From: a virus
Lineage: Duplodnaviria; Heunggongvirae; Uroviricota; Caudoviricetes
Length of the DNA stretch: 9,993 nucleotides
Reading direction: 5' to 3' (one strand)
Virus record (IMG/VR): IMGVR_UViG_2563366799_000005
In this document: positions 1 to 9,993 of the stretch, one piece after another
Layout of the letters: every line of letters starts with the position of its first letter
How positions within the stretch are numbered: position 1 is the stretch's first letter
Notes under the pieces: model-generated
Database searches by the model: none
What the model saw: the letters and a program-made list of their open reading frames with translations, nothing else
What the model was told of the DNA's origin: nothing
Made by a program: the position numbers and the translations under genes

Positions 1-1053
1 TTACGGGGTAATGCCAACCGCTGCCGCCACTTTGTCGCCACTTGGCAGCGTTGCCAGAGGATTGAAACGGAGCGCCGTTTCCAGATGATCCGGTGCCAGA
101 TGAGCGTAACGCATAGTCATTTTTATATCGTGATGTCCGAGGATTTTTTGCAAAGCAAGGATATTTCCACCCGACATCATGAAATGCGCCGCAAACGTAT
201 GGCGCAGAACGTGTGTCAGTTGACCGCGAGGGAGCACGATTGACGTTTTTTCCATCACGGATAAAAATTGAAAATAGCAGTCTGTGAAGAAATTGAACCC
301 ATCAAGCGCCATGATCTCTTCATAAAGCTCTTTACTGATAGGGATGCTTCTGTTTTTCTTCCCCTTCGTTCTTACAAAGGTAATTCGGTATTTAGTCACC
401 TGTGATCGGGTAAGGTTTATTGCTTCTCGCCAGCGTGCGCCTGTGCTTAAGCATATCTTGACTACCAGTGCCAGAATTGGGTCCTGACGTTTGCAATCAG
501 CCAGCAGTTCAACAATCTGCTCATGGGTAAGCCATGCCATCTCTTTTTCTGCGATGGTGAATTTTCGCATGTTCTCCAGTGGGTTTGGATACGACCATTC
601 GCCCAGGCGGGATAGTTCGCTAAAAACACTACTTAGATAGCTTTGCTCCAGGTTAATGGTGACCGGGCTTGCTCCTTTCTTCCATTTCTCGCTGAAGTAG
701 ATCTCACCTGTCAGGCGTTTATCTCGATAGTGGGCAAACATTTTAGAGGTGAGATCGGTTGCAAGGGGATTGCCCAGAGCGTCAACCATCAACAGCAATT
801 TATCATAGACATGCTGCCCAGCGGTTAGAGATTTACCATGTAGTTTGAACCATAGCTCAACCACGTCTTTCAGTGTTCGACGATCCACTGATTCTCCCAG
901 CCAGGGCTTTGCTTCGGTTTCTTCCATCGTATGGCGCTCAAAAGCCAGAGCTTCGCCTTTGGTGGCGAATTGTTTACGCACACGACGCCCACTACGTCCG
1001 GCGGGGTAACATTCGCAAAGCCATTTTCCTGTGGTGAGTTTTCGTACTGCCAT
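1..1053 (-). CDS. int: Tyrosine integrase, P2/186 family (350 aa from ATG at 1053; stop at 1-3)
   Basis: N-terminus MAVRKLTTGKW...GRRVRKQFATKGEALAFE resembles P2 Int. Catalytic signature present: TGARWREA, HVLRHTFA, GHHDIKMTMRYAHL (R...H-x-x-R...Y). GGAGGG RBS 8 nt upstream of ATG 1053. The longer ORF to 1131 has no better start. Confidence 0.9.
   Translation of the reverse strand: MAVRKLTTGKWLCECYPAGRSGRRVRKQFATKGEALAFERHTMEETEAKPWLGESVDRRTLKDVVELWFKLHGKSLTAGQHVYDKLLLMVDALGNPLATDLTSKMFAHYRDKRLTGEIYFSEKWKKGASPVTINLEQSYLSSVFSELSRLGEWSYPNPLENMRKFTIAEKEMAWLTHEQIVELLADCKRQDPILALVVKICLSTGARWREAINLTRSQVTKYRITFVRTKGKKNRSIPISKELYEEIMALDGFNFFTDCYFQFLSVMEKTSIVLPRGQLTHVLRHTFAAHFMMSGGNILALQKILGHHDIKMTMRYAHLAPDHLETALRFNPLATLPSGDKVAAAVGITP
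19..40. repeat. Candidate attL core (left copy of the 22-bp direct repeat), inside the 3' end of int
   Basis: cgctgccgccactttgtcgcca at 19-40 matches 7139-7160 at 21/22 positions (single mismatch at position 30 vs 7150). Identity is lost immediately outside on both sides. Confidence 0.6.
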
Positions 1054-1239
1054 AAAAAATGCCCTCCAATAGAGAGCATTTTTACTGTATATATAACCAG
1101 TGTCAATGTATGAAATCCTGCGACCATACATCTCACTGAAGCCATAATGAAGTTGGCTATTTTTTGCTATGTGAGTATGTGACTTTTGCGGTTAGCCTGC
1201 GGCTCATTGTTATATTAGGCGCAGATATAAAAGCAAAAT

Positions 1240-1431
1240 TTATCGCGAGTTTTTAGTACAGATTTTTTTTGATTTACTAATAGTTCCATCATTGCAAACG
1301 AACTTTCCATCGGAGGTACAGTGAGAGACACCTCCCTTTTTCCCAGAACAAGGATAATTTTTAGCATAGGTAGTTAGTGGGTTTAATAACAAAGAGCATG
1401 ATAAAACCACAAAAAATACCTTACCAAGCAT
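1240..1431 (-). CDS. Hypothetical small secreted cysteine-rich, lysine-rich peptide (63 aa precursor); moron between cI and int
   Basis: Strong SD (GGGAGG) 5 nt upstream of the ATG and only 4 nt after the cI stop. N-terminus looks like a Sec signal peptide (MLGK + [12 protein letters not shown] + NPLTTYA, likely cleavage after TYA). Predicted mature part about 39 aa with 4 Cys, 8 Lys, net charge about +7. Locally very AT-rich. No family recognised. Confidence 0.5.
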
Positions 1432-1446
1432 AGTTTCCTCCCGGTA

Positions 1447-2016
1447 TTACCTAACGTACTTAATTGTTAAACTTATAATTTTCCCAATTATTTCAACATC
1501 TTCTATCTTGCACTCGAAGGCTCTGTTTCCACCTTCAACGAAGATTCTTCCACCGGGTAAACGAGTAATGTCGCGGATTGTTATTTCGCCATCAATACTT
1601 ATTACCCATTTACCGTCACGTATATCATCAAATTCTTTATCACAAATAAATTCAGAATTGTTATCTGTGATGACAAAAGGTTTTTTAAACGTAGAGGGTA
1701 GAAATCCCTTATCAAAAATATAAAAACCGTCTTCACGCAAGGCACCATCAGATAATACATATTTAGCAACTTCCATAGTATTTGTATTACCTGAAGTTTG
1801 CTTTGAACCATGTCCGGTTGTGAGCCAATTAAGCGAGGTGCCCGTTTCAAGGGCGCACTGGATTACCCATTCTGCTGGGAATGAGTCACGCATGTAGCGT
1901 GTGGCGAGTGTACTTTTAGAGATTCCTAAATGATCGCACAACGCCTGTCGAGTTTTGAATCCATAAGCTTCTACCATGCGCTCTATAGCGCCTCGTCCGC
2001 CTTTCTCCAAATTCAT
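1447..2016 (-). CDS. cI: Phage 186 CI-type immunity repressor (189 aa from ATG at 2016; GTG at 2022 is an alternative)
   Basis: N-terminal HTH (TRQALCDHLGISKSTLATRYMRDS) plus a C-terminal domain. Size of about 190 aa matches 186 CI, not the roughly 99-aa P2 C. Divergent from apl/cII across a short switch region. GGAG RBS 6 nt before the ATG. Confidence 0.85.
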   Translation of the reverse strand: MNLEKGGRGAIERMVEAYGFKTRQALCDHLGISKSTLATRYMRDSFPAEWVIQCALETGTSLNWLTTGHGSKQTSGNTNTMEVAKYVLSDGALREDGFYIFDKGFLPSTFKKPFVITDNNSEFICDKEFDDIRDGKWVISIDGEITIRDITRLPGGRIFVEGGNRAFECKIEDVEIIGKIISLTIKYVR

Positions 2017-2022
2017 GGTCAC

Positions 2023-2141
2023 TCCAAGTGAACTTTTATCTTGACGATTTCACTGTACGATCGTATGTTTATGGTGTTCACAAAATACAAACGATCCGTA
2101 TTCGTCCTGATTAATCATCATTAAACGAGGAATGTTGCATC
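2023..2141. promoter_or_regulatory. Lysis/lysogeny switch region between cI and apl, with candidate rightward lytic promoter and palindromic operator
   Basis: Candidate sigma70 promoter on + strand: TTGACG (2041-2046), 17-bp spacer, TATGTT (2064-2069). Perfect 10-bp palindrome TACGATCGTA (2056-2065) overlaps the spacer and -10. Related repeat ACGATCCGTAT at 2091-2101. Inverted hexamers GTGAAC (2028-2033) and GTTCAC (2075-2080). The leftward lysogenic promoter could not be placed confidently. Confidence 0.5.
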
Positions 2142-2363
2142 ATGAGACCTAACATTTCAATCACTCTTACCACGCCTCATGTGACTATTGAACGCTATAG
2201 CGAGCTGACAGGGCTGTCCATCGATACCATCAATGACATGTTGGCTGACGGACGCCTTATCCGTCACCGTCTGCGCAAAGATAAAAAACGTGAAAAAGTG
2301 ATGATCAACATAGCAGCCATGACCGTTGATGCGCTTTCAGAATGCAATCTAAACCTTAATTAG
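2142..2363 (+). CDS. apl: Apl/Cox-like small HTH protein (excisionase / switch regulator), 73 aa
   Basis: First gene of the rightward early operon, directly downstream of the switch. HTH-like segment [26 protein letters not shown]. Assignment rests on position and size as for 186 apl / P2 cox. GAGG RBS upstream. Confidence 0.6.
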
Positions 2364-2395
2364 TTCGATTCTGAAATACATCAGAGGCATTGACC

Positions 2396-2905
2396 ATGTT
2401 TGATTACCAAGTTTCCAAACATCCACATTTTGATGAAGCCTGTCGTGCATTCGCATTGCGCCACAACCTAGTGCAACTGGCAGAACGTGCAGGCATGAAT
2501 GTGCAGATTCTGCGGAACAAGCTGAACCCAGCTCAACCTCATTTATTAACCGCACCAGAAATCTGGTTGCTTACCGATCTGACTGAAGATTCAACGCTGG
2601 TAGATGGCTTTCTGGCACAGATTCACTGCCTGCCATGTGTACCGATTAATGAGGTGGCAAAAGAGAAACTGCCGCATTACGTCATGAGTGCAACTGCAGA
2701 GATAGGGCGTGTCGCGGCAGGTGCGGTTTCTGGCGATGTAAAAACCAGTGCAGGCCGTCGTGATGCGATCAGCAGCATTAACTCTGTTACACGACTGATG
2801 GCGCTGGCTGCTGTTTCATTGCAGGCCCGTTTACAGGCTAATCCTGCGATGGCGAGTGCAGTTGATACCGTGACTGGCCTCGGTGCTTCATTCGGTTTGC
2901 TGTGA
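2396..2905 (+). CDS. cII: Phage 186 CII-type regulatory protein (169 aa from ATG 2396; ORF track starts at TTG 2390)
   Basis: Position immediately after apl. Length of 169 aa equals the size I remember for 186 CII. HTH-like segment [27 protein letters not shown] 8 nt before ATG 2396. Confidence 0.8.
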
Positions 2906-2912
2906 GGTGCTT

Positions 2913-3113
2913 ATGCTGACGAAAGAACCATCATTTGCATCGCTGCTAGTAAAACAAAGTCCGGCAATGCACTACGGTCACGGCTGGATCATGGGTGAGG
3001 ATGGTAAACGCTGGCATCCGTGCCGTTCACAAGATGAATTGCTGGCAGAACTATCTACGAAAAAACGGGGTAACAAATGGCTATTGAAGGCGCTGCGGCG
3101 ACTGTTCCATTAA
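2913..3113 (+). CDS. Hypothetical early protein (66 aa), in the position of 186 fil
   Basis: ATG at 2913 with GAGGTG RBS, starting 8 nt after the cII stop. ORF track gives an upstream GTG at 2883 that would overlap cII. No recognisable motif; the 186 fil analogy is by synteny only. Confidence 0.45.
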   Translation: MLTKEPSFASLLVKQSPAMHYGHGWIMGEDGKRWHPCRSQDELLAELSTKKRGNKWLLKALRRLFH

Positions 3114-3418
3114 GACCCGGTGAACGCCTGAATGGACTTAATCATATTGCGGAGTTAAGGGCGAAAGTTTTTGGTTTGAATATTGAGTCAGAGCTTGAGC
3201 GGTTTATTAAAGATATGCGTGATCCTCGGGATATCAATAATGAACAAAATAAACGGGCACTGGCTGCCATATTCTTTATGGCAAAAATTCCAGCTGAACG
3301 TCATAGCATCAGCATTAATGAGCTGACCACTGACGAAAAGCGGGAGTTGATTAAAGCAATGAATCATTTTCGTGCAGTGGTGAGCTTATTTCCCAGACGG
3401 CTAACCATGCCGAATTAA
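3077..3418 (+). CDS. Hypothetical early protein (113 aa), in the position of 186 dhr
   Basis: ATG at 3077 with GGGG RBS; overlaps the preceding ORF by 37 nt in another frame. No recognisable motif; the dhr analogy is by synteny only. Confidence 0.45.
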   Translation: MAIEGAAATVPLRPGERLNGLNHIAELRAKVFGLNIESELERFIKDMRDPRDINNEQNKRALAAIFFMAKIPAERHSISINELTTDEKRELIKAMNHFRAVVSLFPRRLTMPN

Positions 3419-3485
3419 CCAACTAATGAAATTAATGGCGTAAACCCGCCGGGCATCCCTTTATCTAAATTCAGGAGAATTGCTT

Positions 3486-3719
3486 ATGCGTAATATTGAA
3501 ACCCTCACGACCAAAACCGGACCGGATGATGCAGGTCTTAATCTTTTACTGACAGAGGCTCGTCTGGAAGAACGCCGGGCAAGGGCTGAAGCAATGGCTG
3601 CTCGCCTCGATAGCCTGGCGTGTCATATCACCTCCCGCCAGCTAAACCACGTCGAAGCGGCAGAACTGCTGCGTGTGACTGCTGAAGCAATCCAGAACGA
3701 AGCGCAGGAGATCCACTGA
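3486..3719 (+). CDS. Hypothetical early protein (77 aa), predicted helical; last gene before the rearrangement junction
   Basis: ATG 3486 with AGGAG RBS 9 nt upstream (ORF track starts at TTG 3480). Stop at 3717-3719 lies about 25 bp from where capsid homology begins on the opposite strand, so the 3' end may be junction-derived. Confidence 0.4.
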   Translation: MRNIETLTTKTGPDDAGLNLLLTEARLEERRARAEAMAARLDSLACHITSRQLNHVEAAELLRVTAEAIQNEAQEIH

Positions 3720-3741
3720 TGGCTGATGCAATGGATCTCGT

Positions 3742-4098
3742 ACACAGGTCCAGCTTCGCGTAGGTCAGCACCGTGTCAAAGTTGGTCTGCTCACATTTAT
3801 ATTCCACATCGACCATCAGCGTCGGATCGACAGGCTCACGCTCTTTTGCGGTGGTATCAGTGGTTCCGGCAATGGTGCTGCCAACACCCAGCCCCAGCAA
3901 CTGACCGGACTGCTCAGTCACTGGCGTGACGTTAATCAGCGTCAGGAATGCGGCGGATTGCTGGATCTGGTCTTCCAGCGTCTGCTGCACAGACGGCTCC
4001 ACGGTGAACTTGCTGGACAGTTCTTCAACTGCCACACCGTTCAGACGCGCCAGCTGCTGCAGGTAAGCGTTAAAAGCAAAGCGGGTATTCTTCTTCAT
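3742..4098 (-). pseudogene. 5' fragment of P2-family major capsid protein gene (gpN-like, first about 119 codons), inverted relative to expected orientation
   Basis: Translation MKKNTRFAFNAYL...LNG...KFTVEPSVQQTL...FLTLINVTPV...GSTIAGTTDTT...EYKCEQTNFD...YAKLDL follows the N-terminus of P2 gpN as I recall it (MRQETRFKFNAYL...KFTVEPSVTQTL...GSIASTTDT...YECDQINFD...YKTLDL). Similarity stops near nt 3742; the ORF then runs on as antisense of the upstream gene to 3628. GGAG RBS upstream of ATG 4098. Confidence 0.75.
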
Positions 4099-4199
4099 CG
4101 GGTTTTGTGCTCCATCAGCAATTGGTCAGAGTGTCAGCGGGGGCGTTACCGCCTGTTGCACGCTGGCGGTAGTCCTGGCGGCTGTCTTCATGACTCAGC

Positions 4200-6689
4200 T
4201 TGTCCACCAGTTCGTTAAAGGCGGTTTACTGCTGGGCACGCGCCATGCTCAACGAACGATACCAGGACTATGACGCCACGGCATCCGGTGTGAAGCGAGG
4301 CGAGGAACTGGCAGAAGCCAGCGGTGATTTGTGGCGTGACGCCCGCTGGGCCATCAGCCGGGTACAGGAACTTCAGCAGACCTATAACGGCTTGTTGGGG
4401 GCGGTCCAGAGACAACGTCAGGCACTTAAAGAATCAGGGATTGATACCAGACAACTCAGTAGTGCCCAGCGAGAACTTAAGAAAAATGCCGAAGAAACTC
4501 GTCAGGCACTGGAGGGCCAGCAAAAAGCACTTAAACGTCTGGGTGAACAACAGGCACGGATGAACGCTGCCAGAGAACAATACTCAAGACGGCTTGAAGT
4601 GCGCGATCGCATCGCAGGAGCCGGAGCCACCACCACGGCTGCAGGGCTGGCAATGGGCGCGCCAGTGATGGCGGCGGTAAAAAGCTATACCAGCATGGAA
4701 GATGCCATGAAAGGTGTGGCAAAGCAGGTCAATGGTCTGCGTGACGATAATGGCAACCGCACTGCGCGTTTTTACGAAATGCAGGATGCCATCAAAGCTG
4801 CCAGTGAACAGCTGCCAATGGAAAACGGTGCTGTGGACTTCGCCGCACTGGTTGAAGGTGGTGCGCGCATGAATGTGGCAAACCCTGACGACAGCTGGGA
4901 GGACCAGAAACGTGACCTGCTGGCCTTCGCCAGTACGGCAGCAAAGGCGGCAACAGCCTTTGAGCTGCCAGCGGATGAACTGTCAGAAAGTCTGGGGAAA
5001 ATCGCCCAGCTCTACAAAATACCAACCCGCAATATTGAACAGCTCGGTGATGCGCTGAACTATCTGGATGATAACGCTATGTCGAAAGGGGCAGACATCA
5101 TTGATGTCATGCAACGCCTGGGCGGTGTGGCTGATCGTCTGGATTATCGTAAAGCGGCGGCGCTGGGTTCCACCTTCCTGACACTGGGTGCTGCGCCGGA
5201 GGTCGCTGCCAGTGCTGCCAACGCGATGGTGCGTGAATTGTCCATTGCGACCATGCAAAGCAAGAGTTTCTTTGAAGGAATGAATCTGCTGAAACTCAAT
5301 CCTGAAGTGATTGAAAAGCAGATGACGAAGGATGCGATGGGAACTATCCAGCGCGTACTGGAGAAGGTGAATGCACTGCCGCAGGATAAGCGCCTGTCTG
5401 CCATGACCATGTTGTTTGGTAAAGAGTTTGGCGATGATGCGGCGAAACTGGCAAACAACCTGCCGGAACTGCAGCGCCAGCTAAAACTGACAGCGGGCAA
5501 TGATGCGCTCGGTTCGATGCAGAAAGAATCCGACATTAACAAGGACTCACTTTCTGCGCAGTGGTTGCTGGTCAAAACCGGAGCGCAGAACACCTTCAGC
5601 AGCCTGGGCGAAACGCTGCGCCAGCCGCTGATGGATATTCTGTACACGGTGAAAAGCATCACGGGGGCGTTGCGTTGCTGGGTGGAAGCTAACCCTGAAC
5701 TGACGGGCACACTGATGAAAGTAGCAGCGGTTGTGGCTGCTGTTACTGTGGGCCTCGGCACCCTGGCTGTGGTGTTGGCTGCTGTGCTGGGGCCGCTGGC
5801 AGTCATCCGTCTGGGATTCTCTGTGCTGGGTATCAAAACGTTACCTTCCGTTACGGCAGCAGTAACGCGAACCAGCAGCGCGTTGTCCTGGTTGGCTGGC
5901 GCACCACTTGCACTGCTGCGACGCGGGCTTGCTTCATCGGGCAACGCCGCAGGTTTACTTACTGCGCCGTTGTCGTCTTTGCGCCGCACGGCATCACTGA
6001 CGGGAAATGTCCTGAAAACTGTAGCAGGTGCGCCGGTTGCACTTTTGCGGTCTGGATTATCCGGTTTACGTGCTGTTGCTGTGATGTTTATGAATCCTCT
6101 GGCGGTACTGCGCGGTGGACTGGCCTCCGCAGGCACGGTGCTGCGAATACTGGCATCTGGTCCACTGGCGATGCTGCGCGTTGCCCTGTATGCCGTATCT
6201 GGTCTGTTAGGTGCTCTGCTCAGTCCGATAGGTCTTGTGGTTACTGCACTGGCGGGCGTGGCGCTGGTTGTCTGGAAATACTGGCAACCCATCACCGCAT
6301 TTCTTGGTGGCGTGGTGGAAGGATTCAAAGCGGCGGCAGGTCCCGTCAGTGCAGCATTCGAACCGCTTAAGCCAGTGTTCCAGTGGATTGGCGACAAAGT
6401 ACAGGCGCTGTGGGGCTGGTTTACTGATCTGCTGACGCCCGTTAAGTCGACCTCTGCCGAACTGCAGAGCGCAGCGGCAATGGGGCGACGATTCGGGGAG
6501 GCACTGGCGGAAGGGCTGAATATGGTCATGCATCCGCTGGACTCCCTGAAATCCGGCGTTTCCTGGTTGCTGGAGAAACTCGGCATTGTCAGTAAAGAGG
6601 CTGCAAAGGCGAAACTGCCGGAAAGAGTGACGCGTCAGCAAACCGTCGTCCGTCCACGCAGTTTCTGGGACCGGACAACGACATGCTGA
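4200..6689 (+). CDS. Phage tail tape measure protein (gpT-like); 829 aa from TTG 4200 or 814 aa from ATG 4245; both ends abut junctions
   Basis: Long alpha-helical, Gln/Ala/Leu-rich N-terminal half, hydrophobic Gly/Ala/Leu segment, and six degenerate repeats with 22-aa period (GAPLALLRRGL, TAPLSSLRRTA, GAPVALLRSGL, NPLAVLRGGL, SGPLAMLRVAL; nt about 5784-6186). In-frame stop at 4191-4193 leaves no room for more N-terminus and no good SD precedes either start. The last about 30 codons overlap the D-fragment frame. Confidence 0.85.
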   Translation: MSTSSLKAVYCWARAMLNERYQDYDATASGVKRGEELAEASGDLWRDARWAISRVQELQQTYNGLLGAVQRQRQALKESGIDTRQLSSAQRELKKNAEETRQALEGQQKALKRLGEQQARMNAAREQYSRRLEVRDRIAGAGATTTAAGLAMGAPVMAAVKSYTSMEDAMKGVAKQVNGLRDDNGNRTARFYEMQDAIKAASEQLPMENGAVDFAALVEGGARMNVANPDDSWEDQKRDLLAFASTAAKAATAFELPADELSESLGKIAQLYKIPTRNIEQLGDALNYLDDNAMSKGADIIDVMQRLGGVADRLDYRKAAALGSTFLTLGAAPEVAASAANAMVRELSIATMQSKSFFEGMNLLKLNPEVIEKQMTKDAMGTIQRVLEKVNALPQDKRLSAMTMLFGKEFGDDAAKLANNLPELQRQLKLTAGNDALGSMQKESDINKDSLSAQWLLVKTGAQNTFSSLGETLRQPLMDILYTVKSITGALRCWVEANPELTGTLMKVAAVVAAVTVGLGTLAVVLAAVLGPLAVIRLGFSVLGIKTLPSVTAAVTRTSSALSWLAGAPLALLRRGLASSGNAAGLLTAPLSSLRRTASLTGNVLKTVAGAPVALLRSGLSGLRAVAVMFMNPLAVLRGGLASAGTVLRILASGPLAMLRVALYAVSGLLGALLSPIGLVVTALAGVALVVWKYWQPITAFLGGVVEGFKAAAGPVSAAFEPLKPVFQWIGDKVQALWGWFTDLLTPVKSTSAELQSAAAMGRRFGEALAEGLNMVMHPLDSLKSGVSWLLEKLGIVSKEAAKAKLPERVTRQQTVVRPRSFWDRTTTC

Positions 6690-6829
6690 CGCTTTCCGGT
6701 GTTCTTATGCCGGAGATAGATGATGCGGAATGGACCATTACGACTCTGACACATACCGTCAGCTCGGATAACGGTTTTACGACCAGTCTGGAGCTTGAAG
6801 TGAGGATTGATGATTTCGAAATGGAATGA
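6596..6829 (+). pseudogene. Probable 3' remnant of tail gene D (or the U/D block), fused out of frame to the tape-measure 3' end
   Basis: Short ORF ending MLTLSGVLMPEIDDAEWTITTLTHTVSSDNGFTTSLELEVRIDDFEME, located exactly where D ends in P2/186 (immediately upstream of ogr). The assignment is mainly positional; I cannot recall the D C-terminus reliably. Confidence 0.4.
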
Positions 6830-6919
6830 TTCTTCGCAATGGAGAACTTTTAAGTTTGCAAAATGGAATAATGCGGTATCATTATTGTGAATTTAGCAAA
6901 AATGGGGAGAACTCGAAAA

Positions 6920-7138
6920 ATGATGATTTGCCCACTGTGTGGAAGTGCCGCCCATACTCGCAGCAGTTTTCAGGTATCTTCATTGACCAAAGAGCGTTAC
7001 AACCAGTGCCAGAATATTAACTGCAGCCATACTTTTGTAACCCATGAAACTTTTGTTCGTTCGATTGCAACGCCAAAAGAGTCAAATCCGGTTCAGCCGC
7101 ATCCAATGAAATCAGGACAGGTGGCGCTCTCTCTTTGA
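6920..7138 (+). CDS. ogr: Ogr/Delta-family zinc-finger late transcription activator (72 aa)
   Basis: MMICPLCGSAAHTRSS...KERYNQCQNINCSHTF...VQPHP follows P2 Ogr as I recall it (MFHCPLCQHAAHARTS...KERYHQCQNVNCSATF...VRPHP), with the CxxC...CxxxxC zinc motif. Length of 72 aa equals P2 Ogr. GGGGAGA RBS about 9 nt before ATG 6920. Stop is immediately followed by the right repeat copy. Confidence 0.9.
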   Translation: MMICPLCGSAAHTRSSFQVSSLTKERYNQCQNINCSHTFVTHETFVRSIATPKESNPVQPHPMKSGQVALSL

Positions 7139-7160
7139 CGCTGCCGCCATTTTGTCGCCA
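7139..7160. repeat. Candidate attR core (right copy of the 22-bp direct repeat)
   Basis: cgctgccgccattttgtcgcca, 21/22 identical to 19-40, starting at the first base after the ogr stop codon. Confidence 0.6.
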
Positions 7161-7218
7161 TCGTTAAAAAACAGTGCTTCTAACGTCATGATTTTAAACG
7201 GCATAAATTTCAGGCAAC

Positions 7219-7261
7219 AAAAAACCCATCAACCTTGAACCGAAATGGCGGGGTTGATGGG
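7219..7261 (-). terminator. Rho-independent terminator-like hairpin downstream of ybjL
   Basis: On the minus strand: 10-bp stem CCCATCAACC / GGTTGATGGG (7225-7234 with 7252-7261), 17-nt loop, followed by TTTTTT (complement of 7219-7224). No U-tract on the + strand side. Confidence 0.5.
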
Positions 7262-7373
7262 CTCCACAAAATGGGGACATCAAAGAAAAGCAGTGGCACT
7301 AATTAAGACTGATGCCCTGCGGAAAAGTTCTGCGGTTGTGCAAAAAAATTTCATTTTCAGGGCAACTTCAGTT

Positions 7374-9059
7374 TTATCCTAATCCTGGCCATACCATGAC
7401 GATGATTGTCCCTGCCAGCGTCAGCAGGACGTTGGCGATTGCGTAGGTGCCCGCATAGCCCAGCGCAGGGATGTTACTGCGAGCTGTATCACTGATGATC
7501 TCCATTGCCGGCGCGCAGGTGCGTGCGCCCATCATTGCGCCGAACAACAGTGCGCGGTTCATTCGCAATACATAAGCACCGAACAAGAAACAGATAACCA
7601 CGGGCACAAGACTGACAATTAATCCGGCAATCAACATCTGACCGCCAATCGCGCCCAGGCCGTTATTAATACCGCTACCGGCGCTCAGACCAACGCCTGC
7701 CATAAACACCATCAAGCCGAACTCTTTCACCATGCTTAATGCACCTTGCGGAATGTAACCGAAGGTCGGGTGGTTAGCACGCATAAAGCCCAGCATAATT
7801 CCGGCGAATAACAACCCGGCAGCGTTCCCCATGCCGAAACTGAATGTGCTGAACTGGAAGGTGATCATCCCGATCATCAGCCCAATAACAAAGAAGGCGC
7901 AAAATGCCAGCAGGTCAGTGACCTGGCTGTGAATCGAGATAAAGCCGATGCGATCGGCGATGGTTTTTACGCGACGGGCATCACCGCTGACTTGTAAAAC
8001 GTCACCTTTGTTAAGCACGACGTTGTCATCTATCGGCATCTCAATCTGGCTACGAATGACGCGGTTAAGGAAGCAACCGTGATCGGTCAACTTCAGTTGT
8101 GCGAGACGTTTACCTACAGCGTTATGGTTTTTAACGACCACTTCTTCAGTGACGATACGCATGTCGAGAAGGTCACGATCGAAAACTTCTTTACCGTTAC
8201 GGAAGCTGGGATCGAGTCGGGCATGGGCGTCGGGATAGCCTACCAACGCTATTTCATCGCCCATTTGTAGCACGGCATCACCGTCTGGATTTGCCAGAAT
8301 CCCGTTACGTCGAATACGTTCAATGTAGCAGCCGGTTTGTCGATAAATACCCAGTTCACGCAGATTTTTGCCGTCGGTCCAGGCCACCAGCTCCGGGCCG
8401 ACGCGATAGGCGCGGATCACCGGTAAATAAACCTTACGGTTGGCATCAGTGTCCAGGCCACGTTCGCGGGCGATTTGCTGGGCGCTGGTCTGTAAGTCCT
8501 GATGCTGCAATTTCGGCAAGTAACGCGCACCAACAATCAAACTCACCAGACCGATTAAATAGGTTAAGGCATACCCGAGGCTCAGATTATCCAGTGCCAG
8601 TGAGAGCTGCCTGCTTTCCATGCCGGAATGACGCAGTGTATCGCCAGCACCGACCAGAACCGGTGTCGACGTCATAGAGCCTGCTAACATACCGGCCGTC
8701 AGGCCAATATCCCAGCCAAACAGCTTACCTAACCCTAAGGCGATCACCAGCGCACTGCCAACCATCACCAGTGCTAACATTAGGTAATTTTTCCCATCGC
8801 GAAAAAAAATGGAAAAAAAGTTCGGTCCGGCTTCGACCCCGACGCAGAAAATAAACAGCATAAAGCCAAGATTAAGCGCATCGGTGTTAATGCTGAAATG
8901 TTGTTGGCCTAATAACAGCGATACGACTAAAACGCCAATGGAATTACCCAGTTGGATCGAACCAAGTCGTAACTTTCCGAGACATAGCCCAAGCGCGAGG
9001 ACCACAAATAATAACAGAATGTAATTCCCATTTAACAATTCGGCGACGTTTATATTCAC
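7374..9059 (-). CDS. ybjL: Putative transport protein YbjL (AAE-family membrane transporter with central RCK/TrkA-C-like region), 561 aa
   Basis: Translation [29 protein letters not shown]... matches E. coli YbjL as I remember it, full length. Hydrophobic N- and C-terminal membrane domains flank a soluble middle. GTG start at 9059. Confidence 0.93.
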
Positions 9060-9328
9060 GGAGGCTAACTTCTTGTTTACTAGTAAGCTGTTGAAAGAAA
9101 TGGTAATTTACGATAATGTTTTTTACCAGAATTCAGGGCGCAGATTCATTCAGCGCACCTAAACGATAGTAAAGTAACAATATATTTTACTAGTGTAATC
9201 ACATTAGGTATCAACGGCTATATGAATTGCGTTGGCCTATATTAGCATGGAATGCAAAGCGGCTTTATCTTACTGAACGCCACACTGGCGAAAAATGTGT
9301 TCGATAGACGCAGTGTCAGGAGGAACGA

Positions 9329-9706
9329 GTGAAACATAAACAACGTTGGGCGGGGGCAATCTGCTGTTTTGTCCTCTTCATTGTGGTGTGCCTTTTTCTG
9401 GCGACGCACATGAAAGGCGCTTTTCGGGCTGCCGGGCATCCTGAAATCGGCTTGCTATTTTTCATTCTTCCTGGAGCAGTCGCCAGCTTCTTTTCACAGC
9501 GTAGAGAAGTCCTGAAACCTCTGTTTGGCGCAATGCTGGCGGCACCCTGTTCGATGCTCATTATGCGGCTGTTTTTTTCACCGACGCGCTCATTCTGGCA
9601 AGAGCTGGCATGGTTACTAAGCGCGGTGTTCTGGTGTGCGCTGGGGGCACTGTGTTTCTTATTTATCAGTAGTTTGTTTAAACCACAGCACAGAAAAAAT
9701 CAGTAA
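9329..9706 (+). CDS. ybjM: Inner membrane protein YbjM (125 aa)
   Basis: GTG start with AGGAGG RBS 5 nt upstream. Hydrophobic 125-aa protein MKHKQRWAGAICCFVLFIVV..., in conserved E. coli synteny between ybjL and grxA. Confidence 0.88.
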   Translation: MKHKQRWAGAICCFVLFIVVCLFLATHMKGAFRAAGHPEIGLLFFILPGAVASFFSQRREVLKPLFGAMLAAPCSMLIMRLFFSPTRSFWQELAWLLSAVFWCALGALCFLFISSLFKPQHRKNQ

Positions 9707-9725
9707 AGCCCTCAACGCGAGGGCT
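9707..9725. terminator. Hairpin between convergent ybjM and grxA (possible bidirectional terminator)
   Basis: 7-bp GC-rich stem AGCCCTC / GAGGGCT with 5-nt loop (aacgc), starting 1 nt after the ybjM stop and 11 nt before the grxA stop. A-run on one side and TT on the other. Confidence 0.5.
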
Positions 9726-9735
9726 TGTCAGACGA

Positions 9736-9993
9736 TCAGGCGTCCAGATTTTCTTTCACCCATGCAGCAAAATCGGTATAGCCGCCGATATGTTGCTGAT
9801 CGACAAAAATCTGCGGCACGGTTTCTACGGGTTTACCTGCCTTTTGTTGTAGATCTTCTTTAGTGATCCCTTCCGCACGAATATCTACATACTGATACTG
9901 AAAATCATCGCGTTCATTGCTCAATTTCTCAGCCAGATCTTTTGCACGCACACAGTAAGGGCAACCCGAACGACCAAAAATAACGGTTTGCAT
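9736..9993 (-). CDS. grxA: Glutaredoxin 1 (85 aa), complete; start codon at the window end
   Basis: MQTVIFGRSGCPYCVRAKDLAEKL... with CPYC active site; matches E. coli GrxA essentially along its whole length. Confidence 0.95.
   Translation of the reverse strand: MQTVIFGRSGCPYCVRAKDLAEKLSNERDDFQYQYVDIRAEGITKEDLQQKAGKPVETVPQIFVDQQHIGGYTDFAAWVKENLDA

Follow-up and report, generated by a model that had tools for sequence, protein, structure and literature searches.

Prophages of the PhiECO1 group (PhiECO1 of E. coli HS, PhiECO2, PhiECO3 and PhiSEN1 of S. Typhi) are P2-like prophages described by Nilsson et al. (2011; PMC3448106), with an attB between the genes rcdA and ybjL. PhiECO1 itself (HS positions 916812-948276) lies in this intergenic region and both starts and ends on the first A of AACAAAAAACCCAT, a 14-bp segment which the group shares with the element reported here. 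A cI-cox spacer of 125 nt was reported for the immunity group of PhiECO1, PhiECO2 and PhiSEN1, and WPhi is listed with phages for which the site of integration in E. coli was already identified, but not under the PhiECO1 group (PMC3448106). The HS prophage was reported to be SOS-inducible (as 'P2 prophage' in the Phollow study), and prophage NC-MV of strain NC101 is likewise reported between ybjL and rcdA.

Phages 186 (Eganvirus ev186) and P2 allow further comparison. 186 has in common with our element the gene order ogr(B)-attP-int-cI-apl-cII-fil, tandem 11-bp repeats of the CGCCA type on both arms (the P' pair of 186 lying about 95 bp from the core) and the N-terminal W/E/Y signature of Int. 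However, 186 integrates at the 3' end of a tRNA-Ile gene (ileY) using a common core of 36 bp, its Int is 56% identical, and its P arm contains a third, inverted unit and a pair located further from the core. The attP of P2 is arranged as ogr, P arm, IHF site, 27-bp core, Cox site and P' arm, the last inside the 3' end of int, and each arm carries tandem direct repeat units, as is the case here. In contrast, the arm consensus of P2 is TGTGGACA and not CGCCA-type, its repressor is C-type as opposed to CI-type, attB and core are others, and its Int is 35% identical.

Cryptic remnants of E. coli K-12, such as CP4-57, e14 and rac, are riddled with deletions, having kept integrase, excisionase and repressor and lost the virion genes. 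The same combination is found in our element.

The window analyzed here is a stretch of 9,993 nucleotides (IMG/VR record IMGVR_UViG_2563366799_000005). Positions 1-7229 of the window, together with some 100 bp beyond its left end, are very probably what is left of a P2-like (Peduoviridae) prophage, a cryptic element of 186 type that belongs to the PhiECO1 group; in it, a 22-bp direct repeat would provide arm sites of the integrase. The element is an ordinary, already known type of prophage at a known E. coli attachment site.

Gene content and decay

The remnant measures about 7.3 kb, compared to about 31.5 kb for an intact phage. Its terminal genes are arranged as attL-int-cI-cox/apl-cII-fil ... 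D-ogr-attR (Table 1), colinear with the relatives in HS, KP12 and 813R9. Gene order, Pfam domains and colinearity bear out the first-pass annotation, which had recognized the remnant of a P2/186-like prophage, terminated by int and ogr, and an intact immunity module. The integration module is intact too: int, cI, cox/apl and cII are complete reading frames, and fil, DUF5347, DUF2732 and ogr are intact as well. Compared to the PhiECO1 group, Int shows 98% identity, Cox, Fil and Ogr have the same protein accessions (that of Ogr is shared with the intact prophages of HS and KO11FL), and arm repeats, length of the cI-cox spacer and the YdcA-like ORF are common to both. Our element lacks an insertion of 350 bp located between int and its P' arm site.

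Table 1. Features of the prophage remnant and its right flank (window coordinates).
Feature	Position	Strand	Remarks
int, tyrosine integrase, 350 aa, 186-type	1..1053	-	apparently intact; Pfam Int_N + Phage_integrase
left 22-bp copy, putative P' arm pair	19..40 (units 22-32 TGCCGCCACTT, 33-43 TGTCGCCACTT)	+	inside 3' end of int; 92 bp from core in KP12 attP
accessory ORF, 63 aa, YdcA-like	1240..1431	-	phrog_6000; in the variable position separating int from cI
cI, immunity repressor, 186 type, 189 aa	1447..2016	-	Pfam Phage_CI_repr + Phage_CI_C, nearly whole profile each; both domains complete
cI-cox/apl switch region, 125 nt	2017..2141	.	early and lysogenic promoters predicted in divergent orientation, like pR/pL of 186
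cox/apl, Cox-like excisionase and repressor, 73 aa	2142..2363	+	phrog_575, E = 6e-31
cII, lysogeny-establishment activator	2396..2905	+	Pfam Phage_CP76, E = 3e-42
remaining early genes	2913..3719	+	fil 2913-3113, DUF5347 3077-3418, DUF2732/orf80 3486-3719
inverted N/O fragment	3743..4231	-	capsid gene N, initial 364 nt (CDS part 3745-4098); scaffold gene O, final ~117 nt (4115-4222)
head-completion gene L, internal 155-nt fragment	4215..4369	+	L006 6284-6438
tape-measure gene T, fragment	4359..6641	+	about nt 310-2592 of 3078; chimeric L'-T' ORF; Pfam PhageMin_Tail
tail gene U, 79-nt island	6640..6718	+	between two deletions not found in strain G3/10
tail gene D, last 115 nt	6715..6829	+
ogr, late-gene activator, 72 aa, intact	6920..7138	+	Pfam Ogr_Delta
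right 22-bp copy, putative P arm pair	7139..7160 (units 7142-7152 TGCCGCCATTT, 7153-7163 TGTCGCCATCG)	+	42 bp from core, as in KP12 attP
rest of phage P arm	7161..7202	.	in KP12 attP and attR of HS, KO11FL and G3/10; absent from K-12
attR core ATAAATTTCAGGCAACAAAAAACCCAT	7203..7229	+	true right end of prophage; BOB'/BOP'/POB'/POP' comparison
host B' side, ybjL intrinsic terminator hairpin	7230..7266	-	RNA fold -23.3 kcal/mol, z = -3.0

Int differs from that of phage KP12 by a single residue. Residues R207, H281, R284, H307 and Y316, which we take to be the expected catalytic residues of a tyrosine recombinase, fall in invariant alignment columns. At its N-terminus, Int has W11/E14/Y16 as in 186, whereas P2 has Y/D/R; together with the Int_N domain, these residues suggest a cognate Int with an arm-binding domain of the 186 type. 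Such N-terminal W/E/Y positions have been proposed as possible discriminators of arm-site types (PMC3448106). A reading of int through attL into host DNA was rejected, as int terminates within the P' arm, in phage DNA, and has an identical stop codon in KP12, where the sequence is contiguous.

In KP12 and 813R9, the slot between int and cI is occupied by a gene for a 558-aa ATPase instead of the YdcA-like ORF. Promoters in the switch region are predicted from the annotation of 186. The Cox/Apl protein shows weak N-terminal similarity to Apl of 186; a Pfam search returned no match for the 73-aa or the 63-aa ORF, and it was PHROGs that named the former a Cox-like excisionase.

Colinearity with intact relatives stops at 3744-3747. 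Mapping of breakpoints against these relatives, which had been proposed as a check, located one inversion and several deletions. The N/O fragment, inverted with respect to the PhiECO1 group, aligns to intact prophages in reverse orientation in blastn (L006 4560-4064, L007 16187-15699); it matches phrog_70 (major head protein) and carries RefSeq pseudogene calls in G3/10. Homology of the T fragment to the T gene of phage Cartapus begins 309 nt into T, and the fragment ends at L006 22050. Microhomologies of AA and GATA are present at the junctions of the U island.

The earlier statement on the loss of replication and lysis genes and of most structural genes holds, and cos and packaging genes are gone too: the element lacks A, Q, P and M, the region in which cos lies and the genes for lysis, baseplate, sheath and tube, as well as the tum/DinI region of the PhiECO1 group. 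In the decay that followed integration, a single inversion and several deletions associated with short microhomologies would have removed the replication genes (a TraR/DksA-like gene, dam and A), the region in which the intact HS prophage has DinI-like and tum genes, the A-to-Q region (which has cos in P2-like phages) with the packaging genes Q, P and M, the lysis genes and nearly all head and tail genes. Because all that persists of the late genes other than ogr are pieces of N, O, L, T, U and D, the element is a remnant and not a functional member of the Peduoviridae. Presumably, it can no longer produce virions or respond to SOS induction. It may nevertheless have kept CI immunity against homoimmune phages and may still be excisable; CI, Int and Cox may have some activity left.

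Distribution of the remnant

The exact window sequence has no match among 5426 complete genomes, and the T'/U'/D' junctions occur in none of them. Strain G3/10 is the only one of these genomes sharing the orf80/N'/O'/L'/T' junctions, and it lacks the two additional deletions. Searching with a 48-aa junction ORF, we found the exact architecture of the window in other, independent assemblies with the same left flank.

Since int, cox/apl, cI, cII and ogr are intact reading frames and both att sites have been kept together with their putative arm sites, the remnant could be imagined not as inert debris but as a maintained, still-mobile mini-element which might excise and reintegrate, and which might also influence superinfecting P2-like phages or P4-like satellites through CI immunity or trans-activation by Ogr. 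If true, this would explain its nearly identical presence in many gut assemblies. However, such copies can be explained by clonal descent alone, and we consider a maintained mini-element unlikely.

Integration site and ends of the element

The first-pass annotation had considered host genome and attB to be undeterminable from the window. Both can now be named: the element is inserted in E. coli between rcdA and ybjL, on the terminator of the latter, and the nearest complete genome is that of strain G3/10. The empty site, as in K-12 and other strains, contains one copy of a 27-bp core, ATAAgTTTTAGATAACAAAAAACCCAT, which is different from the 22-bp repeat. Attachment cores match imperfectly over these 27 bp and include the 14-bp identity segment AACAAAAAACCCAT (7216-7229 in the window). 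When BOB', BOP', POB' and POP' sequences are tabulated, host-type and phage-type bases switch exactly at this segment, which places the crossover within it. AACAAAAAACCCAT is duplicated at attL and attR; attR is in the window, while attL was found in G3/10 and in four further loci with the window architecture (L010-L013). attL lies outside the window, 75-101 bp to the left of position 1. In the curing design for the HS prophage, attB was recreated from a point '77 bp downstream of ogr' (Phollow study), which agrees with our attR, as do the coordinates published for PhiECO1 in HS.

A contiguous empty site was found in 4227 of the 5426 complete E. coli genomes, and in about 4300 genomes the match to the window does not begin before 7203. 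The junction of ogr, P arm and core is present in 1103 of the 5426, and the rcdA/ybjL attachment site is occupied in about 20% of complete E. coli genomes. E. coli W/KO11FL also carries a prophage at this site, for which WPhi was considered as a candidate.

The terminator hairpin of ybjL (Table 1) also exists in the empty site of K-12, with its U-tract encoded by the att core and the U-tract end by the 14-bp segment AACAAAAAACCCAT. A simple terminator scan of 6800-7400 gave no match, because the loop of the hairpin exceeds the limit of the scanner. On the attL/attP side, a weaker hairpin (-9 kcal/mol, z = -1.1 to -1.8) is merely suggestive of a terminator of the int operon.

The 22-bp direct repeat

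The repeat itself is genuine. Its left copy, CGCTGCCGCCACTTTGTCGCCA (19-40), and right copy, CGCTGCCGCCATTTTGTCGCCA (7139-7160), are both on the plus strand and identical at 21 of 22 positions. Allowing up to three mismatches, no further copy was detected in the window, and 200 dinucleotide-preserving shuffles of the window gave zero repeat matches. Both copies had been placed precisely at the outer edges of int and ogr. For the right copy, which is non-coding and begins with the base directly following the ogr stop codon, this is correct, but the left copy lies inside the int frame (minus-strand CDS 1-1053, stop at 1-3) and codes for residues near the C-terminal tail.

Each copy consists of two tandem 11-bp units, TGCCGCCAYTT and TGTCGCCAYnn. 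The published arm-site consensus for 186-type Int is tgccGCCActt (PMC3448106), and TGCCGCCACTT and TGTCGCCACTT fit it. Compared to YAYCGCCAYTY of the 186 record, the units agree at 10 of 11 positions, with G for A at position 2. Agreement with YRYCGCCAYTY is complete for three of the four units, whereas TGTCGCCATCG, the second unit of the P arm, has two mismatches at its 3' end, in its last two positions. In the record of Klebsiella phage KP12, where ogr and int are contiguous, the order is ogr, 22-mer, 42 bp, core, 92 bp and a 22-mer in the 3' end of int. Both 22-mers are therefore present in attP, 161 bp apart on the P and P' arms, with a different 27-bp core between them; they are absent from attB. 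The distances from arm to core are 90/93 bp here versus 90/87 bp for the Int-binding sites in the P2 record. Tandem CGCCA-type pairs also occur on both arms of 186 and Fels-2, though the cores differ, and in both arms of the ogr-int region of PsP3.

Consensus, position and analogy with P2 together make it highly probable, as part of the explanation as a whole, that each 22-mer is a tandem pair of arm-type sites for Int. Scans of whole phage genomes for single units are noisy, with a few exact matches to the arm motif at other places, so that a unit on its own has no diagnostic value; only the paired, core-flanking arrangement is diagnostic. For this reason, only that arrangement was used as evidence. 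In the mechanism we propose, the phage would enter the rcdA/ybjL intergenic region by Int-mediated site-specific recombination, which would leave one pair in the P' arm of attL and the other in the P arm of attR. The N-terminal domain of a heterobivalent Int would recognize the 11-bp sites. In attP, there is one pair to either side of the core at a distance of about 90 bp, which would allow Int to bridge arm and core sites in an intasome, presumably assisted by DNA bending through IHF and Cox/Apl.

Binding sites of some other protein, from phage or host (Cox/Apl, CI or IHF), might look similar, as RDF sites are likewise direct repeats one helical turn apart (PMC7498355). However, the 186 attP has its Apl and IHF sites annotated between core and arm repeats and its CGCCA-type repeats assigned to Int (the record labels this binding as 'predicted'), the arm consensus is common to phages with differing Cox/Apl and CI proteins, and the spacing and layout are those of the arms annotated as Int-binding in the P2 record. 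This makes proteins other than Int very unlikely as the ligand.

That the repeat has no function, being due to chance or kept only since its left copy encodes the C-terminal tail of Int, appears extremely unlikely. The left copy is indeed coding in this element, but no such repeat is to be expected from chance, the right copy lies outside any coding sequence, and the paired arrangement recurs in 186, PsP3 and Fels-2. Furthermore, in strain HS an insertion parts the 22-mer from int, so that the left copy is non-coding and the Int tail different, but the distance from the 22-mer to the core has been preserved.

The original reading of the copies as the attL and attR cores of an element spanning exactly 19-7160 failed the refutation test proposed along with it and has virtually no chance of being correct: although the repeat is statistically real, direct, adjoining ogr and near the end of int, the single 22-mer expected at an empty site was found neither at the K-12 locus (L002), even with three mismatches allowed, nor in the 4227 genomes with an empty site, homology of empty sites to the window begins at 7203 instead of 7161, and KP12 holds both copies in attP. 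Contrary to the earlier statement, the element is also not bounded by the repeat, since phage DNA continues past both copies, to 7229 on the right and to about 100 bp beyond position 1 on the left. Limits based on the repeat are about 120 bp short on the left, where the junction is off the window, and 43-69 bp short on the right.

Implications

The remnant documents a further stage in the decay of prophages at a much-used attachment site of E. coli. It raises no new biological question. The value of the result is one of correction: a short direct repeat beside int and ogr is not automatically an att core. The arm sites of P2/186-like integrases form a direct repeat of about 22 bp around the real core, and prophage boundaries called from such a repeat are therefore too narrow.

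Location of the attachment site

The 22-bp direct repeat reported in the first-pass annotation is real: the two copies share a strand and are identical at 21 of 22 positions, they are the only matches in the window at up to three mismatches, and no match occurred in 200 dinucleotide-preserving shuffles. Their assignment to the outer edges of int and ogr holds for ogr, whose stop codon is directly followed by the right copy, but not for int, since the left copy lies inside the reading frame (CDS 1–1053, minus strand, stop codon at 1–3), 18 nt before the CDS end.

The interpretation of the copies as attL and attR was refuted by comparison with empty sites. A contiguous empty site was found in 4227 of 5426 complete E. 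coli genomes, and the ogr–P arm–core junction, i.e., P2-like occupancy of the rcdA/ybjL site, in 1103. In genomes without this junction, the match to the window starts only at 7203, and a search of the K-12 locus that tolerated up to three mismatches did not find the 22-mer. Because of this absence and the start of homology at 7203, the 22-mer lies away from the insertion boundary, which the first-pass annotation had itself named as incompatible with its reading.

Comparing the four types of site, host-type bases (T..AT) among the leftmost 13 bp of the core go with the host arm B and phage-type bases (C..GC or C..AC) with the phage arm P. Owing to this segregation, the crossover is placed by sequence comparison within the 14-bp identity segment AACAAAAAACCCAT (window 7216–7229). 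attL lies outside the window, 75–101 bp left of its first position; measured between equivalent core positions in a contig with the same architecture (L010), the element is 7303 bp long. PhiECO1 of E. coli HS is the corresponding intact prophage; its published coordinates (916812–948276; PMC3448106) both fall on the first A of AACAAAAAACCCAT. The HS prophage has been described as SOS-inducible, and a deletion “starting 77 bp downstream of ogr” has been used to cure it, recreating attB; this start agrees with window 7216 (ogr stop + 78). Remnants with other deletions occupy the same site, e.g., in strains MFDS1001074 and P276M, and for strain NC101 another paper reported prophage NC-MV between ybjL and rcdA.

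RNA folding of the ybjL strand at the site gave a hairpin with a 14-bp stem followed by UUUUUUGUU (−23.3 kcal/mol; z = −3.0 in the window, −4.1 in K-12), which is the intrinsic terminator of ybjL. Since the final bases of the stem and the U-tract both come from the identity segment, attR keeps this terminator. A shorter hairpin of the P′ arm itself precedes this U-tract (−9 kcal/mol, weak z) and plausibly terminates the int operon, in analogy to the terminator annotated near attP in 186.

Features of the remnant and its attachment sites (window positions unless a genome is named)
Feature	Location	Content
Left 22-mer	19–40	CGCTGCCGCCACTTTGTCGCCA
Right 22-mer	7139–7160	CGCTGCCGCCATTTTGTCGCCA
P′ arm units		TGCCGCCACTT + TGTCGCCACTT
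P arm units		TGCCGCCATTT + TGTCGCCATCG
Empty site (attB, BOB′)	K-12	rcdA-stop...tag ATAAGTTTTAGATAACAAAAAACCCAT caaccttgaacc...
attL (BOP′)	G3/10	...tag ATAAATTTTAGATAACAAAAAACCCAT ttatgtaaacgggtt...
attR (POB′)	7203–7229	...aaacggc ATAAATTTCAGGCAACAAAAAACCCAT caaccttgaacc...
attP (POP′)	phage KP12	...aaacggc ATAAATTTCAGACAACAAAAAACCCAT ttatgtaaacgggtt...
Colinear early region	1–3744	int, YdcA-like ORF, cI, 125-nt switch region, cox/apl, cII, fil, DUF5347, DUF2732
Inverted piece	3743–4231	N first 364 nt and O end
L	4215–4369	155 nt
T	4359–6641	about nt 310–2592 of 3078
U	6640–6718	79 nt
D	6715–6829	last 115 nt
ogr	6920–7138	intact

Predicted integrase arm-type sites

From sequence and by analogy with related phages, we strongly infer that the 22-mers are arm-type sites of the integrase. 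In Klebsiella phage KP12, the ogr stop codon is followed by a 22-mer, 42 bp, the 27-bp core, 92 bp and a second 22-mer inside the last int codons. Each copy consists of two tandem 11-bp units, which agree at 10/11 positions with YAYCGCCAYTY, the “predicted” Int arm-type sequence in the 186 GenBank record (three sites left of attP, two right); the consensus published for 186-type arm sites is tgccGCCActt (Nilsson et al., 2011; PMC3448106). A motif scan recovered the 186 pairs CACCGCCATTC-TATCGCCACTC and TACCGCCACTT-TATCGCCATTC as well as equivalent tandem pairs in both arms of PsP3 and Fels-2; the cores of 186 and Fels-2 differ (tRNA-Ile versus the attP halves given in the Fels-2 record). Int-binding arms are also annotated in the P2 record, where the P′ arm lies within the 3′ end of int as here, and the P and P′ arm-to-core distances are 90 and 87 bp, compared to 90 and 93 bp in the present element. 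Further, the N-terminus of Int carries W/E/Y as in 186 instead of Y/D/R as in P2, at positions proposed as possible discriminators of arm-site type (PMC3448106).

Mere coding constraint on the 22-mer is disfavored by E. coli HS, where the P′ copy and int are set apart by a 350-bp insertion containing a small ORF and the Int tail is altered, but the distance of the 22-mer from the core is unchanged. This insertion of about 350 bp (1445–1793 of the HS locus L007), with its 89-aa ORF straight after the P′ arm 22-mer, has the position of orf69 in phage 186. In the P′ arm adjoining the window on its left (5927–6000 of the G3/10 locus L001), AAAACAATAAGTTA occurs twice, 19 bp apart, together with GGTGGTCAGTGGTGGT; these sequences lie between the core and the arm-type pair and are candidate Cox/Apl or IHF sites.

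Gene content and decay

Mapping of the window against HS, KO11FL, phage Cartapus and G3/10 supported the description of the element as a prophage remnant and, together with full-length family matches of the intact ORFs, showed the gene content given in the first-pass annotation to be correct. Overlaps or microhomologies of 2–17 bp were found at the junctions. Lost are the TraR/DksA-like gene, dam and replication gene A, the region carrying the DinI-like and tum genes in HS, the moron region and the region where cos sits in P2-like phages, packaging genes Q, P and M, the lysis genes, and the baseplate, fiber, sheath and tube genes. A 21-nt inverted repeat (6632–6652/6672–6692, 81% complementary) spans the T′/U′ deletion junction at 6641; one part is native to gene U, the other was made by the deletion.

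Accordingly reduced, the remnant would be unable to replicate, lyse or package, and it lacks the region holding tum, the antirepressor gene behind SOS induction of the intact HS phage. Nevertheless, both att sites with the predicted arm sites, int with conserved expected active-site residues, and cox were kept, and all formal needs for CI immunity and Int/Cox-mediated excision would still be present. Upstream of ogr, there is a direct repeat (6807–6830/6849–6872) and a sigma-70-like site (6855–6882); the equivalent position in phage 186 holds the CI-repressed promoter pB. By this analogy, ogr may be under CI control here.

Source of the window and its relatives

The rightmost third of the window comes from the ybjL-ybjM-grxA region of E. 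coli. Strain G3/10 (NZ_CP060075) is 99.98% identical over the whole window except for two extra deletions in the latter (L001 positions 12642–13224 and 13304–14591), whose junctions occurred in 0 of 5426 complete genomes. However, the index of the assembly collection lists a 48-aa ORF across both junctions in 429 blocks, and four retrieved contigs (one NCBI genome, three metagenome assemblies) are colinear with the 9993-base window with 1–3 mismatches. Hence, the architecture is a real, circulating allele. In G3/10 and these contigs, the gene left of int is rcdA, with a 104-bp spacer from its stop codon to window position 1. Near-identical remnant copies in many assemblies are as clonal descent would give, and the comparisons made here yielded no sign that the host benefits from the element.

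Int (1–1053) differs from that of KP12 (L003 4638–5690) by one residue, and the attP arms and core of the E. coli remnant and KP12 are nearly identical, which implies that the integration module was recently shared between genera. The KP12 record (OM835953.1, “clone KP12_3, partial sequence”) has been placed in Vequintavirinae, but this clone is a P2-like genome containing ogr-attP-int; an induced prophage or a co-assembled contig is its probable origin. Content varies in the slot separating int from cI: the window (1240–1431, minus strand) and HS carry a 63-aa YdcA-like ORF (phrog_6000; PF27300 match recorded), and KP12 (L003 5774–7450) and 813R9 (L004 7136–8812) a 558-aa “chromosome segregation ATPase” gene. 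This slot could be an accessory or defense cargo locus.

The literature already covers the phage group, attB, the core and the consensus of the arm repeats, and a decayed prophage at rcdA/ybjL is an ordinary finding. The use of this case is as a warning against drawing prophage boundaries from short direct repeats.

Follow-up and report, generated by a model that had tools for sequence, protein, structure and literature searches.

We analyzed a stretch of viral DNA of 9,993 nucleotides (hereafter, the window) and found that its positions 1-2905 are the left end of a decayed 186/P2-family prophage in rybB of E. coli. They carry an ordinary and probably functional immunity module within a cryptic prophage. 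Taken as a whole, the window is best explained by a prophage of the 186-related Rybb lineage (Peduoviridae) that integrated at the 3' end of rybB and was recently truncated, an explanation in which we have good confidence. A preliminary description of this DNA had proposed an intact 186-type module in an otherwise defective element. The remainder of the element is indeed debris, and the label "186-type" holds for architecture, gene families and switch geometry. It does not hold for specificity, since CI is only 32% identical to its 186 counterpart, Apl is barely alignable and the pR region is unrelated.

The rybB sRNA gene was located on the minus strand at 7216..7294 (Rfam RybB, 105 bits, model positions 1-79 of 79). 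The 14-bp attR core, AACAAAAAACCCAT, occupies 7216-7229 at the 3' end of rybB and recurs at attL, 75 bp to the left of the window (L001 5913-5926), indicating duplication of the core at integration. The rybB ncRNA is the listed insertion site of the P2-type Rybb prophages, found in E. coli B, W and Crooks (PMC3032704). The window element shares both this site and the att core with them. Furthermore, the REL606 prophage has the same accessions for Apl, CII, Fil, DUF5347 and DUF2732, and its CI is identical in the N-terminal domain and 97% identical overall. Unlike these prophages, the window copy lacks about three quarters of the element, including the defence-cargo hotspot (retron-bearing in E. 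coli B), and contains an inverted head-gene fragment. The Rybb 186-related family is already known, and the window element is a further remnant of it; Dodd and Egan reportedly dealt in 1996 with a 186-related prophage of E. coli B, that of retron-Ec86. Another decayed P2-family prophage, the ogr-D' remnant at cyaR of E. coli K-12 (PMC3032704, Table 2), similarly keeps an att-proximal ogr and a D fragment. However, the K-12 remnant has lost the int/immunity end, whereas the window keeps both ends and a complete switch.

An almost identical locus is present in E. coli G3/10, the only place in that genome matched by a 7.4-kb query in megablast. The four open reading frames attributed to int, cI, apl and cII coincide with RefSeq coding sequences of this locus (named integrase, CI, hypothetical 73-aa protein and CII-family protein), and the four proteins have the same accessions in longer relatives. 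The earlier statement that these genes are complete and preceded by ribosome binding sites was thus confirmed, with slight corrections of the starts. A comparison of positions 1-3744 with the prophage of strain 95-3322, which is nearly full length, revealed 3 substitutions, one at 2057 in the pR spacer and two in fil (2948 and 3071), the latter judged synonymous by codon reading. The truncation looks recent from this comparison. Because only these 3 substitutions in 3.7 kb separate the module from the long prophage, its intactness is no evidence of selection or retention.

The first gene, int (minus strand, 1..1053, stop codon at 1-3), encodes a tyrosine integrase of 350 aa with the Pfam domains Int_N and Phage_integrase. 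It is 56% identical to 186 Int and has the same protein accession in 95-3322 and APEC O78. Its likely start is 1053 rather than the start of the open reading frame at 1131, and a Shine-Dalgarno-like GGAGGG precedes it. Between int and cI lies a cargo gene overlooked in the preliminary description, orf63 (minus strand, 1240..1431), encoding a Cys-rich protein of 63 aa of the YdcA family (NCBIfam NF007463, 116 bits against a cut-off of 93; phrog_6000), under which name several genomes annotate it. Read by eye, its N terminus is hydrophobic and signal-like, and the product is apparently secreted.

The repressor gene cI (minus strand, 1447..2016, 189 aa) likely starts at ATG 2016 rather than at GTG 2022 and is preceded by a Shine-Dalgarno-like GGAG. 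The protein belongs to the 186 family of immunity repressors: PF07022 (Phage_CI_repr, HTH) covers residues 11-74 with 114.5 bits against a cut-off of 22, and PF16452 (Phage_CI_C, oligomerisation) covers residues 85-183 with 99 bits against 27, while Peptidase_S24 reached 16.7 bits, below its cut-off of 23.3. The 186 CI structure (PDB 2fjr, chain A) was matched with an E value of 3.3e-31, query residues 10-183 aligning to chain residues 10-184. As supposed earlier, cI is undamaged; its DNA is identical in the window, 95-3322 and APEC O78. Compared with seven other alleles, pN/pS was 0.00-0.11, pointing to purifying selection across alleles, and apart from A55S in strain HL15 all amino acid differences among the alleles lie in the C-terminal half.

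On the plus strand, the apl/cox-like gene (2142..2363), preceded by a Shine-Dalgarno-like GAGGA, encodes a protein of 73 aa (186 Apl has 87) predicted to be an excisionase and weak repressor. It falls into phrog_575 ("Cox-like excisionase and repressor") with an E value of 6e-31, as does 186 Apl (2.8e-9), and gave no match in Pfam or NCBIfam and no specific one in PDB. cII (plus strand, 2396..2905) encodes the establishment activator of 169 aa (Pfam Phage_CP76), likely starts at ATG 2396 rather than at TTG 2390, and is preceded by AGAGG, again Shine-Dalgarno-like. The Pfam scores of the Int, CI and CII domains are all well past their cut-offs. The homology search against 186 proposed earlier gave a different outcome for each regulator: CII is 69% identical over its full length, CI is 32% identical by BLASTP (39% in the N-terminal DNA-binding domain), and Apl is related at the profile level, direct BLASTP being marginal (E value of 0.007 in an 18-protein database). 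By eye, no convincing Apl-type repeat shared between the pR-pL interval and the att core was seen, the int-proximal att arm lying outside the window. A pE-like region overlaps the start of cII (minus strand, 2380..2422). It contains the CII half-sites ATGTTTG (2396-2402) and CAAACAT (2416-2422), 13 nt apart; ATGTTTG-N13-CAAACAT is unique in the window and identical in half-sites and spacing to positions 23435-23461 of 186. A weak candidate for the pE -10 element, TCTGAT (2385-2380, minus strand), was placed solely by its position relative to 186.

The proposed promoter at 2041-2069 (plus strand) matched the consensus as TTGACG-17-TATGTT. It has the position of 186 pR relative to cI and apl and is our candidate for the lytic promoter of apl-cII-fil. 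Facing it on the minus strand is a candidate for the lysogenic promoter pL (2132..2160), consisting of TTGAAA (2160-2155), a 17-nt spacer and CAACAT (2137-2132). An alignment of 8 relatives shows no variation in either pL hexamer. Counted from the apl ATG at 2142, the -35 element occupies +13 to +18 and the -10 element (2132-2137) occupies -10 to -5; both offsets are those of 186, where the former is annotated. The number of promoter matches returned by the consensus scan in this region, 7 against 6.0 in shuffles, shows no enrichment.

The gene content, identities, families and conserved sequences are observations, and on top of them we infer that the promoters are active, that CI binds its operators and gives immunity, and that LexA exerts control. 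By homology with 186, the left 3.7 kb would work as an unaltered lysogeny and early-control module. Leftward transcription from pL (about 2132-2160) would cover cI, orf63 and probably int. CI, with its HTH N-terminal domain and oligomerising C-terminal domain, would bind operators over pR and shut off apl-cII-fil-DUF5347-DUF2732, thereby also relieving convergent interference on pL. An incoming phage with the same operators would be repressed as well, which would provide superinfection immunity against Rybb-type phages, though probably not against 186.

The specificity of this immunity is suggested by the pR region. Candidate CI operator sequences surround pR at 2017..2081, namely GGTCAC-N5-GTGAAC (2017-2033), TTCAC (2049-2053) and GTTCAC (2076-2081). 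The region is kept only in loci whose CI N-terminal domain reaches 93% identity or more; elsewhere, different repeats stand in its place, so that the pR region and the CI N-terminal domain vary together in type. Searches for repeats and counts of motifs did not define the operators further: G[T/A]GAA[C/T] half-sites cluster at pR and upstream of ogr with no consistent dyad. The sequence GAACTTTTA is located 2 nt upstream of the -35 element at both pR and the ogr promoter. An operator at the ogr promoter covarying with CI type was also considered, but this was uninformative, because a remnant whose CI has another type of N-terminal domain carries the same sequence upstream of ogr. We recognised no counterparts of FL and FR, the distal sites of 186.

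The preliminary description had suggested that CI could confer homoimmunity toward 186-like phages. Homoimmunity between the module and coliphage 186 itself seems to us very improbable. The protein families and the layout of the switch are common to both, GTGAAC and GAGAAC are similar to GTGAAT, the B-type half-site of 186, and the site GTCAC-N5-GTGAA is one mismatch away from the B-type pattern. However, this pattern occurs 3 times against 5.2 expected and is not enriched above chance, the pR/operator region gives no alignment with its counterpart in 186, and CI is as divergent as described above. With such a CI and an unrelated operator region, homoimmunity is expected only against phages of the window's own immunity type. 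Any immunity should therefore be directed at Rybb-type phages, and immunity toward 186 itself is probably absent, i.e., the two would be heteroimmune. Among the deposited phage genomes of the INPHARED collection, no CI was more than 54% identical to that of the window. The entry "vB_EcoM-813R9" is a prophage region with a different CI. The targets of such immunity are common, given that 530 of the 5426 complete genomes of E. coli (about 10%) contain the module and that all four randomly sampled carrier strains have an apparently full-length prophage with it at the same site (as judged from the first 17 kb to the right of cI).

The repressor could also be present but ineffective, through low expression or missing distal operators, and confer no immunity. 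The A at 2057 is shared by the window and G3/10 and private to this lineage among the loci compared (longer prophages have G), a cooperative distal site, had it lain in the deleted region, would be missing, and the operators at the ogr promoter are uncertain. On the other hand, cI, the promoters pL and pR and the whole 1.7 kb on the right side of cI show no change, and 2057 falls within a stretch (2053-2057) that is variable also among relatives with the same CI N-terminal domain. We therefore regard an ineffective repressor as improbable. The variability of 2053-2057 among such relatives also led us to reject the idea that the substitutions clustered there in several remnants represent adaptive changes of pR. 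The only change that looked potentially functional was found in HL15, where the pR -35 element TTGACG is changed to TTGGCG.

To the right of the module, the early genes continue on the plus strand with fil (2913-3113; Pfam; 82% identical to 186 Fil over 50 aa), a DUF5347 gene (3077-3418; Pfam) in the place of dhr, and a DUF2732 gene (3486-3719; Pfam; 46% identical to 186 orf80). The region 3743..6829 is late-gene debris, as determined by mapping on longer prophage loci and by the RefSeq pseudogenes of G3/10: inverted gpO'/gpN' (3743-4231, minus strand), gpL' (4215-4369), a tape measure gene truncated at both ends (about 4329-6641), gpU' (6640-6718) and gpD' (6715-6829). Pfam Phage_cap_P2 covers only positions 1-111 of 327 there. 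It is followed by the late activator gene ogr/B (6920-7138, plus strand, 72 aa; Pfam Ogr_Delta), whose product is 54% identical to 186 B and has an identical accession in all six remnants inspected. A candidate ogr promoter, TTTGCA-16-TATCAT (6855-6882, plus strand), was placed by eye.

In agreement with the earlier note, tblastn with the proteins of 186 and those of a relative's SOS operon, together with mapping onto the longer prophage, found no tum, replication gene A or lysis gene in the window. An internal deletion and rearrangement removed these together with the head genes. In 186, induction by the SOS response runs through Tum (PMC7708051). The relatives of the window carry, like 186, a tum-like operon with LexA boxes (21.5-25.1 bits) after the replication gene A, and its position is deleted in the window. 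Unlike in 186, tum is split into two open reading frames in these relatives. One encodes a DinI-like protein 41% identical to the C-terminal half of Tum. The product of the other is 62 aa long and has PHROGs 698, 8554 and 1993 in common with the N-terminal half; BLASTP of this product against Tum gave no match, and the link is solely via these common profiles. Having lost the LexA-controlled operon, the element would be unable to lift repression in cis upon DNA damage. The claim that it is uninducible by SOS and Tum is thus upheld for the antirepressor route in cis, but a related phage could still provide an effective Tum in trans, and the SOS input appears not to be wholly lost, a strong, conserved LexA box being left at the int promoter.

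This box is located at 1083-1102 (core CTG-N10-CAG, 1085-1100). It fills the 17-nt spacer of the candidate int promoter, TTGACA-17-AAAAAT (1078..1106, minus strand), the best promoter-like match of the region with 10 of 12 positions. The box scored 25.4 bits with a weight matrix derived from known LexA boxes, which themselves score 12.5-26.5 bits. No other match in the window reached 8 bits, and 0 of 200 shuffles attained the score of this one. A LexA box was found upstream of int in all 17 inspected related loci with this int type (from the genera Escherichia, Klebsiella, Enterobacter and Ewingella, and from a MAG contig that bears the label Bacillota and that we took as mislabelled), and it is absent wherever int abuts cI, the arrangement of 186, where the cargo gene and the LexA-boxed promoter are missing. 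A scan of IMG/VR for the combined pattern of int promoter and LexA box returned six loci, none encoding a relative of any window protein, and these were considered chance matches. In the literature searched, we found no description of a LexA box at a P2-like integrase promoter. Integron integrase promoters are said to be LexA repressed (Guerin and colleagues, 2009). There, as here, the box overlaps the promoter of a tyrosine recombinase and ties recombination to the SOS response. Unlike integron integrases, the window recombinase is a phage integrase needing an excisionase from a separately repressed operon, and its LexA control is predicted from sequence. DNA damage would still derepress int through this box, and Int without Apl should not excise the element.

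The comparison with other remnants bears on why the module persists. All six independently deleted remnants at this site retain int, orf63, cI and apl, the sample being small and biased by having been found by similarity to a cI-containing query. According to one view, to which we give slightly less than an even chance, the module is a neutral leftover, intact merely because the deletion is very recent, perhaps expressed, unselected and bound to decay. The near identity to the long prophage, including the identical cI, fits this view. This exact remnant form occurs in just 2 of 5426 genomes (at least 80% query coverage), and next to the full-length prophages of the four sampled carriers, remnants look like short-lived side branches. 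The repeated retention of the four genes argues against it, and the rough chance of five left breakpoints all falling to the right of apl is about 0.09; the events are few and suggestive only.

Alternatively, the persistence of cI may reflect survivorship. Loss of CI would derepress pR, after which Apl and Int would excise a non-replicating circle or Fil would block division, and only remnants with cI would be seen. Consistent with this, int, apl, attL and attR are all intact, cI is kept in all six remnants, and fil is retained, the 186 record stating that overexpressed Fil blocks division. Yet strains HL15 and LR-27 have lost fil and kept cI, the function of Apl is a prediction, and the sample is the small and biased one described above. 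We consider this explanation rather unlikely, less probable than a neutral leftover. A related proposal, which we put forward only tentatively, is that in this 186-related subgroup LexA represses a separate promoter of int, so that SOS would act through a second input alongside Tum and supply Int once pL is off. This input would persist in remnants lacking Tum, leaving an SOS-inducible recombinase beside a permanently repressed excisionase. If remnants without cI eliminate themselves via Apl and Int or via Fil, retention of the repressor would be enforced and not accidental.

Overall, the window illustrates that a 186-family switch can outlive the remainder of its phage. The phages that such a remnant could exclude are the common Rybb-type prophages of E. 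coli, probably not 186, which may bear on the phage susceptibility of commensal strains close to G3/10, an isolate from human faeces. The practical value is modest, since cryptic prophages that keep a repressor are commonplace. A by-product is of more use, namely a clear prediction that, in a phage family that has been studied in depth, LexA controls the promoter of an integrase.

The window lies in the E. coli chromosome, between rcdA on one side and ybjL-ybjM-grxA on the other, and is nearly identical to the same locus of strain G3/10, from whose RefSeq chromosome it differs by single bases at 3071 and 9256. The sRNA gene rybB is complete at 7216-7294 on the minus strand (Rfam). Because its last 14 bases (7216-7229) recur 75 bp to the left of the window, we assigned these repeats as the attR and attL cores. 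Since this core is the 3' end of the rybB terminator, integration of the prophage regenerates rybB. The name Rybb has been given to P2-type prophages at the "rybB ncRNA" of E. coli B, W and Crooks, the copy in B carrying retron Ec86 (PMC3032704). The Apl, CII and Fil proteins of REL606 are the same as those of the window, and the N-terminal domains of the two CI proteins are identical.

Positions 1-3744 are collinear with the near-full-length prophage found at the same insertion site in E. coli 95-3322. Just past the junction, at about 3744-3747, we found an inverted gpO'/gpN' piece of 489 bp (3743-4231), which overlaps by 17 bp a gpL piece of 155 bp (4215-4369), followed by a truncated tape-measure gene and then ogr. 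The junction at 3743-4369 is thus more than a simple deletion. Compared to G3/10, the window has two extra deletions, of 583 bp (about 6641) and 1288 bp (about 6715-6718), which take away the tape-measure 3' end and the greater part of both gpU and gpD. Given these deletions and the single-base differences, the window derives from a near relation of G3/10 or from a different assembly rather than from the RefSeq record itself. A G+C-rich region holds a 480-aa ORF (5144-6586, minus strand) on the strand opposite the tape-measure gene; it is probably a spurious open frame.

The ORF list and Pfam assignments bore out the gene order given in the preliminary description. On the minus strand lie int (ORF 1-1131, annotated start at 1053; Pfam integrase) and cI (ORF 1447-2022, ATG at 2016; both domains of the 186-type CI in Pfam), and on the plus strand a 73-aa ORF at the position of apl (2142-2363) and cII (ORF 2390-2905, ATG at 2396; Pfam CII, CP76). 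Each of the four starts is preceded by a Shine-Dalgarno-like motif, and the promoter proposed at 2041-2069 is a genuine consensus match (TTGACG-17-TATGTT). Further Pfam assignments in the window were Fil, DUF5347, DUF2732, the first third of the P2 capsid protein and Ogr. Between cI and int, we observed a Cys-rich ORF of 63 aa (orf63; 1240-1431, minus strand) of the YdcA family (NCBIfam NF007463, phrog_6000), with an apparently hydrophobic N terminus that by eye reads as a signal peptide. It is a cargo gene, predicted to be cotranscribed with cI in the lysogenic state.

The lysogeny module is intact. Only three substitutions separate positions 1-3744 from 95-3322, one at 2057 in the pR spacer and two in fil, both of which we judged synonymous after reading the codons by eye. 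The cI DNA is identical in the window, 95-3322 and the prophage of strain APEC O78, and the three share the protein accessions of Int, CI, the Apl-like protein and CII. Against seven other alleles, the pN/pS of cI was 0.00 to 0.11, and all amino acid differences among these alleles fell in the C-terminal half, with the sole exception of A55S in strain HL15. Point differences between remnants gather in the -35 region and spacer of pR (2044-2057, and the homologous positions of three related loci, L024-L026): G3/10 has A at 2057, LR-27 has C at 2056, and L9 and HL15 have T at 2053, HL15 additionally having a -35 changed from TTGACG to TTGGCG. Since relatives whose CI has the same N-terminal domain differ here as well, the stretch is probably under low constraint, perhaps with the exception of the -35 change in HL15.

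We then compared the module with that of coliphage 186. Identities to the 186 proteins were 56% for Int, 32% for CI, 69% for CII, 82% for Fil and 54% for B/Ogr; the Apl-like protein matched 186 Apl only marginally (E 0.007), both belonging to PHROG 575, and CI matched the solved 186 CI structure (2fjr; E 3e-31). At the beginning of cII lies a CII binding site whose half-sites and spacing are identical to those of 186. The distance between the -35 of the candidate pL and the apl ATG equals that of the annotated 186 pL, and by our coordinates the same is true of the -10; both hexamers are invariant in eight relatives. However, the N-terminal domains of the two CI proteins share only 39% identity, and the pR/operator regions cannot be aligned. 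The earlier designation of the module as 186-type therefore holds for architecture and protein families but probably not for specificity.

CI is a domain mosaic, as seen by comparing the window with eight related loci (L005-L009, L023, L027 and L028). Among relatives, the type of pR region tracks the type of CI N-terminal domain, and the C-terminal domain is swapped independently. L006 and L007 have the pR region of the window and its N-terminal domain (93-94% identity), but their C-terminal domain is only 38-49% identical; L005 and WCHEC050613 have the window's C-terminal domain (94% identity), with a different N-terminal domain (82%) and a different pR region. Such covariation is the pattern that should be expected of an immunity-specificity unit. 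CI operators were sought in the window, and no exact definition was reached. The window contains just two copies of the 9-mer GAACTTTTA (2030-2038 and 6844-6852), each lying 2 nt upstream of a -35 hexamer, that of pR and that of a candidate ogr promoter. This 9-mer may represent a CI or UP-type element common to the two promoters, in keeping with a CI-repressed late activator as in 186.

As had been described, tum, the replication gene A and the lysis genes are absent: tblastn with 186 Tum, A, holin and endolysin gave no match in the window. In the longer relatives, A is followed by a gene that has strong LexA boxes ahead of it and encodes a 62-aa protein having three PHROGs in common with the N-terminal half of Tum; the next ORF encodes a 77-aa DinI-like protein that matches the C-terminal half of Tum at 41% identity. 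By sequence, the two ORFs together are a split tum (28090-28583 in L002, about 23065-23560 in L036 and L037), with LexA boxes in front, double in L002 and L037. This operon falls inside the segment deleted from the window. Since SOS induction of 186 runs via LexA-controlled Tum (PMC7708051), the cis antirepressor route is lost. The proposal that the element is not SOS-inducible is thus correct for Tum, but it had overlooked a LexA box at the candidate int promoter.

The top promoter-like match of this region, TTGACA-17-AAAAAT (1106-1078, minus strand), lies 25 nt upstream of int, and its spacer is the LexA box CACTGGTTATATATACAGTA (1083-1102, minus strand). Scored with a weight matrix of known E. 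coli LexA boxes, which themselves range from 12.5 to 26.5 bits, this box reached 25.4 bits; no other match in the window came to 8 bits, and none of 200 shuffles attained its score. Upstream of int, this promoter and its box recur in all 17 inspected related loci having this int type (Escherichia, Klebsiella, Enterobacter, Ewingella and one MAG contig labelled Bacillota), and the DNA farther upstream is unrelated from genus to genus. Every match of 16 bits or more in the scanned loci fell either at the int promoter or within the early-operon region that holds the tum-like operon. Unlike in these loci, the box is absent from 186 and from relatives where int abuts cI. We found no description of a LexA box at such an int promoter in the literature searched, and this is the only feature of the element for which this was the case.

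Of 5426 complete E. coli genomes, 530 contain the orf63-cI-apl segment at a coverage of at least 80%. In four carriers, chosen so as to span the range of identities, the first 17 kb to the right of cI showed neither pseudogenes nor deletions, and the portal-adjacent defence-type cargo differed in each. In longer relatives (L002, L027 and L035-L039), the cos-proximal slot, which runs from the DinI-like gene to the portal gene, holds a different cargo in each strain, be it an AIPR, TIR-domain or Abi-like protein, GmrSD or a retron St85-family system. Retron Ec86 of E. coli B occupies this same slot, which is wholly deleted in the window. The window's remnant form reached 80% query coverage in only two genomes. 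Five more independently deleted remnants at the same site, a small and biased sample, all kept int, orf63, cI, apl and ogr, which is compatible with selection, with self-elimination of cI-less remnants or with simple internal deletion.

Overall, the element is a 186-related prophage of an ordinary kind, truncated recently and unaltered in its lysogeny module. Judging from its sequence, homoimmunity with 186 itself is unlikely; its predicted function is most likely to repress its own early genes and to confer immunity to common Rybb-type phages. The LexA box predicts SOS-inducible integrase expression independent of Tum. Cargo between cI and int would uncouple int from pL, and a LexA-controlled promoter could plausibly supply Int at the very moment that Tum relieves repression and Apl is produced. 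In the remnant studied here, DNA damage should raise Int, not Apl.

What the first reader, a model, noticed from the sequence alone, without database searches (positions are those of the whole stretch)
1240..1446. Moron in the lysogenic operon: small secreted cationic four-cysteine peptide between cI and int
186/P2-type phages normally have int directly after the repressor gene. Here a 63-codon ORF is inserted, starting 4+5 nt after the cI stop with a near-consensus SD (GGGAGG), so it should be translated from the lysogenic (cI-int) transcript in every lysogen. The product has a credible Sec signal peptide and a short mature peptide with 4 Cys and 8 Lys, which suggests a disulfide-stabilised periplasmic or exported peptide. 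Local AT-richness fits horizontally acquired cargo. Expression pattern plus export is what one expects of a lysogenic-conversion, superinfection-exclusion or toxin-like factor. I do not recognise the family.
Basis: partly seen in the sequence, partly recalled or inferred. Interest (0 to 1): 0.7.

Follow-up and report, generated by a model that had tools for sequence, protein, structure and literature searches.

The report
YdcA-family periplasmic mini-protein after prophage cI
The small gene between the repressor and integrase of this decayed 186-like E. coli prophage is real and strongly conserved, but it belongs to an already catalogued family (YdcA) of tiny exported, disulfide-rich proteins whose function nobody has yet established.

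Summary
A 63-codon ORF (1431..1240, minus strand) starts 15 nt after the cI stop, behind a GGGAGG Shine-Dalgarno. It encodes a signal peptide plus a 40-residue mature peptide with 4 Cys, 8 Lys and net charge +7.

It is a real gene. A second allele differs at 12 nt, 11 of them synonymous. Across the family, synonymous sites are saturated while pN is about 0.11.

The family is known. It passes NCBIfam NF007463 above its cut-off, matches Pfam PF27300 "YdcA" and phrog_6000, and RefSeq names this exact protein "YdcA family protein". The ORF is in 632 of 5,426 complete E. coli genomes, including BL21(DE3). K-12 carries a chromosomal paralogue, ydcA, of unknown function.

It is absent from 186, P2 and ESSI2_ev129. 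However, cI–YdcA is a conserved pair in 186-like prophages of Escherichia, Klebsiella, Enterobacter and Yersinia, and in Haemophilus phage HP2, where the ORF is unannotated.

Two leads on function:
- **Dis2 resemblance:** the domain resembles one lobe of Legionella Dot/Icm protein Dis2.
- **Nuclease fusions:** in other proteins it is fused N-terminally to three classes of secreted nuclease.

Function is untested. My favoured guess, at about 30%, is an envelope-resident binder of a polyanion, probably DNA, that acts in exclusion of foreign DNA.

The parts
1240..1431 (-). CDS of the 63-aa YdcA-family pre-protein; the stop codon is 1242-1240
   Evidence: ORF list. NF007463 at 116.1 bits, above the cut-off of 93. 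phrog_6000 at 4.6e-34. RefSeq WP_001321204.1 'YdcA family protein'. Of 12 allelic differences, 11 are synonymous.
1363..1431 (-). Codons 1-23: Sec-type signal peptide (MLGK / [12 protein letters not shown] / NPLTTYA), with predicted cleavage after Ala23
   Evidence: Hydropathy. Ala at -1 is invariant while the rest of the segment is only 17-60% identical between prophages. K-12 YdcA is described as having a signal sequence and being predicted periplasmic (PMC11340327). No dedicated predictor was run.
1243..1362 (-). Codons 24-63: the 40-aa mature peptide. It holds the 33-34-residue YdcA core ([12 protein letters not shown]...[15 protein letters not shown]) with four invariant Cys
   Evidence: Alignments A1, A2 and A8. 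AF2 pLDDT is 84-92 over this part. Net charge is +7.
1437..1442 (-). Shine-Dalgarno GGGAGG, 5 nt before the ATG and 4 nt after the cI stop
   Evidence: Sequence read directly.
1447..2022 (-). 186-type cI repressor gene. RefSeq starts it at 2016. YdcA lies in the same reading frame, five codons downstream
   Evidence: PF07022 at 2.8e-33 and PF16452 at 2e-28. RefSeq annotation.
1055..1083 (-). 13-bp hairpin (AAAAAUGCUCUCU-AUU-GGAGGGCAUUUUU). It is followed by, and includes, a U-run, and it occludes the int Shine-Dalgarno (1067-1062) just before the int ATG (1053). It is a likely attenuator or terminator separating cI-ydcA from int
   Evidence: RNA fold of 1245..1040, z = -3.5. The simple terminator scan did not call it. 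Its function is inferred.
1..1053 (-). P2/186-type tyrosine integrase gene, the last gene of the lysogenic operon in this window
   Evidence: PF24624 at 3e-32 and PF00589 at 7e-22.

Best explanation
The ORF encodes a YdcA-family (PF27300 / NF007463) mini-protein.

Shown:
- It is a real gene under strong purifying selection.
- It sits 15 nt behind cI with a strong SD.
- The mature 40-residue part is the best-conserved protein segment of the whole lysogenic operon.
- The same cI-YdcA pairing recurs in 186-like prophages of Escherichia, Klebsiella, Enterobacter and Yersinia, and in Haemophilus phage HP2.

Inferred:
- It is co-transcribed with cI from the lysogenic promoter, so it is made in every lysogen and even in this decayed remnant.
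- It is exported by Sec and cleaved after Ala23.
- It is oxidised in the periplasm to two disulfides, giving a 4.3-kDa, +7 peptide.
- A hairpin plus U-run in front of int probably makes cI-ydcA the main lysogenic message.

Function is a guess, with about 30% for the specific version. The YdcA domain is a small cationic binding module for a conserved polyanionic ligand of the envelope. I favour nucleic acid, because the only enzymes fused to the domain are three unrelated classes of secreted nuclease. In the lysogen the free peptide would then interfere with entry of foreign DNA: superinfecting phage, and possibly conjugation or transformation. That would be analogous to rexAB riding on the lambda cI transcript.
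For: Identity:
- NF007463 above its cut-off, phrog_6000, PF27300:YdcA and the RefSeq name.

Coding and selection:
- 11 of 12 allelic differences are synonymous.
- pS is about 0.95 against pN about 0.115.
- Cys, Gly and Lys core residues are invariant.

Operon position:
- for the spacing and SD.
- No terminator-like site between cI and the ORF.

Conserved synteny:
- HP2 and Yersinia.
- Other E. coli, Klebsiella and Enterobacter.
- Mature peptide 74-95% identical, against cI at 36-71%.

Retention in decayed prophages: this window and BL21(DE3).

Disulfide-rich periplasmic fold:
- The only structural or sequence relative in the PDB is Dis2 (7MUC/7MUD chain AN). Foldseek gives prob 0.99 and 39% identity; the profile gives E = 2.6e-4 over two lobes; hhalign gives E = 2.3e-4.
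- Dis2 has all 10 Cys in five disulfides and sits next to the outer membrane (PMC8486379).

Binding-module idea:
- In 140 of 193 proteins that match the domain pattern, the domain starts at residues 20-29, which I read as directly after the signal peptide.
- It is cationic in 253 of 260 variants, mean +3.8.
- It is fused through linkers to Endonuclease_NS (3 proteins), SNase (1) and PLD/Nuc-like (1).
- HP2 places a secreted OB-fold (tRNA_anti-like) protein right after it.

Cargo slot: the cI-int interval also holds a KAP NTPase, HP1 orf1-4 and a 350-aa protein in Klebsiella phage 4LV2017.
Against: - There is no experimental datum on any phage-borne member. The literature calls K-12 YdcA a protein of unknown function.
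- The only phenotype reported for the family points to host physiology, not exclusion. Delta-ydcA in E. coli W is sensitive to 300 mM 3-hydroxypropionate, and acid/YdcI-dependent induction has been reported (PMC7642389).
- Genomic context across 78 species is heterogeneous. Only 5 loci have a 186-type cI upstream and only 6 have an integrase downstream. In Moraxella phages the gene lies among structural genes.
- There is no PADLOC hit.
- Nuclease fusions could equally mean that the domain anchors enzymes to the envelope (peptidoglycan, outer-membrane complexes) rather than binding DNA. Dis2 is a protein-protein docking subunit and is not cationic.
- Export, cleavage, disulfides and co-transcription are all inferred. 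The consensus scan found no lysogenic promoter.
Confidence: 0.55

Rival explanations
1. It is a host-fitness (lysogenic-conversion) factor. Like chromosomal YdcA, the peptide would stabilise or buffer the envelope under acid or organic-acid or other envelope stress. The prophage copy would simply raise or deregulate the dose of a host function, with no role in excluding foreign DNA.
For: - Delta-ydcA in E. coli W grows poorly with 300 mM 3-HP, and ydcA is reported as YdcI-dependent and acid-induced (PMC7642389).
- Many family members are chromosomal and sit next to housekeeping genes such as cybB.
- The window protein is about 50% identical to K-12 YdcA and shares the same core.
Against: - E. 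coli already has ydcA, so a second copy needs another rationale.
- The 3-HP phenotype comes from a single, uncomplemented observation.
- This reading does not explain the nuclease fusions or the tight, repeated linkage to cI in five genera.
Confidence: 0.25
2. It is an envelope-docking or masking peptide. The domain would bind peptidoglycan or an outer-membrane-proximal protein complex, as Dis2 does in the Dot/Icm cap. As a free peptide it would mask or plug such a structure, for example a phage receptor, a secretion machine, or the substrate of tail lysozymes.
For: - Dis2 contacts the lipoproteins DotK, DotC and DotD next to the outer membrane (PMC12716638).
- One family member carries a T6SS VasL domain.
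- UniRef labels this very protein 'Conjugal transfer protein' and others 'Periplasmic protein' or 'Lipoprotein'. These are unverified names.
Against: - Mature peptides are 74-95% identical from Escherichia to Haemophilus. That argues for a universal ligand rather than a strain-specific receptor.
- No secretion-system genes are adjacent in the window.
- Dis2 is dispensable and its own role is unknown.
Confidence: 0.15
3. It is a toxin or bacteriocin-like antimicrobial peptide released by the lysogen.
For: A YdcA-family gene was flagged inside a hydrogen-cyanide cluster of an antagonistic Pseudomonas strain, but without functional data.
Against: - A Sec signal alone only reaches the periplasm of a Gram-negative cell.
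- No immunity gene, ABC exporter or lysis gene is nearby.
- The gene is constitutively linked to cI and is present as a single chromosomal gene in many species.
Confidence: 0.04
4. It is not a functional gene: an AT-rich spacer with a chance ORF, or an ORF whose translation only serves to couple ribosomes towards int.
For: The region is AT-rich. Several database records leave the ORF unannotated, including HP2/S2 and Mcat16.
Against: - 11 of 12 substitutions are synonymous.
- The amino-acid core is conserved across alpha-, beta- and gamma-proteobacteria with saturated synonymous sites.
- A curated HMM is passed above its cut-off.
- A 186-nt structured spacer, not coupling, separates the ORF from int.
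Confidence: 0.01

Closest known systems
E. coli K-12 YdcA (b1419) and the YdcA family (Pfam PF27300; NCBIfam NF007462, NF007463, NF007464; phrog_6000)
   Same: Same architecture: a signal peptide plus a roughly 34-residue core, PCSG-KGG-x-HC...F-x-C-x-DG-x-S-x-SK-x-x-C, with four invariant Cys. The window protein passes the NF007463 cut-off and is about 50% identical to K-12 YdcA.
   Different: It belongs to the NF007463 subgroup, not the K-12 equivalog NF007462 (68 bits against a cut-off of 118). It is carried in a prophage lysogenic operon rather than next to cybB/rydC/hokB. The function of either is unknown.
[quoted passage not shown]
   Same: It is the only solved structure that matches. 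Each Dis2 lobe aligns with the YdcA core (CCSKMGGINYC..GRLVCNNGFYS). All its Cys are in disulfides and it is located in the periplasm. A Dis2-like protein carries the PF27300 annotation.
   Different: Dis2 has two lobes and five disulfides. It is not cationic. It is a stoichiometric part of a secretion machine, and the papers read here describe it as Legionella-specific. The window protein is a single free domain with no secretion-system genes nearby. Statistical support for homology is moderate.
Accessory genes co-transcribed with a prophage repressor, such as lambda rexA-rexB on the cI transcript (from my own knowledge, not tested here)
   Same: The gene lies directly downstream of the immunity repressor in the lysogenic transcript, so it is expressed in the lysogen. 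It is dispensable for the phage life cycle, since 186 and P2 lack it.
   Different: There is no sequence relationship. RexAB are cytoplasmic or inner-membrane abortive-infection proteins, whereas this is an exported 4-kDa peptide. An exclusion phenotype has not been shown.
Small exported superinfection-exclusion proteins such as T4 Spackle or the T5 Llp lipoprotein (from my own knowledge)
   Same: They are small, signal-peptide-bearing, phage-encoded envelope proteins. Llp is also disulfide-bonded.

Membership tests
YdcA family (PF27300 / NCBIfam NF007463) | Whole-protein HMM score above the curated cut-off | tested here: met
   NF007463 scores 116.1 bits against a cut-off of 93, covering profile positions 1-58 of 58. 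PF27300 is precomputed for the identical cluster. The local Pfam copy lacks this newer model.
YdcA family (PF27300 / NCBIfam NF007463) | Four Cys and the PCSG-KGG / F-C-DG-S-SK-C core conserved in register | tested here: met
   P27, C28, S29, K32, G33, G34, C38, F44, C46, D48, G49, S52, S54, K55 and C58 are invariant in 22-24 diverse members.
YdcA family (PF27300 / NCBIfam NF007463) | N-terminal Sec signal peptide, with the domain directly after it | tested here: inconclusive
   There is a hydrophobic h-region and an invariant Ala at -1. The domain starts at residues 20-29 in 140 of 193 proteins that match the pattern. No signal-peptide predictor or experiment was available.
Dis2 (Lpg0823)-type T4SS outer-membrane-cap subunit | Sequence and fold similarity to a Dis2 lobe | tested here: inconclusive
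Dis2 (Lpg0823)-type T4SS outer-membrane-cap subunit | Two tandem lobes with five disulfides, and association with Dot/Icm genes | tested here: not met
   The window protein has a single domain with four Cys. Its neighbours are cI and int.
Classical phage moron | Present in some phages and absent from close relatives at the same position | tested here: met
   Absent in 186, P2, ESSI2_ev129 and HP1. Present in this prophage, in HP2/S2 and in related prophages.
Classical phage moron | Own promoter and terminator flanking the insert | tested here: not met
   The consensus scan finds no promoter upstream, since the gap to cI is only 15 nt. It calls no terminator on the minus strand. A hairpin plus U-run lies 157 nt downstream, in front of int.
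Classical phage moron | Base composition distinct from the flanking phage genes | tested here: inconclusive
   GC is about 0.35, but the low-GC tract also covers the 3' half of cI.
Known anti-phage defence or exclusion proteins (PADLOC-DB) | Match to a model of a known or candidate defence protein | tested here: not met
   0 families at E <= 0.1.
Bacterial lipoprotein (a name some sources give to homologues) | Lipobox [LVI][ASTVI][GAS]C at the end of the signal peptide, conserved in the family | tested here: not met
   VLSC at residues 9-12 is too close to the N-terminus and is not conserved. Homologues end the signal with AxA and have no Cys there.
Bacteriocin / microcin | Adjacent immunity and dedicated export genes | tested here: not met
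   The neighbours are cI, int and, in relatives, a KAP NTPase.

The most novel reading that the evidence does not exclude
YdcA-family mini-proteins would be a widespread, so far unrecognised class of periplasmic factors that bind incoming nucleic acid, or dock onto DNA-translocating envelope machines. 186-like and HP2-like temperate phages would co-express them with their repressor to exclude foreign DNA. Under this reading the 'Legionella-specific' T4SS subunit Dis2 is a duplicated, domesticated member of the same fold.
Probability: 0.2. Interest if true: 0.7.

Novelty: already known. Interest (0 to 1): 0.35.

Why it matters
The gene itself is catalogued, so the finding does not reveal a new kind of element. 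It still matters in a modest way.

- It is a 4-kDa exported peptide that is probably made constitutively together with the repressor.
- It is present in about 12% of complete E. coli genomes, including the workhorse strain BL21(DE3).
- It is the most conserved protein segment of the lysogenic operon from Escherichia to Haemophilus, yet its function is unknown.
- The two leads found here give concrete hypotheses that can be tested cheaply: similarity to the Dot/Icm subunit Dis2, which the papers read here describe as having no homologues outside Legionellales, and recurrent fusion to secreted nucleases.

Tried and rejected
- **Local Pfam-A scan of the ORF:** only a chance hit (PF22906, E 0.07), because PF27300 is newer than the local copy.
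- **PADLOC:** no hit.
- **Neighbour census:** 78 upstream and 76 downstream ORFs around family members in one genome per species showed no dominant partner. There were 5 cI, 6 integrase and 4 cytochrome b561, with the rest scattered. The family is therefore not exclusively prophage-borne.
- **Promoter/terminator scan:** no own promoter or terminator, and no lysogenic promoter detected.
- **Rfam on the whole window:** only RybB, and nothing in the finding region.
- **Repeat search:** only a 14-nt two-copy chance repeat.
- **Literature on ydcA:** 30 papers, mostly B. subtilis YdcA rhomboid or F-plasmid and gonococcal-island genes that merely share the name. The E. coli papers give expression changes only.
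- **Domain-only profile search:** The repeat listed only single-domain proteins, so it added no fusion architectures.
- **Zn-ribbon or metal site:** rejected. There are no CxxC knuckles, and Dis2 shows disulfides.
- **Lipoprotein:** rejected, because the lipobox is out of register and not conserved.
- **Overlapping 50-aa ORF (1215..1367, minus strand, other frame):** rejected, because the substitutions fall on third positions of the 63-aa frame.
- **Cys-Cys pairing in the AF2 model:** could not be checked, because no coordinates are returned.

Full report
**Setting.** The window is E. coli chromosome carrying a decayed 186/P2-like prophage, integrated between rcdA and the RybB/ybjL region.
- On the minus strand lie int (1..1053), the 63-codon ORF (1240..1431) and a 186-type cI (1447..2022; PF07022 plus PF16452).
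- On the plus strand follow an apl/cox-like gene, cII (PF06892), fil, DUF5347 and DUF2732.
- Then come only remnants: a P2 capsid N-terminal fragment, a GPL-fragment/tape-measure fusion, and ogr.
- After that come RybB, ybjL, ybjM and grxA.
- The first 2.4 kb is 100% identical to several E. coli chromosomes.

**Observation.** Read directly:
- cI ends with TAA at 1449-1447.
- Next comes 'tacc', then GGGAGG (1442-1437), then 'aaact', then ATG at 1431. The spacer is 15 nt and in frame with cI.
- The product is [23 protein letters not shown]|[40 protein letters not shown].
- The N-terminus has the n/h/c layout of a Sec signal. The h-region hydropathy reaches 2.8, and the c-region ends T-Y-A.
- The mature part is 40 residues with 4 Cys, 8 Lys, 1 Arg and 2 Asp, pI 9.6.

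The AT-rich tract (GC 0.32-0.37) runs from about 1100 to 1800 and includes the 3' half of cI, so it does not single out the ORF.

**Is it a gene?** Yes.
- Among 80 IMG/VR prophage copies there are two main alleles. They differ at 12 nt, of which 11 are synonymous and one is K24R.
- In pairwise comparisons with 80 species-level homologues, the 27-codon core has pS about 0.95 (saturated) and pN about 0.115.
- Alignments show 16 invariant positions, including all four Cys and the Ala at -1 of the predicted cleavage site, while the signal peptide itself is free to vary.
- The overlapping 50-aa ORF in another frame is excluded by the third-position pattern of the substitutions.

- NCBIfam NF007463 scores 116 bits against a cut-off of 93.
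- phrog_6000 scores 4.6e-34.
- Pfam PF27300, named 'YdcA', is precomputed for it.
- RefSeq calls this exact protein (WP_001321204.1) 'YdcA family protein'.
- E. coli K-12 ydcA (b1419, 57 aa, next to cybB, rydC and hokB) is a paralogue with the same core.
- The family has 460 representative clusters at 50% identity and 960 clusters at 90% identity.
- In a one-genome-per-species scan, 228 stretches encoding a relative were confirmed. The listed loci are almost all alpha-, beta- and gamma-proteobacteria.
- The literature describes K-12 YdcA only as a small predicted periplasmic protein of unknown function (PMC11340327).
- One study reports that delta-ydcA in E. coli W is sensitive to 300 mM 3-hydroxypropionate, and mentions acid/YdcI-dependent induction (PMC7642389).
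- Other mentions are expression lists or 'poorly characterized'.

**Is it an insert at the cI-int junction?** Relative to the type phages, yes.
- In 186, cI and int overlap.
- In P2 they are 115 nt apart, and in ESSI2_ev129 78 nt apart.

But it is not sporadic.
- The ORF plus spacer occurs in 632 of 5,426 complete E. coli genomes, including BL21(DE3) and ATCC 8739. In BL21(DE3) it lies in the P2-like prophage that also carries a retron.
- Divergent variants all lie directly after a 186-type cI: P0010 in other E. coli, P0028 in Klebsiella and P0023 in Enterobacter.
- Yersinia prophages show the same arrangement.
- So does Haemophilus phage HP2/S2, where a 60-codon ORF overlapping the cI stop is not annotated.
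- Compared with the window, the mature peptide is 74-95% identical. cI is 36-71%, Int 49-99% and the signal peptide 17-60%.

The cI-int interval is a cargo slot.
- Some relatives add a KAP NTPase after YdcA.
- HP1 has four other ORFs and no YdcA.
- Klebsiella phage 4LV2017, whose int is 97% identical, carries a different 350-aa gene there.

Outside Peduoviridae the gene sits elsewhere, for example among head-tail genes in Moraxella Mcat phages. Across 78 species the neighbours are heterogeneous.

**Expression logic (inferred).**
- Nothing resembling a terminator separates cI from the ORF.
- The 186-nt spacer to int is significantly structured, z = -3.5.
- It ends in a 13-bp hairpin with a U-run (1083..1055) that buries the int Shine-Dalgarno.
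- This suggests that cI-ydcA is the abundant lysogenic message and that int is attenuated.
- No lysogenic promoter was detected by the consensus scan. Its existence is inferred from synteny with 186.

**Structure and relatives.**
- AlphaFold2 with a 24-sequence alignment gives pLDDT 84-92 for the mature domain, a small beta-hairpin core.
- Foldseek against the PDB returns a single meaningful hit, chain AN of 7MUC/7MUD, with prob 0.99 and 39% identity.
- A profile search of PDB sequences finds the same chain at E = 2.6e-4, with both of its lobes aligned. hhalign gives E = 2.3e-4.
- That chain is Dis2 (Lpg0823) of the Legionella Dot/Icm outer-membrane cap.
- The papers read here describe Dis2 as specific to Legionellales.
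- A Dis2-like protein carries the PF27300 annotation.
- The homology is plausible but only moderately supported. The window protein fails the defining features of a Dis2-type subunit, which are two lobes and a T4SS context.

**Domain architectures.**
- The domain almost always follows the signal peptide directly.
- It is cationic in 253 of 260 variants.
- It also occurs in two or three tandem copies.
- Among 36 longer representatives, the only recurring enzymatic partners are secreted nucleases of unrelated folds, joined by Ser/Pro-rich linkers: Endonuclease_NS (3), SNase (1) and PLD/Nuc-like (1).
- Other C-terminal partners are a basic 'PBCV adaptor'-like domain, Lys-rich repeats and a VasL domain.
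- In HP2 the next gene encodes a secreted OB-fold (tRNA_anti-like) protein.

**Mechanism.**
- What is solid: a Sec-type pre-protein of a conserved family, placed so that it is expressed with cI.
- What is inferred: export, cleavage, two disulfides and a periplasmic location.
- The role is open. I commit to the reading that the YdcA domain is a binding module for a conserved polyanionic envelope ligand. I favour nucleic acid because of the nuclease fusions.
- On that reading, the free prophage-encoded peptide interferes with entry of foreign DNA. I put this at about 30%.
- The main rivals are a host-fitness or envelope-stress role like that hinted for chromosomal ydcA (about 25%), and docking or masking of an outer-membrane-proximal structure as in Dis2 (about 15%).
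- A toxin or bacteriocin reading is unlikely, since there are no immunity or export genes and single chromosomal copies are common.
- The 'not a gene' reading is refuted.

**Verdict.**
The ORF is extra relative to 186 and P2, it is exported-looking, and it is placed for lysogen expression.
- However, it belongs to a known family, it is a conserved partner of cI rather than a one-off insert, and its function is untested.
- Novelty: already known as a catalogued gene family of unknown function.
- Interest is moderate to low (0.35). That score comes from its prevalence, its extreme conservation, and the two leads that make its function directly testable: Dis2 similarity and nuclease fusions.

Noticed in passing
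window 1055-1083 (-), with the int SD at 1062-1067 and the int ATG at 1053: A 13-bp hairpin with a U-run lies immediately upstream of int and buries its Shine-Dalgarno. The whole 186-nt ydcA-int spacer folds better than shuffles (z = -3.5). This looks like an attenuator or terminator limiting int expression from the lysogenic transcript. A sigma-70-like site (TTGACA-17-AAAAAT, 1106..1078) overlaps it.
   Followed up: partly
L002 3420-3602 (Haemophilus phage HP2, NC_003315 record coordinates about 2486-2668, minus strand); also phage S2: An unannotated 60-codon YdcA-family ORF overlaps the cI stop codon in HP2 and S2. It is followed by orf1(S), which has a signal peptide and a tRNA_anti-like OB-fold (PF12869, 2.8e-13). 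HP1 instead has orf1-orf4 at this place.
   Followed up: yes
L172 and L175, 3698-5029: In related E. coli and Klebsiella 186-like prophages, a 443-aa KAP-family P-loop NTPase sits between YdcA and int. The cI-int interval therefore behaves as a cargo slot, possibly for defence genes.
   Followed up: no
window 7216-7294 (-): The RybB sRNA (Rfam RF00110, 105 bits) lies 78 nt beyond the ogr gene at the prophage's right end. The attachment site of this prophage is therefore probably at or near rybB.
   Followed up: no
window 3631-6686: The prophage is a remnant. A P2-type major-capsid N-terminal fragment lies on the minus strand (3631-4098). It abuts an 829-codon ORF that fuses a GPL head-completion fragment to a tape-measure protein (4200-6686). 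By contrast int, ydcA, cI, apl, cII and fil are intact.
   Followed up: partly
L167 (E. coli BL21(DE3), NZ_CP053602, 873-884 kb): BL21(DE3) carries the identical YdcA-family protein after cI, in the defective P2-like prophage that also encodes a retron (annotated St85-family RT and effector). In that copy cII and the replication endonuclease are pseudogenes.
   Followed up: no
proteins P0188, P0160, P0103, P0197: The YdcA domain is fused N-terminally to three unrelated secreted nuclease folds: Endonuclease_NS, SNase and PLD/Nuc-like. In alpha- and beta-proteobacteria it is fused to a basic C-terminal Cys-rich domain that reaches the PBCV_basic_adap threshold in one case. In Providencia it is fused to long Lys-rich repeats.
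   Followed up: partly
PDB 7MUC/7MUD chain AN against alignment A2: Dis2 (Lpg0823) of the Dot/Icm T4SS is described in the papers read as Legionellales-specific and without structural neighbours. It aligns lobe by lobe with the YdcA core, and a Dis2-like protein carries the PF27300 annotation. No paper in the searchable library mentions both names.
   Followed up: partly

Follow-up and report, generated by a model that had tools for sequence, protein, structure and literature searches.

Can a late activator gene still act when almost every late gene that it would serve has disappeared from the prophage around it? The question is raised by a locus in the 9,993-bp stretch of DNA analyzed here (the window), which is E. 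coli chromosome, matching strain G3/10 (NZ_CP060075) at 99.97 to 100% over its whole length. A decayed P2/186-like prophage spans position 1 to approximately 7215, and a sequence-only reading of the window had placed an Ogr-type gene within it, at 6920-7138. We consider it likely that this gene encodes an intact late activator of the Ogr/Delta/B family, located at the right edge of a degraded Kapieceevirus-like prophage, with action only in trans and with passive survival. The evidence is given below together with the alternatives that bear on each part.

The window ogr gene is intact and keeps the zinc-ligand cysteines

The ogr-type open reading frame lies on the plus strand (ATG at 6920, TGA at 7136-7138), encodes 72 amino acids and corresponds to RefSeq CDS WP_000972391.1 of E. 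coli G3/10, at 11797-12015 of the G3/10 locus (L001, whose numbering is used below), the two proteins being identical. In a profile search the protein matched Pfam PF04606 (Ogr_Delta) over residues 4-49 with a score of 78 bits (E=5e-22), the threshold being 26.3, and it matched PHROG 603, a transcription regulation family, with E=1.5e-28; the position and type assigned from the sequence were therefore exact. The copy had also been described as full length and equipped with a ribosome-binding site, in agreement with the uninterrupted 72-residue frame and the GGGGAG preceding it.

The alignment to P2 Ogr, 186 B, and P4 Delta that had been proposed as a check was run with PSP3 Pag included. All four zinc-ligand cysteines (C4, C7, C30, and C35) aligned and are invariant across these proteins, both halves of P4 Delta among them; their spacing in the window protein is the canonical CX2C-X22-CX4C, and the other family-invariant residues in the same alignment are present as well. 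The CX2CX22CX4C zinc motif and the TGT-N12-ACA late-promoter consensus are hallmarks of this regulatory system (PMC3931495). Identity of the window protein was highest with 186 B and PSP3 Pag (54% each), followed by P2 Ogr (51%) and the two P4 Delta halves (38% and 29%). Against NCBIfam NF007241, the P2 Ogr/OgrK equivalog model with a cut-off of 116 bits, the window protein scored 98.5 bits and P2 Ogr 177.6, so the former is a family member and not an OgrK equivalog. A search for homologues of solved structure returned none for the window protein, the best PDB E-value being 0.41.

Comparison of 11 ogr copies revealed nine polymorphic sites, eight of them synonymous third positions and one a conservative M63I replacement in the C-terminal tail. 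With 47 synonymous and 169 non-synonymous sites, the neutral chance that at least eight of nine changes are synonymous is about 4e-5, as calculated by hand from the binomial distribution; because this constraint was measured over a lineage that includes live phages, it is no evidence of selection inside remnants. It might be argued that the open reading frame is a dead relic, intact by chance and with an inactive product, as is the general expectation for genes of decaying prophages, which holds nothing specific to this one. The protein is, however, identical to that in full-length phage records, and the four cysteines and other family-invariant residues have been kept, which makes a dead relic very improbable in our judgment. 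Given this identity and the conserved motif, the window ogr very likely encodes an active protein.

A decayed prophage inserted in rybB has the gene at its right edge

The layout of the remnant is given in Table 1, where the genes from apl/cox-like to DUF2732 (2142-3719) are what is left of the early operon. That ogr sits at the prophage edge is confirmed by the order D'-ogr-attR, followed by rybB. This small gene, for a single-domain protein, directly follows D beside the attachment site, as it does in the order D-ogr-attP-int of KP12, 186, and P2.

Table 1. Features of the prophage remnant, its attachment site and the adjoining rybB gene, with positions in the window
Feature	Position	Strand	Remarks
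int	1-1053	-	Left edge of the remnant; attL just outside the window
YdcA-like small ORF	1240-1431	-	Between int and cI; NCBIfam PRK10040.1-2, 116 bits; PHROG 6000
cI	1447-2016	-	Intact 186-type repressor gene; possible ogr regulator
apl/cox-like	2142-2363	+	
cII	2396-2905	+	
fil	2913-3113	+	
DUF5347 gene	3077-3418	+	
DUF2732 gene	3486-3719	+	
N'	3745-4098	-	Capsid gene fragment
O'	4115-4222	-	Scaffold gene fragment
L'	4245-4322	+	Head-completion gene fragment
T'	4329-6641	+	Tape-measure gene without 3' end and without promoter
D'	6715-6829	+	Last 115 bp of D; 79-bp U piece fused at left
Sigma-70-like promoter	6855-6882	+	TTTGCA-16-TATCAT
Ribosome-binding site	6904-6909	+	GGGGAG, 10 nt before ATG; read from sequence
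ogr	6920-7138	+	Ogr-type gene
P arm of attR	7139-7215	+	Two CGCCAT repeats (7145-7150, 7156-7161) resembling 186 Int arm-type sites
att core	7216-7229		AACAAAAAACCCAT; 14 bp, identical at attL and attR
rybB	7216-7294	-	sRNA gene, integration target, convergent with ogr; Rfam RF00110, 105 bits

Host DNA on the right carries ybjL, ybjM, and grxA, and rcdA lies just to the left of the window. Compared to G3/10, the window lacks L001 9642-10224 and 10304-11591 (583 bp and 1288 bp), and these two additional deletions, at 6640-6641 and 6715-6718, leave a 79-bp island of gene U between them; their junctions show microhomologies of 2 bp (AA) and 4 bp (GATA), respectively. N' and O' are opposite in strand to T, D, and ogr, whereas in intact relatives all of these genes are on the same strand, which indicates that an inversion accompanied the deletions.

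The YdcA-like frame looks like a gene for a small secreted protein carried as moron cargo, to judge from its profile matches. Relatives of the element carry variable cargo between int and cI and between A and Q (the latter exemplified by positions 1891-6485 of locus L016), including KAP P-loop NTPase, GmrSD, DUF4041, SNIPE-associated, and HEPN proteins, a protein with an HsdR N-terminal domain and a chromosome-segregation ATPase. By their gene content, these two positions in the relatives look like hot spots for defence genes.

Downstream of ogr, the window is nearly identical to the attP of KP12 as far as the core, beyond which it runs into rybB and KP12 into its P' arm and int. G3/10 has the 14-bp core at attL as well, and the empty site of K-12 contains it once. 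Judged from these sequence matches, attR is authentic. The core consists of the final bases of the rybB terminator stem and of the U-tail, so that rybB, a sigma-E sRNA gene with the prophage sitting in its 3' end, is intact at attR. P2-type prophages at rybB have been described in strains W, B, and Crooks with the E. coli W genome (PMC3032704). No intrinsic terminator was found after ogr by pattern scan, and the predicted fold of 7100-7215 was not better than that of shuffled sequences (z = -1.07); with no terminator between ogr and the convergent rybB, ogr transcripts would run antisense through rybB.

All late-promoter regions have been deleted from the remnant

The statement that almost every late gene has been lost held up: only N', O', L', the 3'-truncated T, a 79-bp piece of U, and the terminal 115 bp of D are left of them. 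Scanning the whole window for the TGT-N12-ACA dyad gave three matches versus 2.8 expected, i.e., chance level, one inside T' and two in host DNA around ybjL and ybjM; as the earlier reading had reported, none is located upstream of any late-gene fragment.

The same scan is informative in Klebsiella phage ST512-KPC3phi13.2 (L007), the closest full-length relative, where four of the six TGT-N12-ACA matches fall at late-promoter positions. Two lie in or at the edge of the divergent region between P and O, one of these two overlapping the annotated start codon of P, and the others precede V by 48 bp and FI by 70 bp. Of this phage, the window retains the early region, a piece spanning the end of O and the start of N, a piece of L, and D'-ogr, and none of the four late-promoter regions lies in these parts. 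Since all late-promoter regions have been deleted, the window ogr is without a target in cis, and the description of the gene as orphan but intact is correct.

Expression signals and possible control by the resident repressor

The putative ogr promoter shares its -10 hexamer TATCAT with promoter pB of phage 186 and ends 38 nt before the ATG, compared to 32 nt in 186; ogr is preceded, in the manner of the 186 type, by a sigma-70-like promoter with the -10 sequence and position of pB. The predicted transcription start near 6889 excludes the upstream GTG (6887) as a start codon. By analogy with the cryptic ogr genes of K-12 and B, the most likely mode of expression would be weak constitutive transcription from the gene's own promoter.

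Among the copies compared, the region upstream of ogr hardly varies apart from the polymorphic -35 hexamer (6855-6860), for which the window and several E. coli remnants have TTTGCA, the Klebsiella phages TTTTCA, and E. coli B TTCTCA. We also observed that the motif AATGG(A/G) occurs five times between D' and the ogr ribosome-binding site (6727, 6820, 6838, 6862, and 6902).

The gene might instead be intact yet silenced by the resident CI, as pB is by 186 CI, and so inert during normal growth. A lysogen of an intact phage must keep its activator off, and for this reason the window ogr may be silent. Consistent with such control, the 186 record NC_001317 annotates two CI sites over pB, the window promoter has the pB-like TATCAT and spacing, and the cI gene of the remnant is intact, its product being 32% identical to 186 CI. 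Several short sequences point the same way, namely a single GTGAAT half-site (6887-6892) just past the ogr -10, the 9-mer GAACTTTTA just upstream of the -35 at both pR (2030-2038) and the ogr promoter (6843-6851), a 7-mer (TTCACAA/TTGTGAA) near both promoters, and two 8-mers shared by pR and the ogr promoter versus 0.48 expected. However, the 186-type palindrome ATTCAC-N5-GTGAAT is absent at the ogr promoter, and the best two operator candidates have no counterpart there: GGTCAC-N5-GTGAAC near pR and TCTGA-N6-TCAGA at the apl/cII junction were searched across the window, with no match near ogr. Furthermore, the sequence upstream of ogr is almost the same in KP12, although the pR region of that phage is unrelated and its CI shares no more than 51% identity overall; because the N-terminal DNA-binding domain of KP12 CI is approximately 80% identical to that of the window CI (counted by hand from the alignment), this constancy is not decisive for CI control. 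Weighing these points, we regard silencing by CI as possible, though rather doubtful. The downstream early region, where an antirepressor gene would be expected, has been lost, so a silenced ogr would be switched on only by an incoming phage able to inactivate the resident CI.

Operator scans covered palindromes of the form 6-N4/5/6-6 and compared k-mers among the window pR, the KP12 pR, and the ogr upstream region. The putative pR carries an imperfect 18-nt inverted repeat (2059-2096) across its -10 and start region. At the ogr promoter, the palindrome, candidate-site, and k-mer scans gave weak hints, none of which could be called a CI operator. Co-variation of the ogr promoter with immunity type was unsupported too, KP12 combining a different CI with the same promoter.

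Orphan and semi-orphan copies of the allele are common in E. coli

To place the window copy among its relatives, we use counts from 5426 complete E. coli genomes, in 4227 of which the rybB site is empty, leaving about 1200 in which it is occupied. The D'-ogr-attR junction is present in 1119 genomes, the window ogr allele in 1143 (21%), and P2-type ogrK in 2067. Genomes with the window allele have a median of four separate matching places, and most copies are part of large prophages that are probably complete. Of 60 evenly sampled records with a match to U-D-ogr, 41 had the segment whole, while 11 (about 18%) combined a truncated D with a whole ogr, so that orphan or semi-orphan copies are themselves common.

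The identical protein is found in Klebsiella phages ST512-KPC3phi13.2, KP12, and others as well as in E. coli B, G3/10, ZYB62, A134_1EC, E3, and LR-27; in E. coli B it is encoded by a defective element at the same rybB site. Both the gene with its family and its location within the prophage were already established, as were functional orphan ogr genes in cryptic P2-like prophages. Because the D'-ogr remnant with ogrK of K-12 was already known, the window case is not a discovery, and it has little import as such; more than a thousand E. coli genomes already have this very protein annotated.

Deletions in independent remnants end at the same nucleotides

What bears on how prophages decay is the recurrence of deletion end points beside ogr. 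Four junctions keep D from one and the same nucleotide, ...T^AGATGATGCGG, at 6718/6719 in the window and 115 bp before the end of D, each with its own left partner. This partner is U in the window, cII at L001 5871 in the ZYB62 remnant, cII at L001 5727 in the E3 remnant, and the terminase gene P in the widespread WCHEC035123/MS10495 type (junction coordinates: window 6715-6719; L011 3648-3653; L013 3379-3383; L016 9000-9002). Three junctions similarly end in cII at ...GTGCGGT^, with D (at two sites) and T as right partners, and a second end point in D (L001 11304) has two left neighbours, as read from the listed features, including those of strain NT1N28. G3/10 retains the whole of D and is two SNPs from the window, which makes the U|D deletion of the window recent and independent.

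The shared end points may reflect a mechanical hot spot. Three specific causes were weighed, and none convinces: no insertion sequence is present at any junction, which speaks against IS-mediated deletion; the Chi-like sequence at the cII end point departs from Chi at two positions, with no similar sequence at the D end point; and the mosaic boundary with phage Cartapus, rejected as a cause, lies approximately 60 to 100 bp further right.

Alternatively, D'-ogr, possibly together with cI, might be kept by selection for a function in the host, for example to sense or mistime P2-like infections or to drive resident P4-like satellites. In line with this idea, at least six deletion forms at the locus keep ogr and its promoter with an identical or near-identical protein, the four junctions with P, U, and two cII sites as left partners stop at one D nucleotide, and the truncated D with whole ogr makes up the 18% of U-D-ogr records in the even sample. 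Yet most copies of the allele are in large, probably complete prophages, as reflected by the 41 whole segments among the 60; the remnants were found by similarity to ogr-containing queries, by which remnants lacking ogr would be missed; end points exact to the nucleotide suggest a mechanical hot spot over a boundary set by selection; and the constraint on the protein is explicable by life in active phages. On balance we find retention by selection decidedly unlikely.

A bolder proposal is that the 115-bp D' and ogr are no passive leftover and that the recurrent end points mark either the border of a protected or protein-bound stretch upstream of ogr or a regulatory unit under selection, with CI and the activator as a domesticated pair. 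As a further part of this proposal, read-through from ogr could modulate the envelope-stress sRNA RybB, as suggested by the gene arrangement. If true, it would mean that E. coli repeatedly keeps a CI and a late activator to sense or interfere with P2-type phages or to drive satellites; we hold it to be a long shot. Survival of the window ogr is probably passive, owed to its being a small gene at a protected edge and not to selection for a host function.

Possible action in trans

Judged by analogy with P2 Ogr, 186 B, and P4 Delta, the window protein would bind zinc through its four cysteines, bind late promoters at the TGT-N12-ACA dyad, whose centre lies near -55, and recruit RNA polymerase via the alpha subunit. 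Its targets would all lie in trans, as late promoters of a P2-like phage, infecting or resident in the same cell, or of a P4-like satellite. Such activation of other P2-like elements is plausible, and a reasonable expectation given that the identical protein is annotated in full-length Klebsiella P2-like phage records, in one of which dyads were located at late-promoter positions. At 51 to 55% identity to P2 Ogr and with a score below the OgrK cut-off, cross-activation of P2-type promoters is an extrapolation. Strains with the remnant, including E. coli B derivatives with the identical protein, may supply a late activator to ogr-defective P2-like phages or satellites, and such supply can confound phage genetics.

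Comparison with known systems

The closest parallel in situation is the ogrK remnant of K-12, a decayed P2-type prophage that has a 3' fragment of D and then an intact 72-codon ogr at its right edge and in which no late genes remain. The window belongs to this type, with an intact ogr beside a D fragment at attR and all late promoters lost. Slettan et al. in 1992 reportedly found the cryptic ogr genes of K-12 and B to be transcribed and to complement an ogr-deleted P2. The two cases differ in lineage, OgrK being 51 to 55% identical to the window protein, which falls below the equivalog cut-off, and in content, since the window remnant keeps int, cI, apl, and cII whereas the K-12 locus consists of D'-ogr alone between host genes. 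They also differ in attachment site, rybB in the window versus the sRNA gene cyaR in K-12, where the remnant is named 'ogr-D'' (PMC3032704); the cyaR insertion is taken from that paper and is not shown in the genome annotation that we examined.

Phage 186 resembles the window element in its CI, Apl, CII, and Fil types, and its B protein, 54% identical to the window protein, has identical Cys4 spacing and is encoded after D and before attP. In contrast to 186, whose pB carries two CI operator palindromes, no such palindromes are recognisable at the window ogr promoter; 186 has an intrinsic terminator, tB, after B, and P2 has an ogr terminator, whereas the window ogr has none; and 186 integrates in a tRNA-Ile gene instead of rybB. 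P4 Delta belongs to the same zinc-finger family, with the four cysteines aligned in both halves, but it is a satellite-encoded two-domain fusion of 166 amino acids whose halves show the lower identities of 38% and 29%.

Phage Cartapus (L009) is instructive for the history of the module: compared against L001 11630-11700, its gene D is 93 to 100% identical up to about 60 to 100 bp before the stop codon and 57 to 67% identical from there through ogr, a mosaic boundary which indicates that the ogr-att-int module has been exchanged between lineages. The nearest relatives are the Klebsiella phages ST512-KPC3phi13.2 (Kapieceevirus) and KP12, whose Ogr is 100% identical to the window protein, with two synonymous differences in the gene, whose ogr upstream sequence is that of the window save for one -35 base, and whose attP sequence also agrees. 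The KP12 record, which is a partial sequence, differs in its CI and carries a cargo gene between int and cI. ST512-KPC3phi13.2, unlike the window remnant, is a full-length phage with all late operons and dyad-bearing late promoters.
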